Origin: Acutalibacteraceae bacterium
GTDB taxonomy: Bacteria > Bacillota > Clostridia > Oscillospirales > Acutalibacteraceae
Direction of reading: 5' to 3'
NCBI GenBank assembly: GCA_045633685.1
Contig: JAZQYU010000057.1
Location: 16,978-80,977 of the forward strand
Length of the DNA stretch: 64,000 nt
Part shown: positions 1 to 64,000 of the stretch, in pieces
Position numbering within the stretch: the first letter of the stretch is position 1
Layout of the letters: each line of letters starts with the position of its first letter
Notes under the pieces: generated by a model
Database searches by the model: none
What the model saw: only the letters and a program-made list of their open reading frames with translations
Told to the model about the DNA's origin: nothing
Made by a program: the position numbers and the translations under genes

Positions 1-420
1 TGCCTTCTCTTTGGCTATGCGATCTTTTTCAAGCTGTTTTGCTTTTTCGCGCTTAGCTTTTTCCTTTTCCTTGCGGGCGCGTTCAAGCTGCTCTGCCTTT
101 TCCTTGGCAATGCGTGCTCTCTCCTGCTCCCTTGCGATACGAGCCTGCTCTTTTTCTTTGGCAAGTATGGCAAGACGCTCTTCGCGTTCTTTGGCAAGGC
201 GTGCCTTTTCTTTTTCTTTGCGGGCACGTTCTTTGGCAAGGGCAGCCTCTTTCTCTTTCTGAGCCTTGAGACGAGCCTTTTCTTTGGCAAGACGCTCTTT
301 TTCCTTGGCTTTTTCGCGGGCAATCCTTGCTTTTTCTCTTGCAATTCTGCGGCGCTCCATTTCCTTTTCGTGAGCAATTTTTGCCTTGATTTTATCTTCG
401 ATAGCCTTCTTGCGTGCATT
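1..420 (-). repeat. Low-complexity coding repeat (K/E/R/A-rich, heptad-like AKEKxR units) inside the edge ORF
   Basis: The DNA is dominated by reiterated cttttc/cttggc/ttgcgggc units. The translation is about 140 aa of almost only K, E, R, A and L. Out-of-frame ORFs 11..262(+) and 15..509(-) in the track are by-products of this repeat. Confidence 0.6.
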
Positions 421-1548
421 TTCCTGAGCCAATGCACGGTCGATAGCCTCTTTGATTCTGTTTTCACCGGCAATCTTCTTGCGGCTGATACGCTTAACCT
501 CATCCACAAAAATTCTCTTGATTTCGATTTCGTTCATATCGTAATCAAGAACAAGCTCTTCTGCCAATCTCTTGAGAAGCTTGGGCTTGATTTTTCTCTG
601 CTTAGCCTTTTTAGCCAAAGCATCCTGAGAAACTGTGTTGTTTTTGAGGAGCATATAGTTGGTTGAAATCATCTTATTAAGATGATCCTTGTATTCATCA
701 CTTACCATTTCGTTGGATTCATGAGCAATGATCTCATAACCTACATCACGGTATGACTGAATGAACTGCCACAATTTGAGGCAAGCACGGAAGTTGGGGT
801 TTTTCTGAATAGCGTTCGTTCTCATAATGGGAGGACGAACAGGTGCACAACCGCGAAGCTCCTTCATAAAGCCTGAATGGGCATATTCATTGATAACCTT
901 TTTAATTCTTTCAATTCTCTGGAAAGCCGAAGCGTTTTCACCGTCGATTGTTGCTGTATCCTCAAGGTCGTTTCCGCCTGACTGAGCAGAAACCTCAAGC
1001 TGATAGTGGATTTTTTCTTTGCCGCGAACAACATCGCTTTCCATTTTAAGCGATGCCATATTTTCATCGTCGGCAAGAGAGAAAAGAGCATCATAACGGA
1101 TGTCGATGAACCTGATAAGGTTCTGCATAAGGGTGTAAACAAATCGGTTTTCATAAACCTCAAAGCTTTCTTCACGGAAAACATTGAGAATTTCGTTGGG
1201 GGTAACTGTGTCACCCTCAACCTTTGCAATCATATTTGTATGCTGGGCAAGATGGCGTACAGATTCTGCCGTAATTTTTCTCGCTCTTTCTATGGGAACA
1301 ATTTCCTCTTCCTGAACGATAAACTTACGGGGAACACGGATGATATTGTCAAGAGGAATAATACAGGCCTCAATTTCTTCAACCCATGTTAAATCTATTT
1401 TCTTTTCGAAATATCTGTTAAACAGGGAGTAGCTGGTCTTACCACGGTCAATAATGTCATCCATTGTTTCATAGAACTGATTATCTGTGGTAAGGGCATC
1501 CATACTCTCTTTATATTCCAAAAATAATTCAAGATATGATTTATCCAT
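1..1548 (-). CDS. Large partner protein of the adjacent McrB-like GTPase. It has an N-terminal globular region (DUF2357/McrC-N-like by recollection) followed by a Lys/Glu/Arg/Ala-rich coiled-coil tail. The C-terminus lies beyond the window.
   Basis: This ORF is not in the supplied track. Reading forward triplets 1-3, 4-6 ... 1546-1548 I find no tta/cta/tca, so the minus frame is open for all 516 codons from ATG (1548-1546, AAAGG just upstream) to the window edge. It starts MDKSYLELFLEYKESMDAL and contains FEVYENRFVYTLMQNLIRFI. At the edge it is still reading AKEKARLKAQKEKEAALAKERARKEKEKARLAKERE. It lies 39 nt downstream of the AAA gene on the same strand. Confidence 0.7.
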   Translation of the reverse strand, partial: MDKSYLELFLEYKESMDALTTDNQFYETMDDIIDRGKTSYSLFNRYFEKKIDLTWVEEIEACIIPLDNIIRVPRKFIVQEEEIVPIERARKITAESVRHLAQHTNMIAKVEGDTVTPNEILNVFREESFEVYENRFVYTLMQNLIRFIDIRYDALFSLADDENMASLKMESDVVRGKEKIHYQLEVSAQSGGNDLEDTATIDGENASAFQRIERIKKVINEYAHSGFMKELRGCAPVRPPIMRTNAIQKNPNFRACLKLWQFIQSYRDVGYEIIAHESNEMVSDEYKDHLNKMISTNYMLLKNNTVSQDALAKKAKQRKIKPKLLKRLAEELVLDYDMNEIEIKRIFVDEVKRISRKKIAGENRIKEAIDRALAQENARKKAIEDKIKAKIAHEKEMERRRIAREKARIAREKAKEKERLAKEKARLKAQKEKEAALAKERARKEKEKARLAKEREERLAILAKEKEQARIAREQERARIAKEKAEQLERARKEKEKAKREKAKQLEKDRIAKEKA

Positions 1549-1587
1549 CTGACCTTTTGCCCCTTTGCGGTTAATTTACTAAGGCTT

Positions 1588-3141
1588 TTACATAAGCTTC
1601 TGGAGTCTGAGAAGATATTCCTTAGATTCCATCATATTTGACTTACCGAAATGCTTGTTGAGGTAAGTGATAAGTCCGTCAATTTCATCGCGGATGAATG
1701 AAAGGTTCAAGCTTTCAAACTTACGGAGAATCTTGTGGCAAAGAACGAAGTCGATGCCATCGATTTCAGTTCCGCCGCAGCCAACATAAGCAGGAACAAA
1801 TTCCTTGAGCTGCTTAACGATACGGTTACCGAAAGCAAGACGGAAATGTTCGATAACATAGTCATCAAGCTCTTCAATCTTACGGAGGTTTTCGTCTGAA
1901 ACCTTATGGATTTCCTGACATTCTTTAAACATAGCTTCAAGATGCTTGTAGCTGAGGGGAAGCCATTCTGTGTAAGGAGCATCAAATGCTTTACCCTTAC
2001 TGTTGATGTCAATGGGAATAGCACGGTCATAAACCTTATCGGAAACGGCGAAAGTAGAGTCGTCGTTGTTGATTGTGCCGATGTACCACATATTTTCGGG
2101 AAGCTTGAGCTTACCGTCGAAAAGATGCTTGGGGTCGGTGGGCCATACGCTGGGAACAAGGGATACAACCCATTCTTCTCTGGTAGGCATCTCGAGGATT
2201 GAAAGAAGCTCCGCGAAGTAATACTCAACACGGGCAATGTTCATTTCGTCGAGAACGGTGATGTAGATTTCTTCTTTATAGGTTGCTTCATACATCTTCT
2301 TGAGAACTTCGGTTTCGTTGAATCTCTTTGTGAATTCGTTGAAGTAACCGAAAATTTCAGTACGGTCACGCCATGAAGGCTGAACTGAAGCAATGATTGC
2401 AGGGTTTCTTAAGAATTTACCCCAAGCGTAAGCAAGTGAGGTTTTACCTGTACCCGAAATACCCTGAAGAATGATAAGTCTTGTGGTTGCAAATGATGCA
2501 AGGAAAAGACGGATAAGCTTGGGCTCATAATAAAGATGAAGCTGTGAGCAAGCGAAATTACGGAATCTGTCAACGATTTCGGGAAGAGTGATTTCGTTAT
2601 CGAAATCGGGAGCAACATAGTTTTCAATCTCGATGTCAACCTGTGTACATTTGTAGAAACGGCTGTAGTCATCGGCTGTCTTGTCAACCTCGTCAGACTT
2701 CTCTTCCTTTTCTTCATTCTTCTTCTCTTCATATTCTTCATAGGGACTTTCACCGGGCTTGAGACCAAGCTGTGAAACCTTCATAGCAAGAATTCTTTCT
2801 TTTTCGGAAGAAAGCTTGATGATTTCACGGTTAAGATTGCCCACTTCATTAAGAAGTTCTTCCTGGTCAACGATTGTCTTGCGTACTCTGACATATTTTT
2901 TAACGAGAATAACAATCAGAATAACGATAACTGCAAGAATTGCAACAGTTGCAACAACTGTGAGAATTGCAATAATCCAATCTACTGCAGTGAAATCGGC
3001 TGAATTTGCCTTAAAAATGTTTATGTAGGCAGGAACATTGAACATATTTACTATGCCCATTCCGATACCCTTGAAAATGCCGAATAAGCCCTGAACAAAG
3101 AACTGATTCAGAAATTCAGATATAAAGGTTGTAACTGTCAT
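1588..3141 (-). CDS. Membrane-anchored McrB-family (AAA_5) GTPase/ATPase with a coiled-coil linker
   Basis: Walker A is LILQGISGTGKTS and Walker B is YITVLDEMNIARVEYYFAELLSILE. IGTINNDDSTFAVSDKVYDRA matches the McrB MNxxDR/NTAD-type box. The N-terminus has a hydrophobic stretch plus a clear TM helix (WIIAILTVVATVAILAVIVILIVILV). This is followed by a coiled-coil (DQEELLNEVGNLNREIIKLSSEKERIL) and an acidic linker. Confidence 0.8.
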   Translation of the reverse strand: MTVTTFISEFLNQFFVQGLFGIFKGIGMGIVNMFNVPAYINIFKANSADFTAVDWIIAILTVVATVAILAVIVILIVILVKKYVRVRKTIVDQEELLNEVGNLNREIIKLSSEKERILAMKVSQLGLKPGESPYEEYEEKKNEEKEEKSDEVDKTADDYSRFYKCTQVDIEIENYVAPDFDNEITLPEIVDRFRNFACSQLHLYYEPKLIRLFLASFATTRLIILQGISGTGKTSLAYAWGKFLRNPAIIASVQPSWRDRTEIFGYFNEFTKRFNETEVLKKMYEATYKEEIYITVLDEMNIARVEYYFAELLSILEMPTREEWVVSLVPSVWPTDPKHLFDGKLKLPENMWYIGTINNDDSTFAVSDKVYDRAIPIDINSKGKAFDAPYTEWLPLSYKHLEAMFKECQEIHKVSDENLRKIEELDDYVIEHFRLAFGNRIVKQLKEFVPAYVGCGGTEIDGIDFVLCHKILRKFESLNLSFIRDEIDGLITYLNKHFGKSNMMESKEYLLRLQKLM

Positions 3142-3185
3142 TTTTGGTCACCCTCTTATGATTTATGTGAATATGTGAATGTTAA

Positions 3186-3896
3186 TTAGTCATCTGAACC
3201 GCCGGATTTTTTCTCAGCCTCCTGCTGAGCAAGGTATTCTTCAATAGCCTGGCGCTTAACGTCATCAGAAATTTTCTCGGCCTTTGCTGTCATAAACATT
3301 GCAATAAGCTTATATACCTGCCAGATGAAGAAGAGAGCCAAGGGGATAATTACGCAAATCATAAAGCCGAGCTGGCTCTGAAGGAAATCAAGAGCATTGC
3401 CGAAGCCGCTGATTGTGAGACCTTTGACATAATTTCCGCTTTCATCAACACCCGCGCCGATCTGCTTGGCAACAACATCGTCGGGATAAACCTTCTGGTT
3501 ATCCTCTGTTTCCATAGCGTCACCCTTAGTCACATAGTAGTGAACAGAGCCGTCGTTATAAAGCTGCACATCAAGAATTCTATGGGTATTGAAGCCCCTG
3601 ACTGTGTTACCGGCCGCATCCTGCATAAGGGTATAGAAGGTGATAACATCACCGATTTTAAGCTCCTCCTGGGGAACTTTCACTTCCTTGGCGATGATAA
3701 GGTCACCTTTACCGATTGTGGGACTCATTGAATCTGTCTGAACCGAGAACGGAGTGTAGCCGGCTACATTGCCGATACCTGTTCCTGAGCTCTTTGATGT
3801 GAAGGTCATTACGGTTATAGCGATAGCTACAACGATAAGAATAACCAACAAAACGTCTGAAATAACGCCTAAAATACTTTTACCTTTCTGTTCCAT
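3186..3896 (-). CDS. sipW: Signal peptidase I, SipW (ER/archaeal) type, with a C-terminal TM extension
   Basis: It has an N-terminal TM helix. The catalytic Ser box is QTDSMSPTIGKGDLIIAK, the His box is FNTHRI, and the GD box is VTKGDAMETED. A second TM helix lies near the C-terminus, as in SipW. Confidence 0.85.
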   Translation of the reverse strand: MEQKGKSILGVISDVLLVILIVVAIAITVMTFTSKSSGTGIGNVAGYTPFSVQTDSMSPTIGKGDLIIAKEVKVPQEELKIGDVITFYTLMQDAAGNTVRGFNTHRILDVQLYNDGSVHYYVTKGDAMETEDNQKVYPDDVVAKQIGAGVDESGNYVKGLTISGFGNALDFLQSQLGFMICVIIPLALFFIWQVYKLIAMFMTAKAEKISDDVKRQAIEEYLAQQEAEKKSGGSDD

Positions 3897-3984
3897 TTAA
3901 CATTCACCTCATATTTTAATTGCTGACTGAAAAAGTCATTTACAGGCATTTTTGCAAATATCTGTAAATCGCTCTTTCAGGGAG

Positions 3985-4064
3985 GGAAAAGAGGAACGGC
4001 GCCTTCCGACGACGCCGTTCCTTAAACGGCGAGGATCCGGCGGAGCAGAGCAACTACTCCGCCG
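3985..4064 (-). terminator. Two consecutive GC-rich hairpins between the secreted-protein gene and sipW (a partial terminator or attenuator)
   Basis: On the minus strand, GGCGGAG..CTCCGCC spans about 4038-4064. It is followed by GGAACGGCG..CGCCGTTCC (3993-4021) and then TCTTTTCCC. Confidence 0.45.
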
Positions 4065-4119
4065 TGAAATTAAATTAGATTATGTTTTGTTTAAGTCAGA
4101 TCTGTATAATCCGTAAGGA

Positions 4120-5076
4120 TTAGTCGATTGTGAACTTAAGAGCTGCTGTAAGAGATGCACCTGAAACTGAGTTCAAGCAGTCAACGTCCTGACCTTCAAC
4201 CCAGATGTAAACTCTTACTTTTGTGATACCGGCGCTGAGACTAAAAGCCTTAGCTGAAGCATCAGCTGTGTCTGCAATCTGTTTGCAATTGAGCGCAACT
4301 TCGTTACCAGAAGCATTTATAACACCATTTACTGTGTTAAGATTGTTGGCGCCAGCACCTCTGTATAAAGCTTTTGTCTGCAATGCACCGGAAGCAATAC
4401 CAAGAGCTGTGGCATCATCTGAACGATTAACAGAATCAACTTCATAAACAACATTCTTTGTGCCAGCTGCAAATGAATTAAGAGCCTGTGCGGTAGCCGC
4501 ATCAGTACCGATAGCTACTGTTCCCAAAGGAGTAAATGCCACACGGAGAGCTGTGTTGATTTTTGAATTACTCTTGTCAGTAAACACTGAGTCACCGAAT
4601 TTAACAGTCTGGGGCTCTGCGACCTTGAAGAAAAGGTCAAAAGCTACGATTCCGGCTGCATCCTGACTTTCTTTGCTCTGAGTAACAGCTGTAATTGTAG
4701 CTTTAGCTGCGTCATTCAAAGATGCCTTAAAGAAGTTTGCATAACCTGTTGCTGAATCAGCGCCTGCAAAAGCAGATGAAACAGGGATAAGGTCTGCGGG
4801 ATAAAGGTTGTTGTTACCTTCATAAGCATCGTAACGACCTTTTGTGTTGGGGTCTGTGTCGAAAATTTCGTCAACGGAAAGGCTTGCTGTCCATGCAGAT
4901 GCGTTAGCTGAAATCTGAATACCTTCAGGAGATGAAACTGTGAGGTCCATAGAATCAACTGAAGCTTCTTTACTCATGGAGAACCAAGCGAACGTTGAAG
5001 ATGTGAGAACGATAGCTGAAACGATAAGCATAGCAATCGCTGACACAAACGCACGTTTTTTGATTGTCTTTTTCAT
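4120..5076 (-). CDS. Secreted protein with a SipW-dependent-type signal peptide (TasA/camelysin-like cargo, probable major fibre or matrix subunit)
   Basis: The start is taken at ATG 5076 (GGAGGT RBS). The N-terminus MKKTIKKRAFVSAIAMLIVSAIVLTSSTFAWFSM resembles the TasA/CalY signal (GGTFAYFSD). The protein is Ala/Thr/Ser/Asn-rich and has a C-terminal VRVYIWVEGQDVDC motif. Confidence 0.7.
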   Translation of the reverse strand: MKKTIKKRAFVSAIAMLIVSAIVLTSSTFAWFSMSKEASVDSMDLTVSSPEGIQISANASAWTASLSVDEIFDTDPNTKGRYDAYEGNNNLYPADLIPVSSAFAGADSATGYANFFKASLNDAAKATITAVTQSKESQDAAGIVAFDLFFKVAEPQTVKFGDSVFTDKSNSKINTALRVAFTPLGTVAIGTDAATAQALNSFAAGTKNVVYEVDSVNRSDDATALGIASGALQTKALYRGAGANNLNTVNGVINASGNEVALNCKQIADTADASAKAFSLSAGITKVRVYIWVEGQDVDCLNSVSGASLTAALKFTID

Positions 5077-5234
5077 ATCTTTACCTCCATAAAGATTTCG
5101 CATGCCTTGGCGACCGTTAACCCGTCGCCAAATCATTCGTTTAATTTATATCCTGTGTGTTGAAAAATTTTGAATCGGAATCAAGGAAAAGTGTTTGCCC
5201 AGGGTAAGTCAAAGGTTGCTCCTTTTCACTCCTC

Positions 5235-6020
5235 CTACGCAGCCTCGCCGCTGTCATCAAGTGTTTCAATGAGCTTTAAGTCCATCGAAAACTTGATCTC
5301 TCCCTCAAGAATATCATCAACACACTCGGGATCATCTCCTTCGAACCAGATCGCAACCGTGTAACGGTCAACTGAACCTGCTTCGAAATTATCGTTAGAA
5401 AATCCGGCTACCTGCCTGTTGCTAACGAAGTTTTTGTCAGCGTACACTTCAAGCACGCTTGTGCTGCCAAGAACCGGCTTTGCAAACACCGTTGACTCGC
5501 CGTTGTGTGTTACCATAACGCGGACTGCTTCATCTGCGCCCTGAGTAACGCTGTTAACATTGAGCTTTGCAGTATAACCTGCATTTTCGGTGCCCGTGTT
5601 CTTAACATAAAATGAATATGTAAAGTAGTACATTCCGTCTTCTGTGAGGAAATTATGAGAACCGTCATAATCATTTATATCTTCCGGAAGAAGCGGGTAT
5701 GTACCCTCTCTCATATTTTCAAACACGCTGCCTTCAAGAATCCTTGCAGGGTTGTCAAAATCCGGCGTTTCGCTGATTGCGATACCTGCGTTGAAGGCGT
5801 CTGCATTTGTTGTAACGGTAAAATTACCTGTGTTTATATATGTTGTGCAAGCAAACAAGCCAAAGAGGAAAAGCAACAATATAATAAGTATAATAGTCAG
5901 AATTCTGATAAGTGCTTCTCTCTTGTTGAGTTTTTTGGAGCTTGTTTTGACCGTGTATTTGCCCATCTTGTCGTTTGTGGCAGATACCGGCTGTGCATCT
6001 TTTTTGTTTTTCTTTGCCAA
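5235..6020 (-). CDS. Membrane-anchored paralog of the secreted protein (a possible anchor or minor subunit)
   Basis: TTG start at 6020 with AAAGGAG 9 nt upstream. It has a K-rich cytoplasmic N-terminus and one TM helix (ILTIILIILLLFLFGLFA). It shares FxFxVKN-like, RV-strand and C-terminal motifs (YTVAIWFEGDDPECVDD) with 4120..5076. Confidence 0.6.
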   Translation of the reverse strand: MAKKNKKDAQPVSATNDKMGKYTVKTSSKKLNKREALIRILTIILIILLLFLFGLFACTTYINTGNFTVTTNADAFNAGIAISETPDFDNPARILEGSVFENMREGTYPLLPEDINDYDGSHNFLTEDGMYYFTYSFYVKNTGTENAGYTAKLNVNSVTQGADEAVRVMVTHNGESTVFAKPVLGSTSVLEVYADKNFVSNRQVAGFSNDNFEAGSVDRYTVAIWFEGDDPECVDDILEGEIKFSMDLKLIETLDDSGEAA

Positions 6021-6037
6021 TGCAACCCGCTCCTTTC

Positions 6038-6778
6038 TTATACGATTGATTTCTCGTTTCCGGGTTTGCCGTAAAACGTACCTTTAAGCTGGTCAACACC
6101 AAGCTTTTTAAGAAGCTCTGCTTTTTCAGCGGTGTCAATGCCGTCAACCCTTGTTTCAACCTCAATCTTCTTTGCAAAATCGATAAGACCCTGCACCATA
6201 TTCTGTGTGCGTTCGCTTTCCATAATATCTTCAATCAATGAAGCGTGAATGCCGATATAATCAACTTCATAATGGCTGAGGTTGCTCAATGATGTATATT
6301 CAAGACCCAGATCATCAATTGAAACCTTGAAGCCAAGCTCGCGGCAAGCTTTGATGTTTGCAAGAATCTGTTCTTTGTCAGCTTCAAGAATGCTCTGAGT
6401 GATGTTGAAGCAGAATCTGTCGGGCTTAATGCCGTGCTTGTCGAGGATTTTCATAATCTGAGGCACGAAGTTCTTTTTGCAGATGTGCTTAACGGAAATC
6501 CATACTATAAAGGAATTCACGTCAGCCTCTCTTGCTTCGCAACGCTTGATAACCTCACAGCATTCCTCAATTGCCCACAAATCAAGCTGACAAATCTGAC
6601 TTGACTTCTCTGCAATGGGAATGAAAATATCTGGCAGAATAACACCAACGGTTTTATCGTTGATTCTCATGGAAATTTCATAATCAATTGCCATATTAAG
6701 GTGAATATCAAACACCGGCTGGAAAGAAAGCTCGATCGGTCTGAGTCTTCCTGTTCCGTTGGATTTTTTCTGTTCCAT
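6038..6778 (-). CDS. Stand-alone EAL-domain protein with degenerate catalytic motifs (a candidate c-di-GMP receptor rather than a phosphodiesterase)
   Basis: EAL-fold landmarks are present: YEISMR (the EALxR position), PIAEKS, and SIDDLGLEYTSLSNL (the DDFGTGYSSL position). However, the ExxE position reads NITQS, KID reads GIH, EGVE reads VDGID and QG reads KG. Confidence 0.75.
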   Translation of the reverse strand: MEQKKSNGTGRLRPIELSFQPVFDIHLNMAIDYEISMRINDKTVGVILPDIFIPIAEKSSQICQLDLWAIEECCEVIKRCEAREADVNSFIVWISVKHICKKNFVPQIMKILDKHGIKPDRFCFNITQSILEADKEQILANIKACRELGFKVSIDDLGLEYTSLSNLSHYEVDYIGIHASLIEDIMESERTQNMVQGLIDFAKKIEVETRVDGIDTAEKAELLKKLGVDQLKGTFYGKPGNEKSIV

Positions 6779-6909
6779 AAGCTACCCTCTCTGCCTGAAA
6801 TTAAGAATGTGCAAAAGAATTGGTGAAAGTGCACTTCTGTGTGCAAAATATCTATGCACTCGTCACAAATGGCGCACTACCCCCATTTATCCTTTTATAC
6901 TTATAGTAC

Positions 6910-6939
6910 ACTTTACCACTTTTTTATGCAAATTGTCAA
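6910..6939 (-). promoter_or_regulatory. Candidate sigma-A promoter for the EAL/SipW gene string
   Basis: On the minus strand, TTGACA (6939-6934), an 18-nt spacer, then TAAAGT (6915-6910) preceded by TGG. This leaves a leader of about 125 nt before ATG 6778. Confidence 0.4.
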
Positions 6940-6993
6940 GGGATTTACAGATAAATTTTCATAAAAAGAATATTTTTTCTGAATTGTTTTTAA

Positions 6994-7030
6994 AACAAAA
7001 AAATAGCGGAAAAGCCATAGCCTTTCCGCC
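6994..7030 (-). terminator. Rho-independent terminator downstream of the oxidoreductase gene
   Basis: On the minus strand, GGCGGAAAGG ctat GGCTTTTCCGC is followed by TATTTTTTTGTTTT. Confidence 0.5.
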
Positions 7031-7149
7031 ATTAAATTATAAATCTTTTTCGGGAATATACGTCACCAAGCAGGTGATTTTTTCTTACTTTGTTCTAAGT
7101 TCATTTTTAGCTTGCGTCCGAATAGGTGCCCTTGCCGTATAAAACATTT

Positions 7150-8127
7150 TTATTCAAACCTTATTCCTGATTTTTCTCGGATTGTTTTCATTGTCTTACT
7201 CACGGCGAGGGTGAGGTCGTTTATGCTTTCAAGCTCCTGTCTTGTTTCGGGATTGGTGATGTAATTATAAAAGCTCTGTGCTTCATAAGACATCAGCACA
7301 TGCTTTTCGGTGTCACCTGTGAGCACGGTTTCATTGCCGTCGTTATCAAAATATCTTATATCCGTAAGTTTTGAAATTGACGGTGTTGCAATTGTTCCGT
7401 TGTCGCCGAAAATCTGTGAACCGAAGCGGCTCTGACCCACCTTTGAAAAAGTGAGAGTAATCTGCTTATCATCATAGTCAAAAACCGTTGTGCCGTATCC
7501 GTCGGCACCTGTTGAAAGGAAGCCTGCGGTTGAGGTGATTTTTTGGGGCTCACCGAACAGATCAAGAGCAGGGTAAACACAGTAGATTCCTAAATCCATA
7601 AGACAACCCGTGGCAAACTCCGGGTTAAAAATATTTGGTAGCTCCCCTCTTTTAAGGGCAGGATATTTTGACGAAAGCTGGCTGAAATCAAAATGAGCCG
7701 TTCTTATTTCGCCAAGGTTTTTCACGGCATTTCTGAGCACCTTTCTTGCCGGCAGATGCATATACATAATTGCTTCCATATAAACAAGATTTTTGCTTTG
7801 TGCAAGAGCTCTGAGCTCTTCAAATTCTTCAGGTTCAACTGTTATGGGCTTTTCGCAGATAACATGCTTGCCGCTTTGGAGCATCAGCTTGCTTTGCTTA
7901 TAATGGAGGGAATTAGGGCTTGCGATATAAACCGCATCAACATCGCTTTTTGCAAGGTCATCTATATCATCAAAAACCTCTGCACCGCCAAAGGGCTTTG
8001 CAAAGCTCTCGCCCTTTTCTTTGCTTCGCGAATAAACGGCAGAAAATTCAAGCCCGTCAACAAGCTTGGTTCCTTCAACAAACGATTCGGCAATCCAGCC
8101 TGTGCCGATAACTGCAAATTTAACCAT
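7150..8127 (-). CDS. Gfo/Idh/MocA family oxidoreductase
   Basis: N-terminal Rossmann motif MVKFAVIGTGWIAESF and the signature HVICEKPITV. The length (325 aa) is typical. Confidence 0.8.
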   Translation of the reverse strand: MVKFAVIGTGWIAESFVEGTKLVDGLEFSAVYSRSKEKGESFAKPFGGAEVFDDIDDLAKSDVDAVYIASPNSLHYKQSKLMLQSGKHVICEKPITVEPEEFEELRALAQSKNLVYMEAIMYMHLPARKVLRNAVKNLGEIRTAHFDFSQLSSKYPALKRGELPNIFNPEFATGCLMDLGIYCVYPALDLFGEPQKITSTAGFLSTGADGYGTTVFDYDDKQITLTFSKVGQSRFGSQIFGDNGTIATPSISKLTDIRYFDNDGNETVLTGDTEKHVLMSYEAQSFYNYITNPETRQELESINDLTLAVSKTMKTIREKSGIRFE

Positions 8128-8249
8128 AAGAACACCTCTTTCTTTTATATTTTAACTTGTCGCGGAACAAATTTCAATGTTTATCGGTTGAAATTTTACC
8201 GATTTGTGATATACTTATACCATTAAATTGGAAAAGGATGTCTTAATTT

Positions 8250-9344
8250 ATGAAATTAGGTATTGTAGGCTTGCCAAACGTAGGCAAGAGCACACTTTTT
8301 AACGCAATTACAAACGCAGGTGCTCAGTCAGCAAACTATGCTTTCTGCACCATTGAGCCCAACGTAGGTGTTGTGTCTGTTCCCGATGCACGTCTTGATA
8401 AGCTCACCGAAATGTATAACCCCGCCAAAACAACTCCCGCTGTTATCGAATTTGTTGACATTGCCGGTCTCGTTAAGGGCGCATCAAAGGGCGAGGGTCT
8501 CGGCAATAAATTCCTCTCTCATATCCGTGAGGTTGACGCAATTATTCACGTTGTGCGTTGCTTTGAAAATGATGATATCATTCACGTTGACGGAAGCATC
8601 GACCCCGCAAGAGATATTGAAACCATCAATCTTGAGCTTATTTTCTCTGATGTGGAAATGGTTGAACGCCGCCTTGACAGAAGCACAAAAGCTATGAAGG
8701 GTGACAAGAGCCTTGCAAAAGAGGTTGAATTCTTAAAGCGTCTTAAAGAGGAGCTTATGAACGAGGTTCCCGCAAGAAATGTTGAATGTGACGATGATGA
8801 AAAAGAAGTTCTTGATTCAATTGCACTTCTCACATCAAAGCCCGTTATCTACGCCTGCAATATGAGTGAAGACGATTTTGCCAACGGCATTGACTCAAAT
8901 GTGGGCTATCAGAAGGTAAGCGAAATTGCCGCAAATGAAGGCGCTCAGGTGCTACCCATCTGCGCAGAGCTTGAAGCTGAAATTGCACCTCTGAGCAAGG
9001 ATGAAAAAGAAATGTTCTTGGCTGAGCTTGGTGTTGAGCAGGGCGGACTTGATTTGCTCATTCAGAGAAGCTATGCTCTTCTCGGCCTTATCTCTTACCT
9101 CACAGCAGGCACTCCCGAGGTAAGAGCGTGGACAATCACCAACGGCACAAAAGCTCCCCAGGCAGCAGGTAAAATCCACTCCGACTTTGAAAGAGGCTTC
9201 ATCCGCGCAGAGGTTATTTCTTTTGACGACCTTATTGCCTGCGGCTCAATGGCAGCCGCCAAGGAAAAAGGTCTTGTGCGCAGTGAAGGCAAAGAATATG
9301 TTATGAAAGACGGCGACATTGTTCTTTTCAGATTCAATGTCTGA
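8250..9344 (+). CDS. ychF: Ribosome-binding ATPase YchF
   Basis: [21 protein letters not shown] (G1 motif), [20 protein letters not shown], and a C-terminal TGS-like end [12 protein letters not shown]. Confidence 0.95.
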
Positions 9345-9353
9345 TTTGACTGT

Positions 9354-10976
9354 ATGATTAGAGTTAACGAAATTAAAGTCCCTCTTGAAGCCACCAATGA
9401 TGACATTCTGCGCAAAACCGCAGAAAGCCTGAAAATACCCGTTTCAAAAATCAAGAGCTTTTCAATTGCAAAAAAGAGCCTTGATTCACGAAAAAAGGAT
9501 AACCTGTTTTTTGTTTACAGCGTTGATGTTACCGTTGACGGGAATGAGGACAAAATTTTAGCAAAATGCAAAAAGGCAAACAAAATTCAGCCTTTTGTTT
9601 ATACCGTGCCCGAAAACAAGCGTCAGAGCGCTCTGCGCCCCGTTGTGGCAGGTTTCGGCCCCGGAGGGATGTTTGCTGCGCTGACCCTTGCCCGCGCAGG
9701 GCTTCGTCCCATTGTGCTTGAAAGAGGTCAGGATGTTGAAACAAGAACAAAGGACATCAACTCCTTCTGGCAAAGCAAAAAACTCAGCACCGAGTCAAAC
9801 GTTCAGTTTGGTGAAGGCGGAGCAGGCACCTTTTCTGACGGCAAGCTCACTACGGGCATTAAAGACCCGCTATGCCGTCAGGTGTTTCTTGACTTCGTAA
9901 AATTCGGCGCAGATGAGGATATTCTCTATTCCTGGCTGCCTCATATCGGCACCGATAAGCTTTGCAAAATAGTTAAAAATTTAAGAGAAGAAATTATTTC
10001 TCTGGGTGGCGAAGTGCGATTCGGCTGTAAAATGACTGACATTATCGCCGCCAACGGAGTTATCCACGGGGTAACATATATAAACGAAAACGGTGAATCA
10101 GTTGACCTTGAAACCGATGCACTTATTGCAGCAATAGGTCACTCTGCAAGAGATACCGTTGAGATGCTTTATGCCCACGGCATCACCATGATGCAAAAGC
10201 CTTTTTCTGTCGGAGCAAGAATTGAGCATCCCAGAGAATTTATTGACAAGGCTCAATACGGCAGCTTCGCAGGTCATCCTGCCCTTGGTGCCGCAAGCTA
10301 CAAAATGGCGTGTCATCCTCAGGGCGGCAGAGGAGCTTATACCTTCTGTATGTGCCCCGGAGGCACTGTTGTTGCCGCCGCAAGTGAAGAGAACACAGTT
10401 GTTGTTAACGGAATGAGCTACCGCGCCCGTGACGGCAAAAATTCCAACTGCGCCGTTCTCGTGGGTGTTGAGCCCGAGGATTTCGGCAACGATCACCCTC
10501 TTGCCGGATTTGATTTGCAACAAAAAATCGAGCACACGGCTTTTGTCAAGGGCGGCGAAAATTATTCTGCCCCGGCTCAACTTGTGGGTGATTTTCTCAA
10601 AAACCAGAAATCCGTTGCTCTCGGCAGCATTGAGCCCACCTGCCCTACGGGGGTTACGTTAGGTGACATAAGAGAGGTTCTTCCCCAAAAAGTGACCGAC
10701 ATTATGGCAGATGCTCTCGTTAAAATGGGCACTATGCTCAGGGGCTTCGATATGCCTGATGCTGTGCTCACTGCTCCTGAAACCCGTTCATCCTCCCCCG
10801 TGAGAATCAACCGTGATGAATTTTATCAGAGCGTGAGTCTGCGCGGACTTTATCCCTGCGGAGAGGGTGCAGGCTATGCAGGGGGAATTGTTTCTTCGGC
10901 TGTTGACGGTATGCGATGTGCAAATGCCGTGCTCAGCGGTGAATATTTAAACTGGTACACAACAAATAAGGACTGA
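9354..10976 (+). CDS. FAD-dependent protein (COG2509-type uncharacterized dehydrogenase)
   Basis: The dinucleotide-binding motif VVAGFGPGGMFAALTLARAGLRPIVLERG follows an N-terminal domain of about 90 aa. The C-terminus reads GLYPCGEGAGYAGGI. Confidence 0.8.
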   Translation: MIRVNEIKVPLEATNDDILRKTAESLKIPVSKIKSFSIAKKSLDSRKKDNLFFVYSVDVTVDGNEDKILAKCKKANKIQPFVYTVPENKRQSALRPVVAGFGPGGMFAALTLARAGLRPIVLERGQDVETRTKDINSFWQSKKLSTESNVQFGEGGAGTFSDGKLTTGIKDPLCRQVFLDFVKFGADEDILYSWLPHIGTDKLCKIVKNLREEIISLGGEVRFGCKMTDIIAANGVIHGVTYINENGESVDLETDALIAAIGHSARDTVEMLYAHGITMMQKPFSVGARIEHPREFIDKAQYGSFAGHPALGAASYKMACHPQGGRGAYTFCMCPGGTVVAAASEENTVVVNGMSYRARDGKNSNCAVLVGVEPEDFGNDHPLAGFDLQQKIEHTAFVKGGENYSAPAQLVGDFLKNQKSVALGSIEPTCPTGVTLGDIREVLPQKVTDIMADALVKMGTMLRGFDMPDAVLTAPETRSSSPVRINRDEFYQSVSLRGLYPCGEGAGYAGGIVSSAVDGMRCANAVLSGEYLNWYTTNKD

Positions 10977-10981
10977 TTATT

Positions 10982-11869
10982 ATGTTATTGACAACCAGCA
11001 CAGGTCTGATAGGTTCACGCCTCGGTGACCTTAAAGCCATTGAAATCATAAAAAATGCCGGTTTCGATGCCCTCGATGCCGACCTTGATTATTGGGATGA
11101 TGCCGGCTATTTTAAAGGTGACTACCTCGCCAGAGCCAAAGAAATGAGAAAAAAGGCAGACGAGCTCAACATTCCTTTTGTTCAGGCTCACGCGCCCTTT
11201 AACCTTTCAATGGACGACGGTGAAGAAGTCAACTACCAAAATACCTTTGCCGTTGCCGTCAAATCAATTGAATGCTGTGAGATTCTCGGTGCCGATATTC
11301 TCATTGTTCATCCGTTGCAGTTCAGAGAATATTACCGTAACAAAGATTTTTTCAAAAAGCTTAACAAAAAGTTTTACACAGATCTTCTCCCATATTGCAA
11401 AAAACACGGGGTAAAAATCGCCTGCGAAAATATGTGGCGCAATGACCCGCATAACGGCCACATCATCGACAGCGTCTGCTCCGACCCAGAGGAGTTCAAT
11501 GAATACATTGATATGGTTGGCAGCGAATATCTTGTTGCCTGCCTTGACCTTGGTCATTGCGGACTTACCAACAGAGATGCGGCACACTGCATACGCACAA
11601 TGGGTGGTGACAGAATCAAAGCCCTCCACATCCATGACAATGATTTTGTTCACGACAGGCACACAATGCCTATGATGGGCAGAATGGATTGGGACTCAAT
11701 CACCAAAGCTCTTGCCGACATAAATTACAGCGGCAACTTCACCCTTGAATCCGACGGATTCCTGAGCGGCTTCGGAAAAGACGAAGAGCTTCTCCTTCAG
11801 GCGCAGAAGCTTCAGGTTGCCGTCAGCAGAAAGTTGATGCAGGATATAGAAAATTTCAAGAAAAAATGA
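10982..11869 (+). CDS. Sugar phosphate isomerase/epimerase (xylose isomerase-like TIM barrel)
   Basis: The spaced metal-ligand pattern HAPF .. LIVHP .. ACENM .. CLDLGH .. LHIHDN is typical of the AP_endonuc_2 fold. Confidence 0.7.
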   Translation: MLLTTSTGLIGSRLGDLKAIEIIKNAGFDALDADLDYWDDAGYFKGDYLARAKEMRKKADELNIPFVQAHAPFNLSMDDGEEVNYQNTFAVAVKSIECCEILGADILIVHPLQFREYYRNKDFFKKLNKKFYTDLLPYCKKHGVKIACENMWRNDPHNGHIIDSVCSDPEEFNEYIDMVGSEYLVACLDLGHCGLTNRDAAHCIRTMGGDRIKALHIHDNDFVHDRHTMPMMGRMDWDSITKALADINYSGNFTLESDGFLSGFGKDEELLLQAQKLQVAVSRKLMQDIENFKKK

Positions 11870-11910
11870 ATTTACCCTCGACGAAAAATTCTCGTCGAGG
11901 GTTCGTTTTT

Positions 11911-14547
11911 TTATTTGATGGATTCATAAATTCTTTCTCTGCAGTTTTTGTCTGCGTGGAGGAAAAATCCATCCATTCTCTTTGCATAAACCTCATCAGG
12001 CTCACCGTTTCTTTCAACAAGGTCAACGAGGAACTTCACTGCCTCATCACTTGTGTGAGCAAGGGGGCCAAATCCCTCCTCCAACGGAAGGTCAAGCTTA
12101 CGGTAGTCATTCATACCTGCTCTGAACATTTCATCATCAGGCACAAAATACATAAGGGTCTTTTTAAGATACACAAAATCAAAACAGAAGGATGAAAAGT
12201 CGGTAATAAACACCTTATAACTCTTTTCATCAACAGCCTTGTCCGCTACCCTGATGCGCTTTGAATCAAGCTCATAAAGCTCCGCGCAGGAAGCAAGAAT
12301 GGGATGAAGCTTAAAATCAAGATACCAATCGTTCTTTTCAAGCACCTCTTCAAGCTCCTTTGAATGAAGGAAATCATAAGTTTCTTTAAAGAAATTGCTC
12401 TTCTTGAATTTTGCAGGGTTGGCAGAAATTTTTCCTCTGTCGTTATCAACAAGATATTTTCTCCAGGTGGGGGCAAAAAGAATTTTCTTTTCACTCTTGG
12501 CGGCATCAATGTCAATGAAATCGTATCTCGGCATACCTGCAGGGATAAGGTCGCAATCTCTGAAGCCGTAATTCTCGGTCATATTTTTAACCTCAAAAGT
12601 GGTAGAGATAACCTCTCTGTCCACAGCATTGAGCCTGTCGTTGGAATATTTCCAGGGCAAAAATGCGTGAAGAACGCCGTGCTGAAGATATATAACCTGT
12701 GCCTTGAAAAGGTCTGTGTAATATTTCCACACATATGTGGGGAAAGGATTGATATTTTCATGCTCCGCAAAGGCTGTGATCACCTTTTCACTTGAGAGGA
12801 AAAATCTTCTGTGCTTGATTGATCCGAACTTGATAATATATTTTCTCTGCTTGGGTGTGAACAGGTCTTTTCTGTCCATATTGTCGTTAACAACATAGTA
12901 GCGTTCAACACCGTCGTTTTTATCAAAATCGTGAATAAACTGATAATATCCGTTATCTTTATAAACATTTCGGCAATCATAATAAAGCCAGATTCTGCGG
13001 CTCGGGTCAACCTTGTTGGCGCACAAAAATCTCCAACCGAAGGTGCGAGGACGCTTGAGCATAAGAGTTCTCTCAAATTTTTTGGTCGCAGCCTTTTCTG
13101 CTGCCGCAGATGCTTTGAAAGCCACAAAGCCGTTCTGCTGACGCTGGAATTCATATCCGCAACGGAACACCGAAAGACGAGGAACATCTGTTGCAAAGGG
13201 CGCATTCATTATGAATTCAAGCCTTGTGGGTACGCTCTCGTCACCCACTTCAACAGAAAAATATATCGCAGAATATTTTTTATAGTCCCAATCCAGACGT
13301 ACTCTGTGAAATTTGTTGGTTTTGATTTTTGCGTGATAATAATCCCATGCGGAATTTTCTGTTTCAAGCAGAATAGTTTTTGCATCGCTTTCGCCTGAAA
13401 GATGAGCATAAATCTTCACGTCATCTGTAAAAGAAAGAATAGGTGAACGAAGAAATGCATCGATATAAGCCTTCTGCTTGTCCACCTTGAAGCGGCAGAT
13501 AGTAAAAGGAACTGTATTTTCAAAGAAAACAGGCTTGTTTTCTCTGAGAACTGATACACCTGCACAGCCTGCCCGAACACTGAGTTCGTTGTCATATTTG
13601 AGGCCGAGCATATAACTTTTGTGAGGCGGGTCAACCTTGGGGTGACGGCTGATAACCGAATCGTCAACCTTTTTAAGAAGTGCGCAAATGCGTTCAACAG
13701 CCTTGTTGAATTCAGCCTCCTCATAGTGATAAGGAAGAAGAATATCTGAACGGGTTTTCCAGTTGATGTCATTTACATACATTGCCTGGAAATACTGGGG
13801 AACACTTTCACCAAAGGAGTTAAAAAGCTCCTCCCAGAAAGCCATTGTTGTTTCAAAAATATAATAAGCGTAAAAAATTGTGTTGGTAATACTGCCGGGA
13901 TTTTTGGTATAAAGATACTTGGCTCCGGTGCAGTAACCGATTTTCATTTTATCTCTTACAATGTCGATGTTATATTTCTGGTCTTCGTGGCGGAAATTTT
14001 CGGTGGTATCAAAAAGAATGTTATCCTTACCCTTGTTTTTAACGCAGATGTTTACATTGGTCTGTGTAATGTAAACATTCTCGGGGCGGGTAAGGTCATA
14101 AACACCCTGATACTGAAGATATTTATATCTGAAATGGATGCCTTCACTTTGCTTGCCGTTATAAACGGGAACAATTTTGTAGGTGACAATATCCACTTCG
14201 TTTTCGTGCTTATCAAAGAAATCTGCAAGATTCTTCAAGGACTTTTCAGTAAGTTCATCATCGGGATCAAGAAAAACAAAGTACTTGCCCTGCGCGTGCT
14301 GAATACCGAAGTTGCGGGTTTTGGAAAGCCCCTCGTTTTCCTTTGAAAAATATTTGAAGAAATCATACTTCTCGCAAAACTTTTTGCAGATAGCTTCGCT
14401 GTTGTCGGGTGAGCCGTCATTGATAAGCAAAACCTCAAGATCCTTTTTGTCAATAGACTGCTTAACCAATGATTCAAGACAAGCTTCAAGATATTCTTCA
14501 ACATTGTAAATCGGAATAATAACGGAAATTCTGTATTTAAAATCCAT
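11911..14547 (-). CDS. Bifunctional family-2 glycosyltransferase / CDP-glycerol glycerophosphotransferase (TagF-like)
   Basis: The N-terminus ISVIIPIYNVEEYLEACLESLVKQS..LINDGSPD..FLDPDD is a GT2 domain. The C-terminal half (QHGV.., KILFAPTWR, LDFKLHP, ITDFSS) matches TagB/TagF-type teichoic acid polymerases. Confidence 0.85.
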   Translation of the reverse strand: MDFKYRISVIIPIYNVEEYLEACLESLVKQSIDKKDLEVLLINDGSPDNSEAICKKFCEKYDFFKYFSKENEGLSKTRNFGIQHAQGKYFVFLDPDDELTEKSLKNLADFFDKHENEVDIVTYKIVPVYNGKQSEGIHFRYKYLQYQGVYDLTRPENVYITQTNVNICVKNKGKDNILFDTTENFRHEDQKYNIDIVRDKMKIGYCTGAKYLYTKNPGSITNTIFYAYYIFETTMAFWEELFNSFGESVPQYFQAMYVNDINWKTRSDILLPYHYEEAEFNKAVERICALLKKVDDSVISRHPKVDPPHKSYMLGLKYDNELSVRAGCAGVSVLRENKPVFFENTVPFTICRFKVDKQKAYIDAFLRSPILSFTDDVKIYAHLSGESDAKTILLETENSAWDYYHAKIKTNKFHRVRLDWDYKKYSAIYFSVEVGDESVPTRLEFIMNAPFATDVPRLSVFRCGYEFQRQQNGFVAFKASAAAEKAATKKFERTLMLKRPRTFGWRFLCANKVDPSRRIWLYYDCRNVYKDNGYYQFIHDFDKNDGVERYYVVNDNMDRKDLFTPKQRKYIIKFGSIKHRRFFLSSEKVITAFAEHENINPFPTYVWKYYTDLFKAQVIYLQHGVLHAFLPWKYSNDRLNAVDREVISTTFEVKNMTENYGFRDCDLIPAGMPRYDFIDIDAAKSEKKILFAPTWRKYLVDNDRGKISANPAKFKKSNFFKETYDFLHSKELEEVLEKNDWYLDFKLHPILASCAELYELDSKRIRVADKAVDEKSYKVFITDFSSFCFDFVYLKKTLMYFVPDDEMFRAGMNDYRKLDLPLEEGFGPLAHTSDEAVKFLVDLVERNGEPDEVYAKRMDGFFLHADKNCRERIYESIK

Positions 14548-14613
14548 TTTACCACCTCATATAATTTGCCTTATAAATCAGTTTACCACACCGTCTTTGT
14601 TTTTTCAACAAAT

Positions 14614-15732
14614 TTATAAAATCCGCAGGATATTTTCCACTGTTGCGGCAAGATTTTCTTCACTTTTGTGCTTTGAAAGCTCAAAATCCACGGGTAACGG
14701 GTTGGTTGCAAAAACCGCCTTCACGCCCATTTCGTATATTGCATCAAGGTCAGCTTCATATCCGCCCACAACCGCAATCACAGACACACTCTTTTCTTTT
14801 GCCACTTTTGCAACACCCGAAACCACCTTGCCTCTGAGAGATTGGCTGTCAAGCCTTCCTTCGCCTGTGAAAACAAAATCAGCTCCGTTGATTTTTGTTT
14901 CAAACTCCACAGTATCAAGCACGGTTTCAATTCCCGAACGAAGCTCGGCACCGAAAAAAGCCACCATTCCTGCGCCCATTCCTCCTGCCGCACCGGCGCC
15001 GGGAAAAACGGACACGTCAATGCCAATATCCGTTTTCACAATTTCCCCGCCGTGACGAAGCCCGTCATCAAGAAGCTCAACCTGTTTTTCATCTGCCCCT
15101 TTCTGAGGAGCAAATACATAAGCTGCACCGTTTTTGCCGAAAAGAGGATTGTCAATATCGCACATCGCAGTGATTTCAATCCCGTTCAGAAGCGCACTTT
15201 TCCGGGAAATATCAATTTTTGCAATTTCGCAAAGGGTTCCGCCCACAGGCACAAATTCTTCACCTTTGGCGTTATAAAATTTCACACCCGCAGCAGCGGC
15301 AGCACCTGCGCCCATGTCATTTGTGCAGGAGCCTCCAAGACACATTATGATTTTTTTGCAGCCTCTTTTTGCCGCATCAAGCATCAATTCACCCACGCCG
15401 TAAGTGGTGGTAAACTCAGGATTTTTTCTGTCCTCCGCAAGGGGCAGACCTGCACAGGCGGCCATTTCAATCACAGCGGTGTCACCGTTAATGATCCCGT
15501 ACTCTGCCTCAATTTTTTCACCATAGGGATCACTCACCGAAGCGGCAATCCGCTCCCCGCCCAAAGCGTTAAGGAAGCAATCCACGCTCCCCTCTCCGCC
15601 ATCGGCAACAGGAATTTTCACCACTTCGCAAGTCGGGAAGATCTTATTTATTTTTTCTCCAAAAATCTCACAAATACGTTCAGAGGAAATGGTGCCCTTG
15701 AACGAATCAGGTATAACAACTGCTTTTTTCAT
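14614..15732 (-). CDS. Glycerate kinase
   Basis: MKKAVVIPDSFKGTISS, PVADGGEGS, LGGSCTNDMGAG and FTGEGRLDSQS. Confidence 0.9.
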   Translation of the reverse strand: MKKAVVIPDSFKGTISSERICEIFGEKINKIFPTCEVVKIPVADGGEGSVDCFLNALGGERIAASVSDPYGEKIEAEYGIINGDTAVIEMAACAGLPLAEDRKNPEFTTTYGVGELMLDAAKRGCKKIIMCLGGSCTNDMGAGAAAAAGVKFYNAKGEEFVPVGGTLCEIAKIDISRKSALLNGIEITAMCDIDNPLFGKNGAAYVFAPQKGADEKQVELLDDGLRHGGEIVKTDIGIDVSVFPGAGAAGGMGAGMVAFFGAELRSGIETVLDTVEFETKINGADFVFTGEGRLDSQSLRGKVVSGVAKVAKEKSVSVIAVVGGYEADLDAIYEMGVKAVFATNPLPVDFELSKHKSEENLAATVENILRIL

Positions 15733-16268
15733 CAGCGGATAACCTTTACTCTGTCGTCAAATCTGGGCTTCTGCTCAGGCTTTTCGTCAGGATAACCGAT
15801 TGCAATTGCTATCTGGAATTTGTAGTTTTCGGGAATGTCAAAAAGCTGCTTCCATTTGAGTGATTTTTCATCATTGAAAAGTGCACCGATGCTTGCAATA
15901 ATGCAGGTACCAAGCCCAAGGCTTTCAGCGGCAATAACAATGTTTTCACACATAATGCCCGAATCCATATAGCTCTCGTTTTCGGCAAAAATAATTGCAA
16001 GAGTGGGAGCGGTCTGATACACGGGATTAACATCCCAACGGGTATAGGCAGGAGTATCCCAACCCACAACATCTTTAAAATCCTTGTTCATCCCTTCAAG
16101 GTAATCGTGATTCTGAACGAATCTCAGGTGGCAGGGCTGACCGTTTCTTCCGCTGGGAGCTTTAACAGCCGCCTGAGAAAGAATCTCCAGCTCCTCGTCT
16201 GTAATCTGCTGAGGCTTATATGCTCTGATAGTCTGCCTTTTTAAAATATTTTTAATAGTTTCGTTCAT
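15732..16268 (-). CDS. Nitroreductase family protein
   Basis: RQTIRAYKPQQITDEELEILSQAAVKAPSGRNGQP. The length is 178 aa. Confidence 0.8.
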   Translation of the reverse strand: MNETIKNILKRQTIRAYKPQQITDEELEILSQAAVKAPSGRNGQPCHLRFVQNHDYLEGMNKDFKDVVGWDTPAYTRWDVNPVYQTAPTLAIIFAENESYMDSGIMCENIVIAAESLGLGTCIIASIGALFNDEKSLKWKQLFDIPENYKFQIAIAIGYPDEKPEQKPRFDDRVKVIR

Positions 16269-16367
16269 ATGTAATCCTCCAAAAGCTATGTTTACAAAAG
16301 TTAGTTTATCAAATACACTTTACAAAGTCAAATAAATGATGATATACTTTATAAAAGAGGTGGTTTT

Positions 16368-16763
16368 ATGATGAATTCAAAAATACTCATTGCCAAAGCC
16401 GTTGAAGCTATGGAAAACGCTTATGCGCCTTATTCTGCCTTCAAGGTGGGCGCTGCTCTGCTTTCAAAAAGCGGAAGAGTTTTTACAGGCTGTAATATTG
16501 AAAACGCATCATACTCCCCAACCTGCTGCGCAGAAAGAACAGCATTTTTCAAAGCAATCAGCGAGGGAGAAAAGGAATTCACCGCCATTGCTGTTGTTGG
16601 CGGAAAAGAGGGCGAAATCAGCTCTTTCTGCCCTCCCTGCGGAGTGTGCCGTCAGGTTATGGCAGAATTCTGCGACAAAGATTTTATGATTATCCTCTCT
16701 GACGGCAAGCTCACCAAGGCTCACACCCTTGAAAAGCTGTTGCCCGAAAGCTTTTCACTATAA
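16368..16763 (+). CDS. cdd: Cytidine deaminase
   Basis: Zinc motifs CAERTAFF and CPPCGVCRQVMAEF. The length is 131 aa. Confidence 0.9.
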   Translation: MMNSKILIAKAVEAMENAYAPYSAFKVGAALLSKSGRVFTGCNIENASYSPTCCAERTAFFKAISEGEKEFTAIAVVGGKEGEISSFCPPCGVCRQVMAEFCDKDFMIILSDGKLTKAHTLEKLLPESFSL

Positions 16764-16769
16764 AACCGA

Positions 16770-16793
16770 GAGCTTGCTCCAATGAGCAAGCTC
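16770..16793. terminator. Bidirectional hairpin terminator between cdd (+) and the SASP gene (-)
   Basis: GAGCTTGCTC caat GAGCAAGCTC forms a perfect 10-bp stem, with a CTTTGATTT tail on the + strand. Confidence 0.6.
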
Positions 16794-16808
16794 CTTTGAT
16801 TTATAAGG

Positions 16809-17003
16809 TTATTTCAAGCTGTTTTCGTAAGACTCGATCATTTTCTTAACCATCTGACCGCCAACAGAACCTGCCTGCTTTGAGGTAAGGTCACCGTTGT
16901 AGCCCTGCTTAAGATTTACGCCTACTTCTGCAGCGGCTTCCATCTTGAAGCGTTCAAGTGCAGCCTTTGCTTCGGGCACTGCAATTTTGTTTGATGATGC
17001 CAT
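16809..17003 (-). CDS. Alpha/beta-type small acid-soluble spore protein
   Basis: MASSNKIAVPEAKAALERFKMEAAAEVGV..KQAGSVGGQMVKKMIE carries the canonical SASP signature. The length is 64 aa. Confidence 0.9.
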   Translation of the reverse strand: MASSNKIAVPEAKAALERFKMEAAAEVGVNLKQGYNGDLTSKQAGSVGGQMVKKMIESYENSLK

Positions 17004-17084
17004 TGTGTTTCACTCCTTCGCAACAAATTGCGTTTGCAGTAATATTGTTGCTTATGAAGCAAAATTTATTTATGCCAATTTTTG

Positions 17085-17126
17085 AAACAAAAATTAAAGC
17101 GTTGTGCTCGTTTGAACACAACGCTT
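17085..17126 (-). terminator. Rho-independent terminator after pduL
   Basis: The stem AAGCGTTGTG / CACAACGCTT is followed by TTAATTTTTGTT on the minus strand. Confidence 0.5.
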
Positions 17127-17139
17127 ATTTTAAATCTGA

Positions 17140-17718
17140 TTAGTCAGTGATGATTTCACCCATCATGCCGGGAGCTGCAAATGCTGCGTTTGACTCGTCT
17201 GTGTCAATGTGCATTGCAAGGGCATAAGCGGGGTTAACTCTGACAACAACATCACCAAAGATGAGTGTTCTGCCGTCTGACTCAACCTTAACAGAAACAA
17301 TCTGCTTATCCTCAACGCCGTATTTTTCAGCGTCTGCAGGAGTTGCGTGGATGTGGCGCTTTGCAACGATAACGCCGGCATCAATTTCAACCTCACCTGC
17401 GGGGCCAACAAGCTTGCAAGCACCTGAGCCTGCAATGTCACCGCTTTCACGGCAGGGAGCTGCGACGCCGATTGAACGAGCGTCACTTGCTGAAAGCTCA
17501 ACCTGTGTGTCGGGACGAACAGGGCCGAGGATTGAAACTGCGGGGAATGAACCCTTTGAGCCGATAACCTGAACTCTTTCTTCGCAAGCGAACTGACCGG
17601 GCTGTGACAAGTCCTTTTTGTGAGTCAATTCATAGCCTGCGCCGAAAAGTGTTTCCAAATCTGCCTGAGAAACATGAATGTGTCTTGCAGATGTTTCAAT
17701 CAAAACTTCCTTTTTCAT
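17140..17718 (-). CDS. pduL: Phosphate propanoyltransferase / phosphotransacylase PduL
   Basis: Duplicated motifs ETSARHIHVSQADLETLFG and AKRHIHATPADAEKYG. Confidence 0.9.
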   Translation of the reverse strand: MKKEVLIETSARHIHVSQADLETLFGAGYELTHKKDLSQPGQFACEERVQVIGSKGSFPAVSILGPVRPDTQVELSASDARSIGVAAPCRESGDIAGSGACKLVGPAGEVEIDAGVIVAKRHIHATPADAEKYGVEDKQIVSVKVESDGRTLIFGDVVVRVNPAYALAMHIDTDESNAAFAAPGMMGEIITD

Positions 17719-17736
17719 TTTGCTAACCTTCTTTAA

Positions 17737-18732
17737 TTACCATTTGATGTTGTAAACTGACTTTGTACCGAAGGGAAGAATGATACCCATCTTATCAAAG
17801 TTGATTGTCCATTTGAGGTCATACTCTGCTGTGAGAACGTGACCTGTTGCAGCGTCAACAGTGATTGTTGCTGTTGATGAAGGATAATTCATTGAAGCTG
17901 TACCAACCATGCTCTTAGCAACGCCGGGGATGTTGTCGTTAACAACGCCGGGAAGAATAACATTGAATGCCTTGGGAGCGTGGCCTTCGCCGTGCTTAAC
18001 GCTGTCTGACTTGGCGTCAGCAACTGTTGTTACCTTAATTGTGTAAACGCCGTTTGCTTCTGTGCATGTAGCGTTTGTTACATCGTTAACTGTGAGCTTA
18101 CTTGCATAAGCTTCGCCTTCAACGGGGAACTTAGCCTTGATGTCTGCGCCTGTGTATGTAGCTGCGCCCTGGCTGTTTGATTTGAGCATACCGTCAAGCC
18201 ATTCGTCACCACCAAGCATTTTGTAGATGCTCTGGATACCGCTTGAAATTGTTGTTTTGCTTGCAAGGTAGTTTGTAACTTCTTTCTGCTCAACTGTTTT
18301 TGCGCCTGTCTTTACGCCGTTAACTGATTTGTTGAAATAATCAACGATTTCAGCCTTTGTTGAGGGAGCTTTTGAGCCTGTTGATGCGCCTGCATCGTTT
18401 GAGGGAGCGTCTGCTGTTGTGTCGTCAGCAGGAGCGTCTGTTGATGTTGAATCGTCAACAACGGGAGCATCTGTTGATGTTGAATCGTCAACAACAGGAG
18501 CGTCTGTTGATGTTGAATCATCAACAACGGGAGCGTTTGTGTCAACTGAGCCTGCATTTGAAGCTGCAAGGATTTCAGCAACCTTAACATTGTTTTCTGT
18601 CAATTTTGTTACGCCCTGAGAAAGAGTAACCATCAAAATTGCTACGCAAACGATAGCAGCAACGCATTTGATGATTGTGCCTTTGATGTCTGATTTGTTT
18701 TCAGTTGTTTCAACTACTTTGTTTTCATCCAT
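17737..18732 (-). CDS. Membrane-anchored extracytoplasmic protein with an acidic tandem-repeat linker
   Basis: The start is taken at ATG 18732 (AGGAGG RBS). It has a TM helix (IIKCVAAIVCVAILMVTL), then 3.3 copies of DAPVVDDSTST, then a C-terminal domain of about 210 aa with no motif I recognise. Confidence 0.6.
   Translation of the reverse strand: MDENKVVETTENKSDIKGTIIKCVAAIVCVAILMVTLSQGVTKLTENNVKVAEILAASNAGSVDTNAPVVDDSTSTDAPVVDDSTSTDAPVVDDSTSTDAPADDTTADAPSNDAGASTGSKAPSTKAEIVDYFNKSVNGVKTGAKTVEQKEVTNYLASKTTISSGIQSIYKMLGGDEWLDGMLKSNSQGAATYTGADIKAKFPVEGEAYASKLTVNDVTNATCTEANGVYTIKVTTVADAKSDSVKHGEGHAPKAFNVILPGVVNDNIPGVAKSMVGTASMNYPSSTATITVDAATGHVLTAEYDLKWTINFDKMGIILPFGTKSVYNIKW
18431..18540 (-). 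repeat. 33-bp in-frame tandem repeat (about 3.3 copies)
   Basis: The units ggagcgtctgttgatgttgaatcgtcaacaacg (18431-18463, 18464-18496, 18497-18529) differ by 1-2 nt each. They encode DAPVVDDSTST. Confidence 0.85.
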
Positions 18733-18912
18733 GGTAAATACCTCCTGAATAATTGCATTAGTGAGTTCATTATAAAACATATTTCACATTTTTGCAACAT
18801 ATTTTTCAAAGTGTTATTAAATTTATATGATAATTTAAAAAGAGTTATTGATTTTTGCGCCAAAAAGTCGTATATTTATAATGTATTGTTATATATTTGG
18901 AGTGTTAAAATT

Positions 18913-19578
18913 TTGAAAAAGTTGAATTCCATTCCCGTCATACCCAAATCACATCAGATTACCTGGTGGGTTTGCCGCGCCGCCCTTTTCATCTGGGGCA
19001 CGGTGCTGTTTTTCCAGGGATATACGGTTGAATTTTTACAGGCGATTTTCGCAATAATTTTTACCCACTTGTGGGACTTGTTTCAGCTTCTCGGCGGAAA
19101 AAGCTTCATCACTAAGGTACCCTACAATATTTTCACAGGGCTTAATTTCTTCATAGCTTTCGGTTGCGTGGTTGGCACAACAGTCAACAAATTCACCGAT
19201 TTTGCTTACATCGACGTGCCAGAGCATTTTTTTGCAGGCTACATTGCCGCCGTGGGCGGATATGAGCTTGCAGTGATTATCCAATCAAAGCAGCCCACCG
19301 ACAAGCGTATCAGCCCCGCCCTGGCTTCACTTTTTGCGCTGGCATTTTCGGTCACAATTTCTGTTGGCTGGGAGTTTTATGAATTTACAATGGACCGTCT
19401 TTACGGCCTTAACCTTCAGCGAACAATTTTTAACAGCGAAGAGGGTCTTGTGGACACAATGGTTGATCTGATTCTTTGCGCAGGCGGTGCATTGCTTGGT
19501 ATGTTTTATTCAGCATTCAGCCATCATAACAAAGAAAAAAAGGCTCTTAACAAGCCTGAACATAAACGCAAGAAATAA
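18913..19578 (+). CDS. Polytopic membrane protein (YjdF/DUF2238-like, weak call)
   Basis: It has several hydrophobic helices and a WEFYEF motif. I prefer the TTG start at 18913 (GGAG about 10 nt upstream) over the track start at 18811, which would add a non-hydrophobic leader abutting the divergent gene. Confidence 0.5.
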   Translation: MKKLNSIPVIPKSHQITWWVCRAALFIWGTVLFFQGYTVEFLQAIFAIIFTHLWDLFQLLGGKSFITKVPYNIFTGLNFFIAFGCVVGTTVNKFTDFAYIDVPEHFFAGYIAAVGGYELAVIIQSKQPTDKRISPALASLFALAFSVTISVGWEFYEFTMDRLYGLNLQRTIFNSEEGLVDTMVDLILCAGGALLGMFYSAFSHHNKEKKALNKPEHKRKK

Positions 19579-19592
19579 GAGGAGGATTTTTT

Positions 19593-21317
19593 ATGAACAA
19601 CATCAACGAGCTTTACAATTTGTGGCTTGAAAAATCACAGACTGTGCCCGAGGTTTATAACGAGCTTAAATCAATAGAAGGTAAGGATGACGAAATTCTT
19701 GACCGTTTTTACAGAAACCTTGAATTCGGCACAGGTGGTCTTCGCGGAGTTCTCGGCGCAGGCACCAACAGAATGAATGTTTTCACCGTTAATCAGGCAA
19801 CACAGGGTCTTGCCGATTATCTTAATGAGGCTTTTGAAAACCCCACAATCGCAATCGCTCACGATTCAAGAATCAACTCTGACGTTTTTGCAAAAAGCGC
19901 AGCAGAGGTGCTTGCAGGCAACGGCATCAAGGTCTGGTTTTACCCTGAGCTTGTTCCCACACCCATGCTTTCATTTGCCGTTCGCAGACTGAACTGTTCT
20001 TCAGGCATTGTTATCACAGCCAGCCACAACCCCGCACAGTATAACGGCTACAAATGCTACGACGCTCTGGGTTATCAGATGACTGACGAGGGCGCCGCAA
20101 AGACATACGAATATATGCAGAAGGTTGATATGTTCTCAGGTGTTAAAACCCTCAACTTTGACGAAGCCGTTGAAAAGGGTATGATTGAATATATCGGCGA
20201 AGAGGTTTATGAAGACTTCTACAAAGCAGTTCTTGATGAATGCATCAATCCCGACATCACCAAAAGCAGCGACCTCAAAATCATCTATGCCCCCCTTCAC
20301 GGCACAGGCAACAAGCCCGTTCGCGAGGTGCTTAAGAGAATGGGACTCAAGGATGTTAACGTTGTTAAATCTCAGGAATTGCCCAACGGCAACTTCCCCA
20401 CCTGCCCCTATCCCAACCCCGAAATCCGTCAGGCATTTGAAGAAGCAATCAAAGTGGCCAACGAAATCGGCGGCGACTTGCTTCTTGCAACTGACCCCGA
20501 CTGTGACCGCGTAGGCATTGCTGTTAATGACGGCGGCGAATACAAGCTTATGACAGGCAACGAGGTTGGCGTTCTTCTTGCAAAATATCTTCTTTCCTGC
20601 AAAAAAGAGCAGGGCACCCTTCCCGAAAACCCAGCGATTATCAAAACAATTGTTACAACAAATCTTATTACAGCAGTTGCCAAAGAATATAACTGTGAAA
20701 TTTACGATTTGCTCACAGGCTTCAAATATATCGGTGAATTGGTTACCGAGCTTGAATCAAAGGGTGAGGTTGACAGATACATCCTCGGCATGGAAGAAAG
20801 CTACGGCTACCTCACAGGTATCCACGCCCGCGATAAGGACGCTGTTAACGGCGCATCTCTCATCTGCGAAATGGCAGCCTACTACAAGGCAAAAGAGGGC
20901 AAAAACCTCTATCAGGTTATGGAAGACATTTATGCCGAACACGGTATGTATATGAACACACTCCTCAACTTTGCATTTGCAGGCGCAGAGGGTATGGACA
21001 AAATGAAAAAAATTATGGCAACCCTCCGCGAAAATCCCCCCAAGGAAATTGCCGGTATGAAGGTTGAAAAGGTGTATGACTACCTCACAAGCGAGGCAAC
21101 CTCACTTGTTGACGGCAGCGTTGAAAAGCTTACACTTCCCAAGTCAAATGTGCTTTCTTACGCTCTTCCCGGCGGCAACGGTGCAGTTATCCGCCCCTCC
21201 GGCACAGAGCCCAAAATCAAGATTTATGTTACCGCCGTTGGCAAGGACAGAGCCGCTTCTGAAACCCTCACCGAAAAAATCAGCGCAGATATGAAAGGCT
21301 TTGTCGGTGTGGAATAA
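19593..21317 (+). CDS. Phosphoglucomutase / phosphomannomutase family protein
   Basis: The active-site loop is VITASHNPAQYNGYK and the metal loop is LATDPDCDR. The length is 574 aa. Confidence 0.9.
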   Translation: MNNINELYNLWLEKSQTVPEVYNELKSIEGKDDEILDRFYRNLEFGTGGLRGVLGAGTNRMNVFTVNQATQGLADYLNEAFENPTIAIAHDSRINSDVFAKSAAEVLAGNGIKVWFYPELVPTPMLSFAVRRLNCSSGIVITASHNPAQYNGYKCYDALGYQMTDEGAAKTYEYMQKVDMFSGVKTLNFDEAVEKGMIEYIGEEVYEDFYKAVLDECINPDITKSSDLKIIYAPLHGTGNKPVREVLKRMGLKDVNVVKSQELPNGNFPTCPYPNPEIRQAFEEAIKVANEIGGDLLLATDPDCDRVGIAVNDGGEYKLMTGNEVGVLLAKYLLSCKKEQGTLPENPAIIKTIVTTNLITAVAKEYNCEIYDLLTGFKYIGELVTELESKGEVDRYILGMEESYGYLTGIHARDKDAVNGASLICEMAAYYKAKEGKNLYQVMEDIYAEHGMYMNTLLNFAFAGAEGMDKMKKIMATLRENPPKEIAGMKVEKVYDYLTSEATSLVDGSVEKLTLPKSNVLSYALPGGNGAVIRPSGTEPKIKIYVTAVGKDRAASETLTEKISADMKGFVGVE

Positions 21318-21409
21318 TGAACAATAATTTTGTGCGCATTGTTGCCCTCGCACTTGCGGGAATTATGGTTCTCGGCATTTTCGTCGGTGTATTTAATATT
21401 TTAGGATAA
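21317..21409 (+). CDS. Possible 30-aa single-TM micropeptide
   Basis: ATG overlaps the phosphoglucomutase stop codon (TAATG). The product is MNNNFVRIVALALAGIMVLGIFVGVFNILG, and the terminator follows. It is too short for the ORF track. Confidence 0.3.
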   Translation: MNNNFVRIVALALAGIMVLGIFVGVFNILG

Positions 21410-21416
21410 CAAAGCA

Positions 21417-21451
21417 GCCCGTTGAACTCAAGGTTCAGCGGGCGCTTTTTT
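21417..21451 (+). terminator. Rho-independent terminator
   Basis: GCCCGTTGAAC tcaag GTTCAGCGGGC is followed by GCTTTTTT. Confidence 0.65.
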
Positions 21452-21513
21452 GCATTGCTTACTTTGACATATTTTGCTTTTTGATTTATAATATCCGGGT
21501 CAGGAGTGATGTT

Positions 21514-23190
21514 ATGAGCAAATATACTATTGGTGTTGACTTCGGCACTGCCTCAGGCAGAGCCGCTGTTGTTGACGTTAAAACAGGCATTGAGCTTGCC
21601 GACAGCATTTTTGAATATCCTCACGGTGTTATGGATTCTCATTTGCCCGACGGCAATCCCCTGGGTCTCGACTGGGCACTTCAGCATCCGCAAGATTATA
21701 TTGATGTGCTTTGTCACACTATTCCCGATGTTATGAATTCAAGCGGTGTTTCTCCCGATGATGTTATCGGCATCGGCATTGACTTCACCGCCTGCACAAT
21801 TCTTCCGGTTAAAAAAGACGGTACTCCCCTTTGCACTCTGCCCGAATTTAAGAGTGAGCCCAACGCTTACGTCAAGCTGTGGAAGCATCACGCGGCGCAG
21901 GACAAGGCTAACATCATAAATGAAAAAGCCGACAAAACAGGTCAGCAATGGATAAAGCGCTACGGTGGCAAGGTGTCCGGCGAGTGGCAGTTGCCCAAGG
22001 TGTGGCAGACTCTTGACGAGGCTCCGCAAATTTATGACGAAGCCGATTACTTTGTTGAAGCGGCAGACTGGGTAACGTGGCAGCTTTGCGGTGTGCTCAC
22101 CAAAAACACCTGTTGTGCAGGGTATAAGGGTCTGTGGCATCACAAGGACGGCTACCCATCAAAGGAATTTTTAAAAGCCCTTGACCCCCGCCTTGAAAAT
22201 TTTGTTGAAGATAAATTAAACTATCCCATTGCTCAGCTTTGCAGCAGAGTGGGCGGATTAACAAAAACAATGGCACTCAAGCTCGGTCTTAACGAAGGCA
22301 CAACGGTGACAGCTCCCATTATTGATGCTCATGCTGCATTCCCTGCAGTTAAAATCACAAAGCCCGATACTCTCCTTGCCATTATGGGTACCTCTACCTG
22401 CCACATTGTGGTGTCAGAAGAAGAGCATCTTGTGCCCGGCATCAGCGGAGTTGTTGCAGGCGGTGTTTACCCCGGTCTTTATGCTTATGAAGCAGGTCAG
22501 GCGTGCGTTGGCGACCATTTTTCATGGTTTGTTGAAAACTGCGTTCCTCCGTCATATTTTGAAGAAGCAAAGGCGCAAAACATCAATATCCATCAGCTTC
22601 TCCGCCGGAAGGCAGAAAAACAAAAGCCCGGTCAGAGCGGTCTTGTTGCCCTTGATTGGTGGAACGGCAACCGAAGCACTCTTGTTGACGGTGACCTTAC
22701 GGGTATGGTGCTTGGTATGACGCTTCGCACCAAGCCGGAGGATATATACCGCGCGCTGATTGAAGCAACGGCATACGGCACACGCAAAATAGTGGAAACC
22801 TACATTTCAAACGGAGTTAAGATTAACGAAATTATTGCTTCCGGCGGCATCAGTCAGAAGGACCCGATGACAATGCAGATTTATGCCGACGTGTTGAATC
22901 TGCCCATTAAAATTGCAGGCACAACCCAATGCGGAGCTTTGGGCAGCTCAATTTATGCCGCAGTTGCCGCAGGGGAAGAAAACGGCGGCTATGCCGACAT
23001 CTTCACCGCCGCAAAAGCTATGGGCAAGCTGAAAGATTCCGTATATACCCCGAAAAAAGATAATGTTGCTCTTTACAATTTGCTTTATATGGAGTATAAT
23101 GTGTTGTATGACTATTTTGGCACAGGTGCCAACGACGTTATGAAACGACTTAAAGCCCTCAAAAAGAGTATCAATGAGTTGGAAGGTTGA
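21514..23190 (+). CDS. araB: L-ribulokinase
   Basis: The start is taken at MSKYTIGVDFGTASGRA (AGGAG RBS). It is FGGY-family, with an araB-like length (558 aa) and the C-terminus GGISQKDPMTMQIYADVLN. Confidence 0.88.
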   Translation: MSKYTIGVDFGTASGRAAVVDVKTGIELADSIFEYPHGVMDSHLPDGNPLGLDWALQHPQDYIDVLCHTIPDVMNSSGVSPDDVIGIGIDFTACTILPVKKDGTPLCTLPEFKSEPNAYVKLWKHHAAQDKANIINEKADKTGQQWIKRYGGKVSGEWQLPKVWQTLDEAPQIYDEADYFVEAADWVTWQLCGVLTKNTCCAGYKGLWHHKDGYPSKEFLKALDPRLENFVEDKLNYPIAQLCSRVGGLTKTMALKLGLNEGTTVTAPIIDAHAAFPAVKITKPDTLLAIMGTSTCHIVVSEEEHLVPGISGVVAGGVYPGLYAYEAGQACVGDHFSWFVENCVPPSYFEEAKAQNINIHQLLRRKAEKQKPGQSGLVALDWWNGNRSTLVDGDLTGMVLGMTLRTKPEDIYRALIEATAYGTRKIVETYISNGVKINEIIASGGISQKDPMTMQIYADVLNLPIKIAGTTQCGALGSSIYAAVAAGEENGGYADIFTAAKAMGKLKDSVYTPKKDNVALYNLLYMEYNVLYDYFGTGANDVMKRLKALKKSINELEG

Positions 23191-23194
23191 AAAA

Positions 23195-23611
23195 ATGGAA
23201 CAGCAGCAGAACACCAAAAAATTAAAAACCCTTAGAATCATCGCTTTTGTTCAGAGTGCGTTGATTTTTGCGGCAGTGTTATTCATTCTTTTTTCAGGAT
23301 TGCTCAACAACAAAACTGAGTATTTTCTTGCAAAAAGTCAGTCTGACAACGGTGAATATGTAATTGAGCTTTATGAAGTGGGAAGCCCCACAATTTTTAA
23401 ATCCAACACCGTTAAGGCATATTACAGCGACGCTCATCACCGCCAGGGCACAGCAGTTTTTTCTGTTGAGGTTGACAACGGTGAAGAAGCGCTTACCAAA
23501 AACAATTTCAGCCTTGAATGGGACGGTGACACCGCTATCCTCTACCTTGAGGGCAGTGAGCACACCAGAACAAAGCACGAAATCAACTTTGATACAGCTA
23601 CAAAAGAATAA
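23195..23611 (+). CDS. Hypothetical membrane-anchored protein
   Basis: MEQQQNTKKLKTLRIIAFVQSALIFAAVLFILF gives one TM helix, followed by a domain of about 100 aa with no motif I recognise. Confidence 0.5.
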   Translation: MEQQQNTKKLKTLRIIAFVQSALIFAAVLFILFSGLLNNKTEYFLAKSQSDNGEYVIELYEVGSPTIFKSNTVKAYYSDAHHRQGTAVFSVEVDNGEEALTKNNFSLEWDGDTAILYLEGSEHTRTKHEINFDTATKE

Positions 23612-23615
23612 AATT

Positions 23616-23647
23616 AACGGGAAGATCAATTCTTCCCGTTTTTGTTT
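23616..23647 (+). terminator. Rho-independent terminator
   Basis: AACGGGAAGA tcaat TCTTCCCGTT is followed by TTTGTTT. Confidence 0.6.
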
Positions 23648-23682
23648 GACAAAATGGCTTGTGAGTTTTGCTCACAAGCCAT
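23645..23682 (-). terminator. Rho-independent terminator after aspS
   Basis: ATGGCTTGTGAG..CTCACAAGCCAT is followed by TTTTGTC on the minus strand. Confidence 0.55.
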
Positions 23683-23686
23683 AATT

Positions 23687-25474
23687 TTATTCTTCTGTTT
23701 TGTTAAGGGCAATTCCCAATTCTTCAAGCTGAGCGCCGTCAACAACAGAGGGGCACTCTGTCATAGGCTCGCTTGCGTTCTGCACCTTGGGGAATGCGAT
23801 AACATCGCGAAGGCTCTCACAGCCGAGCATCTGCATAATCAGACGATCAAGGCCGATGCCCATACCGCCGTGGGGCGGTGCGCCGTATTTGAATGCATCG
23901 GTGAGGAAGCCAAACTTTGCATAAGCCTCTTCATCAGAAAGACCGAGGAGAGCAAACATTCTCTTCTGAAGGTCGGGGTTTGTGATTCTGATTGAGCCTG
24001 AGCAAAGCTCAACACCGTTGAGAACAAGATCGTATGCCTTTGCCTTAACGTTTGCCTTATCGCTTTCAAGGGTGTCGATGTATTCATCCATAGGCGAAGT
24101 GAAGGGATGATGCATTGCAACAAACTGCTGAGTATCCTCGTCCCAATCGAAGAAGGGGAACTCTGTTACCCAGAGGAAGTTATATTTATCCTTAGGAATG
24201 ATATCAAGACGCTTTGCAACCTCACCGCGGAGGGCACCGAGAACAGAAAGAACTGTTGAGTTCTTTGTGTCACCGATGATAAGCACAACGTCACCGGGCT
24301 GAGCATCTGCTTTTTTGAGCACTGCATTCATTTCGTCCTCTGTGAGAAACTTTGCAAATGAAGATGCCATTGTGCCGTCTTCATTGTATCTTACCCATGC
24401 AAGACCCTTTGCACCGATACCTCTTACCATTTCGGTAAGCTTGTCAATTTCTTTTCTTGTGAGTGTTTTAACAGCGTTTTTGGCTGTGATACCTCTTACG
24501 CTGCCGCCGCCTTCAACTGCACTTGTGAACACGCCGAAGCCGCAATTTCTGATGGTTTCGCTCAAATCGTAAAGCTCCATACCGTAACGGGTGTCGGGCT
24601 TGTCTGAACCGTAACGGTTCATAGCATCCTCATAAGTAAGTCTGGGCAGAGGCAGAGGAATATCAACACCGAGTGCTTCCTTGAACACGCGCTGAACATA
24701 GCCTTCACCGATTGCAAGCACATCTTCCATATCAACAAAAGACATTTCAAGGTCAATCTGTGTGAATTCGGGCTGACGGTCTGCACGCAAATCTTCATCG
24801 CGGAAGCAACGGGCAATCTGCATATATCTGTCAAAGCCTGCAACCATAGAAAGCTGCTTATAAAGCTGAGGTGACTGAGGAAGAGCGTAGAAAGTGCCCT
24901 GATGAATTCTGCTGGGTACAAGGAAGTCACGCGCACCCTCGGGAGTGGATTTGATGAGCATAGGAGTTTCGATTTCGATAAATCCGTTTTCATCAAAATA
25001 GTCACGGGTAACCTTTGTGATTTTGTGGCGAAGAATGATGTTCTTCTGCAAATCAGGTCTTCTCAGGTCAAGATAGCGGTACTTGAGTCTTGTCAATTCC
25101 GCCGTCTGGCAGTTTTCAATAATTTCAAAGGGAGGTGTTTCACTCTTGCCGAGAACGCGAAGCTCCTTAACGGCAATTTCGATTTCACCTGTGGGAATTT
25201 CCATATTCTTGGCAGAACGCTCTCTTACCTCGCCTCTTGCCATAAGCACAAATTCACTTCTTGCGGCAAAAGCCTTGTCAAAAACTTCCTTTGCGCATTC
25301 TTCATCAAAAGCAAGCTGAACAATGCCTGTTCTGTCGCGAAGGTCGATGAAAATAAGAGCGCCAAGGTCACGCTGACGCTGAACCCAGCCTGCAACAACA
25401 ACCTCTTTGCCTGCATCAGTCAAACGAAGGTCACCGCAATAGTCGGTGCGCTTCAAGCCTGTCATAAAATCCAT
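23687..25474 (-). CDS. aspS: Aspartate--tRNA ligase
   Basis: It has an N-terminal OB fold (VVVAGWVQRQRDLGALIFIDLRDRTG) and class II motifs FRDEDLRADRQPEFTQID and GGMGIGLDRL. Confidence 0.95.
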   Translation of the reverse strand: MDFMTGLKRTDYCGDLRLTDAGKEVVVAGWVQRQRDLGALIFIDLRDRTGIVQLAFDEECAKEVFDKAFAARSEFVLMARGEVRERSAKNMEIPTGEIEIAVKELRVLGKSETPPFEIIENCQTAELTRLKYRYLDLRRPDLQKNIILRHKITKVTRDYFDENGFIEIETPMLIKSTPEGARDFLVPSRIHQGTFYALPQSPQLYKQLSMVAGFDRYMQIARCFRDEDLRADRQPEFTQIDLEMSFVDMEDVLAIGEGYVQRVFKEALGVDIPLPLPRLTYEDAMNRYGSDKPDTRYGMELYDLSETIRNCGFGVFTSAVEGGGSVRGITAKNAVKTLTRKEIDKLTEMVRGIGAKGLAWVRYNEDGTMASSFAKFLTEDEMNAVLKKADAQPGDVVLIIGDTKNSTVLSVLGALRGEVAKRLDIIPKDKYNFLWVTEFPFFDWDEDTQQFVAMHHPFTSPMDEYIDTLESDKANVKAKAYDLVLNGVELCSGSIRITNPDLQKRMFALLGLSDEEAYAKFGFLTDAFKYGAPPHGGMGIGLDRLIMQMLGCESLRDVIAFPKVQNASEPMTECPSVVDGAQLEELGIALNKTEE

Positions 25475-26824
25475 TTACATCAAACCTCCAAGAAATGATT
25501 TAAGGTCAATATTATCTCCGTTGGCAACGGCACTTTCAAGGTCCTTGGCGGACTGCTGAAGTGTAAGCTCCATAAATTCTTCCGAAAACTCGTCAAAGCT
25601 CATTTCGGTAACTTCGCCGTCATCCATATTTTTAACATTTACCTTGCCTGCAGCAATGTCATCATCGCCCAGAACAACGGTAAACCTTGCGCCAAGCTTG
25701 TTGGCATATTTCATCTGTGCCTTAACACTTCTGCCCACAATGTCAAACTGTGCGCTTACGCCGCTCTGACGAAGCTCCTGCACAAGACGGGCTGCTTTAA
25801 TGCTTGCATTGTCACCGATAGGTGCAATGTAGAGGTCGCAACGCTTTGCTTCGGGAAGCTTAATGCCCTGAGCTTCAAGCAAAAGCATAAGTCTTTCAAT
25901 GCCCATACCGAAGCCGAGAGAGGGAGTGTGTGCGCCGCCCAGCTCTTCAATAAGGCCGCCATAACGTCCGCCGCCGCAAACAGTGCCCTGAGCACCGATT
26001 GAATCGGAAACAAACTCAAAAACAGTTCTTGTGTAATAGTCAAGACCGCGGACAATCTGAGGATTGATTGAATAGGGAATCAGCATTTCATCAAGATATT
26101 CCTGAACCTTTTTAAAATGGTCACCGCATTCATCGCAAAGATAATCAATAACCACGGGAGCTTCTGCCGCAATTTCGGAGCAGACAGGGCTCTTGCAGTC
26201 AAGAATTCTCATGGGATTTTTGTCAAGTCTTTCAAGGCAGGTGGGGCAAAGCTCACCCTTCTTTGACTCAAAATAGCTCTTCAATGCAGAATGATAATTC
26301 TTTCTGCATTCGGGGCAGCCGATTGAGTTGATTTCAAGGTGAATATCCTCAACACCGAGGAAACCGAAAATTTCATAAGCCAATGAAATAACCTCTGCAT
26401 CTGCGGCAGGTGCGGCTGTGCCAAAGCATTCAACCCCAAACTGGTGGAATTCACGCAATCTGCCTGCCTGAGGCTTTTCATAACGGTAGCAGGATGTAAG
26501 GTAGCAAACCTTCTGGGGCAGAGGCTCGTTATAGAGGCTGTGCTCAAGGAATGCTCTTGCGGCACCTGCTGTGCCCTCGGGGCGCAGAGTGATTGAACGC
26601 TCACCCTTATCGAAGAATGTATACATCTCTTTCTGAACAACGTCGGTGGTGTCACCAACTGAGCGTGTGAAAAGCTCGGTGTGTTCAAAAACAGGTGTTC
26701 TTATTTCTTTGAAGCCGAATTCATCGGCAATTTCAAGCAATGTGTTTTCTAAAAAACGATTGTTATGGCTCTTGGAGGGCAGAACATCCTGTGTACCTCT
26801 GGGAGCCTTAGTGATAAGTGCCAT
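25475..26824 (-). CDS. hisS: Histidine--tRNA ligase
   Basis: APRGTQDVLP, RYEKPQAGRLREFHQFG and GGGRYGGL. The stop codon abuts the aspS start. Confidence 0.95.
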   Translation of the reverse strand: MALITKAPRGTQDVLPSKSHNNRFLENTLLEIADEFGFKEIRTPVFEHTELFTRSVGDTTDVVQKEMYTFFDKGERSITLRPEGTAGAARAFLEHSLYNEPLPQKVCYLTSCYRYEKPQAGRLREFHQFGVECFGTAAPAADAEVISLAYEIFGFLGVEDIHLEINSIGCPECRKNYHSALKSYFESKKGELCPTCLERLDKNPMRILDCKSPVCSEIAAEAPVVIDYLCDECGDHFKKVQEYLDEMLIPYSINPQIVRGLDYYTRTVFEFVSDSIGAQGTVCGGGRYGGLIEELGGAHTPSLGFGMGIERLMLLLEAQGIKLPEAKRCDLYIAPIGDNASIKAARLVQELRQSGVSAQFDIVGRSVKAQMKYANKLGARFTVVLGDDDIAAGKVNVKNMDDGEVTEMSFDEFSEEFMELTLQQSAKDLESAVANGDNIDLKSFLGGLM

Positions 26825-26841
26825 AAATAAATTCTCCCGAA

Positions 26842-27327
26842 TTATTGGGCTCTGTTGTAATAGAGCCTGATTTTTGTTTCTTTTTCGCCAAGGGTAACTG
26901 TGTATTCCTCAAACTTTACAGGCATATTATCACACTGAGTGATAATTTCATCAGCGGATGTAATCCTGAAATTGGTCTTGGTTTCATTTTCGCTGACAAA
27001 CCATTGAGTTTTGGTAACGTCAGAAATGATGTAATAAGAGTCAAGGTAATACTTTGTGCCCTGAGAGTTCAAGAAAAGATAGCTCAGCGCAATTTTCTGA
27101 TCCTTGGTTTTGGTGATGTATATTACGCCGTCGTCAAAAGCAACGTGTCCGATTTCTTCCTCAATGGAATAAGACGCACCTATGCTGTCTTCAAGGCTTT
27201 CACGCATAGTGCCGAAGCCCTCCCCCGCTCTGCCGGCAGGAGCGCCGAAATCTCTTGTGAGAAAGAGCGAGAGAAAAACGACAATGCATACGCCGATTGC
27301 GACAAGCGTTTTGCCGAGAGTGTTCAT
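26842..27327 (-). CDS. Hypothetical membrane-anchored protein
   Basis: It has an N-terminal TM helix (LVAIGVCIVVFLSLFL) and no motif I recognise. It is wedged between mgsA and hisS. Confidence 0.5.
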   Translation of the reverse strand: MNTLGKTLVAIGVCIVVFLSLFLTRDFGAPAGRAGEGFGTMRESLEDSIGASYSIEEEIGHVAFDDGVIYITKTKDQKIALSYLFLNSQGTKYYLDSYYIISDVTKTQWFVSENETKTNFRITSADEIITQCDNMPVKFEEYTVTLGEKETKIRLYYNRAQ

Positions 27328-27345
27328 AAGGAACCCTCCTGATAA

Positions 27346-27753
27346 TTATTTATTCTTGGGGTTAACAATATCGCGCCAGTCAAGGTCACCGCGGTCAAGT
27401 GAGTGAACAAGTGCCTCTGCTGTGGCAATATTGGTGGCAACGGGAACATTGTGAACGTCACAAAGACGAAGAAGACTGTTGATTTTAGGCTCCTGCTCCT
27501 TTGGATTGAGGGGGTCACCGAAAATGAGAAGCATATCAATTTCGTTGCAGGCAACGAGGGCGCCAATCTGCTGGTCTCCACCCTGAACACCGCTCAGAAA
27601 GCATGTGATTTCAAGGCCTGTTGCTTCACTTACAATTTTGCCGGTTGTTCCCGTAGCAAAAATCTTGTGTCTTGAAAGAATGCCGCAGTATGCAATGCAG
27701 AACTGTGTCATAAGCTCTTTTTTAGCGTCGTGTGCAATAATGGCAATGTTCAT
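27346..27753 (-). CDS. mgsA: Methylglyoxal synthase
   Basis: MNIAIIAHDAKKELM..ATGTTG..GGDQQIG.. Confidence 0.9.
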   Translation of the reverse strand: MNIAIIAHDAKKELMTQFCIAYCGILSRHKIFATGTTGKIVSEATGLEITCFLSGVQGGDQQIGALVACNEIDMLLIFGDPLNPKEQEPKINSLLRLCDVHNVPVATNIATAEALVHSLDRGDLDWRDIVNPKNK

Positions 27754-27756
27754 TTA

Positions 27757-30288
27757 TCAACCCTCCTGTGTTGTTTCCTGAGTTTCTGTTTCCTGTGCTT
27801 CGGGCTGTTCCTCGCCTTCCTCAGCTTCTTCCTCTTTCTGGGCGGTGGTGAGAGTAACAAGCTTTTCACCGTTTGTTACCTTCATTACACGAACACCCTT
27901 AGAAGGACGTGCAAAGGTGCTGATTGAATCAGCCGCAATTCTGATTATAATTCCGTCTGATGCGATGAGGATAACGTCGTCTGTTTCATCAACATCAGCC
28001 ACAACGGCAATGTCACCGTAGGTTTCGGTGTGGTAGTTGATAAGACCCTTGCCGCCTCTGGACTGAAGACGGTAGTTGTCAAATGAGCTTCGGCGGCCAT
28101 AGCCGGTTTCGCTGACTGTGAGGAGTGTTTTGCTTTCATCAACAACACACATACCCACAACCTCGTCGCCCTCTTTAAGCTCAATGGCTTTAACACCGCG
28201 GGCAGTACGTCCGATGGGTCTTGCATCGTTTTCGTCAAAGCAGATTGACATACCCTTTCTTGTTGCAACAAGAAGGTTGTTGCTGCCGTCGGTAACTCTT
28301 ACCCATGCAAGCTCGTCATCATCATCGAGGTTAATGGCAATAAGGCCTGACTTTCTTACGTTTCTGTAAAGCTCAAGTGCGGAACGCTTGATGATACCCT
28401 TGCGTGTAACCATACAAAGGAACTTGCCCTCATCATCCTGAGGAAGCTTAATCATAGCCGAGATCTTTTCGTCGTTTTCAAGAGGAAGAACATTGACAAT
28501 GTTGATGCCTCTTGAATTTCTTGAAGCTTCGGGCACCTCGTAGCCCTTAAGGCGATAAAGCTTACCCTTGGTGGTGAAGAAAGCAATAACATCGTGAGTT
28601 GAGGCATTGAACATTGTCTGAACATAGTCCTCTTCTCTTCTGGTAAGACCCTTGATGCCCTTACCGCCGCGATTCTGCTTCTGATAAGTGTCAGCAGGCA
28701 TACGCTTGATGTAGCCGAAGTTGGTGAGTGTGAAAACACTGTCCTCTTCAGGAATAAGGTCTTCAATATCAACCTCACCGCTGACATTCATAATTTCTGT
28801 TCTGCGCTCGTCAGCAAACTTGTCTTTGATTTCCATAGCTTCAAGCTTGATGATTTCAAGCACCTTTGAGTGGTTTGCAAGAATTTCAAGGAACTCGGCA
28901 ATCTTCTTTTTAAGGTCTGCAAGTTCATCTTCAATCTTAATTCTTTCAAGGCCTGTCAACTGACCGAGACGCATCTGCACGATTGCCTGAGCCTGAACGT
29001 CGTCAAGGCCGAAGCGCTCCATCAACGCCTCTTTACCTTCTGCTATGCTCTTTGATTTGCGGAGAATTTCAATAACCTCATCAATAAAATCAAGAGCGGT
29101 GAGAAGACCTTCCAGAATGTGAGCTCTTTCCTGAGCTTTTTTGAGGTCAAACTCTGTGCGGCGGCGGATTACGCTGCACTGGAAGTCGATATACTGCTGA
29201 AGAACTTCCTTAAGGGTGAGAATTTTGGGCTCACCGTTAACAATTGCAAGCATAATAACACCGAAGGTTGTCTGCATCTGAGTGTAGGAATAAAGCTGAT
29301 TGAGAACAACCTGAGGGTTAGCGTCACGCTTGAGATCAATGGAAATGTGCATTCCGTGGCGTGAAGAATAGTCGTTAACGTCGGAAATGCCGTCAATTCT
29401 CTTATCTTTAACCAAATCGGCAATAGATTCAATAAGGCGGGCTTTGTTAACTCCGTAGGGAATTTCCGTAACCTGAATCTCAAATCTGCCGTTTTTCTTT
29501 TCAATAATTTCTGCTCTGGCTCTGACGGTGATTTTGCCACGGCCTGTGCCATAAGCGGCGCGGATACCTGCTCTGCCCATAACGATACCGTTGGTGGGGA
29601 AGTCAGGTCCTTTGATGTGCTCCATAATCTCATCGAGAGTGGCATCGGGGTTGTCAATAACGCAGCACATACCGTCAATAACCTCACCCATATTGTGGGG
29701 AGGAATGTTGGTTGCCATACCAACTGCGATACCTGTTGAGCCGTTGACAAGAAGGTTGGGAAACTTTGTGGGAAGAACTGTGGGCTCCTTAAGACGGTCA
29801 TCGTAGTTGGGAGCAAAATCAACTGTGTTCTTGTCAATATCGGTGAGCATTTTAACAGAAATCTTGCTCATTCTTGACTCGGTGTATCGGTAAGCAGCGG
29901 CAGGGTCGCCGTCGATTGAACCGAAGTTACCGTGACCGTCAACGAGAGTGTATCTCATTGAGAAGGACTGGGCAAGTCTTACCATTGCATCATAAACAGA
30001 TGCGTCACCGTGGGGATGGTATCTACCGAGAACAGAACCTACTGTGTCGGCACACTTGCGGTATGCCTTTTCGGGAGTAAGTCCGTTTTCATACATTGTG
30101 TAAAGAATTCTTCTGTGAACGGGCTTAAGACCGTCTCTTACGTCGGGAAGTGCACGGGACACGATAACCGACATTGAATAGTCCAGGAATGACTTTCTCA
30201 TTTCGTTGTCAATGTCAACATTGACAATTTTTGAATTGAGAAGATGTTCCGGAAAATCACTGCGCTGTGCGTCTGCTTTCTTGCTCAA
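27757..30288 (-). CDS. gyrA: DNA gyrase subunit A
   Basis: [23 protein letters not shown], and the QRDR region [17 protein letters not shown] with the active-site AAAYRYTE. An acidic C-terminal tail is present. Confidence 0.97.
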
Positions 30289-30305
30289 AACAAGTCACTC
30301 CTTTC

Positions 30306-33214
<2,909 letters not shown>

Positions 33215-33414
33215 TTTGCCTACTCCTTGAAATAAAATTATATACTTTGTAAGTATAACATATAATAGTTAATTTGTCACCATTTTTTGCAATATTTTTT
33301 ACTTAAATTTTAGGCAAATTTTATTGAATTTAAGCGGTTTTTACCGCTTTTTGAAAAAAATTTCTTTCAGAAGATGTATTAAAGCAAAAAGCAAGGGAAA
33401 AATGATAAAAAGGA

Positions 33415-33672
33415 GTGATAAAAATGAAAAAATTATATATTGCCGCCATCGGCGCAACCATGGCATTATCCCTGTTTTTTGCCGCCTGCGGAGCAAAGGA
33501 TAATATGCCGAACACAACAACCTCAACCACCACAAAATCAACCACAACAACCACTTCAACTACAGCCGCATCAACCACAACAAACAAGCTTCAGGAGGGC
33601 ATCACAAGCGTTTCCAGCAAACTTTCGGAAGCAGGCAGTGATATTAAATCAGAACTCAGCAAAATGCCGTAA
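33415..33672 (+). CDS. Small Thr-rich lipoprotein
   Basis: The signal and lipobox read MKKLYIAAIGATMALSLFFAAC. This is followed by a poly-T/S run (TTTSTTTKSTTTTTSTTAASTTT). Confidence 0.6.
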   Translation: MIKMKKLYIAAIGATMALSLFFAACGAKDNMPNTTTSTTTKSTTTTTSTTAASTTTNKLQEGITSVSSKLSEAGSDIKSELSKMP

Positions 33673-33674
33673 AA

Positions 33675-33698
33675 AAGCCGTGGGTCACCCCACGGCTT
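33675..33698. terminator. Bidirectional hairpin terminator
   Basis: AAGCCGTGGG tcac CCCACGGCTT is flanked by an A-run upstream and a T-run downstream. It sits between convergent genes. Confidence 0.65.
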
Positions 33699-33718
33699 TT
33701 TATAATAAAATACTACAC

Positions 33719-34567
33719 TCACTGCACACTGCCATTTATTTCCTGAACAAAGGTTTTCTCTGTCATATAATCCGAATCATAATACCAGTCTGCAAACACA
33801 TCAAAATCAGCTTCCGTTTCGGTTGTTTTGACTTCTATCGGTTCTTCACTGCTATACACATAAAAATCCTCAGCACAAACCGAAGCCTCGGAATGTACGG
33901 TGTCAAAATACGTTATATTATAAGCGTTTTCATTGATACTCTTTTCTTCGGGCAACAAAATTTTAACCGTTGTTTTTTCAGCGGTAGCCTCTGTTTCATA
34001 ACCAAGATAATCACCGCATCCAATCCAGCCCCTGGTGTAAACAATTATACCCAAAGAGTGGTCACTATCAAGAATAAAAACGTCGTTTTCTTCGTCTTTA
34101 TCGCATTCTTCTATCCAGCTGTAAACCTCGGGCTGAAGCTGTTGAACTTCTTCTTTCGTCAATTCGGTTGTTGAAACAGGCTCATCCTTAAGAACATCCA
34201 TACCAAACACAACCATCAAAACAGAAACAGCAACACAAAGCACAACCGAAACCGCAAAAGCTGCCTTTTCTGACTTCCGGGTTTTCAACTCATTTCTTTT
34301 TTCTATTGGCGATGAACAATCGGGGCAAAAACGCCAGTTGTTATAGCCAATCTTTCCGCATTTCTGACAAACTGACTTAACCTTTTCCTTGCGGACAATC
34401 ACATAAAATAACAGTGTGGGAACAAGAACAATCGCCGTACCCAGAGACCAACGGCCTGCTTTCATTCCCCTTGCCTTTGCATCGTCATACACACGAAAAC
34501 ACGCTATCAGCCTGATTACAAGCCACACAGCGGCAAAGCCTACGGTAATAAAAATATTTTCTGCCAT
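33719..34567 (-). CDS. Paralog array member 5: 2-TM module + zinc ribbon + TM + extracytoplasmic domain
   Basis: YDDAKARGMKAGRWSL..LLFYVIVRK, then CQKCG..x11..CPDC, then a TM helix, then YSWIEECDKDEENDVFILD..VYTRGWIG..NITYF. Confidence 0.7.
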   Translation of the reverse strand: MAENIFITVGFAAVWLVIRLIACFRVYDDAKARGMKAGRWSLGTAIVLVPTLLFYVIVRKEKVKSVCQKCGKIGYNNWRFCPDCSSPIEKRNELKTRKSEKAAFAVSVVLCVAVSVLMVVFGMDVLKDEPVSTTELTKEEVQQLQPEVYSWIEECDKDEENDVFILDSDHSLGIIVYTRGWIGCGDYLGYETEATAEKTTVKILLPEEKSINENAYNITYFDTVHSEASVCAEDFYVYSSEEPIEVKTTETEADFDVFADWYYDSDYMTEKTFVQEINGSVQ

Positions 34568-34633
34568 AATATCCCTCCTTTTAACTCAATAGTATCACTT
34601 TTCCCGCAAAATACAAGTATGGCTCGGCAATTT

Positions 34634-35431
34634 TTACCAGAAAATTATGCCTTCTTCGGTAAGCTTGACCTCCACCTGCTCATCCCCTGAATAAGCTTCA
34701 ATGCAGTCGAAATTTTTCTCAACGCCCCTCACAACGGTTATGTTGTAACCGTCGCTGACGATGAACTCTCCTTGCGGCAGTTTTATGTTCACTTCCGTTG
34801 CACCGAAGAAGTTGCTTTTGCCCGAAAGCTTCAATTCTGCACCTTCAGCAATCCAGCCTTTGGTGTAAATAACCGCAACGTCTCTGTATTCACTGTAATC
34901 AACAAAAACATCATGCTCCTTGTCCTTGTCGCACTCCTTTACCCACTCATAGGCTGTGGGATATTCAACCGCAAGCTCTTCAATTGTGTAAACCTGTTTT
35001 TTAAATTCGCCGATAGGAGAGCTTGAAAAAAGCACCGTACAAACCAGACATACGCACACGGTCAACGGCAAAAGCACATAAAGGGCAATAGCTCCTTTCA
35101 GCGGTGCTTTGCTCTGTTGAACAACAGCTTCTTTTTGCAAACCGGTCAAATCAACCGAACACACGGGGCAGAAATCCCAGCCTGTTTTAACCTCGCCGCC
35201 GCAAGAAGGACACTTGCTGTTTCTGTCATCTTTCTTTATGGCGATGTATATAATGAACCCCAACAAGCTGAGCAAAGAGAGCCACACCCATTTGCCCGCT
35301 TTCATTCCCCTTCTTTGAGCATCTTTAAAAATATAAATTGCTATCACAATGGATGTAATCTGCCACGAAAGAGTGGCAAAAGCAACCAACGCCAACACTC
35401 CGTGCAAAACGAAAAAAGATAAAAAAGCCAT
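34634..35431 (-). CDS. Paralog array member 4: 2-TM module + zinc ribbon + TM + extracytoplasmic domain
   Basis: FKDAQRRGMKAGKWVWL..IIYIAIKK, then CPSCG..x10..CPVC, then a TM helix, then YEWVKECDKDKEHDVFVD..IYTKGWIA..NITVV. Confidence 0.7.
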   Translation of the reverse strand: MAFLSFFVLHGVLALVAFATLSWQITSIVIAIYIFKDAQRRGMKAGKWVWLSLLSLLGFIIYIAIKKDDRNSKCPSCGGEVKTGWDFCPVCSVDLTGLQKEAVVQQSKAPLKGAIALYVLLPLTVCVCLVCTVLFSSSPIGEFKKQVYTIEELAVEYPTAYEWVKECDKDKEHDVFVDYSEYRDVAVIYTKGWIAEGAELKLSGKSNFFGATEVNIKLPQGEFIVSDGYNITVVRGVEKNFDCIEAYSGDEQVEVKLTEEGIIFW

Positions 35432-35451
35432 ATTATGCCTCCCTTAAACAG

Positions 35452-35561
35452 GCTTCTCCTCGAGGAGAAGGGGGACCGCTTGCGGTGGATGAGGTGTTAA
35501 TTTAACACCTGCTTTGACACCTCATCAGTCACTTCGTGACAGCTTCTCCTCGAGGAGAAGC
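35452..35561. mobile_element. 110-bp MITE-like element: two back-to-back double-hairpin terminal inverted repeats with no ORF
   Basis: The left arm (35452-35497) is GCTTCTCCTcgaGGAGAAG + ACCGCttGCGGT + GGATGAGGTGT. The right arm (reverse complement of 35517-35561) is GCTTCTCCTcgaGGAGAAGC + TGTCACgaaGTGAC + TGATGAGGTGT. The 18-20 bp palindrome occurs at 35453-35470 and at 35542-35561. This is the same architecture as the arms flanking the DUF559 gene at 53.05-53.5 kb. Confidence 0.6.
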
Positions 35562-35571
35562 CTGAATCAAT

Positions 35572-35994
35572 TCAGCCAAAGAAAAGCGCTATATGCACTG
35601 CGATAAAAACCAACATTGCAACAACAGAAGCCACTGTGCCGGCCTTCACAAGAGCCTTAACTGAAGGCTTTTCTTCGGGTCTCACTTCTTCAAGCTTTAC
35701 TTTGCATTCAGGGCAAACCTCACAGCCTTCAGGTGTTTTTGCAAAGCACTTGGGGCAAACCTCCTGCAACCTTTTGCGCCTTGCCGCAAGGAATGCGTAC
35801 ACCCCGACAAAGCGGAAAAGAAGGCACATAACCACCCACAAAAAGGTGTTCATTCTGTATTCTTTTGCGCGACGGTATATCAAAATGCTCAACACAATCG
35901 GCACAACCGCATACAGCAAATATAAAAAGCAAGCTATCCAAAAAATCGCCATCAACGGCAAGGTAACAAGTAAGCTTACAAGCATTGCACCCAT
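35572..35994 (-). CDS. Paralog array member 3 (short form): TM module + zinc ribbon + C-terminal TM, no extracytoplasmic domain
   Basis: IYRRAKEYRMNTFLWVV..AFLAARRK, then CPKCFAKTPEGCEVCPEC, then a TM helix. Confidence 0.65.
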   Translation of the reverse strand: MGAMLVSLLVTLPLMAIFWIACFLYLLYAVVPIVLSILIYRRAKEYRMNTFLWVVMCLLFRFVGVYAFLAARRKRLQEVCPKCFAKTPEGCEVCPECKVKLEEVRPEEKPSVKALVKAGTVASVVAMLVFIAVHIALFFG

Positions 35995-36006
35995 ATATTA
36001 TCCCTC

Positions 36007-36387
36007 CTACGAAGAAATTGCAAAAAATGAAAACAACGTCACACCAATGGAAATAATTGCACAAATGATGATAAAAGCCTTGGGTATCAGCTTCATTTTA
36101 GGTCGTACTTCTTCCAACCTTGCATTGCATTCGGGGCAAAATTCACTGCCCTCGGGTGTCCCTGCAAAGCACACAGGGCAGACATCCTGAAATTGACTTC
36201 GCCTTGCATAAAGAAATGCACACAATCCCACAAAATTAAAAACAACCCCCACAATCACCCATAGCTTGGTATTCATTCTGTATTGCTTAGACTTGCGGTA
36301 TATGTATATTCCGATTACACTCACCATAACCGCATACCAGAAATACATAAAAACAGTTGTTATTATCGACACAAGCATTGTGAACAC
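36007..36387 (-). CDS. Paralog array member 2 (short form): TM module + zinc ribbon + C-terminal TM
   Basis: GTG start with GGAGGG 6 nt upstream. IYRKSKQYRMNTKLWVI..AFLYARR, then CPVCFAGTPEGSEFCPEC, then a TM helix. Confidence 0.65.
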   Translation of the reverse strand: MFTMLVSIITTVFMYFWYAVMVSVIGIYIYRKSKQYRMNTKLWVIVGVVFNFVGLCAFLYARRSQFQDVCPVCFAGTPEGSEFCPECNARLEEVRPKMKLIPKAFIIICAIISIGVTLFSFFAISS

Positions 36388-36427
36388 AAATATCCCTCCT
36401 TTAGCTCAATAATATCACTTTACCCTA

Positions 36428-36482
36428 TAAAAAACAAGCAACCGAAGTTTACATCCTCGCAAAAAAGTGTAAACTTCGGTTG
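36428..36482 (-). terminator. Rho-independent terminator after array member 1
   Basis: A 15-bp stem CAACCGAAGTTTACA / TGTAAACTTCGGTTG is followed by CTTGTTTTTT on the minus strand. Confidence 0.55.
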
Positions 36483-36492
36483 GAATTTATAA

Positions 36493-37236
36493 TTATTCTA
36501 ACAAAACATCAATATCAGCAACGGTCTCACAAACAACTATTTCTTTTTCATCGTCGCCCCATACCTCGTAGCAATCGTCTTCATAATATTGCTCTTGGTC
36601 AACGTTTACCGTTTTGAAATAAGTGATATTTTGCGCTGTGGGCTCTGTGCTTTCATCAGGTAATTTCAGGCTGATGACTTTTCTTGTTGAATCAATGCCA
36701 ATCTCTGAATATTCCAGCTTTTCTTCCGGCCCAATCCTACCTTTTGTATAAACCAATTCGCCCACTGAATCATTATTGCGCAAAACAAAAACATCATTGT
36801 CTTGGTCTTGGTTGCATTCTTCAATCCATTGTGCAATTTCGGGGCTTTTGAATTTAACTGTTTCGATTGAAACGGTGGTTGAAGTCAGCTCATATTTTTC
36901 CATTTCAGTTCCGCTGACATAGCCTAACGCCATAAAATTCATAACTACCGCAATAATACAGACAAAAAGTGAAACCAGCAACGCAGGAACGCTTGATTTT
37001 TTGTGACCCTCGGCGAGGAATTCATCATCAATTTTTGTGCATTTCGGCTTTTTAACTGTGGCATAAACAGCAAGAGCAAACACGTGAAAAACTGCGGCAA
37101 GAAACACCCACAGCTTAGTGTTCATCCTTCTTTTTTGCGAGTCAGCAAAAATATAGAAACAGGCAAAAACGGAAATCACAAACAATACAAAAACAATAAA
37201 AATAACTTTGTCAGCAGTAAAAAAGATGCTTCCCAT
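36493..37236 (-). CDS. Paralog array member 1: 2-TM module + TM + extracytoplasmic domain, zinc ribbon absent
   Basis: IFADSQKRRMNTKLWVF..AVYATVKK, with no CxxC pairs. This is followed by a TM helix, then AQWIEECNQDQDNDVFVL..VYTKGRIG..NITYF. Confidence 0.65.
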   Translation of the reverse strand: MGSIFFTADKVIFIVFVLFVISVFACFYIFADSQKRRMNTKLWVFLAAVFHVFALAVYATVKKPKCTKIDDEFLAEGHKKSSVPALLVSLFVCIIAVVMNFMALGYVSGTEMEKYELTSTTVSIETVKFKSPEIAQWIEECNQDQDNDVFVLRNNDSVGELVYTKGRIGPEEKLEYSEIGIDSTRKVISLKLPDESTEPTAQNITYFKTVNVDQEQYYEDDCYEVWGDDEKEIVVCETVADIDVLLE

Positions 37237-37321
37237 TTTAAAACCTCCTTAAAGGAATGTCGCAATTAAATTCCGAATTACGCATTACAAATTGCGAATT
37301 TCAACACAAGGGAGCCGGGAT

Positions 37322-38680
37322 TTAGTTCTTCAACGAATGCATCGGCGCGGGGATTCTGCCGCCGCGGGCAATGAAATCCTTTGCAGAATATTTGTTAACG
37401 GGCATAACGGGGGCACTTCCGAGAAGTCCGCCGTATTCAACCTCGTCGCCTGTGCTCTTGCCCTCAACGGGGATAATTCGCACAGCCGTTGTTTTCATAT
37501 TCACAACGCCGATAGCCGATTCGTCGGCAATAATTGCCGAAATTGTTGCGGCATCGGTGTCACCGGGCACGGCAATCATACCAAGACCAACGGAGCAAAC
37601 GCAGGTCATTGCCTCAAGCTTTTCAATGCTCAATGCGCCAACCTTAACAGCTTCAATCATACCCTCATCTTCAGATACGGGGATGAATGCACCGCTGAGG
37701 CCGCCAACATGGGATGAAGCCATAACGCCGCCCTTTTTAACGGCATCGTTAAGCATGGCAAGTGCGGCAGTTGTGCCGTGGGTTCCGCAATGCTCAAGAC
37801 CCATTTCTTCCAAAATTCTTGCCACGCTGTCACCCTTTGCAGGTGTGGGAGCAAGAGAAAGGTCAACAATGCCGAACTGAACGCCCAAACGCTTTGAAGC
37901 CTCCTGAGCCACAAGCTGACCCATTCGGGTGATTCTGAAAGCAGTTTTCTTAATTGTTTCGGCAACAATGTCAAAGCTTTCACCCTTGATGCTTTTTAAC
38001 GCGTGGTGAACAACGCCGGGACCTGAAACGCCGACATTAACAACGCACTCAGCCTCACCAACGCCGTGGAATGCGCCCGCCATAAAGGGGTTGTCCTCAA
38101 CAGCGTTTGCAAACACAACAAGCTTTGCACAGCCGAGACCGTCGGTGTCTTTGGTGAGCTCTGCGCACTTTTTAACCACTCTGCCCATTTCGGCAACGGC
38201 ATCCATATTGATGCCCGCCTTGGTTGATGCAACGTTAACCGAAGCGCAAACTCTTTCGGTCACGGCAAGGGCTTCGGGAATTGATTTAATTAAGTTTCTG
38301 TCACCCTTGGTGTAACCCTTGTGCACGAGGGCGGAAAAGCCGCCGATGAAGTTAACACCGCATTCCTTGGCAGCCTTGTCAAGGGCCTTGGCAATGGGAA
38401 CATAGTTATCGGTGTCGCAGCTTTCTGCAATCATTGAAATGGGGGTAACAGAAATGCGCTTGTTGACAATGGGAATTCCAAGCTCAAGCTCAATCTGCTC
38501 TGCCACAGGCACAAGATTGCGGGCGCAGGAAACGATTTTGTTATAAATTTTGTCACAGCATTTATCAATGTCGCTGTCACAGCAATCACGCAAGGAAATG
38601 CCCATTGTGATTGTTCTGATGTCGAGATGCTGACTGTCAATCATCTCGTTGGTCTGCATAATATCTGAAATATTTATCAC
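37322..38680 (-). CDS. UPF0210 (DUF711, PFL-like) protein
   Basis: [15 protein letters not shown] at the N-terminus; 452 aa. It is paired with the upstream ACT protein, which is typical for UPF0237/UPF0210. Confidence 0.85.
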
Positions 38681-38693
38681 AACGATTCACCTC

Positions 38694-38966
38694 TCAGATT
38701 TTGTGCATTGAATTAAAAATATCTTCACGCTGAATGCGGATGGAAAGGCTCATTTCTTCGCCCTTTGCGTCAAGCTTTTCGCTGATTTCACCAAAAGAAA
38801 GGTCACTTCCCTTTGTATCGGTGAGCATAACCATGGTGAAAAAGTCATCCTGCATAACGGTCTGATTGATGTCAATAATATTAACCTTCATCTGAGCAAG
38901 AAGAGTGCAGATTTCGGCAATGATGCCCACTCTGTCTTTACCCACAACTGTAACTATTGCTCTCAT
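38694..38966 (-). CDS. ACT domain protein (UPF0237)
   Basis: MRAIVTVVGKDRVGIIAEICTLLAQMKVNIIDINQTVM. The length is 90 aa. Confidence 0.85.
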   Translation of the reverse strand: MRAIVTVVGKDRVGIIAEICTLLAQMKVNIIDINQTVMQDDFFTMVMLTDTKGSDLSFGEISEKLDAKGEEMSLSIRIQREDIFNSMHKI

Positions 38967-38968
38967 TT

Positions 38969-39388
38969 TTATTCCTCCACTACAAGTTTTGTATATCCCG
39001 TGCCTTCAATACAAACACTGCATTTTGCACTCACTGTGCCGTCTTCGTTTTCGGTTGAATATTCAACCATCCATACATCCTCTGTCTGGTCATAAAAAAA
39101 TCTGATGGTGTTGTAGCTGAATCCGTCGGGAAGCTCTTTTGATGCCAAATCCTTAGCATCGGTTTTGTTATGAAATTCTTTGGCCTGAGTGTTAACAAAG
39201 CCTTCGGTTTTGGCTGTATCGGTATGCTCCTTTTTAAAATCGCTGAAATCAAAGAAATTCACCGTGTTGAACTCAACAACGCCATGCTCATCATCCTTGA
39301 TGGTCTGCATACCAAGGTCGTCACCATTGCACCCTGCAAAGCAAAATACAAAAACAACAAGCAATAATGCAACTGCTTTTTTCATCAT
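38969..39388 (-). CDS. Hypothetical lipoprotein
   Basis: MMKKAVALLLVVFVFCFAGC provides the lipobox. The start overlaps the rfbB stop codon (ATGA). Confidence 0.6.
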   Translation of the reverse strand: MMKKAVALLLVVFVFCFAGCNGDDLGMQTIKDDEHGVVEFNTVNFFDFSDFKKEHTDTAKTEGFVNTQAKEFHNKTDAKDLASKELPDGFSYNTIRFFYDQTEDVWMVEYSTENEDGTVSAKCSVCIEGTGYTKLVVEE

Positions 39389-40398
39389 TCATCAAACTCC
39401 CTGTAATTTTTGTATTCACCTGAAAGAATATTCTGCCACCAGGCTTCATTTTCAAGATACCATTTGATTGTTTTCTGAATTCCCTCGTTAAAAAGTGTTT
39501 CGGGGTACCAGCCAAGCTCATTTTTGATTTTTTCGGGATCAATTGCATAGCGCATATCGTGACCCGGTCTGTCGGTCACATAAGTAATAAGACTTTCATC
39601 CTTGCCGACAGCCTTGATAATTGTTTTAACAACCTCGATGTTTGCTTTTTCGTTGTGGCCGCCGATGTTGTAAACCTCACCGATTCTGCCGTTTTCAAGA
39701 ATCATATCAATGGCCTTGCAATGGTCGTCAACATAAAGCCAGTCGCGCACATTGAGACCCTCACCGTAAACAGGAAGCTTTTTGTCGGCAAGAGCGTTGG
39801 CAATCATAACGGGAATCAGCTTTTCAGGGAACTGATAGGGGCCGTAGTTATTGGAGCAACGTGAGATTGTTACAGGCGTTTTAAATGTGCGGTGATATGC
39901 CATAACAAGCAAATCCGCAGAGGCCTTGCTTGCAGAATACGGAGAAGATGTGTGGATAGGTGTATCCTCAGTGAAGAAAAGGTCAGGGCGGTCAAGGGGA
40001 AGGTCACCGTAAACCTCATCGGTGGAAACCTGATGATAACGGGGAACACCGAATTTGTTGGTTGCATCAAGAAGCACCTGGGTGCCGAGGATGTTTGTTC
40101 TCAGAAATACCTCGGGGTCTTCAATTGAACGGTCAACGTGGCTTTCTGCCGCAAAGTTAACAACGGCATCAAATTTTTCTTCTTCAAAAAGAGAAAAAAC
40201 AAGCTCTCTGTCGGTAATGCTTCCAAGCACAAAGCGGAAGTTGTCACATCTTGCATCGTCAAGGGTGTGGAGATTGCCGGCATAAGTGAGGGCGTCAAGG
40301 CACACAAGACGGTAATCAGGATGCTTTTTCTGCATATAGAAGATGAAATTGCTGCCGATAAAACCGGCGCCGCCTGTTACGAGAATATTTTTAGACAT
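39385..40398 (-). CDS. rfbB: dTDP-glucose 4,6-dehydratase
   Basis: The start is taken at MSKNILVTGGAGFIGSNF (GGAGAGGAG RBS). Also present are YSASKASADLLV and the C-terminus WWQNILSGEY. Confidence 0.9.
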   Translation of the reverse strand: MSKNILVTGGAGFIGSNFIFYMQKKHPDYRLVCLDALTYAGNLHTLDDARCDNFRFVLGSITDRELVFSLFEEEKFDAVVNFAAESHVDRSIEDPEVFLRTNILGTQVLLDATNKFGVPRYHQVSTDEVYGDLPLDRPDLFFTEDTPIHTSSPYSASKASADLLVMAYHRTFKTPVTISRCSNNYGPYQFPEKLIPVMIANALADKKLPVYGEGLNVRDWLYVDDHCKAIDMILENGRIGEVYNIGGHNEKANIEVVKTIIKAVGKDESLITYVTDRPGHDMRYAIDPEKIKNELGWYPETLFNEGIQKTIKWYLENEAWWQNILSGEYKNYREFDE

Positions 40399-40478
40399 AG
40401 GATTACTCCTCTCCGTTTTCATAATCGGTTATATTATACTATATAATGACAAAAAATAAAAGTATATTTTTATTTCCC

Positions 40479-40506
40479 TTGAAATTTATTTTTATTGTGC
40501 TAAAAT
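40479..40506 (+). promoter_or_regulatory. Candidate sigma-A promoter
   Basis: TTGAAA (40479-40484), a 16-nt spacer, then tgc TAAAAT (40501-40506). Confidence 0.4.
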
Positions 40507-40536
40507 AATGCTGTTAAGTTGAAAGGAAGTGCTGTT

Positions 40537-40983
40537 TTGAGCGAAAGAGTTAAAAAAGCAGAAGCCCTTTTCCGCGAAGGCTACAACTGCGCTCAGGCTG
40601 TTTTTGCTGCCTATGCGGATGTTTTCGGTATGGATACCGAAACTGCGCTTAAGGTTTCGGCAGGTCTCGGCGGAGGTTGCGGACGTCAACGAGAGCTTTG
40701 CGGTGCCGTTTCGGGCGCAGCAATGGTTATCGGGCTTAAATACGGAGCAACCGACGGTGCGGATGCCGACGGCAAAATGCTCTGCTACGAAAAGGTGCGC
40801 GAGCACTCTGAGGAGTTTAAAAAGGTTAACCCCTCAATCGTTTGCCGTGAGCTGTTGGAACTTGGAGACAAAAAGGAACCGGCACGACCCGACGAAAGAA
40901 ACGAACAATATTATCAGAAGCGCCCCTGCGTGCAGATTGTTATCGACAGCGCAGAGGCACTTGAAAAAGTTATTTTTGAATAG
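40537..40983 (+). CDS. C_GCAxxG_C_C family redox-active protein
   Basis: The signature is FREGYNCAQAVFAAYAD, with a later GLGGGCG..LCGAVSGA. I prefer the TTG at 40537 (AAGGAAG RBS) over the track start at 40519. Confidence 0.8.
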   Translation: MSERVKKAEALFREGYNCAQAVFAAYADVFGMDTETALKVSAGLGGGCGRQRELCGAVSGAAMVIGLKYGATDGADADGKMLCYEKVREHSEEFKKVNPSIVCRELLELGDKKEPARPDERNEQYYQKRPCVQIVIDSAEALEKVIFE

Positions 40984-40994
40984 GAGATGTTTTT

Positions 40995-41816
40995 ATGGGA
41001 TGCAGCGGTAACTGCTCAAGCTGTTCATCAAGCTGTAACAAAGATGAAAAGGATATGCACATTCCGTGCAATGAATACAGCAATGTTAAAAAGGTTATCG
41101 GTATCGTCAGCGGTAAGGGCGGCGTTGGCAAGTCACTTGTGACTTCAATGCTTGCAACCGCAATGCAGGTTAAGGGTAACGCCTGCGCTGTTATGGATGC
41201 CGACGTTACAGGCCCCTCAATTCCCCGCGCTTTTGGTGTTAAGGGTCCTGCAATGCAGAATGAAATGGGTCTTATCCCTGCCAAATCAAAAACAGGCATC
41301 GAGGTTATGTCCATCAACCTTCTTCTTGAAAGTGAGGATGCTCCTGTTATCTGGAGAGGCCCCGTTATTTCGGGCATTATTCAGCAGTTCTGGACAGAGG
41401 TTTTCTGGGGCGATGTTGATTATATGTTCATCGATATGCCTCCCGGAACAGGTGATGTTCCCCTCACTGTTTTTCAGCAGATTCCCGTTGACGGAATTGT
41501 TATTGTAACTACTCCTCAGGATCTTGTTACAATGATTGTTAAAAAGGCTGTCAATATGGCTCAGATGATGAATGTGCCCATTCTCGGCATTGTTGAAAAT
41601 ATGAGCTATATCGAATGCCCCGACTGCGGAAAGAAGCTTTCTGTTTTTGGTGAAAGCAAGCTTGACGAGGTTTCAAAGGAATGGGAAATCCCCGTGCTCG
41701 CAAGGCTTCCTATCAGAAGCAGAAATGCCGAGCTCATTGACAAGGGTGCAGTTGAGCTGGCAGAGTTTGAAGAAATCAATCAGGCAGCAGATAAAATTGC
41801 AGAAATGCTTAAATAA
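40995..41816 (+). CDS. Mrp/NBP35 (ApbC) family iron-sulfur cluster carrier ATPase with a Cys-rich N-terminus
   Basis: The deviant Walker A is SGKGGVGKS, and a CPDCG motif is present. The N-terminus is MGCSGNCSSCSSSC. Confidence 0.85.
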   Translation: MGCSGNCSSCSSSCNKDEKDMHIPCNEYSNVKKVIGIVSGKGGVGKSLVTSMLATAMQVKGNACAVMDADVTGPSIPRAFGVKGPAMQNEMGLIPAKSKTGIEVMSINLLLESEDAPVIWRGPVISGIIQQFWTEVFWGDVDYMFIDMPPGTGDVPLTVFQQIPVDGIVIVTTPQDLVTMIVKKAVNMAQMMNVPILGIVENMSYIECPDCGKKLSVFGESKLDEVSKEWEIPVLARLPIRSRNAELIDKGAVELAEFEEINQAADKIAEMLK

Positions 41817-41876
41817 AGCAACACACGGGTCGGAAATTCCGACCCGTGATTTTTTCTGAACAAAGCAGGTTGTATT

Positions 41877-42470
41877 TTATCTTGCATTCAGATATGTATA
41901 CTCGTATTCACCTTCATAAAGTTCAATATAATAAGCATTCAAGTTAATCGTACCGTTCCAGATGCTGCTAACGGTTCCTTTAACTAATACCGTGCTGCCT
42001 TCTTTCACATTTTCATAAAAATAATCTTCGTTCTTTAACTGACCAAGATTACACTCAACCGCAGGGCCGCCATAACTGTGTGAAGCACCAACAACAACCA
42101 GATTACCGTCAACACAAATTTTCATCTCAGATGAATCAATTGTATCAACTATTCCGATAAAGCTGTATGCTTCTCCGCCATACTTTTCGTTTGCGGCAGC
42201 TTCGTTTGATCTGTGGTCTGCAAGCATAACTGCTGCGTTTCCTGCCTCATAATCCATACTGCTTATTTTTATTGAGTTAACAACAGACTTGCCTGCGAAA
42301 AAGATTACAATTGCAAGCACAATTGCACCAAAAGCAATGAGCTTTTTCTTACTTTTGGCTTTGTTTTTTCCTCCACAGGATGGGCATTTTTTGGCAGATT
42401 TTGCCATCTGCGCTCCACAATGTTTGCAGGTTATCAGATTGGTGTTTTTTACTTCAGTTGAGTTTTCCAT
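41877..42470 (-). CDS. Zinc-ribbon / single-TM protein with an extracytoplasmic domain
   Basis: CKHCGAQMAKSAKKCPSCGG, then a K-rich stretch, then the TM helix LIAFGAIVLAIVIFF, then a domain of about 130 aa (OB-like by guess only). Confidence 0.5.
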   Translation of the reverse strand: MENSTEVKNTNLITCKHCGAQMAKSAKKCPSCGGKNKAKSKKKLIAFGAIVLAIVIFFAGKSVVNSIKISSMDYEAGNAAVMLADHRSNEAAANEKYGGEAYSFIGIVDTIDSSEMKICVDGNLVVVGASHSYGGPAVECNLGQLKNEDYFYENVKEGSTVLVKGTVSSIWNGTINLNAYYIELYEGEYEYTYLNAR

Positions 42471-42580
42471 ATTCTTACCTCCATTTATTTGGTAAATGCA
42501 TTATAGCCCGAATATGGGCAATTGTCAAGTATAAGGCAATCACCTATCCTATAAAACAAGTAGGATAACTTGGAGGATTT

Positions 42581-42784
42581 GTGATGATTGTTTATGACAA
42601 GTTATGGGAGACGCTGAAAGAAAAGAACATTTCACAATACAAACTGATAAAGGAATATAAAATCAGCACAGGTCAGCTTGACCGACTGAGAAAGAATGAC
42701 AACGTGAGTTCTTTCACCCTCGACAGGCTATGCAAAATTCTGGACTGCCGCCTTGAAGATATTGCAGAATACAAAAAAGACTGA
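42581..42784 (+). CDS. Small XRE/Cro-type helix-turn-helix protein
   Basis: 67 aa. ISQYKLIKEYKISTGQLDRLRKNDNVSSFTLDRLCKILDCRLEDI is a classic HTH_26-type pattern. The terminator hairpin TCCGAAACCG..CGGTTTCGGA follows. Confidence 0.75.
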   Translation: MMIVYDKLWETLKEKNISQYKLIKEYKISTGQLDRLRKNDNVSSFTLDRLCKILDCRLEDIAEYKKD

Positions 42785-42844
42785 TACAAACAATAATCCG
42801 AAACCGTATCTTTTGGCAACGGTTTCGGATTTCTTTTCTTTGTA

Positions 42845-42916
42845 ACCCGAGGGGTGCTTTCTTTACCCCCTCTTTCACTATGTAACAGCTCCCCCTATAA
42901 GCAATAGGGGGGAGCC
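42845..42916 (-). repeat. Solo arm related to the DUF559-element inverted repeats
   Basis: The minus strand reads GGCTCCCCCCTATtgctTATAGGGGGAGCTGT..GAGGGGG. Compare the left arm at 53053-53101: GGCTCCCTTgtgtaAAGGGAGCTGT..GAGGGATTGT. It begins 14 nt after the stop codon of 42930..43994. Confidence 0.4.
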
Positions 42917-42929
42917 AAAAGCTGCAAAA

Positions 42930-43994
42930 TTAAAGTGTAACCTCTCTGTTTTCATCAGATGAACGATAAATGCCATCCATAATCTTTGAGGTGAGGATTG
43001 CGTTGTCGATTGAAGCCTGATTGGGCTTGTGGTTAAGGCAGGCATCAACAAAGCTGTCAATTTCGTTGGCGTAGTGATTCCTCATGGGGAAATCGTGCTT
43101 CTCTTCAACCAACGCACCGTCTCTTGCGGTGAAATACTGAAAATATTCGCCGTATTCAAGGCGGATGCCGCCCTTGTCACCCATAAAGTCGATGTATGTT
43201 TCGTCAATGCCGATGTTCTGCGCCCATGCACCTGTGAATGAAATTACGGGGCCGTCTGTGCGCACAATACCTGTTACAGAGTCATCAACATCATAAACAC
43301 CGTTTTCAATATCTGCGCTGTCACTTGCCCACATCTTTTTGTAGGTGTAGTTTTTCATATCCTTACCAAGCTTGCAGAAAGCCTGACCGCTTGCTGTGAG
43401 GGGTGTGGGGTCACCGCAGCAATACATAATAAGGTCAATATAATGCACGCCCCAGTCGATCAATGCACCGCCGCCTGAGCAAGCTTTTTTGGTGAAATCA
43501 CCGCCAAGGCCTGGAATTGAACGGTGAGCGCGGAATGAAGCATAAACGTGATAAATATCACCAAGTGCGCCGTCTTCAATAAGCTTTTTGACGCGATTAA
43601 CAGAATCGTTGAAGCGGTTAACAACGCCGATTGAAAGAATTTTGTCGCACTCGTGAGCAACCTTCTGCATTTCAAGGGCTTCGGGAAGAATTCTTGCGGC
43701 GGGCTTTTCGCAAAGAACATCCTTACCCGCTCTCATAAAGTCAATAGAAATTATTGAATGGAAATCATTGTGTGTGCAGACAGAAACTGCATCAATATCA
43801 TCGTTATTTACAATTTCCTTGTAGTCATACACAGCCTTGCCGCAACCGTATTTTTCAACGGCGGCATCCGCTCTTTCGGGGATAATGTCGCAGAAATATT
43901 TCACTTCAACCTTCTCGTTTTTGAGATAGTTGGGGATGTGTGAGCCGTTGGCAATGCTTCCGCAACCGATAATAGCTACTCTTAATTTTTTCAT
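42930..43994 (-). CDS. Gfo/Idh/MocA family oxidoreductase
   Basis: MKKLRVAIIGCGSIANGSH and DVLCEKPAA. Confidence 0.8.
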   Translation of the reverse strand: MKKLRVAIIGCGSIANGSHIPNYLKNEKVEVKYFCDIIPERADAAVEKYGCGKAVYDYKEIVNNDDIDAVSVCTHNDFHSIISIDFMRAGKDVLCEKPAARILPEALEMQKVAHECDKILSIGVVNRFNDSVNRVKKLIEDGALGDIYHVYASFRAHRSIPGLGGDFTKKACSGGGALIDWGVHYIDLIMYCCGDPTPLTASGQAFCKLGKDMKNYTYKKMWASDSADIENGVYDVDDSVTGIVRTDGPVISFTGAWAQNIGIDETYIDFMGDKGGIRLEYGEYFQYFTARDGALVEEKHDFPMRNHYANEIDSFVDACLNHKPNQASIDNAILTSKIMDGIYRSSDENREVTL

Positions 43995-44641
43995 TTCAAG
44001 ATACCTCCTGAATATTCTTTAACCCTTTTAAGGATTTTGATAACACTTGAAACTGACACACCTGTCACAAGCACTCCTGCGGCGGTCATCAGCCCTGCAT
44101 ACAAAAGGCTGATTTTGTTGCCGAAAAAGTTCACAGGGTTTCCGCCATATGCAAAAATCAAACAATAAACACCCAGCAGGAACAATCCGATTCCTACCGT
44201 TCCCACAGGAAAAAGTGCTTCTCTGAGCTGCTTTGATTTGTATTCTTTTTTGATTTTTTCGTCAGAGAAAATCTCCTTATACTGAACTTCCTTTCCCCCG
44301 GCAACCTCTGCCTTGTAGCCCACAAAAAATGCATCCTCATGCAGGGTGTCAAACACTTTTGCTGTTGGGGTAAGGGTTACAACCGTCTTTGACGAAATAG
44401 GCTCAAACTCAAACTCACCTCTGAGCTGTACGTGGCTGGCAGGGGCAGCATCCTCCTCATAAATGGGGAGCTTTTTCTTTGCCGGCTTTGTCATTTCGGG
44501 AATTCTTTTTCTTCTGACGCAAAGAGTGAATCTGCCCTCCCCTTCAAAAACAGCATCCTCGCCGTCGGGGAGTTCAACCTCATTGCCGAAAACCGTGATA
44601 ATCACATCATCATTTGTTCTGTTTTCTATTTTGATTGCCAT
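43991..44641 (-). CDS. Hypothetical protein with two C-terminal TM helices
   Basis: The ATG at 44641 (MAIKIENR) is preferred, but the start is uncertain. There is no motif I recognise. Its stop overlaps the start of the oxidoreductase gene by 4 nt. Confidence 0.45.
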   Translation of the reverse strand: MAIKIENRTNDDVIITVFGNEVELPDGEDAVFEGEGRFTLCVRRKRIPEMTKPAKKKLPIYEEDAAPASHVQLRGEFEFEPISSKTVVTLTPTAKVFDTLHEDAFFVGYKAEVAGGKEVQYKEIFSDEKIKKEYKSKQLREALFPVGTVGIGLFLLGVYCLIFAYGGNPVNFFGNKISLLYAGLMTAAGVLVTGVSVSSVIKILKRVKEYSGGILK

Positions 44642-44734
44642 AGTGCACCTGCTTTCTGAATGCAATTATACACAATTATTTTGCTAAAATCAAGAAAAAT
44701 GCGACCCGTTTCCGAGCCGCATTCAAAAATTTAA

Positions 44735-45175
44735 TTATTCAACTGTAACTGTGCCGTCTTCGTCAATTGTGATTTTCATTCCGTCCTTAACATAGTTGAG
44801 GAATTCATCACCAAGACAGTCGATAACGGGCATGGGGTTATCTGTCCAAACAGCACCGATAACTGCACCTGCAGCTGCAAGTGAGTCGATATGCTCTGAG
44901 AAAAGCATACAAGCGGGGTTTCTTTCCATAACCTTTGCGCAGTAAAGAACCATACCGCCGGTGGTTGAGCCGATTGTCTGAGGAAGACAAAGAGCTGTGC
45001 CTACCATGGGCTTGCCGTAAAGGTCGGGGTTGTTCTGGTCGCCGCATTTTGCCTGCTTGTCACCAAACTGGAGAGCATTCTGGAAAGAAGCAAGTGTGTT
45101 GAAACCGCCGTGAGAAACGAGAGCATCAGCTGTGCATTTGCCTGCTACAACAGGTCTACCTTTAAACTGTTTCAT
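44735..45175 (-). CDS. Aconitase X small subunit (swivel domain, DUF126)
   Basis: The start is taken at MKQFKGRPVVAGK (AAGGAGG RBS). GGFNTLASF..LYGKPMVGTALCLPQTIGSTTGGMV is the typical DUF126 pattern. Confidence 0.8.
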   Translation of the reverse strand: MKQFKGRPVVAGKCTADALVSHGGFNTLASFQNALQFGDKQAKCGDQNNPDLYGKPMVGTALCLPQTIGSTTGGMVLYCAKVMERNPACMLFSEHIDSLAAAGAVIGAVWTDNPMPVIDCLGDEFLNYVKDGMKITIDEDGTVTVE

Positions 45176-45176
45176 C

Positions 45177-46463
45177 TTACTTTGCCTCCTTTGTGATGAT
45201 ATCAAGAATCTCAGCGCTTGTGTAATAGCGAGATGTTGTGTATGTTCTGAGCTTGTTTGAGTTAGTGATTACGGGCATCTTCTTGGCAAGAGGGTTGTTC
45301 ATATACATAAGAGGACAGATATGGCTGAGAACAACGCCTGTTTCCTGAAGCTTTTTAGCGTAAGGAGTTTTGTTAAATTCTTCAACAACTGCGGGAGCTG
45401 CTGTGAAAACTGTGGGGATAGAAACCTTCTTGAGACCGCTCTTTTTGAGGCCTGCAACAACGTTGTCTGTCCATTCAACAAGCTGAGCGTGTGAAAGGTG
45501 AGGGCAACCTACGAAGCAAAGCTTGGGTGTTGCGTTCTTATCCTTCCACATAACGGGATAGCTTGCCTTAACTCTTTCGAGTTCTGCGTCATCAATAACA
45601 TAAACCTGAGCATTGTCAACAACAAGGCTTTCACCCTGTTCAACTGCTTCGGGAGTGAGGTTTTCAATGTGATAAAGACCAACCGCACCGTTTGAAGCTG
45701 TGGCAGCACCGAAGTCCTTGAGGTATGCCTTTGTGTCGCCGTCAAGAGTTGTGCCGATCCACTTATCAAGGCCCTTAACAAAAGGAACATCTTCCATAAC
45801 CTTCATACCGATAGCTGAGCCGAGAACCTGAGCTTCGGGCTTTTTGGTTGTTTTAACTTCAACAATCCATGTAGCCTTTCTTCCCTCATCGGTAACAAGA
45901 CCAAAATAAGGAACCTTGCCAACGATTGAGCCGAAGAGCTCAATGATACCTGAGTTGCGGTTACATCTTGCGCCGAGAACGGAGTTAGCGTAAACAACAG
46001 CTGAAGATTCAGCCCAAGAAAGAACGTCGCCCTTGTTGGGGATGTTGCCTACCTCGTCCATATAGCAGGTGCAGGTGTATGATTTGTCATCAACAAGGCC
46101 GAGCTTACGAAGCTGAGCATCATAGTTATCCTGCATAGAATACATAAACTTGTTGAAAACAATGTTTTTAAGAAAGCTTGAGGGAACCTTGGGGTCAACG
46201 GGTCTGGGGTCAACAGAGAACTTCTGTGCTGAAAGAGCGTTGCCCTCAATAAGCTTATCCATAAGATCATAAACAGGGCTCATAACCTTAAGACCAAAGC
46301 TTGTAACAAGGTGACCCATTTCGCTTGTTACGGGAACCATTTTGGTTGCACCGAAAGCATCACCGTACATAACAAGGGTTTTCATAACCTTTGCCATTGC
46401 TTCACCCTTGGAGCCATTGAGAACATCAATTTCGTCCTGAGTGAGCTGCATATTGTAGTTCAT
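45177..46463 (-). CDS. Aconitase X catalytic (large) subunit, DUF521
   Basis: LTQDEIDVLNGSKGEAMAKVM, CTCY, WAESSAVVYANSVLGARCNRNSG, GCPH and ICP, which are candidate cluster ligands. Confidence 0.85.
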   Translation of the reverse strand: MNYNMQLTQDEIDVLNGSKGEAMAKVMKTLVMYGDAFGATKMVPVTSEMGHLVTSFGLKVMSPVYDLMDKLIEGNALSAQKFSVDPRPVDPKVPSSFLKNIVFNKFMYSMQDNYDAQLRKLGLVDDKSYTCTCYMDEVGNIPNKGDVLSWAESSAVVYANSVLGARCNRNSGIIELFGSIVGKVPYFGLVTDEGRKATWIVEVKTTKKPEAQVLGSAIGMKVMEDVPFVKGLDKWIGTTLDGDTKAYLKDFGAATASNGAVGLYHIENLTPEAVEQGESLVVDNAQVYVIDDAELERVKASYPVMWKDKNATPKLCFVGCPHLSHAQLVEWTDNVVAGLKKSGLKKVSIPTVFTAAPAVVEEFNKTPYAKKLQETGVVLSHICPLMYMNNPLAKKMPVITNSNKLRTYTTSRYYTSAEILDIITKEAK

Positions 46464-46606
46464 AGTATTACCTCCTATGTTTTAACACCCGATTACACGG
46501 ATATTTTCTGTCACAGACAATTATACACTTTTAAAAAATGATAATCAATAGTTTTTGTTAATTTTTTGTCGAAGAATGAACTCCTGCAATTTATATCAAC
46601 CTGAAC

Positions 46607-46678
46607 TCGTAGGAGCTGCCGTTGGCAGTCCGTTTTAATTGCTTTAATTTGGCAGACGCCCGATGGGCGCCCCTACGA
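46607..46678. repeat. 72-bp MITE-like element of a second family (TCGTAGGRGC arms)
   Basis: The left arm is TCGTAGGAGC TGCCgttGGCA GTC (from 46607). The right arm (reverse complement ending at 46678) is TCGTAGGGGC GCCCatcGGGC GTC. The 4-bp hairpin stems differ between the arms but both still pair. Confidence 0.5.
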
Positions 46679-46683
46679 TGCTG

Positions 46684-46716
46684 ACAATAACAAAAGCTGC
46701 CCCGAAGGACAGCTTT
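46684..46716 (-). terminator. Rho-independent terminator after rhaB
   Basis: On the minus strand, AAAGCTGTCC ttcg GGGCAGCTTT is followed by TGTTATT. Confidence 0.5.
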
Positions 46717-46733
46717 ATCTGTTTAATCCTGTT

Positions 46734-48200
46734 TTAATATTTCGCGATTTCAACAAATCTCGGATATGCATTTTTCCATTCGTCGGCATTTTCGGGATTG
46801 TAAATCTTGAGCGTTTCGCTGTCGGCAACAGCCTGTCGTGCGTGAGCAACATCTTTGATTGTGCCGTCTGACATAAACTGAACAACCACATTACCCATAA
46901 CTGTTGCTTCAATGGGACCTGCCTTAACAGTTCTGTCGCAGGAATTTGCGGTCATCTGGCACAAAAGACCGTCCTTTGTTCCGCCGCCGATTACGTGGAT
47001 TACGGGATAATCCTTGTTTGTGCAGTCGCAAAGCTTTTCAAAGGTGAGGCGGTATTTCATTGCAAGACTTTCGTAGATGCAACGCATAATTTCGCCAACA
47101 CTCTGTGGAACATACTGACCTGTTTTTCTGCAGAATTCCTGAACTCTGCCGGGAATATTTCCCTGAGGGGTAAATTCAGGTGCATCGGGGTCGATGAAGC
47201 ATTTGAAGGGCTCCTCTTTAAGGGCAAGCTTTTCAAGGTCGGCATAAGAATAATCCTGACCCTCACGCTGCCACTGACGGCGGCTTTCCTGAATAAGCCA
47301 CAAACCGATAATATTTTTGAGAAGACCGATTGTGCCGTCAATTCCGCCCTCGTTGGTGATGTTGATTTCAAGTGAGGTTTCGTTGACGATAGGCTCCTTG
47401 AGCTCTGTGCCGAAAAGTGACCAAGTGCCGGAAGAAAGGAATGCAAAATCACCCTCGGGGCAAGGCACGGCTGTGATTGCCGACTGTGTATCGTGACCAC
47501 AGACGGAAATTACGGGCACCTTATCAACGCCAAGCTCTTCGCAGATTTCATCGGTCAGCTCACCGAGAACTGTGCCCGGCTGAACAAGAGGCGCAAAAAG
47601 ACTTTCGGGAATATCAAAAGCTTCAAGAAGCTCCTTTGACCAGGTGCGGCTTTCGATGTCGATAATCTGGGAGGTGGATGCGATTGAATATTCGGCACAC
47701 TTGTTGCCTGTTAAAAAATATGCAAGCAAATCGGGCATAAAGAGCATTTTGTCAGCTCTTTCAAGAAGCTCAGGTCTCTGACGGCGCAAAGAAATGAGCT
47801 GAAAGAGTGTGTTGAGCTCCATAAACTGAATGCCTGTGATGTTATAAAGCTTTTCTTTGGGAACTGTTTTGAAGGCCTCGTCAACAAGGCCTGCAGTTCT
47901 GGGGTCGCGGTAATGAACGGGGTTTTCAAGAAGACGACCCTCTTTGTCAATCAGGCCAAAATCAACACCCCAGGTGTCGATGCCGATCGCATCAAAACCG
48001 CCTGCGATTTTAGCTTTTACAATACCCTGCTTGATTTCGTGAAGAAGACGGAGCACATCCCAATAAAGGGTGCCGTTCACTTTAACAGGGTCGTTTGAAA
48101 AACGGTGAACCTCCTGCAAAGAGATTTTTCCGTTTTCAAAAGAACCGATAATGGCTCTGCCGCTGGAAGCGCCAAAGTCAAAAGCAAGAACTTTTTTCAT
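46734..48200 (-). CDS. rhaB: Rhamnulokinase
   Basis: MKKVLAFDFGASSGRAIIGSFENGKISLQEVHRFSN is a RhaB-type FGGY N-terminus. The length is 488 aa. Confidence 0.88.
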   Translation of the reverse strand: MKKVLAFDFGASSGRAIIGSFENGKISLQEVHRFSNDPVKVNGTLYWDVLRLLHEIKQGIVKAKIAGGFDAIGIDTWGVDFGLIDKEGRLLENPVHYRDPRTAGLVDEAFKTVPKEKLYNITGIQFMELNTLFQLISLRRQRPELLERADKMLFMPDLLAYFLTGNKCAEYSIASTSQIIDIESRTWSKELLEAFDIPESLFAPLVQPGTVLGELTDEICEELGVDKVPVISVCGHDTQSAITAVPCPEGDFAFLSSGTWSLFGTELKEPIVNETSLEINITNEGGIDGTIGLLKNIIGLWLIQESRRQWQREGQDYSYADLEKLALKEEPFKCFIDPDAPEFTPQGNIPGRVQEFCRKTGQYVPQSVGEIMRCIYESLAMKYRLTFEKLCDCTNKDYPVIHVIGGGTKDGLLCQMTANSCDRTVKAGPIEATVMGNVVVQFMSDGTIKDVAHARQAVADSETLKIYNPENADEWKNAYPRFVEIAKY

Positions 48201-48209
48201 AATCTCACC

Positions 48210-48635
48210 TTATTCGATAACTACGCCTTTCTGGAGAATGACGTTAGCATAAATTGCTGTTTCACCTGTGGCAATGATTGCATAGGCAGTTTTTGCTCTT
48301 GTATAAAAAGCAAAGCGTTCAACAAGCTCGATTTCTTTTTCGCCCTCGTTCTTTTTGATGATATCTTCATACTCTGCCCAGATGGGAGGACGGTTGGCTT
48401 CGTCACCGTTGTCCATAAGTGCAACGGGCTTATCAACATAAGTATCAAGAGGCATAAGCTTGAGAATTGCATCAAGCACTTCGGGCACACCGTGACCGTC
48501 AAGACGAACAAGACGCTGAGCGTTTGAAGCGGCGGGGAAGTTACCGTCACCGATAACGATTCTGTCGCCGTGACCCATTTCCATAAGAATTTTCAGAAGC
48601 TCGGGTGAGAGAATTGAAGGTACATTTTTAAGCAT
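48210..48635 (-). CDS. fucU: L-fucose mutarotase (RbsD/FucU family)
   Basis: LSPELLKILMEMGHGDRIVIGDGNFPA. The length is 141 aa. Confidence 0.85.
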   Translation of the reverse strand: MLKNVPSILSPELLKILMEMGHGDRIVIGDGNFPAASNAQRLVRLDGHGVPEVLDAILKLMPLDTYVDKPVALMDNGDEANRPPIWAEYEDIIKKNEGEKEIELVERFAFYTRAKTAYAIIATGETAIYANVILQKGVVIE

Positions 48636-48651
48636 AGTTTATTATCCTTTC

Positions 48652-50412
48652 TTAATTGGAATACATCTCGTACATACTTGCATAGATTCCGCCTTTTGCA
48701 ACCAGCTCCTTGTGGTTGCCCTGCTCCTCTATGCCGTTTTTGGTAAGGACGAGAATGTTATCTGCATTCTTTATAGTAGTCAATCTGTGAGCAATTGTCA
48801 AGGTCGTTCTGCCTTTTGACAGCTCTTCCAATGATTTTTGTATCAATTTTTCGCTTTCATTGTCAAGTGCAGAGGTTGCTTCGTCAAGAATGAGTATGGG
48901 CGGGTTCTTTAAAAACACTCTCGCAATGGACACTCTCTGCTTCTGTCCGCCTGAAAGCTTGACACCGCGCTCACCAACATAAGTATCATATCCGTTTTCA
49001 AGCTCAGTGATAAATTCGTGGGCGCCTGCCTTTTTGGCGGCGGCAATAATTTCTTCATCAGTTGCATCCTGCTTGCCGTAGGCAATGTTTTCTCTGATTG
49101 AGCCGGAGAAAAGATAAACATCCTGCTGAACGACACCGATGTTTTCACGAAGAGATGAAAGAGTGAAATCGTTGACATCAATGCCGTCAACGGTGATTCT
49201 GCCCTCGTTGATTTCATAAAAGCGTGGAATAAGGTTGCAGATTGTGGTTTTTCCGCCACCTGACGGGCCCACGATTGCAACGTTCTGACCCTTGGGGATG
49301 TGGATGTTGACATTGCTGAGAACATCATCAAGCTTTTCGGAATAAGCAAAGCTTACGTTTTCAAAGTGGATGTCACCCTCTACCTTTTCAATGTCACGTG
49401 CATTGGGGTTATCGATATCCTCAGGCTTCACATCCATAATTTCGGTAAAACGTTCAAAGCCTGTCATACCGCGCTGAAACTGCTCGCTGAACTGAATAAT
49501 CTGCCTGATACTGCCGAGAAGCGTGGAAACCATAAGCAGATATGCGGTCAGGTCTGCAGGCTTGATTTCATCGTTCATAATAAAAATCGCACCTACGCAC
49601 ACAACCATAATATACATAAGACCGTCAAAAAATCTCACCGTTGTGTGGAAGCCTGCCATGCTGAAATAAGCCGAACGCTTGACGGAGAAGAATTTTTTGT
49701 TGTTTTTGGCAAACTTCTCTTTTTCAACATCTTCATTTGCAAAGGATTTTACAACCCTGATGCCCAGAAGAGTATCTTCAACCCTTGAGTTGATTTCGCC
49801 AAGCTCGTGGCGCTGCTGCTTGAAGGCTTTTTTCATTCTTTCGCGGAAGGTTTTTGAAACAATCACCATCAGCGGCACCATAATGAACATTATAAGCGTC
49901 AGCTTCAGGTTGATGCTTGCAAGGTAGGCAAAGGAGCCGATAAACTTGAGTGAAGCTATAAAATATTCTTCCGGCGCGTGGTGAGAAAACTCCGAAATGT
50001 CAAAAAGGTCGGAGGTGATTCTCGACATAAGCTGCCCGATTTTTGTGTTGTCATAGTATGAATAAGGAAGTGTCTGCAAATGGGCAAACATATCGCGGCG
50101 CATATCCGTTTCCATTCGTGTGCCCATAATGTGACCGCCTGCCGCCATATAGTAGTTAGCGGCGCTGTCCAAAAGACGCAAAAACAGATAAAACCCTGCC
50201 ACCTTGCCGATGTAAGCAAGGGTGAGCAATTCAGGGTTGTTGATGCCGATTTCGGTAATATTGCGGGCAATAACCGGCAACGCAAGCTCGCACACAACGG
50301 TGAACGTTGCGCAGATTAAATCAAGCACAAGATACCAACCGTATTTTTTATAATAAGGAATAAATCTTTTAAGAAGCTTTATGCTTCCCGTTTTTCTTTT
50401 TTCTTCGGGCAT
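48652..50412 (-). CDS. ABC transporter, fused permease/ATP-binding (MsbA/multidrug-export type)
   Basis: The start is taken at ATG 50412 (GGAGGG RBS). The N-terminus is a six-helix TMD. Also present: Walker A GPSGGGKTT, the signature LSGGQKQR, and Walker B ILILDEATS. Confidence 0.85.
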   Translation of the reverse strand: MPEEKRKTGSIKLLKRFIPYYKKYGWYLVLDLICATFTVVCELALPVIARNITEIGINNPELLTLAYIGKVAGFYLFLRLLDSAANYYMAAGGHIMGTRMETDMRRDMFAHLQTLPYSYYDNTKIGQLMSRITSDLFDISEFSHHAPEEYFIASLKFIGSFAYLASINLKLTLIMFIMVPLMVIVSKTFRERMKKAFKQQRHELGEINSRVEDTLLGIRVVKSFANEDVEKEKFAKNNKKFFSVKRSAYFSMAGFHTTVRFFDGLMYIMVVCVGAIFIMNDEIKPADLTAYLLMVSTLLGSIRQIIQFSEQFQRGMTGFERFTEIMDVKPEDIDNPNARDIEKVEGDIHFENVSFAYSEKLDDVLSNVNIHIPKGQNVAIVGPSGGGKTTICNLIPRFYEINEGRITVDGIDVNDFTLSSLRENIGVVQQDVYLFSGSIRENIAYGKQDATDEEIIAAAKKAGAHEFITELENGYDTYVGERGVKLSGGQKQRVSIARVFLKNPPILILDEATSALDNESEKLIQKSLEELSKGRTTLTIAHRLTTIKNADNILVLTKNGIEEQGNHKELVAKGGIYASMYEMYSN

Positions 50413-50536
50413 TATATCCCTCCTCGGTTTTACTACCGTGTATTGTAACACAAAAAGAGTAAAAATTAAAGCAGATACTTGAAAAAGTTGCGCAAATTTG
50501 ATTTAATTGATGTATAAATTATTGGGGGGAATCTTA

Positions 50537-52072
50537 ATGTTTGCCAAAGTGAACAGTATGGGGCTTTTCGGTATGGACGCTTTTTCCGTTGAGGTTGAGG
50601 CAGATTTATCTCAGGGTATGCCCAAGTTTGAAATTGTGGGTCTGCCCGACACGGCCGTCAGCGAGGCCAAGGACAGAGTGCGTTCTGCGATTAAAAACAA
50701 CGGCTTCACCTTCCCCGTGAGCCGTATTACCGTTAACCTCGCCCCTGCCGACACCCGCAAAGAAGGCCCCCTCTATGACCTTGCTATTTTTGTTGCGCTG
50801 CTTGTTGCAACGGGGCAAATACGCGCTTCAACGGATGAATATGCTTTTCTGGGCGAGCTTGCCCTCAACGGGCAAATCCGCAAGGTCAACGGCGTTTTGC
50901 CAATGGTCATCAGGGCAAGAGATTCAGGGCTTAAAGCCGTTTTTGTTCCCAAAGAAAATGCTCTCGAAGGCTCAGTTGTCAAGGGTATTGACGTACTTCC
51001 CGTTGAGCACGTTTACGAGGTGGTCAACCACATTCACGGTGTTGAAAAGATTGCACCCTGTCTCCCCCATTCCAACCCTTCAGATTCGCTGAGATTTGCC
51101 CCCGACTTTGCCGATGTCAAGGGTCAGCTTGAAGCAAGACGCGCCCTTGAGGTTGCAGCCGCAGGCGGACACAACGTGATTATGCTGGGGCCTCCCGGCT
51201 CAGGCAAAAGTATGCTTGCAAAAAGGCTCCCCTCAATTCTGCCGTCAATGACATTTGAGGAAAGCCTTGAAACCACAAAAATTTATTCTGTTGCAGGGGT
51301 GCTGCCCGACGATGTTTCACTCATCACCGACAGACCCTTCCGTTCCCCTCACCATTCGGTTTCGCCCGTTGGTCTTTCAGGCGGCGGAACAGGCAAGACT
51401 CTGCGACCCGGTGAGATTTCGCTTGCGCACAACGGCGTTCTTTTTCTTGATGAATTGCCTGAATTCAACCGCAACGTGCTTGAGGTTTTGCGACAGCCCC
51501 TTGAGGATGAAAAAATTGTTATTTCCCGAGTTATGGGCACTGTTGCTTACCCCTGCTCGGTTATGCTTGTGTGCGCTATGAACCCTTGCCCCTGTGGTTT
51601 TTACGGTCATCCCTCCAAGCCCTGCACCTGCCCCAAAGGCGCGGCGCAAAAATATCTGTCACGCATTTCAGGTCCCTTGCTTGACCGAATTGATATTCAC
51701 ATTGAAGTGCCACCCGTGGACTTTGACAAGCTTTCCGACACCGAAAAGGGTGAAAGCTCCGCCGAAATCCGTCAGCGCGTTGACTATGCCCGCAAAATTC
51801 AGCAGCGCCGCCTTGAAGGCACAGGGGTCACCAGCAATGCCCATATGCCCGCCGGTCTCACAAGAGAGCTTTGCCGACCAACCGACAAGGCTATGGAACT
51901 GCTTGAAAACGCCTTCCGCCGACTCGGGCTTTCAGCAAGAGCTTATGACAAAATTCTGCGTGTTTCACGCACAATAGCCGACCTTGACGGCAGCGATACA
52001 ATTGAACCGCGACACATTGCAGAAGCAATTCAATACCGTTCCCTGGACCGCAAATTCTGGGAAAGGACATAA
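50537..52072 (+). CDS. comM: YifB/ComM family Mg-chelatase-like ATPase
   Basis: MFAKVNSMGLFGMDAFSVEVEADLSQGMPKFEIVGLPD, Walker A GPPGSGKS and FLDELPEF. Confidence 0.9.
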   Translation: MFAKVNSMGLFGMDAFSVEVEADLSQGMPKFEIVGLPDTAVSEAKDRVRSAIKNNGFTFPVSRITVNLAPADTRKEGPLYDLAIFVALLVATGQIRASTDEYAFLGELALNGQIRKVNGVLPMVIRARDSGLKAVFVPKENALEGSVVKGIDVLPVEHVYEVVNHIHGVEKIAPCLPHSNPSDSLRFAPDFADVKGQLEARRALEVAAAGGHNVIMLGPPGSGKSMLAKRLPSILPSMTFEESLETTKIYSVAGVLPDDVSLITDRPFRSPHHSVSPVGLSGGGTGKTLRPGEISLAHNGVLFLDELPEFNRNVLEVLRQPLEDEKIVISRVMGTVAYPCSVMLVCAMNPCPCGFYGHPSKPCTCPKGAAQKYLSRISGPLLDRIDIHIEVPPVDFDKLSDTEKGESSAEIRQRVDYARKIQQRRLEGTGVTSNAHMPAGLTRELCRPTDKAMELLENAFRRLGLSARAYDKILRVSRTIADLDGSDTIEPRHIAEAIQYRSLDRKFWERT

Positions 52073-52165
52073 AAATGCGTTTCACCCGATGTTGACAAAA
52101 TCCGACAGTTATGGTAATCTCTCATAACAAAGTCTCGGACTTTGAAAATCGAAAGGGGAAATAAT

Positions 52166-52969
52166 ATGAAAAACAAAAATCTACCGAAAATCATTGCTCT
52201 TGCCGTGTGCGCCGTTGTCGTTATCGCGGTGCTTGCCACAAGCTTCACCGTGGTCAAAGCAGGTCACACAGGTGTTGTTCTCACCTTCGGCGCTGTTGAA
52301 GACAAGGTGCTTGAAGAAGGTCTTCACTTCAAGGCTCCCATTGTGCAGAGCGTTGTGCAAATGAACAACCGCACTCAGAAAATCGAAACCGACGGCACCG
52401 CTTCTTCCAAAGACCTTCAGATAATCTCTTACGTTGTTGCGGTTAACTTCCACGTTAACAATACCTCTTCCGCCACTCTTTATCAGAGCGTTGGTATGGA
52501 TTACGGCTCAGTTATCATCGTGCCCGCAATTCAGGAAAGCATCAAGGCTGTGACCGCACAGTACACCGCAGAGGAGCTTATCACAAAGCGTCAGTCCGTC
52601 GGCGACCAGATTAAGACCGCACTTTCCGACAAAATCAATCAATACGGTCTCACCGTTGAAATTTTCAACATTGTAAACTTTGATTTTTCCGAAGAATTCA
52701 ATGCCGCTGTTGAAGCAAAGCAGACTGCTCAGCAGAATGCACTCAAGGCTGAACAGGACCTTGCCCGCATTGAGGTTGAAGCAAAGCAGAAAATTACTCA
52801 GGCAGAGGCCGAGGCCGAAAGTATCAAGCTCATTCAGGAAGCACTTGCAAAATCACCCGACTACGTTGACTATGTAAAATGGAACAAGTGGAACGGCGAG
52901 CTTCCTTCGGTTATGGGCGAAAGCGACATTCTTCTCAGTATGGACGAGCTTAAAAAGAAGGCTGAATAA
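52166..52969 (+). CDS. SPFH/prohibitin (band 7) family protein
   Basis: It has an N-terminal TM helix, then VVKAGHTGVVLTFG and a C-terminal coiled-coil (AEQDLARIEVEAKQKITQAEAEAE). Confidence 0.85.
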   Translation: MKNKNLPKIIALAVCAVVVIAVLATSFTVVKAGHTGVVLTFGAVEDKVLEEGLHFKAPIVQSVVQMNNRTQKIETDGTASSKDLQIISYVVAVNFHVNNTSSATLYQSVGMDYGSVIIVPAIQESIKAVTAQYTAEELITKRQSVGDQIKTALSDKINQYGLTVEIFNIVNFDFSEEFNAAVEAKQTAQQNALKAEQDLARIEVEAKQKITQAEAEAESIKLIQEALAKSPDYVDYVKWNKWNGELPSVMGESDILLSMDELKKKAE

Positions 52970-52983
52970 TCAGGCAAAATTTT

Positions 52984-53021
52984 CACGGGTCGATGAAATT
53001 CATCGACCCGTGTTTTTTGTT
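52984..53021 (+). terminator. Rho-independent terminator (ancestrally shared with convergent argS)
   Basis: CACGGGTCGATGAA / TTCATCGACCCGTG is followed by TTTTTTGTT. Confidence 0.65.
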
Positions 53022-53024
53022 ATT

Positions 53025-53050
53025 ATTACATACTCTCGGGGACAGTGATT
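53025..53050 (-). repeat. Orphan duplicate of the last 7 codons plus stop of argS (left direct repeat of the DUF559 insertion)
   Basis: attacatactctcggggacagtgatt here versus attacatactctcgggaactgtgatt at 53509-53534, a 24/26 match. Both read ITVPESM* on the minus strand, and the two differences are synonymous. Confidence 0.8.
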
Positions 53051-53508
53051 ATGGCTCCCTTGTGTAAAGGGAGCTGTCAGCGAAGCTGACTGAGGGATTG
53101 TTTAACAACAGTATCAATGTATTCGCATACGCCTTCAAAATTGCTGTGAATTTCACTATTGGGTATTCTTATAACCCTTAACCCGTATCCCTCAAGAAAC
53201 GCTGTTCTTATCTCATCGCTTATCTGTTCTTCATCTGTGTAATGCTGTGAGCCGTCAAGCTCGATAACTAATTTTGCTTCGGCAGAATAAAAGTCTGCAA
53301 TATATTTTCCTAACACTTTTTGTCTGGAAAATCTGACCTGATATGTTCTGAGAAAATCATACCAAAGATGTTTTTCTTCTTTAGTCATATTTTTACGAAG
53401 CATTTTTGCGGCAGGAACTATCGCTTTGTTGTGTTTTCTCTGCATTACAATCCCTCCGTCTTTTGCTTCGCAAAATCCACCTCCCTTTACACAAGGGAGG
53501 CTTTTTAA
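53051..53508 (-). mobile_element. 458-bp insertion carrying a DUF559 endonuclease gene, bounded by roughly 50-bp double-hairpin inverted repeats
   Basis: The left arm (53054-53101) is GCTCCCTTgtgtaAAGGGAGC TGTCAGCgaaGCTGAC TGAGGGATTGT. The right arm (reverse complement of 53448-53500) is CCTCCCTTgtgtaAAGGGAGG TGGATTTTGCgaaGCAAAAGACGGAGGGATTGT. It is flanked by the 26-bp argS-tail direct repeats. Confidence 0.7.
53077..53445 (-). CDS. DUF559 domain endonuclease (Vsr/PD-(D/E)xK-like)
   Basis: The start is taken at ATG 53445 (GGAGGG 6 nt upstream, inside the right arm). The sequence LRKNMTKEEKHLWYDFLRTYQVRFSRQKVLGKYIADFYSAEAKLVIELDGSQH..RTAFLEGYGLRVIRI is the classic DUF559 pattern. The track's longer ORF (to 53553) would overlap argS. 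Confidence 0.85.
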   Translation of the reverse strand: MQRKHNKAIVPAAKMLRKNMTKEEKHLWYDFLRTYQVRFSRQKVLGKYIADFYSAEAKLVIELDGSQHYTDEEQISDEIRTAFLEGYGLRVIRIPNSEIHSNFEGVCEYIDTVVKQSLSQLR

Positions 53509-53509
53509 A

Positions 53510-55255
53510 TTACATACTCTCGGGAACTGTGATTCTGAGCATTTCGAGAACATTTTTAACCGTATCTCTTACACAGGCACAAAGATAAATTCTTGCCTGC
53601 ATAAGATTTTCATCGTCGCACTGAACTCTGCATGAGTTGTAGAACTTATGGAAAAGTGTTGCAAGCTCAACAACATATCTTGTAATTCTTGCAGGGTCAT
53701 AGTTCTTGGCGGCTGTTACAATTTCACTTGTGAGTGAAGCAAGGTGACGGATGAGCTCTTTTTCTTCCTCTGCAACAAGAAGCTTAAGGTCTTCAACAGA
53801 GCAGTCTCTCACTTCAATGCCATCTGCGGCAAGCTTTTTGAAAATACTGCAGATTCTTGCGTGAGCATACTGACAATAATAAACAGGATTCTTTGAGCTC
53901 TGTTCAACTGCCAGATCAAGGTCAAACTCCATCTGTGAGCCGGGCTCTCTCATATTGAAAAGGAAGCGGACTGCATCGATAGGAATTTCTTCAAGCAAAT
54001 CAACAAGAGTGATTGCCTTGCCTGTTCTCTTTGACATTCTCACAACCTCACCGTCACGAGTAAGACGAACAAGCTGCATAAGAATAACCTTAAGTCTGTC
54101 GCCGCCAACGCCGATTGCATCGAGGGCACCCTGCATTCTTGCAACGTGACCGTGATGGTCTGCGCCCCAGATGTCGATAGCTGTGTCAAATTTTCTCACT
54201 TCAAGCTTGTTTCTGTGGTAAGCAATATCTGCGGCAAAATATGTGGGAATACCGTTTGCCCTGATAAGAACATCATCTTTGAGCTCAAGCTTGTCGATCT
54301 CGTCCTGAGTTTTACCTGCTTCGAGAAGCTTTTTGGTCTGAATTTCGATATTTTTGTACCACAAAGCACCGTCTTTTTCGTAGGTGTAGCCGTTCTTTGT
54401 GAGAAGGTCGATTGTGTCCATAACCTCACCGCCGTTGTGAAGCACGCTTTCTTTGAACCAAGTGTCATACTCAATGCGGTATTTTGTGAGGTTATCCTTC
54501 ATTGCCTGAATATTTTTGGGAAGAGCAAACTCTGTGAGTGCGGCTCTTCTCTCTTCCTGAGTGGCGTCAATATATTTGTCACCGTAAACATCTGCAAATT
54601 CCTGAGCTCTCACCTTGATATCTTCACCGTGATAGCTGTCTTCGGGAAGCTCAACGGCTTCCTCACCCTTGTAAATCTGCTGATATCTGATATCAAGTGA
54701 AAGGGCAAATTTTTCAATCTGGTTGCCTGCGTCGTTGATGTAAAATTCTTTTTCTACTTCATAGCCTGCATAGTCAAGCACAGCGGCAAGGCAGTCACCA
54801 AGTGCGCCGCCGCGAGCGTTACCCATATGCATAGGACCTGTGGGGTTGGCAGAAACAAACTCAACGTTTATTCTCTTGCCCTCGCCGAAATCTGAACGGC
54901 CGTAATCCTTGCCCTTTGCCTTAACATCCATAAGAATTGCGGCATAATAGCTGCCGTCAAGATAAAAGTTAAGGAAACCGGGGCCTGCACACTCACAGCG
55001 TGCAAAATATGTACCCTCCAGAGAAATATTGGCAACTATTGCGTCAGCAATTTTGCGGGGAGCGCTTCTCAACTCTCTTGCCCAAGCCATAGCCGCGTTG
55101 GTGGAAAAATCACCGTTTGCGCTGTCGGCAGGAATTTCAACATTAAACGCAGTCTGAGGAACAGCGCTGACCTCACCCTTTTCAAAAGCCTTGGTGATAG
55201 CGTTCATAACACATTCGCGAAGCTGTGACTGCACCTGATTTACAATATAGCTCAT
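53510..55255 (-). CDS. argS: Arginine--tRNA ligase
   Basis: The HIGH-type motif reads SANPTGPMHMGNARG and the KMSKS position reads MSKRTG. The DALR anticodon-binding C-terminus ends ITVPESM. Confidence 0.95.
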   Translation of the reverse strand: MSYIVNQVQSQLRECVMNAITKAFEKGEVSAVPQTAFNVEIPADSANGDFSTNAAMAWARELRSAPRKIADAIVANISLEGTYFARCECAGPGFLNFYLDGSYYAAILMDVKAKGKDYGRSDFGEGKRINVEFVSANPTGPMHMGNARGGALGDCLAAVLDYAGYEVEKEFYINDAGNQIEKFALSLDIRYQQIYKGEEAVELPEDSYHGEDIKVRAQEFADVYGDKYIDATQEERRAALTEFALPKNIQAMKDNLTKYRIEYDTWFKESVLHNGGEVMDTIDLLTKNGYTYEKDGALWYKNIEIQTKKLLEAGKTQDEIDKLELKDDVLIRANGIPTYFAADIAYHRNKLEVRKFDTAIDIWGADHHGHVARMQGALDAIGVGGDRLKVILMQLVRLTRDGEVVRMSKRTGKAITLVDLLEEIPIDAVRFLFNMREPGSQMEFDLDLAVEQSSKNPVYYCQYAHARICSIFKKLAADGIEVRDCSVEDLKLLVAEEEKELIRHLASLTSEIVTAAKNYDPARITRYVVELATLFHKFYNSCRVQCDDENLMQARIYLCACVRDTVKNVLEMLRITVPESM

Positions 55256-55259
55256 TTTA

Positions 55260-55670
55260 TCAACCTCTTTTTATCGTAATCTTCAATTTATTTTCGCTCA
55301 GCTCATCACCTGCGGCAGAAAGAGTATATCCGAATTCCAGCACTCCTCCGTTTTTGGTCACGGCTGATTTAACTTCTTTTGTATATACACCCAGATCCAT
55401 TATGCCCACGGGGGTAGCATAGGCGCAGGGGTGTAACTTTCCTTCTTCCATAATCATTTCGGTGGTGAGTGCACCTTTTCGGGTCATTGTCACCTTGTTG
55501 CCCTCAACGCTGAGCGTAACAAAGCAACCCTCATAGCCCTCGCCCTCTTCACGGTAACGCACCTTGTAGCCGTCATCGGCAAAGGTAAAATTACCCTGAA
55601 CAAGAGTTTCTGCGCCTTCTTTGTCACCGTCAATGATATGGGTATCTTCAATCTTAATTATGCACTTCAT
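55260..55670 (-). CDS. DUF1934 domain protein (YwiB-like, commonly upstream of argS)
   Basis: MKCIIKIEDTHIIDGDKE..YKVRYREE... It sits 4 nt upstream of argS. Confidence 0.75.
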   Translation of the reverse strand: MKCIIKIEDTHIIDGDKEGAETLVQGNFTFADDGYKVRYREEGEGYEGCFVTLSVEGNKVTMTRKGALTTEMIMEEGKLHPCAYATPVGIMDLGVYTKEVKSAVTKNGGVLEFGYTLSAAGDELSENKLKITIKRG

Positions 55671-56734
55671 TTTGTCCACTTTTCCATTGCAAAGCAAATG
55701 AGCCTGTCAACAAGCTCGCCGTAAGGAATTCCCGAAGCGGCAAAAAGCTTTGAATACATACTGATTGATGTGAAGCCGGGAATGGTGTTGGGCTCATTGA
55801 GCATAACAGCACCGTCGCTGTGACGCACGAAGAAGTCAACTCGTGCAAGTCCGCTGCAGCCCAGAGCCTTGTAGGCATTGACTGCGGCACGGCGCACCTC
55901 CTCCGCCTTCTCTTCAGAAATACGGGCAGGGATATAGAGATTGCTTGCGGAATTTATGTATTTTGCGTCAAAATCATAAAAGTCGTTGCAAGCCTCAATT
56001 TCACCAACAACAGAGGCCATGGGCTCTTCGTTGCCAAGCACGGCAACCTCAACCTCTGCGCCCGCAATGCCCTCTTCAAGCACAAGCTTTGAATCCTCTC
56101 TGAACGCTTTGAGGATTGCTTCATCAAGGCTTTTTTTGTCGGTAGCCTTGCTCACGCCCACCGAGGAGCCTGCATTGGCAGGCTTAACAAAAATGGGGAA
56201 GCCGAGATATTCCTCCGCCTTTGTGAGAATCGGTTCTTTTTCTTTTAAATAGTCATATTCCTTAACACCGAGCCACTTTGCCTGAGGAATTCCTGCGGCA
56301 TCGGCAAGAGTATTGGTATAAACCTTATCCATACAGCAGGCTGATGAAATCATATCACAGCCAACATAAGGAATGCCTGCAAGCTGAAGCATACCCTGAA
56401 TTGTGCCGTCTTCACCGTTTTTGCCGTGAAGCACGGGAAAAACAACATCAATTCTGATTTTTTTAACCTCATCACCAAAAACAACAATTCCGTGGTCTGC
56501 ATGTGAAAGTGAAATTGTTGCAGGGGTGATGTTTTCTTTATCTTCGAGCCATTTGTCTTCGGGAAGAGCTTCAACGCTTCCGCTGTAAAGGTACCATTCA
56601 CCGTCTTTGGTGATTCCCATAAGAACAGGCTCATATTTATCTTTCGGAATATTTTCAATAACCGATTTTGCCGAAATCAGCGAAATATCATGTTCACTTG
56701 AAACACCGCCGAAAAGCACAAGAACTTTTTTCAT
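55667..56734 (-). CDS. ddl: D-alanine--D-alanine ligase
   Basis: MKKVLVLFGGVSSEHDISLISA, HGKNGEDGTIQG, and EPNTIPGFT at the C-terminal end. The ATG at 56734 is preferred (AAAGAGG RBS). Confidence 0.93.
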   Translation of the reverse strand: MKKVLVLFGGVSSEHDISLISAKSVIENIPKDKYEPVLMGITKDGEWYLYSGSVEALPEDKWLEDKENITPATISLSHADHGIVVFGDEVKKIRIDVVFPVLHGKNGEDGTIQGMLQLAGIPYVGCDMISSACCMDKVYTNTLADAAGIPQAKWLGVKEYDYLKEKEPILTKAEEYLGFPIFVKPANAGSSVGVSKATDKKSLDEAILKAFREDSKLVLEEGIAGAEVEVAVLGNEEPMASVVGEIEACNDFYDFDAKYINSASNLYIPARISEEKAEEVRRAAVNAYKALGCSGLARVDFFVRHSDGAVMLNEPNTIPGFTSISMYSKLFAASGIPYGELVDRLICFAMEKWTK

Positions 56735-56751
56735 TATTTTTGCCTCTTTCA

Positions 56752-58158
56752 TTACGCTTCAAAAAATTTAAGAAATGCCTTTTTGGCCATATAAACGTCA
56801 AGCTTGGAAACAACCTCAAAGGGGGCGTGCATTGAAAGCACGGGAACACCAACATCAACAACATCAACATTCATATTGGCAATAAATTTGGCAACCGTTC
56901 CGCCGCCGCCTTCGTCAACCTTGCCAAGCTCACCCAACTGCCAATTGACTGCACCGTTGTCAAAAATTCTTGCAACCTCACCCACAAACTCTGCGCTGGC
57001 ATCGGATGTTCCGCCCTTTCCGCCTGAGCCTGTGTATTTGGTAACAACAATGCCCTTGTTAATGAATGATGCATTCATGGGGTCAAGCACATGGGCAAAG
57101 GTGGGGTCAAATGCAGCATTAACATCGGCTGAAAGGCACTTTGATTTTGAAAGCACATCTCTGCCCATAAGACCTTCTGCCCTGCCAAGGTCTGCAAGGA
57201 AAAATCTGAGATAATCTGACTGAAGGCCGGTGTTACCCATTGAGCCTGTTTCTTCCTTGTCTGCAAGCACGGTAACGGCTGTGTATTCAGGTGCACCGTC
57301 AAGCTCAAAAATTGCCTGAAGAGCGGGGTAAGCGCAAACGCGGTCATCGTGGCCGTAGCCGCCGATCATACTGCGGTCAAAGCCGATATCCGAAACGGGC
57401 ATTGCAGGCACAGCCTCAAGCTCGGCTGTGAGAAAATCTCTTTCAACAATGCCGTATTTTTCATTGAGAATTTTCATAATATTGAGCTTCACAAGCTCGC
57501 TGCCTGAGTCACTCTTGAAGGGAAGTGAGCCAACGAGAATGTTAAGCTCCTCACCCTTGATAACCTCGCGGGCGTTTCTTTCCATCTGGCTTTTGCCAAG
57601 GTGGGGAAGAAGGTCGGTGATAACAAACTGAGGATCGCCCTCGTTTTCACCGATGTTAACATTAACGATTGAACCGTCTCTTTTAACCACAACACCGTGA
57701 AGTGAAAGAGGGATCGTTACCCACTGGTACTTTTTAACTCCGCCATAGTAGTGGGTTTTGAAAAGTGCTATTTCCTTATCCTCATAAAGTGGGTTGGGTT
57801 TAAGGTCAAGACGGGGAGAATCGATGTGGGCGGCGGCAATTCTCACGCCTTCGCCAACACTCTTTTTGCCCATAACAGCAAGGATGATTGCCTTGCCGCG
57901 GTTAACGCAATAAATCTTATCTCCCGCCTTGTAGGCTTTGGTATTGTCAAATTCTTCAAAGCCCTGCTCTTTTGCGGCGGCAACAGCATATTCGGTTGCT
58001 TCGCGCTCGGTTTTGCAGGCATTGAGGAACTTTTTGTAGCCCTCGCAGAATTCAAAAGCAACTGACATTTCTGCGTCATCAATCACCTTTGCGGTATGCT
58101 GATTTTCCATAAAAAGCTCTTCCTTAAGGAGCTCAACCTCTGATTTTTCTTTTGACAT
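56752..58158 (-). CDS. M18 family aminopeptidase
   Basis: AAHIDSPRLDLKP, GYGHDDRVCAY, DKEETGS, and MHAP near the C-terminus. Confidence 0.85.
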   Translation of the reverse strand: MSKEKSEVELLKEELFMENQHTAKVIDDAEMSVAFEFCEGYKKFLNACKTEREATEYAVAAAKEQGFEEFDNTKAYKAGDKIYCVNRGKAIILAVMGKKSVGEGVRIAAAHIDSPRLDLKPNPLYEDKEIALFKTHYYGGVKKYQWVTIPLSLHGVVVKRDGSIVNVNIGENEGDPQFVITDLLPHLGKSQMERNAREVIKGEELNILVGSLPFKSDSGSELVKLNIMKILNEKYGIVERDFLTAELEAVPAMPVSDIGFDRSMIGGYGHDDRVCAYPALQAIFELDGAPEYTAVTVLADKEETGSMGNTGLQSDYLRFFLADLGRAEGLMGRDVLSKSKCLSADVNAAFDPTFAHVLDPMNASFINKGIVVTKYTGSGGKGGTSDASAEFVGEVARIFDNGAVNWQLGELGKVDEGGGGTVAKFIANMNVDVVDVGVPVLSMHAPFEVVSKLDVYMAKKAFLKFFEA

Positions 58159-58254
58159 AATGGTACCTCCCGAAAACAAAAATATCTGTCGGTTTATATT
58201 AAAAATTTATTTTTTCTTCTCTTTGTTTGCGACAAGTTTTTACTCAACCCCGGG

Positions 58255-59844
58255 TTAAAATATAGCCGAAAGGTCGATTTCACCGCCGTTGTTTACAATC
58301 ACAACATCTGCAATACTTCTATAGTATTGTTCATCGGGCTGTGCTTTTATTCTTTCAAGCGCCTGCTCCCGGGTGATTGAATCACGGCTCATAATTCTTC
58401 GGAGGCGGACATCTTCATCTGCCGCCACAACAATCATTTTTGAGCAGTAGTGATACATCTCGCTTTTTGAAAGAAGTGCCGCATCAATCACAAACACGGG
58501 GAAACGATCTTTTTCTTCAATAATCTGCCGCGACACCTGCTTTGAGATTGCAGGGTGAGTTATGGCGTTGAGGGTTGCTCTGCCCTCCTCGGTGGCAAAA
58601 GCCTTTTTGGCAAGAGCCTTTCTGTCAAGGCTTCCGTCTGAAAGAAGAATGTCTTCACCGAATGCCTTTGCAAGCTCAGGCAGAACAGGTGAACCCTTTT
58701 CCACAACCTGACGCGCAACCTTGTCACAGTCAATCACCTGCCAGCCTTTTTTTAAAAGCTCATTGGCAACGGTGGTTTTGCCTGCACCTGTCTGACCTGT
58801 CAGCCCGTAAATCGGGGGCATCTCAATCACTCTGAAGGCCGCCGCACGGATAAGACGGTTATACACCGCAAGTCCCACTCCGTGAGGGTCAGGTCGGCGG
58901 ACAAAAATCCGCTTTGCTCCTTTGGAGTCAAGCTCTCTGAGAAGAGCAAAAAGGTTATGCGCCTGCTGTTCGGGACGGTTTTCACCGCCGTAGCTTATGG
59001 CATTTATATTAAGGCTTTGCTCTTCACCGTCAAAGCAAAGGGCATAGTCACCTTCGTCACCAACTGTTTCAACAAAGCAACGGAATGACGGGAAGCTGCC
59101 TTTGACAATATATACCTGGGCTTCGGGTGAATAATGCTTATATTTCATTCCCGGTGAAGCGGCAACCGCCCCTTCGGGCAGTTCTTCAAGCACCGCAGGA
59201 TTTATTTCAATTTCACCAATAACGCTTTCAATCTGCTCGGGGGTTATGCCTCCCGGTCGCAGAAGCATAGGAACTTCGGTGGCAAGGGTAATCACCGTGG
59301 ATTCAACACCCACACTGCTTTCACCGCCATCAACAATGGCGTGGATTTTGCCGTTCATATCATCAATGACATGCTGTGCCTTTGTGGGGCTGGGAAGTCC
59401 TGATGAATTTGCGCTGGGTGCCGCAAGAGGAACCCCCGCCGCTTTGATGATTGCCCTTGCAACAGGGTGAGACGGCATACGCACGGCAACAGTTTCAAGC
59501 CGCGGACAAACCTCCTTGGGAACGATATCGGACTTGGGGAGAATAATTGTCAACGGGCCCGGCCAGAAGGCTTCAACCAAAGCCTTGGCCTTATCGGGGA
59601 AGGAGGTAACAAGAGGATAAATCTCCTCTACCTCGCTGATATGAACAATCAGCGGATTATCGTTGGGTCTGCCCTTTGCGCGGAAAATGCTGTTGACCGC
59701 TTCGGGGTCAAGGGCATTGGCAGCAAGACCATACACCGTTTCGGTGGGGATAGCGGCAAGGCCACCGCCCCGCAGAATTTTGGCAACCGCTTCAATTTCG
59801 GCTGATTGAGTTGTGTCGTTTATTTTGTAAAGTTGAGTTTTCAT
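58255..59844 (-). CDS. tsaC: Fusion protein: L-threonylcarbamoyladenylate synthase (TsaC/Sua5, YrdC + Sua5 domains) joined to dephospho-CoA kinase (CoaE)
   Basis: Residues 1-340 carry [33 protein letters not shown] and GMKYKHYSP. Residues 342-529 carry [37 protein letters not shown] (CoaE P-loop and lid). There is no stop codon between the two parts. Confidence 0.85.
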
Positions 59845-60914
59845 TGTGAATCTGCTTTCAGTTTTTCTGCTGTGTCAGCAGTAATAAGGGCGTCGATAAC
59901 CTCGTCAAGGTCACCGTTGAGAATAGCCTCAAGCTTGTAGAGTGTGAGTCCGATTCTGTGGTCACTGACTCTGCCCTGGGGATAGTTGTAGGTGCGGATA
60001 CGCTCACTGCGGTCACCTGTGCCAACCTGAGCCTTACGCTCACCTGCAATTTCATTGTTCTGTCTTTCGCGCTCAGCTTCAAGAATTCTTGAACGGAGAA
60101 TTTTCATAGCCTTGTCCTTGTTCTTGTGCTGACTGCGTTCATCCTGACATTCAACAATGGTGCCCGTGGGGATATGGGTGATTCGGATAGCCGACTCGGT
60201 TTTGTTGATGTGCTGACCGCCTGCACCGCTTGAACGGAAGGTGTCAATCTGCAAATCCGCAGGGTTGATTTCAATATCAACCTCCTGAGCCTCGGGCAAC
60301 ACGGCAACGGTAACGGTTGAAGTGTGAATCCTGCCCTGGCTTTCGGTTTCGGGCACACGCTGAACACGGTGAACACCGCTTTCAAACTTAAAGCGCGAAT
60401 ATGCTCCGTCGCCCTCAATCATAAAGCTGATTTCTTTATATCCGCCAAGCTCTGTGGGGCTTGCAGAAAGAATTTCGGTTTTCCAGCCCTTCGGCTCGGC
60501 ATACATTGAGTACATTCTGAAAAGTGAGTTTGCAAACAGTGCAGATTCCTCACCGCCGGCGCCGCCGCGGATTTCAACAATAACGTTTTTGTCATCATTG
60601 GGGTCGCGGGGAAGAAGAAGAATTTTAAGCTCCTCCTGTGCCTTTTCAATGATTTCGGCATTTTCAGAAAGCTCCATCTGAGCCATTTCTTTAAAATCCT
60701 TGTCAAGGCCGCCCTCGTCAAGCATCATTCTAGCCTCGTTATAATCATTCTGAGCTTTTTTCAGCTCACGGTATTTTTCAACAATCGGTGTCAGATGCTT
60801 TGTTTCCTGCATAAGCTTTTTATATTTTTCAATATCTGACACAACATCGGGGTCAAAAAGCTGGGCGTTGATCTGCTCATACTTTTCTTCTATTGCGGCC
60901 AGTTTATCAAGCAT
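59841..60914 (-). CDS. prfA: Peptide chain release factor 1
   Basis: The PxT-region context and [24 protein letters not shown] (GGQ motif). The stop overlaps the tsaC-coaE start (ATGA). Confidence 0.95.
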
Positions 60915-60953
60915 AAAATCTTCCTTTCATCACAAACAAGTTCACAGCGGGGG

Positions 60954-61136
60954 TTATTCTTCTCTGATAATTTTTTTAATGTTTTTTTCAATTTTAGGAC
61001 GCGGTACCATAACCTCACGACCACAACCGACACACTTTACGCGGAAGTCCATTCCCACCCTGAGAACATCAAAAACATTCTCTCCGCAGGGATGGTTTTT
61101 TTTCATCAACAGCTTATCGCCAACCCTTACATCCAC
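60954..61136 (-). CDS. DUF951 domain protein
   Basis: VGDKLLMKKNHPCGENVFDVLRVGMDFRVKCVGCGREVMVPR. The length is 60 aa. Confidence 0.8.
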   Translation of the reverse strand: MDVRVGDKLLMKKNHPCGENVFDVLRVGMDFRVKCVGCGREVMVPRPKIEKNIKKIIREE

Positions 61137-61263
61137 GCAAACGCCCCCATTCTTTATAATCTATTTTATTGTATCACAAAAGTATGCTTTTGTAAAGAAT
61201 ATAAAAACAACAGAAACGCATATAAATAAAAAGCAAAACAACAAAACAAAGGTGGTAAAACTT

Positions 61264-62187
61264 ATGACAGATTTCAGACCCGAAGGTCAGCTGATCAGCG
61301 AAAAATCAAACATCCAGGCGCTATCCTCCTCTGCCGCGCTGCACGAGGCTTTTTATCTGGGCACGGTGCTTGAAGGCAGAGCCCTGCTCTGCGACCGAAA
61401 TCACAACCTGAAGGTGGATTTAGGCTGTATGTACGGCATCATTCCATATTCCGAGGGTGCCGTGGGCATCGACACGGGCTCGGTGCGTGACATTGCCCTT
61501 ATTTCAAGGGTAAATAAGCCCGTTGTTTTCAGAATTACAGGCTTTGACCGCGACGAAAACGGCGAAGAATATGCCATTCTTTCCCGCAAGAGCGTTCAGC
61601 AGGATTGTATCGATTCTTTTGTATCCCGACTTAAGCCCGGTGACGTTATCAGGGCACGAGTTGCCCATATGGAAAATTTCGGTGTTTTTCTCGACATCGG
61701 TGCCGGCATCAACGGACTTCTGCCCATCGACAGCATTTCCGTTTCCCGCATTCCTCACCCATCAGTGCGGTTCACCACAGGGCAGATGATTAAGGTTATT
61801 GTAAAATCCGTTGACGATATGGGCAGGCTCACCTTCAGCCACAAGGAGCTTCTCGGCACATGGGAGCAGAACGCAAAGGGGTTTTCACCGGGAGAGACCG
61901 TACCGGGCATTGTGCGTTCCATTGAAAGCTACGGGATTTTTGTGGAACTTGCGCCGAACCTTGCCGGCCTTGCAGAATATGCCCCCGGAGTGCAGGCAGG
62001 AAGCCACGCAGGGGTCTATATCAAAAGCATTGTGCCCGAAAGGATGAAAATCAAGCTCATTATCGTGGACTCCTTCAACGCTGAATACCCGAATCCGAAA
62101 ATAAAATATTTCACAGATTCAGAACACATCGACCATTGGGTTTATTCCCCCGACAGGTGCGAAAAAGTTGTGGAAAGCGTGTTTTAA
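61264..62187 (+). CDS. S1 RNA-binding domain protein (multi-S1)
   Basis: ATG 61264 with an AAGGTGG RBS. Repeated S1 motifs are present: GDVIRARVAHMENFGVFLDIGAGINGLLP and GETVPGIVRSIESYGIFVELAPNLAGLA. Confidence 0.75.
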   Translation: MTDFRPEGQLISEKSNIQALSSSAALHEAFYLGTVLEGRALLCDRNHNLKVDLGCMYGIIPYSEGAVGIDTGSVRDIALISRVNKPVVFRITGFDRDENGEEYAILSRKSVQQDCIDSFVSRLKPGDVIRARVAHMENFGVFLDIGAGINGLLPIDSISVSRIPHPSVRFTTGQMIKVIVKSVDDMGRLTFSHKELLGTWEQNAKGFSPGETVPGIVRSIESYGIFVELAPNLAGLAEYAPGVQAGSHAGVYIKSIVPERMKIKLIIVDSFNAEYPNPKIKYFTDSEHIDHWVYSPDRCEKVVESVF

Positions 62188-62243
62188 GGCGACAGATATA
62201 AATTTCTGACTGCCGATTGCGACAAAAAATCTCTCCTTTTCCC

Positions 62244-62272
62244 TTGAATTTCAAAAATGATGGTGTTATAAT
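62244..62272 (+). promoter_or_regulatory. Candidate sigma-A promoter for the PHP gene
   Basis: TTGAAT (62244-62249), a 17-nt spacer, then tgt TATAAT (62267-62272). Confidence 0.5.
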
Positions 62273-62339
62273 CATTGTATAGTTGATATTTTAGGGAAAT
62301 ATCGCATTTTTTACAGTCTTTTCCGAAGGAGGGATTTTT

Positions 62340-63206
62340 TTGTCAGCTGATTTGCATTGTCACACCAAATTATCCGACGGTTCCATGGGCATTGAGGATA
62401 TTATCACTCTTGCCGAAAAAAGAGGTATTTCTACCATTGCGGTTACAGACGTTGACTGTATGGCAGGCACCGTGAGAGCCAAAATCATCGGTGAACGCAG
62501 AGGCATTACCGTCATTCCAGGTGTTGAAATTTCAGCAACCGACGAGGTCACAGGTGAAGAACTTAACATCCTTTGCTATCTTTGTGACGCTCCCGACAGG
62601 CTTGAGGGTCTTTGCCACAGAAACCTTGTTGCCCGCAAAAAGGCGGCTCAATATATGATGCTTAAGGTTGCACAGAAATATCCCATCACTCCCAACCTTG
62701 TGCTCAGCTGTGCTCAGGGTTCAACCAACATCTACACCACTCACATTATGGCAGCTCTGCTCGAAAGCGGTATGACCACCGAAATCTGCGGTGAGCTTTA
62801 TAATGAGCTTTTCGGCGGCGAGGAGCATCCCTTCCTTGTAAGAGCCAAGTTCGAAAGCGGAAAAGCTGTTATCGACGCCATTCATGAGGCAGGCGGCATT
62901 GCCGTGCTTGCCCACCCCGGTGATTATTCTTCATTTGACGTGCTTGACCGCCTCACTGCCGAAGGCCTTGACGGTGTTGAAATCTGGTGCCCCGAGCATT
63001 CGGACGAGCAGGTTGAATATCTGACAGCCTTTGCCAAAAAGAACAAGCTTCTGTCTGTTGGCGGCAGTAACTTCCGCGGCAGATTTAACAAAAATTGCGT
63101 AACAATCGGTTCTTATCAGACCCCCGACAAGCAGCTTTCCGAGCTTAACAGCTACAAGGCCAAGCTCAAGCGCAAACAGAAGGCCGCAGAAAACGCAGAC
63201 AAATAA
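62340..63206 (+). CDS. PHP domain phosphoesterase
   Basis: TTG start after GGAGGG. ADLHCHTKLSDGS, AVTDVD and VLAHPG. Confidence 0.8.
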   Translation: MSADLHCHTKLSDGSMGIEDIITLAEKRGISTIAVTDVDCMAGTVRAKIIGERRGITVIPGVEISATDEVTGEELNILCYLCDAPDRLEGLCHRNLVARKKAAQYMMLKVAQKYPITPNLVLSCAQGSTNIYTTHIMAALLESGMTTEICGELYNELFGGEEHPFLVRAKFESGKAVIDAIHEAGGIAVLAHPGDYSSFDVLDRLTAEGLDGVEIWCPEHSDEQVEYLTAFAKKNKLLSVGGSNFRGRFNKNCVTIGSYQTPDKQLSELNSYKAKLKRKQKAAENADK

Positions 63207-63218
63207 GAGGAAAATAAA

Positions 63219-63776
63219 ATGAAATCTGATTTTGACGGTGACATTAAAATCTATCAAAAAAAATCTGACATAGAAGCCAGCGAGTTTGACGGCCTTGTGA
63301 AGGACATCGACTTTCACAAAGCCAACGGCAACACAAAAAAAGCTCAGGAGCTTGGCGCAAAATTTGCCTCACTGAAGCCTACTGATGAGGTGCTTGGGAT
63401 TCTGCGCCGTGAGGACAAGCTCCCTGCCGAATTTTTGTATCAGGCAAGGGTGCTCATCACATTCCTTTGCGGCAGAGTTACAAGAGAAGCCATTGACGAC
63501 CAGATTTTGTCAAACCTTGTGCGCAACGCTATGTACGATTATCTCAAAGAGCACGAAAACGGCTATTACAAAAACATTGCCGATGGTGCGGCCTTCACAT
63601 TCTACCGCCTTGCGATGAAAAAAGGTACCGACCGTGCGGAGGAAATCGGCAAGGAATTTGCCAAAATGTGCGCGGTTAAAAATGATGATTTTCTCATTGA
63701 CCTTGGCAAAAAGATTTATGCCAACACAACCCGACACGTCAAAGCCCTTCTTGACGAGTGTGACTTTCAATATTAA
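63219..63776 (+). CDS. Hypothetical protein
   Basis: A 185-aa helical-looking protein with no motif I recognise and a good RBS (AGAGGAAAA). Confidence 0.5.
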   Translation: MKSDFDGDIKIYQKKSDIEASEFDGLVKDIDFHKANGNTKKAQELGAKFASLKPTDEVLGILRREDKLPAEFLYQARVLITFLCGRVTREAIDDQILSNLVRNAMYDYLKEHENGYYKNIADGAAFTFYRLAMKKGTDRAEEIGKEFAKMCAVKNDDFLIDLGKKIYANTTRHVKALLDECDFQY

Positions 63777-63783
63777 ACAGTGC

Positions 63784-63820
63784 AACAGCAGTGCCTTAAC
63801 GGACACTGCTGTTTTTGTTT
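63784..63820 (+). terminator. Rho-independent terminator
   Basis: AACAGCAGTG ccttaacgga CACTGCTGTT is followed by TTTGTTT. Confidence 0.65.
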
Positions 63821-63844
63821 ATGAAGATAGTTGCAGGCTTGCAA

Positions 63845-64000
63845 TCAATCTTCCATCTGTTTGCCGAGGAAGGATGCGGCAACCTGCGCCAGCTTCAGGT
63901 CTGTTTGTGACGGGCGGACATTTTCTGCCGAAAGAAGCACAACCGCACCAAGAATATCGCCGCTTGAAATAATAGGCACGGCAATCTGCGCCTGATGCGG
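63845..64000 (-). CDS. spoVT: Stage V sporulation protein T, C-terminal fragment (N-terminus beyond the window)
   Basis: This ORF is not in the track. The minus frame is open from the window edge to TGA (63847-63845). It reads ..IAVPIISSGDILGAVVLLSAENVRPSQTDLKLAQVAASFLGKQMED*, which matches the SpoVT GAF-domain C-terminus (..PIGAVV..AAGFLARQME). Confidence 0.75.
   Translation of the reverse strand, partial: PHQAQIAVPIISSGDILGAVVLLSAENVRPSQTDLKLAQVAASFLGKQMED

Follow-up and report, generated by a model that had tools for sequence, protein, structure and literature searches.

McrBC is the textbook GTP-dependent restriction enzyme, and the contig analysed here carries a McrB-like ATPase and a McrC-like partner directly beside the genes of a SipW secretion operon, raising the question of whether such a pair acts in defence or serves the secretion genes next to it. 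The stretch of DNA under study (the window) comprises 64,000 nucleotides (nt) from an Acutalibacteraceae bacterium, positions 16,978 to 80,977 of the forward strand of contig JAZQYU010000057.1 in assembly GCA_045633685.1. An initial annotation had allowed both readings.

A GTPase with a membrane anchor and its DUF2357 partner

The first gene of the pair encodes a 517-amino-acid (aa) protein, protein A, with the following parts:

1588..3141, minus strand: protein A, 517 aa, membrane-anchored McrB-type AAA+ GTPase of the NxD clade (motifs, profiles, hydropathy)
2902..3141, minus strand: N-terminal hydrophobic Gly-rich segment (aa 1–50) and transmembrane (TM) helix (aa 55–80, nt 2902..2979) (Kyte–Doolittle hydropathy, conservation, AF2)
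2770..2901, minus strand: juxtamembrane helix or coiled-coil, aa 81–124, the 'FtsB/FtsL-like' part (AF2, weak FtsL matches)
2587..2769, minus strand: acidic linker, aa 125–185, net charge −12, largely disordered in the model (AF2 pLDDT)
1591..2586, minus strand: AAA+ GTPase domain and C-terminal helical domain, aa 186–517 (motifs)

The AAA+ domain contains Walker A (GISGTGKT), Walker B (DEMN, within VLDEMN), the sensor-1 residue N358 followed by xDD, and R373 (GTINNDDS...DRA), exactly as the initial annotation had read them, and all of these motif residues are invariant across homologues. The top match of protein A was the NCBIfam McrB model, a McrB equivalog (E = 7.5e-9), E. coli McrB chains were the top and only significant matches in a PDB sequence search (E = 2.7e-7), and hhalign aligned the protein with E. 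coli McrB at a probability of 96.7% (E = 4e-10). Foldseek, run on a low-confidence model (pLDDT 64 in the AAA+ core), placed McrB first (6hz4, E = 1.8e-4) and RavA lower (E = 2.4e-3). Because profile and PDB sequence matches are best for McrB and RavA appears only lower in Foldseek, membership of the MoxR/RavA clade was rejected, and the original placement in McrB stands. The motif N358-N-D360-D361 was invariant in 34 homologues, and N-x-D-[DE]-S-T was found in nearly all of the 131 (out of 150) 50%-cluster family representatives in which the motif region could be located; the family includes QDES and RDES forms, which are unreadable as NxxD. The nearest relatives without an anchor are CoCoNuT-like pairs of an AAA and a DUF2357 protein (36% identity, E = 3e-55, versus 1e-7 for E. 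coli McrB).

A hydrophobic N-terminus and a strong TM helix had been proposed in place of a DNA reader, and this proposal held: protein A has one hydrophobic segment at approximately aa 55–80 (19-residue Kyte–Doolittle maximum 3.58), and Pfam and NCBIfam searches found no DNA-binding family at its N-terminus. The sequence KKYVRVRK lies just after the TM segment, indicating that the AAA+ domain is cytoplasmic. The AF2 model shows helices across residues 2–47 and one continuous helix at residues 52–124, spanning the TM and coiled-coil regions, with pLDDT below 50 at residues 120–151 and 156–166. Over 81 sequences, the N-terminal residues F6, G29, F34 and Y39 are at least 95% conserved and the juxtamembrane residues E99, L103, E113, K114, I117 and L118 are conserved as well. 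Residues 58–133 matched FtsL and FtsL_2 at E values of 0.03–0.08, which are below the cutoffs and not significant.

The partner, protein B, begins 39 nt beyond the stop codon of protein A and runs off the window:

1..1548, minus strand: protein B, truncated at the window edge, 516 of approximately 730 aa (open frame, Pfam DUF2357, hhalign, full-length relatives)
544..1548, minus strand: globular N-terminal region, aa 1–335, with the DUF2357 core at aa 66–157 (nt 1078..1353) and YENRF at aa 132–136 (AF2)
1..543, minus strand: start of the K/E/R/A-rich helical repeat tail, the remainder lying past the window edge (composition, AF2)

The initial annotation had pointed to this frame of at least 516 codons, at this distance from protein A, as missing from the list of open reading frames. 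Both the frame and the spacing were confirmed: the 516 codons contain no stop up to the window edge, start with ATG at 1548 and are preceded by a plausible ribosome-binding site (RBS), AAGGGG; the frame was missing because the listing excludes open reading frames that run off the end of the source. Homologues number more than 8,000 for the GTPase and 413 for the partner, so neither gene is a chance open reading frame.

Protein B matched Pfam DUF2357 above the gathering score (E = 6e-10, aa 66–157, with FEVYENRF inside the match), as its suspected likeness to McrC N-terminal regions had implied, and hhalign aligned it with a CoCoNuT-type DUF2357 protein at a probability of 97.6% (E = 3e-12). 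Similarity to E. coli McrC itself was undetectable by hhalign (probability 0.15%) and by Foldseek (no match), and the link to McrC therefore runs only via DUF2357 and the CoCoNuT-type relatives. The globular region was modelled as mixed alpha/beta (pLDDT 78.5), and W55, E60, H99, Y132–F136, R151, R211 and W260 are among its invariant residues. Complete B proteins are available from three relatives (L001, L002 and L084; DNA identity 90–92%); they are 730–744 aa long, share 508–509 of the 516 residues with the window protein and terminate in a K/E/R/A repeat tail without PD-(D/E)xK, so that the lack of this motif noted in the visible part extends to the full length. No nuclease family was found in 10 diverse B homologues, which matched only DUF2357 and generic coiled-coil models, or in the precomputed Pfam annotation of 120 B homologues.

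The tail had been described as a K/E/R/A-rich coiled-coil. The composition was borne out (21% K, 19% E, 18% A and 15% R over aa 336–516), and AF2 predicts a single long helix at residues 341–431. The coiled-coil is not established, because in the 98%-identical relative L002 the tail is built of a 24-residue unit with a hydrophobic period of 6 residues (6.0), not 3.5, and a net charge of +57; in the window clade the tail would thus be a long, charged, predicted helix. Its length differs among clades, it is missing in the Bacilli-like clade, and some B tails weakly match ZapB and crescentin coiled-coil models. Judged by sequence, protein A is a McrB-type AAA+ GTPase of the NxD clade whose relationship to McrB is real, and protein B is a DUF2357, McrC-N-terminal-type protein without a nuclease.

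The surrounding operon and its conservation

Upstream of the pair, the same strand carries genes for a signal peptidase, two exported proteins and an EAL-domain protein:

3186..3896, minus strand: SipW-type (archaeal/ER-type) signal peptidase I (NCBIfam TIGR02228, 67.9 bits, cutoff 51.85)
3992..4022, minus strand: terminator-like hairpin, 12 bp with 8 GC, between the exported-subunit gene and sipW (consensus match only)
4120..5076, minus strand: exported 318-aa protein of an unannotated family with the signal motif ...LTSSTFAWFS, putative major fibre subunit (open reading frame, motif)
5235..6020, minus strand: 261-aa paralogue with a K-rich cytoplasmic N-tail and TM anchor, without the AWF motif, putative membrane-anchored base subunit (BLAST cluster)
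6038..6778, minus strand: stand-alone EAL-domain protein (c-di-GMP phosphodiesterase family), first gene of the putative operon (Pfam EAL, E = 2.6e-50)

The stop codon of sipW lies 44 nt from protein A; each of sipW, A and B is preceded by an RBS, and no terminator-like site separates them. The signal peptidase also matched the Bacillus SipW model, at an E value of 4e-21 that is under the model cutoff. A promoter-like and a terminator-like site lie upstream of the EAL gene, and the hairpin ahead of sipW may be a partial terminator or attenuator. The 318-aa and 261-aa proteins fall into one BLAST cluster (160 proteins from 57 loci) and share the C-terminal motif IW.EG.D..C. The 318-aa protein had no match in Pfam, NCBIfam or PDB sequence searches, and no sequence or profile similarity was detected between the exported neighbours and TasA, camelysin (PF12389, the jelly-roll family of TasA/camelysin type), AbpA or related PDB chains. 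We infer the role of pilus subunit from the signal motif and the adjacency of SipW; 'TasA-like', as applied earlier to the upstream genes, is likewise an inferential label.

To survey this arrangement, the genes up to 8 kb from protein A were clustered by BLAST in 80 loci, which come from a set of at least 589 species genomes covering Clostridia and gut Bacilli. Protein A was present in all 80 loci, SipW within 8 kb in 78–79 (119 copies) and protein B directly downstream of A in 72–74; contig ends truncate at least four of the other loci. Members of the exported paralogue family occurred in 57 loci, proteins with AWF-type ('TYAWF') signals in 65 and an EAL gene upstream of the cluster in 31. 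SipW and exported proteins are the only universally conserved neighbours; Pfam scans of the neighbours returned EAL, ABC and GLUG only, and no conserved nuclease or helicase family was found within 8 kb. The view of the pair as atypical thus survived the homologue survey, the TM anchor and the SipW neighbour being conserved across the family.

Candidate functions of the pair

The combination of this architecture and genomic context was named CoCoPALM by Bell et al. 2024 (eLife 13:RP94800, PMC11090510, section 7) in three sentences and not explored further. We consider it probable, with reservations, that the window pair belongs to this known but uncharacterised class, which is McrBC-derived and nuclease-less, and that it works as a membrane-anchored, GTP-driven module for a surface-fibre operon that depends on SipW, a function suggested by synteny.

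In such a module, protein A would be held in the membrane by its conserved N-terminal segment and one TM helix, and the juxtamembrane helix and acidic linker would carry the cytoplasmic McrB-type GTPase domain, which by homology may form a hexamer. In E. coli McrBC, McrC enters the McrB ring with its DUF2357 part and thereby stimulates GTP hydrolysis. Protein B appears to retain only this part of McrC and may stimulate GTP hydrolysis by A, with a long, strongly basic helical tail in place of the McrC nuclease. The pair would be co-transcribed with the SipW peptidase, the two paralogous exported proteins and the EAL protein, and in close relatives with a giant GLUG-repeat protein. GTP hydrolysis by an A6–B complex could be relayed through the helix/TM bundle to the outer membrane face, where the signal would gate or drive the processing, release or polymerization of signal-anchored fibre subunits, so that A6–B would be the platform on which a surface fibre or pilus is assembled, or a checkpoint in its assembly. 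Characterized TasA-type fibres polymerize extracellularly and are not known to use an NTPase, and the need for a GTPase is therefore unexplained. It is possible, though we consider it doubtful, that A–B is the motor of an unrecognized NTP-dependent Gram-positive fibre pathway, separate from sortase pili and type IV pili and from the spontaneous assembly of TasA-type fibres, in which a restriction GTPase ring couples SipW cleavage to the extraction and the polymerization or retraction of orphan subunits in hundreds of species of gut Clostridia and reduced-genome Bacilli.

The pair might instead serve the giant GLUG-repeat protein (>3,000 aa), in its export, folding or anchoring through the envelope, with SipW as the processing peptidase. 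A giant secreted protein lies directly after B in all close relatives (>3,265 aa in L084), the giant surface proteins carry GLUG or Peptidase_M26_N-type repeats, and 52 of the 80 loci have a same-strand open reading frame of at least 900 aa within 8 kb. However, the sequence clusters that these proteins form (21 and 13 loci) are unrelated to each other, SipW and the small exported family are found more regularly than they are, and their signals are of the ordinary Sec type with no AWF motif. Their position also shifts, from downstream of B in Acutalibacteraceae to the head of the gene cluster in Bacilli-like loci, and we regard this explanation as unlikely.

Anti-phage or anti-plasmid defence, by type IV restriction or a CoCoNuT-like module, would call for a non-nuclease effector; the membrane might be disrupted, or abortive infection set off, at the base of the pilus, which phages commonly use as a receptor. 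Consistent with it are the McrBC ancestry, the CoCoNuT-like defence candidates as closest relatives of the GTPase domain, a match of A to the PADLOC candidate model PDC-M26A (E = 5e-36), the annotation of one B homologue by its source as 'predicted component of viral defense system (DUF524 family)' and the +57 charge of the B tail, which could bind nucleic acid. PADLOC has no match for B, however, and neither B nor any conserved neighbour contains a nuclease or other effector domain. The loci are flanked by housekeeping genes rather than lying in a defence island, no full-length relative was found in the plasmid and phage collections searched, and synteny with secretion and fibre genes is kept across two bacterial classes. 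The more distant the taxon, the lower the AAA+ identity to the window protein (91% in the closest group, then 80%, 73% and 67%), at values unusually high for a defence gene. Identity that tracks taxonomy in this way, 158 positions of protein A with at least 95% identity in 81 sequences, housekeeping flanks and the lack of full-length copies in those plasmid and phage collections make the gene look conserved and chromosomal rather than mobile. The initial annotation's alternative of an NTPase machine tied to the SipW operon is thus favoured, and its defence alternative appears quite improbable.

Least credible is an envelope or cell-division-related machine that shares the SipW operon for regulatory reasons only, which could draw on the weak FtsL/FtsL_2 matches of A, the anchor termed FtsB-homologous by Bell et al. 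(PMC11090510) and the ZapB and crescentin matches of some B tails, but these matches all fall below threshold and are of the sort that any TM segment with a coiled-coil gives, the neighbourhood in the 80 loci holds no conserved gene for division or the cell wall, and the universal neighbours are SipW and exported proteins alone.

What sets the pair apart is that the GTPase and activator core of McrBC, here stripped of its DNA-binding and nuclease parts and tethered to the membrane, is fixed in an exported-surface-protein operon across gut Firmicutes (at least 589 species-level genomes) and shows much stronger conservation than the defence-type relatives of McrB seen in this analysis. If the fibre-operon reading is true, the motor of a defence system would clearly have been recruited here to work at the cell surface, and gut bacteria that are abundant and mostly uncultured would possess an uncharacterized apparatus for fibres or adhesion. 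As a further member whose partner gene is cut off before its 3′ end, the window is of limited practical value; working out one CoCoPALM member genetically or structurally would open the field.

Relation to known systems

With E. coli McrBC (EcoKMcrBC, type IV restriction; PDB 6HZ4, 6UT6) the pair shares the AAA+ GTPase fold with Walker A, Walker B and sensor-1 Asn, the two-gene B-then-C order and a DUF2357-type partner. It differs in that a TM anchor takes the place of the DNA-binding N-domain that reads modified bases, the family motif is NxD and not NxxD, the partner has neither a PD-(D/E)xK nuclease nor direct similarity to McrC, and restriction-modification genes are not linked to it. Canonical McrBC restriction was rejected for want of the McrC nuclease and the McrB DNA-binding N-domain. 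CoCoNuT systems (CnuB/CnuC) are closest to the GTPase domain of A (approximately 36–40% identity, with the NxD[DE]ST motif), their DUF2357 region aligns with that of B, and their proteins likewise carry long helical extensions. Unlike them, the window pair is without HEPN, PD-(D/E)xK, PLD, Vsr or other nuclease, without the CnuH helicase and the CnuE effector, has a TM anchor, and lies on the chromosome, conserved and in synteny with secretion genes, not in defence islands.

The B. subtilis tapA-sipW-tasA and C. perfringens sipW-bsaABC operons also encode a dedicated SipW-type peptidase together with paralogous exported proteins. The signal region of the exported proteins studied here ends in an aromatic-rich '...(T/S)(F/Y)AWF', which resembles the TasA and camelysin signals; the membrane-retained paralogue in the window could be an anchor. 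The literature searched on these operons does not mention a dedicated NTPase, and the exported proteins of the window have no detectable similarity to TasA, BsaA or camelysin.

The closest correspondence is with CoCoPALM, whose description nothing in the window contradicts. It comprises an NxD-clade McrB-like GTPase with an N-terminal TM and coiled-coil ('FtsB-like') anchor, an adjoining DUF2357/McrC homologue with a helical extension and, within the operon, a gene of the signal peptidase family. Bell et al. 2024 (PMC11090510) call the anchor FtsB-homologous and state that coiled-coil extensions are 'usually' on both proteins; in the window, a TM segment and the helix at residues 52–124 are seen, with FtsB/FtsL matches that stay below cutoffs, helical extensions are present on both A and B, and the signal peptidase matches TIGR02228 above cutoff immediately upstream. 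Beyond that description, the K/E/R/A repeat that makes up the B tail of the window clade has a charge of +57 and periods of 6 and 24 residues instead of the heptads of a coiled coil, the tail is dispensed with in the Bacilli-like clade, and the operon adds an unannotated exported family ('TYAWF...W.EG.D..C'), often with an EAL gene and a giant GLUG protein.

Gene layout at the window edge

Translation confirmed the open minus-strand frame that the initial annotation had placed downstream of a 517-aa ORF: it holds 516 stop-free codons, opens with an ATG just preceded by AAGGGG and starts 39 nt 3′ of the stop codon of the 517-aa ORF, in which all motifs quoted in that annotation were found. We refer to the 517-aa protein as A and to the protein encoded by the edge frame as B. 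B is missing from the ORF list because its frame runs off the end of the window, and such ORFs were not listed. A has its own ribosome-binding site and starts 44 nt past the stop codon of a signal-peptidase gene, and no minus-strand terminator-like site was found between the genes for the signal peptidase, A and B. Three plus-strand ORFs (11..262, 114..269 and 370..666), whose translations are rich in Ser, Leu, Ala and Phe, were rejected as shadow ORFs opposite the low-complexity K/E/R/A tail of B.

Features of the cluster in the window
1..1548, minus strand, B, DUF2357 partner (516 aa visible)
1588..3141, minus strand, A, membrane-anchored AAA+ GTPase (517 aa)
3992..4022, minus strand, strong terminator-like hairpin (12 bp, 8 GC) separating sipW from the gene for the putative major subunit
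4120..5076, minus strand, exported protein of 318 aa, signal motif ...LTSSTFAWFS
5235..6020, minus strand, 261-aa paralogue of the 318-aa protein with a K-rich cytoplasmic tail and a transmembrane (TM) anchor, AWF motif absent
6038..6778, minus strand, stand-alone EAL protein

The GTPase and its partner

Judged by sequence, the AAA+ domain of A is McrB-type, as initially annotated, and a MoxR placement was rejected. The NCBIfam McrB equivalog was the top match (E = 7.5e-9), E. coli McrB chains were the sole significant matches among PDB sequences (E = 2.7e-7) and hhalign returned McrB with a probability of 96.7%. Foldseek ranked the McrB structure 6hz4 first; the AlphaFold2 model used as query was built from a shallow alignment and has a poor core (mean pLDDT 64), so we give this ranking little weight. 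The model comprises one helix (residues 52–124), a disordered acidic linker (125–185, net charge −12) and the AAA+ domain. Hydropathy analysis bore out the TM helix of the initial annotation, locating a single strong one at about residues 55–80 (KD maximum 3.58); the KKYVRVRK sequence that follows places the rest of A, C-terminal of the helix, in the cytoplasm. Residues 1–50 are Gly-rich and moderately hydrophobic, and F6, G29, F34 and Y39 are conserved, Bacilli-like homologues included.

Among homologues of A, no variation was seen in Walker A, Walker B, the sensor-1 Asn or R373. The region after sensor-1 was found in 131 of 150 representatives of 50%-identity clusters, nearly all of which carry N-x-D-[DE]-S-T; since some of them read QDES or RDES, the motif cannot be NxxD. 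It matches the signature by which Bell et al. (2024, PMC11090510) define the CoCoNuT/CoCoPALM branch, an NxD that E or D usually follows. The nearest TM-less relatives of A are longer (550–870 aa) with a C-terminal GTPase domain, and the top plasmid match is a Deinococcus CoCoNuT-like pair of an AAA protein (800 aa) and a DUF2357 protein (705 aa).

About 335 aa of the visible part of B form a globular region with an above-threshold Pfam DUF2357 match, and B aligns with the Deinococcus DUF2357 protein over 222 columns including YENR (hhalign probability 97.6%). Direct similarity to E. coli McrC was not found by hhalign, a Foldseek search of the PDB with the B model returned nothing meaningful (best E = 0.05, TM < 0.1) and a profile search of PDB sequences yielded only coiled-coil noise. 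Exact look-ups of A and of the exported subunit matched no record, and the first 42 bases of the window had no exact match among metagenome contigs. Complete B was instead read from three loci of close relatives with 90–92% DNA identity to the window, measuring 744 aa in L001 and 730 aa in L002 and L084. Of the 516 residues visible in the window, L002 shares 508 and L084 shares 509. No nuclease was found in these three proteins, all of which end in the K/E/R/A repeat, in keeping with the initial annotation, which saw no PD-(D/E)xK motif in the visible part.

The tail, of which 1..543 (minus strand) is visible in the window, consists in the full-length B of L002 (L002:11588-13780) of 26% K, 23% E, 20% A and 13% R and has a net charge of +57. 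Its initial description as K/E/R/A-rich holds, and the coiled-coil call is not supported by its periodicity: the 24-residue repeat has a hydrophobic period of 6 residues and lacks the 3.5-residue (heptad) signal; we therefore term the tail, which AlphaFold2 renders as a single long helix, charged helical rather than a proven coiled coil. It is 83–86% K/E/R/A/Q in Acutalibacteraceae. In Ruminococcus and Christensenellales it resembles an ordinary coiled coil and can reach 900 residues, and it is missing from the 371-aa B of Bacilli-like lineages, the N-domain being the conserved core across the family. The tail is opposite in charge to the linker of A (−72 per hexamer) and might bind these linkers, anionic lipid or nucleic acid.

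A conserved neighbourhood of SipW and exported proteins

The same-strand gene upstream of A encodes a signal peptidase of the SipW type, which matches TIGR02228 with a score above the cutoff. Scanning one genome per GTDB species revealed an A relative in at least 589 genomes, and synteny was counted over the best 80 of these loci. SipW is present in 78–79 of the 80 (119 copies overall) and B lies directly 3′ of A in 72–74, with at least four of the remainder ending at a contig edge, so that the pair does have the conserved SipW neighbourhood about which the initial annotation had asked. AWF-type signal proteins occur in 65 of the loci. Carriers include Acutalibacteraceae, Oscillospiraceae, Ruminococcus and Christensenellales, as well as reduced-genome Bacilli and Mycoplasmatota- and Erysipelotrichaceae-labelled MAGs. 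The cluster is rearranged in four Bacilli-, Mycoplasmatota- and Erysipelotrichaceae-labelled MAGs (L061, L063, L064 and L079), running from a giant protein through SipW and three small signal-anchored proteins ('...SSYAKY' or 'STYTSYES') to a soluble protein of about 325–350 aa without a family match, immediately upstream of A, and then A, tail-less B (371 aa), a second SipW overlapping the end of B, and more AWF proteins.

Both exported proteins belong to one large unannotated family (alignment A3; 681 database matches, 160 copies in 57 of the 80 loci) whose N-terminal '...TYAWF' is invariant and whose C-terminal motif, 'RVY.W.EGQD.DC.N', includes the invariant W292, E294 and D297. No match was found in Pfam, in NCBIfam, by phmmer against the PDB, with the family profile against the PDB or for 29 members scanned individually; 120 homologues are all 'hypothetical' and devoid of Pfam domains, and similarity to TasA was not detectable by sequence or profile. 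The 261-aa paralogue looks as if it stays membrane-anchored. With the hairpin in this position, the subunit would be strongly expressed while only part of the transcription would continue into sipW-A-B. The EAL gene, which opens the cluster in 31 of the 80 loci, hints at c-di-GMP control; compared by eye with the EAL consensus, the protein reads DGID for EGVE and K for a conserved Q, so some of its catalytic positions are seemingly substituted and its activity is uncertain. In L001, L002 and L084, a module of about 3.7 kb (GntR regulator, ABC ATPase and 741-aa permease) sits between the GFO/IDH/MocA oxidoreductase and EAL genes; its absence from the window (about 7069..7148) indicates an indel at this junction.

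Proposed role and relation to known systems

By homology with McrBC, A would be expected to form a hexameric GTPase ring, suspended under the membrane by six helices, with the DUF2357 domain of B binding in or on the ring and stimulating hydrolysis; the six conserved N-terminal segments would be placed in or beyond the membrane. Because SipW and signal-anchored exported proteins are the only universally conserved neighbours, we propose that fibre subunits are processed, released or polymerised in a step that the GTPase cycle of A–B gates or powers. The interpretation in the initial annotation is supported, its SipW-linked reading being favoured over defence.

Three other readings were weighed. 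In 52 of the 80 loci there is an ORF of 900 aa or more on the same strand, and in close relatives a secreted GLUG-repeat protein of >3000 aa comes right after B; that A–B is a helper of such a giant adhesin is nevertheless unlikely. A defence function lacking a nuclease, for which the kinship of A with McrB might speak, is highly improbable: the cluster in the window is flanked by housekeeping genes (GFO/IDH/MocA oxidoreductase, YchF, AspRS and sugar kinases), no full-length A relative was found in plasmid and phage collections, and A is very strongly conserved (AAA+ domain 67–91% identical among carrier groups; 158 positions with 95% identity or more across 81 sequences), with identity dropping as taxonomic distance grows, none of which fits a defence island. 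An envelope or division role for the membrane-anchored pair is the least probable. Elsewhere in the window, a family-2 glycosyltransferase fused to a teichoic-acid-type CDP-glycerol glycerophosphotransferase (878 aa; 11911..14547, minus strand) represents ordinary cell-wall polymer biosynthesis, and no tRNA or Rfam match was found in the whole 64 kb.

TasA-type fibres are not known to require an NTPase, and an McrB-type NTPase goes unmentioned in papers on TasA, BsaA, archaeal bundling pili and tafi. Identities as canonical McrBC and as CoCoNuT were both rejected. CoCoPALM GTPases are fusions with an FtsB-like TM/coiled-coil domain; Bell et al. named this clade and left the details for a later paper (PMC11090510). 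We found no follow-up work on CoCoPALM, and no mention of PDC-M26, in the literature searched. Surprising as the biology of the locus is, its outline is already in print. Except for statistically supported FtsB homology, the locus shows the listed features of CoCoPALM, and it belongs to this named but uncharacterised class.

Follow-up and report, generated by a model that had tools for sequence, protein, structure and literature searches.

A DUF559 nuclease gene downstream of argS belongs to a multi-copy mobile element with hairpin arms

The window, a 64,000-nucleotide stretch of DNA from an Acutalibacteraceae bacterium, contains an intact argS gene whose stop codon occupies positions 53510–53512 on the minus strand. 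Between this stop codon and the terminator that argS shares with a convergent SPFH/Band_7 gene lies a short unit with a single open reading frame, which encodes a DUF559 protein. No methyltransferase gene was found next to the DUF559 gene, the neighbors of which are argS and the SPFH gene. The coordinates of all features are collected in Table 1.

Table 1. Features of the argS locus and of the gene-less unit in the window
Feature	Positions	Strand	Basis
Gene-less MITE flanked by two minus-strand genes; architecture of the element, hairpin-1 sequence different	35449-35564	+	
SPFH/Band_7 gene, convergent to argS	52142-52969	+	
Bidirectional intrinsic terminator, common to argS (now the element too) and the SPFH/Band_7 gene	52984-53012	.	
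Target-site duplication, orphan copy (24/26 nt identical), joined to the native A-tract and terminator	53025-53050	-	
Mobile element proper, 454 bp	53053-53506	-	blastn of L001 and L003 vs window; ends conserved, ~150 loci
3′ (right) arm: inner repeat ACAATCCCTC, hairpin 2, hairpin 1	53053-53101	-	
3′-arm hairpin 1: GCTCCCTT-TACAC-AAGGGAGC	53054-53074	-	
3′-arm hairpin 2: GTCAGC-TTC-GCTGAC	53076-53090	-	
DUF559 / Vsr-like PD-(D/E)XK nuclease ORF, 122 aa	53077-53445	-	Pfam PF04480, E=8e-29
5′ (left) arm: A-tract, hairpin 1, hairpin 2, inner repeat GGAGGGATTGT	53446-53506	-	
RBS GGAGGG, inside the 5′-arm inner repeat GGAGGGATTGT	53452-53457	-	
5′-arm hairpin 2: TTTTGC-GAA-GCAAAA	53461-53475	-	
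5′-arm hairpin 1: GCCTCCCTT-GTGTA-AAGGGAGGT	53479-53501	-	
Target-site duplication, in-use copy: final 7 argS codons, stop and 1 nt	53510-53535	-	
argS (arginyl-tRNA synthetase), intact	53510-55255	-	ORF list; Pfam Arg_tRNA_synt_N, tRNA-synt_1d, DALR_1

The first-pass annotation had reported that the last seven codons and the stop of argS are present twice. This direct repeat, TTACATACTCTCGGG[A/G]AC[T/A]GTGATT, was recovered with 2 mismatches between the copies, and 0 matches were expected from shuffled sequences. Both copies encode ITVPESM and the stop on the minus strand, and both mismatches fall at third codon positions. The orphan copy lies 13 nt from the terminator stem rather than the 4 nt given earlier. 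A unit of 458 bp had been placed between the repeats; the block shared with other loci is slightly shorter (454 bp), with 2–3 nt spare on each side. The element-free argS site was reconstructed as ...GAATCACAGTTCCCGAGAGTATGTAATAATAACAAAAAACACGGGTCGATGAA....

The element is bounded by two imperfect arms of two hairpins each, and both arms fold more stably than their shuffled counterparts (z = -5.2 and -5.8). As had been noted at the outset, hairpin 2 differs in sequence between the arms and keeps its pairing. The inner repeat of the arms is 11 nt long and doubles as the ribosome-binding site in the 5′ arm, and the last 8 codons and stop of the DUF559 ORF fall within the 3′ arm. Hairpin 1 is at least 90% invariant across the family. 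Hairpin 2 shows compensatory double changes at 6 of 6 pairs, with the observed covariation reached by 0 of 500 shuffles. Left-arm hairpin 1 with its T-run gave a terminator score on the plus strand, and hairpin 1 of each arm is terminator-like for transcripts leaving the element. The arms matched no family in Rfam. A Pfam scan of the element returned DUF559 alone, in agreement with its first description as the sole gene with its ribosome-binding site in an arm, and no DDE, HUH, serine or tyrosine transposase or recombinase.

DUF559 is among the commoner unexplained families of small bacterial nucleases, and the usual annotation of its members is that of a stand-alone "endonuclease domain-containing protein". 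In a literature search, no paper was found that ties DUF559/PF04480 to mobility, and no published description of the element family was found. The protein encoded in the window aligned to PF04480 with 100.1 bits (cut-off 20.6) over profile positions 6–108 of 109 and to PDB 3HRL with E=5e-11. Its AlphaFold2 model (pLDDT 78, pTM 0.71) has a predicted Vsr-type alpha/beta nuclease fold in which acidic and histidine residues are conserved. Foldseek placed 3HRL (NGO0050) and the catalytic domain of I-Bth0305I (3R3P, E=1e-4) on top, and PvuRts1I and Vsr (1CW0) were also matched. Residues D51, E62, D64 and H68 are invariant among 25 homologues. The motif is E62-L-D64-G-S-Q-H68 (ELDGSQH) and not EDxHD. 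The dN/dS values of 0.05–0.16 (about 0.1) indicate that purifying selection acts on the predicted nuclease.

Further copies were sought in species-representative genomes, where the scan gave at least 552 relatives; more than 8000 proteins were at E<1e-10. All loci surveyed came from metagenome assemblies, and near-identical cluster representatives stood in for the window DUF559, ArgS and P0001 proteins, for which exact-sequence look-ups returned no record. Elements behind a PBP5-type (Peptidase_S11) gene at loci L001 and L003 are 98.8% and 98.0% identical in DNA to the element in the window. The match spans exactly arm to arm, with sharp borders. A copy with 93% identity lies inside an ABC-F gene (L174). 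The 145 loci with sufficient flank represent 71 upstream contexts, and in 63 of these a co-oriented ORF ends at most 200 nt upstream or within the arm (42% at random positions). Several DUF559 copies are present per MAG. Close homologues are mostly on contigs shorter than 1 kb, consistent with a repeat that may break metagenome assemblies. Most of the older copies (~80% protein identity to that in the window) have no flanking repeat, and many have extra conserved flanking modules. An upstream module and a 130-nt tail were compared with an old duplication or outer inverted repeat in mind and aligned weakly (scores 14–16).

The DUF559 unit belongs to a family of compact mobile elements with abundant members in Oscillospiraceae and related Clostridia of the gut. 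The proposal that it is a mobile insertion is upheld by the 98–98.8% identical copies at unrelated loci and by the multi-copy family, and the suggested check for further copies and their flanks showed the arms to be common to hundreds of other copies. The same results bear on a reading in which the gene is a non-mobile, Vsr-like repair gene of the host, comparable to Caulobacter VsrA, which works together with a cytosine methyltransferase; the hairpins would be regulatory or terminators and the repeat an unrelated local duplication. A Vsr-like DUF559 protein with a proposed repair role has been described (PMC12907096). Purifying selection on the gene and the terminator-like hairpin 1 of each arm would also suit such a role. 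Against it stand the multi-copy family in 71 upstream contexts with several copies per MAG, the occurrence of one DNA block at unrelated loci, the presence of the repeat only where the element is present, the gene-less derivatives and the lack of an adjacent methyltransferase. We regard it as highly improbable.

The flanking duplications gave scores of 29–86, against a 99th percentile of 22–23 for the controls. The argS duplication of 26–29 nt was read across both junctions in 4 assemblies; a fifth contig (L086) ends in the left arm. The PBP5 duplication of ~33 nt was found in 4 assemblies. The duplications at the other three of these five independent insertions are ~58 nt at L038, a perfect 22 nt at the ABC-F insertion and a perfect 21 nt at the L009 unit, the only one of the MITEs for which a duplication was found. 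The expectation of a duplication far longer than a classical target-site duplication was therefore correct. The repeats at argS, PBP5, ABC-F and L038 are differing local sequences. Since near-identical elements are flanked by unrelated local sequence at different genes, the argS repeat is a long target-site duplication made on insertion and not carried by the element. Many targets are used, and insertion is therefore not site-specific, contrary to what had been suggested from the argS locus. No shared target motif was found at the repeat edges beyond A/T-rich ends and a GC-rich hairpin 2–24 nt downstream. Junction microhomology, as in a template-switch model, was not visible by eye in L174, the youngest insertion. 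A 45-nt "repeat" at L161 was rejected as a target duplication; it is a conserved module upstream of the DUF559 element and of a neighboring MITE, with a partial third copy.

The first-pass annotation had also held that the element restores the C-terminus of its target gene. A site-specific or homing element with a replacement gene 3′ end, comparable to integrases at tRNA genes or icd, would account for the stop codon within the repeat at argS, PBP5 and L038, for copy differences that are mostly third-position and for an element at the end of an essential gene that is left unharmed. This account is contradicted by L174, where the repeat lies entirely inside coding sequence, the final 6 native codons of the ABC-F gene are displaced and the ORF now stops at the hairpin-loop TAA of the arm. 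The upstream ORF stops at this TAA at 17 other loci as well, and the repeat includes the stop codon in only some of the insertion events. The unrelated repeats around near-identical elements, the 71 upstream contexts and the absence of a recombinase gene from the element by Pfam also count against it. At L083 the orphan still matches the functional copy everywhere but in the stop, as predicted by plain duplication followed by drift. We consider restoration of the gene end to be very unlikely.

The orphan copies and the element-free loci were also compared. Relatives with 82–100% ArgS identity were available, and in those without the element argS has a single end and the orphan copy is absent. 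The proposed check for empty sites was answered to this extent; a precise empty argS–Band_7 site was not found, and element-free relatives have comM, a gene of unknown function, licD or secA downstream of argS. The nearest element-free argS locus, L084, looks like an outgroup by argS dS. Coding constraint on the orphan, as a reading of the synonymous differences, was rejected in view of the L083 orphan, of non-synonymous changes in the L004 orphan and of the 5 of 8 orphan changes at third positions (hand count, binomial estimate, p ~0.09). The pattern of two synonymous differences in the window is compatible with drift.

The divergence of the elements was compared with that of the host genes. 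Between the window and L083, dS is 0.17 for the element and 0.51 for argS; between L001 and L003, the values are 0.136 for the element and 0.64 for the PBP5 gene. Synonymous divergence of the element is 3 to 5 times below that of the flanking host genes, and sequence identity steps up at the element borders. The copies have therefore been renewed by gene conversion or re-invasion, and the sequence of the element was renewed after the hosts split. Larger recombination tracts, of the kind seen between L001 and L002, could account for part of the low element dS. Of the homing-like behavior proposed initially, one component survives, in that the elements are less diverged than their host genes; the many targets and the target duplications are not typical of homing.

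Gene-less units share the arms. The unit at 35.45 kb in the window had been called a relative of the element, and the matching architecture supports this: it contains hairpin 1, hairpin 2, the 11-nt inner inverted repeat and a right arm of the form "..CCTCAtcaGTCAcTTCGtGACAGCT-hairpin-CC", which has the right-arm core of the DUF559 elements. Its folding energy is -41.7 kcal/mol (z=-10). MITEs with arms identical to those of DUF559 elements were found at L001, L009, L011, L028, L037, L047 and L063. With the unit in the window included, these short multi-copy units with shared inverted ends are 116–125 nt long and have no ORF. A remnant of an internal ORF in the MITE centers was considered and rejected (best p ~0.04, in 1 of 7). 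Among viral contigs, 21 carry solo arms and MITEs, and in Vescimonas arms and MITEs are present away from a DUF559 gene. Searches of phage and plasmid collections returned arm fragments only.

These units raise the possibility that the arms are the mobile entity, REP- or MITE-like and moved in trans by an enzyme encoded elsewhere, with DUF559 as a passenger. As a passenger, the nuclease might serve repair or defense, or it might be a free-standing homing endonuclease with gene-less MITEs as the sites it invades. Solo arms, arrays and MITEs far from DUF559 are common, including those in Vescimonas and on viral contigs without a DUF559 ORF. The nuclease is predicted to have the fold of a homing endonuclease, homing into arm pairs would agree with the low dS of the element, and no PD-(D/E)XK nuclease is known to transpose DNA by itself. 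However, the gene is fused into the arms, with the ribosome-binding site and last 8 codons being arm sequence, and gene and arms always move as one sharp-bordered block. No other candidate enzyme was linked to the arms at the ~170 loci with a DUF559 gene. The RBS-like inner repeat is also kept in the MITEs; since these have no ORF, its retention suggests that the element's own system recognizes the inner repeat. A passenger role for DUF559 appears unlikely, though it is the most serious of the alternatives.

With mobility, arm conservation and covariation, long variable duplications, purifying selection and sequence renewal demonstrated, it is reasonably probable that 53053–53506 is one copy of a nuclease-bearing, hairpin-armed mobile family in which the element's own nuclease starts the process and host repair completes it. 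An autonomous-looking copy would consist of the 5′ arm, one gene for a nuclease of ~122 aa and the inverted 3′ arm. Insertion would have taken place in an ancestor of the species group, into A-rich sequence that separated the argS stop codon from the terminator, with the element co-oriented with argS and, because of this orientation, expressible by read-through. The insertion would have duplicated 26–29 bp of the target. Because the duplicated stretch contains the stop codon, argS would have been left intact, and the second copy would be a decaying by-product. The predicted nuclease may be the element's own enzyme, probably a dimer that acts on the invariant palindromes or on the target. Its nicks or breaks would lead to copying of the element by host recombination and repair. 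The usual route may be gene conversion between copies or into gene-less arms, and the rare route de novo insertion at staggered breaks 20–60 bp apart, just upstream of a terminator hairpin. No 122-aa PD-(D/E)XK nuclease is known to have strand-transfer activity, and this counts against the nuclease-driven reading, as do the older copies without a flanking repeat, the failure to find an empty argS site next to Band_7 or a shared target motif, the possible effect of larger recombination tracts on element dS and the origin of all loci in metagenome assemblies.

A bolder form of the nuclease-driven reading is offered tentatively, as possible rather than probable: a new class of prokaryotic transposable element whose sole protein, a Vsr-like nuclease of ~120 aa, mobilizes itself and gene-less hairpin repeats. 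In such a class the nuclease would have two kinds of substrate, the invariant palindromic ends and sites immediately before terminators, and target duplications of 20–60 bp would be left behind. If true, a biological role would be assigned to a very large domain-of-unknown-function family, and a REP/RAYT-like system built on another enzyme would come to light. To our knowledge, variable duplications of 21–58 nt upstream of terminators have no match in the element classes compared, and a new insertion chemistry may lie behind them. A compact nuclease specific for sequence or structure may become available as a tool if the invariant 21-bp palindrome is what the enzyme recognizes. In gut Clostridia, a DUF559 gene forms the coding core of a multi-copy element with hairpin arms and with MITEs and solo repeats as derivatives, and an annotation blank is replaced by the testable hypothesis of a nuclease-driven selfish element.

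The closest analogues are REP/RAYT systems, IS/MITE pairs and free-standing Vsr-like homing endonucleases, and the element is a full member of none of these. As in REP/REPIN–RAYT systems, short palindromic units are found alone, as inverted (MITE- or REPIN-like) pairs or as arrays, for the most part behind genes; two inverted units flank the one protein gene associated with them, and covariation maintains the hairpin structure. The arrangement is analogous only, since the palindromes do not flank a Y1 HUH RAYT gene: the enzyme is a 122-aa PD-(D/E)XK (Vsr-like) protein and not an HUH/Y1 transposase. RAYT genes are usually single-copy, whereas the DUF559 gene is multi-copy and itself moves, and insertion gives target duplications of 21–58 nt.

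Pairs of IS elements and MITEs share with the DUF559 family the inverted ends, autonomous and gene-less forms with common ends, flanking direct repeats and many contexts. Terminal inverted repeats and a flanking target duplication are present here as in an IS or transposon, but the length and variability of the duplication are atypical, far above the 2–14 bp typical of IS elements. The DUF559 element also differs in the absence of a DDE, HUH, serine or tyrosine transposase and in ends that are structured hairpins with the ribosome-binding site and C-terminus of the gene built in.

Vsr-like homing endonucleases, both free-standing and intron-borne, are represented by the EDxHD family and I-Bth0305I (PMC3239194, PMC2677866). 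The predicted fold matches (3R3P), and in both cases a small selfish nuclease gene lies at host genes that are conserved and that it does not inactivate. Spread of copies by double-strand break repair would leave the element younger than the host gene, as is observed. EDxHD enzymes have the EDxHD motif, several domains with N-terminal DNA-binding regions and genes located in introns or inteins or between the halves of a split intein. In contrast, the 122-aa protein in the window is a nuclease core only, with no extra DNA-binding domains, and its gene is intergenic behind argS, with no intron or intein. The inverted hairpin arms and the MITE derivatives also set the DUF559 element apart, as do its many unrelated targets and its target duplications, which homing does not make.

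Elements that use safe sites include Tn7 at glmS and the prophages that duplicate the 3′ end of icd. As in these systems, the insertion lies past the end of an essential gene and ahead of its terminator, and as in the icd prophages the 3′ end of the gene is present twice, with differences that are mostly silent. Unlike them, the DUF559 element has no targeting protein or integrase, no constant att core and no element-borne gene end, and what is duplicated is target DNA from the site itself. The insertions involve many different genes, some of which lose their C-terminus: some insertions rewrite the C-termini of host proteins, with the hairpin loop providing the stop codon, and the essential argS gene is unharmed.

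The 3' end of argS (25-26 nt) is present again 484 nt downstream with two differences, both at third positions; such a match appeared in 0/100 shuffles. The DUF559 ORF lies between the two copies, with imperfect inverted arms on both sides (Table). Single-stranded, each arm forms two hairpins (folding z about -5 to -6). The RBS of the ORF, GGAGGG, is located within the 5' arm, and its last eight codons and stop are inside the 3' arm. The second, orphan copy of the argS end is followed by an A-rich tract, and the bidirectional terminator starts thirteen nt on, rather than the four given in the first-pass annotation, whose description of the repeat, ORF and arms is borne out by the window sequence.

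Table. Coordinates of the argS-site features and of gene-less units (window positions unless a contig is named)
Feature	Position	Strand	Remarks
argS	53510-55255	-	3' end ...ATC ACA GTT CCC GAG AGT ATG TAA
DUF559/PF04480 ORF, 122 aa	53077-53445	- (argS strand)	Pfam E=8e-29
Orphan argS end	53026-53050		
Bidirectional terminator	52984-53012	both	common to convergent SPFH/Band_7 gene
Window MITE (gene-less unit)	35449-35564		hairpin-1 sequence differs, layout same; right-arm core TCAGTCAcTTCGtGACAGCT nearly identical
Vescimonas fastidiosa pMM35_01 solo unit	L176:1490-1550		repeat-rich intergenic region

Protein searches yielded more than 8000 DUF559 homologues at E<1e-10, the majority on very short contigs. 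One homologue (P0003), 98% identical to the window's protein, sits elsewhere: its gene follows a Peptidase_S11/PBP5 gene and is framed by the same arms. In blastn comparisons of the window with PBP5-site loci, the common block is exactly 53053-53506 (98.0-98.8% identity), with nothing shared outside. Since this block alone is common to unrelated loci, it is the mobile unit. Relatives number at least 552 in one scan of species-representative genomes and 403 in a metagenome scan; several MAGs have two loci each. The same element ends are present at every one of the roughly 150 loci examined, and 71 distinct upstream contexts occur among the 145 loci with enough flank.

The argS sites were surveyed by tracing ArgS homologues to their contigs. 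Element and orphan are found at argS in four assemblies (the window, L083, L085 and L004), and a fifth contig (L086) stops within the left arm. Four lineages carry an element-free argS (L084, which looks like an outgroup by argS dS; L167-171; L172; and L173); the argS end occurs once in each of them and leads into an A-tract and a terminator or the adjacent gene. The repeat thus goes with the element and does not belong to a larger segmental duplication, the alternative named in the first-pass annotation. The insertion proposed there is upheld by the same block at unrelated loci, the variety of upstream contexts and the lack of a second argS end without the element: the unit was truly inserted and belongs to a genuine element family, apparently undescribed so far. 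Further DUF559 copies with the same ends, as that proposal implied, do exist; the implied empty sites were found as argS ends free of element and orphan, and a precise empty allele was not recovered, all element-free loci having other downstream genes. Among relatives, synteny breaks on the 3' side of argS (window 53510 region versus L084 and L167-L173): depending on lineage, the gene that comes next is SPFH/Band_7, comM, an unknown gene of 243 aa, licD or secA.

Flanking repeats were scored locus by locus between the 70-100 nt upstream of the left arm and the sequence downstream of the right arm. Mismatched locus pairs were the control, with scores of 22-23 at the 99th percentile. Repeats are significant at 3/3 sites occupied by young-subfamily members, whose protein is at least 92% identical to that of the window, and at two further insertions. 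They measure 26-29 nt at argS, about 33 nt at the PBP5 site (KQDRNYKPKH* twice), 22 nt (perfect) at the ABC-F gene of L174, about 58 nt at L038 (covering the final 7 codons, the stop and then 37 nt of 3' UTR), and 21 nt (perfect) at a gene-less MITE in L009. Near-identical elements are flanked by unlike local repeats, so the repeats were made at insertion and are not element-borne. A second, partial right end follows the complete element in L038 (3393-3480); it holds about 25 nt from the end of the ORF together with the right arm, and points to an earlier tandem pair or to copying that was broken off.

The L174 repeat is entirely within the ABC-F coding region, and no microhomology is visible at its junctions. 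The native ...EEMNEDKQ* end has been pushed behind the element, and the gene now ends ...EEIAQASLV*, using the TAA in the hairpin 1 loop as its stop; the last 6 residues, MNEDKQ, are swapped for arm-encoded IAQASLV (L174, 2400-2960). This loop TAA is the stop of the upstream ORF in 17 further loci (L022, L012 and related loci included). The internal repeat and these 17 loci speak against the earlier proposal that the element restores the C-terminus of its target, and the range of contexts and local repeats does not support site-specific insertion. argS is intact because the duplicated stretch happens to include the stop codon, not through a repair function; selection on this essential gene probably helped to keep it intact. 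In L083 the orphan is still the same as functional argS; in L004 it carries the changes ATC>GGA and AGT>ATT. Against this background, the two silent differences in the window's orphan look like drift.

A GC-rich hairpin or terminator begins 2-24 nt past the repeat in 5/5 insertions, and a co-oriented ORF ends just upstream in 63 of the 71 contexts versus 42% at random positions. Elements thus usually land where a transcribed gene ends, before its terminator.

Left arms were aligned using 85 distinct sequences. At least 90% invariance holds for hairpin 1 with its GTGTA loop and for the inner GACGGAGGGATTGT. The sequence of hairpin 2 varies freely with pairing kept (double changes in 6/6 pairs), a covariation matched by 0/500 shuffles. 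MITEs of 120-125 nt, with arms as in the DUF559 elements and a center of roughly 22 nt, are present at seven loci; their right-arm hairpin 2, which has no coding role there, covaries too. The gene-less unit at 35.45 kb, earlier proposed as a relative, is one by layout and right-arm core. The exact left arm occurs in 21 IMG/VR viral contigs (L177-L197) as solo units, as MITEs and in tandem arrays together with other variants of hairpin 1; 0/21 of these contigs contain a DUF559 ORF. One solo unit resembling the right arm (about 89% identical over 47 nt) is present in Vescimonas fastidiosa, a cultured Oscillospiraceae species. The arms match no Rfam family.

Element dS is far below that of the adjoining host gene for the window versus L083 at argS (0.17 versus 0.51) and for L001 versus L003 at the PBP5 site (0.136 versus 0.64). 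Element silent sites are free to diverge, as DUF559 dS values of 0.44 for L004 (argS site, host 0.61) and 0.64 for L174 (host not applicable) against the window indicate. Identity climbs at the element borders in sliding-window comparisons, and the window copy is nearer to PBP5-site copies of other genomes (dS 0.04-0.09) than to orthologous argS-site copies. The insertions are old, given that relatives share the orphans, which have partly decayed. Judged from these sequences, conversion between copies or re-invasion has since renewed what the insertions contain; of the homing-like or site-specific restoration of argS first envisaged, the homing-like part stands in this form.

The nuclease is under purifying selection (dN/dS 0.05-0.16). 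At the argS site of L085 (3811-4154), whose flank is 94% identical to the window, it is a decayed pseudogene with an internal deletion; the L174 copy, from the same sample, is intact and 93% identical. The window protein matches the structural-genomics protein NGO0050 (3HRL) with E=5e-11. Its AlphaFold2 model (pLDDT 78) is structurally most similar to 3HRL and to the catalytic domain of I-Bth0305I, a homing endonuclease of the Vsr-like kind; Vsr itself is lower in the ranking. D51, E62, D64 and H68 are invariant. Unlike I-Bth0305I (PMC3239194), the DUF559 protein has neither the EDxHD motif nor the extra domains. A Caulobacter DUF559 protein is a proposed repair nuclease (PMC12907096); the multi-copy, arm-bound, context-hopping behavior of the present family is at odds with such a role. 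No link between DUF559 and mobility was found in the literature searched.

The main rival explanation for element movement is that the arms are moved by another, unseen enzyme, with DUF559 as a homing passenger. We infer instead that the nuclease itself acts on the element. With an invariant 21-bp palindrome at each end, the element would offer a dimeric nuclease natural sites. Breaks at these palindromes or in gene-less arm pairs, with repair templated by another copy, would account for concerted evolution and for coexisting filled and gene-less arms. De novo insertion would involve breaks that lie 20-60 bp apart on the two strands and are then filled in, which differs from the IS chemistry known so far. 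The element is analogous to REP/RAYT systems and IS/MITE pairs, but built on a Vsr-like nuclease.

The window MITE is antisense to three genes: two tandem genes (35572-35994 and 36007-36387, minus strand) for similar small membrane proteins with zinc-ribbon-like Cys-x2-Cys pairs and, beyond it, a third with similar Cys motifs (34634-35431, minus strand). Composite arrays of DUF559 element, conserved spacer and gene-less MITE occur in L011, L028, L037, L047 and L063 (about 3400-3700). The L161 array (1900-2100) has a further MITE of another hairpin-1 subfamily, and the same upstream module precedes each unit. At the PBP5 site, the left arm of L001 (2893-2956) and L002 has an extra, hairpin-rich insert of roughly 60 nt between hairpins 1 and 2, which is absent in L003 and L175. 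In L006-L082, many copies from the subfamily whose protein is about 80% identical to that of the window have two extra conserved modules. The 3' tail module, taking up about 130 nt downstream of the right arm, contains three more hairpins (…CTGACAAGCACTGCATTTGTGGACACAAATGC…GAAAACTGTCCTTTAGAGTGACGCTCTA). The upstream module, taking up about 45 nt ahead of the left arm, reads AAATTCCAATTTRTCGAGAAA…, a motif also found inverted in the L009 MITE target duplication. These modules may serve as outer ends, be fossil copies of targets or mark a preferred target.
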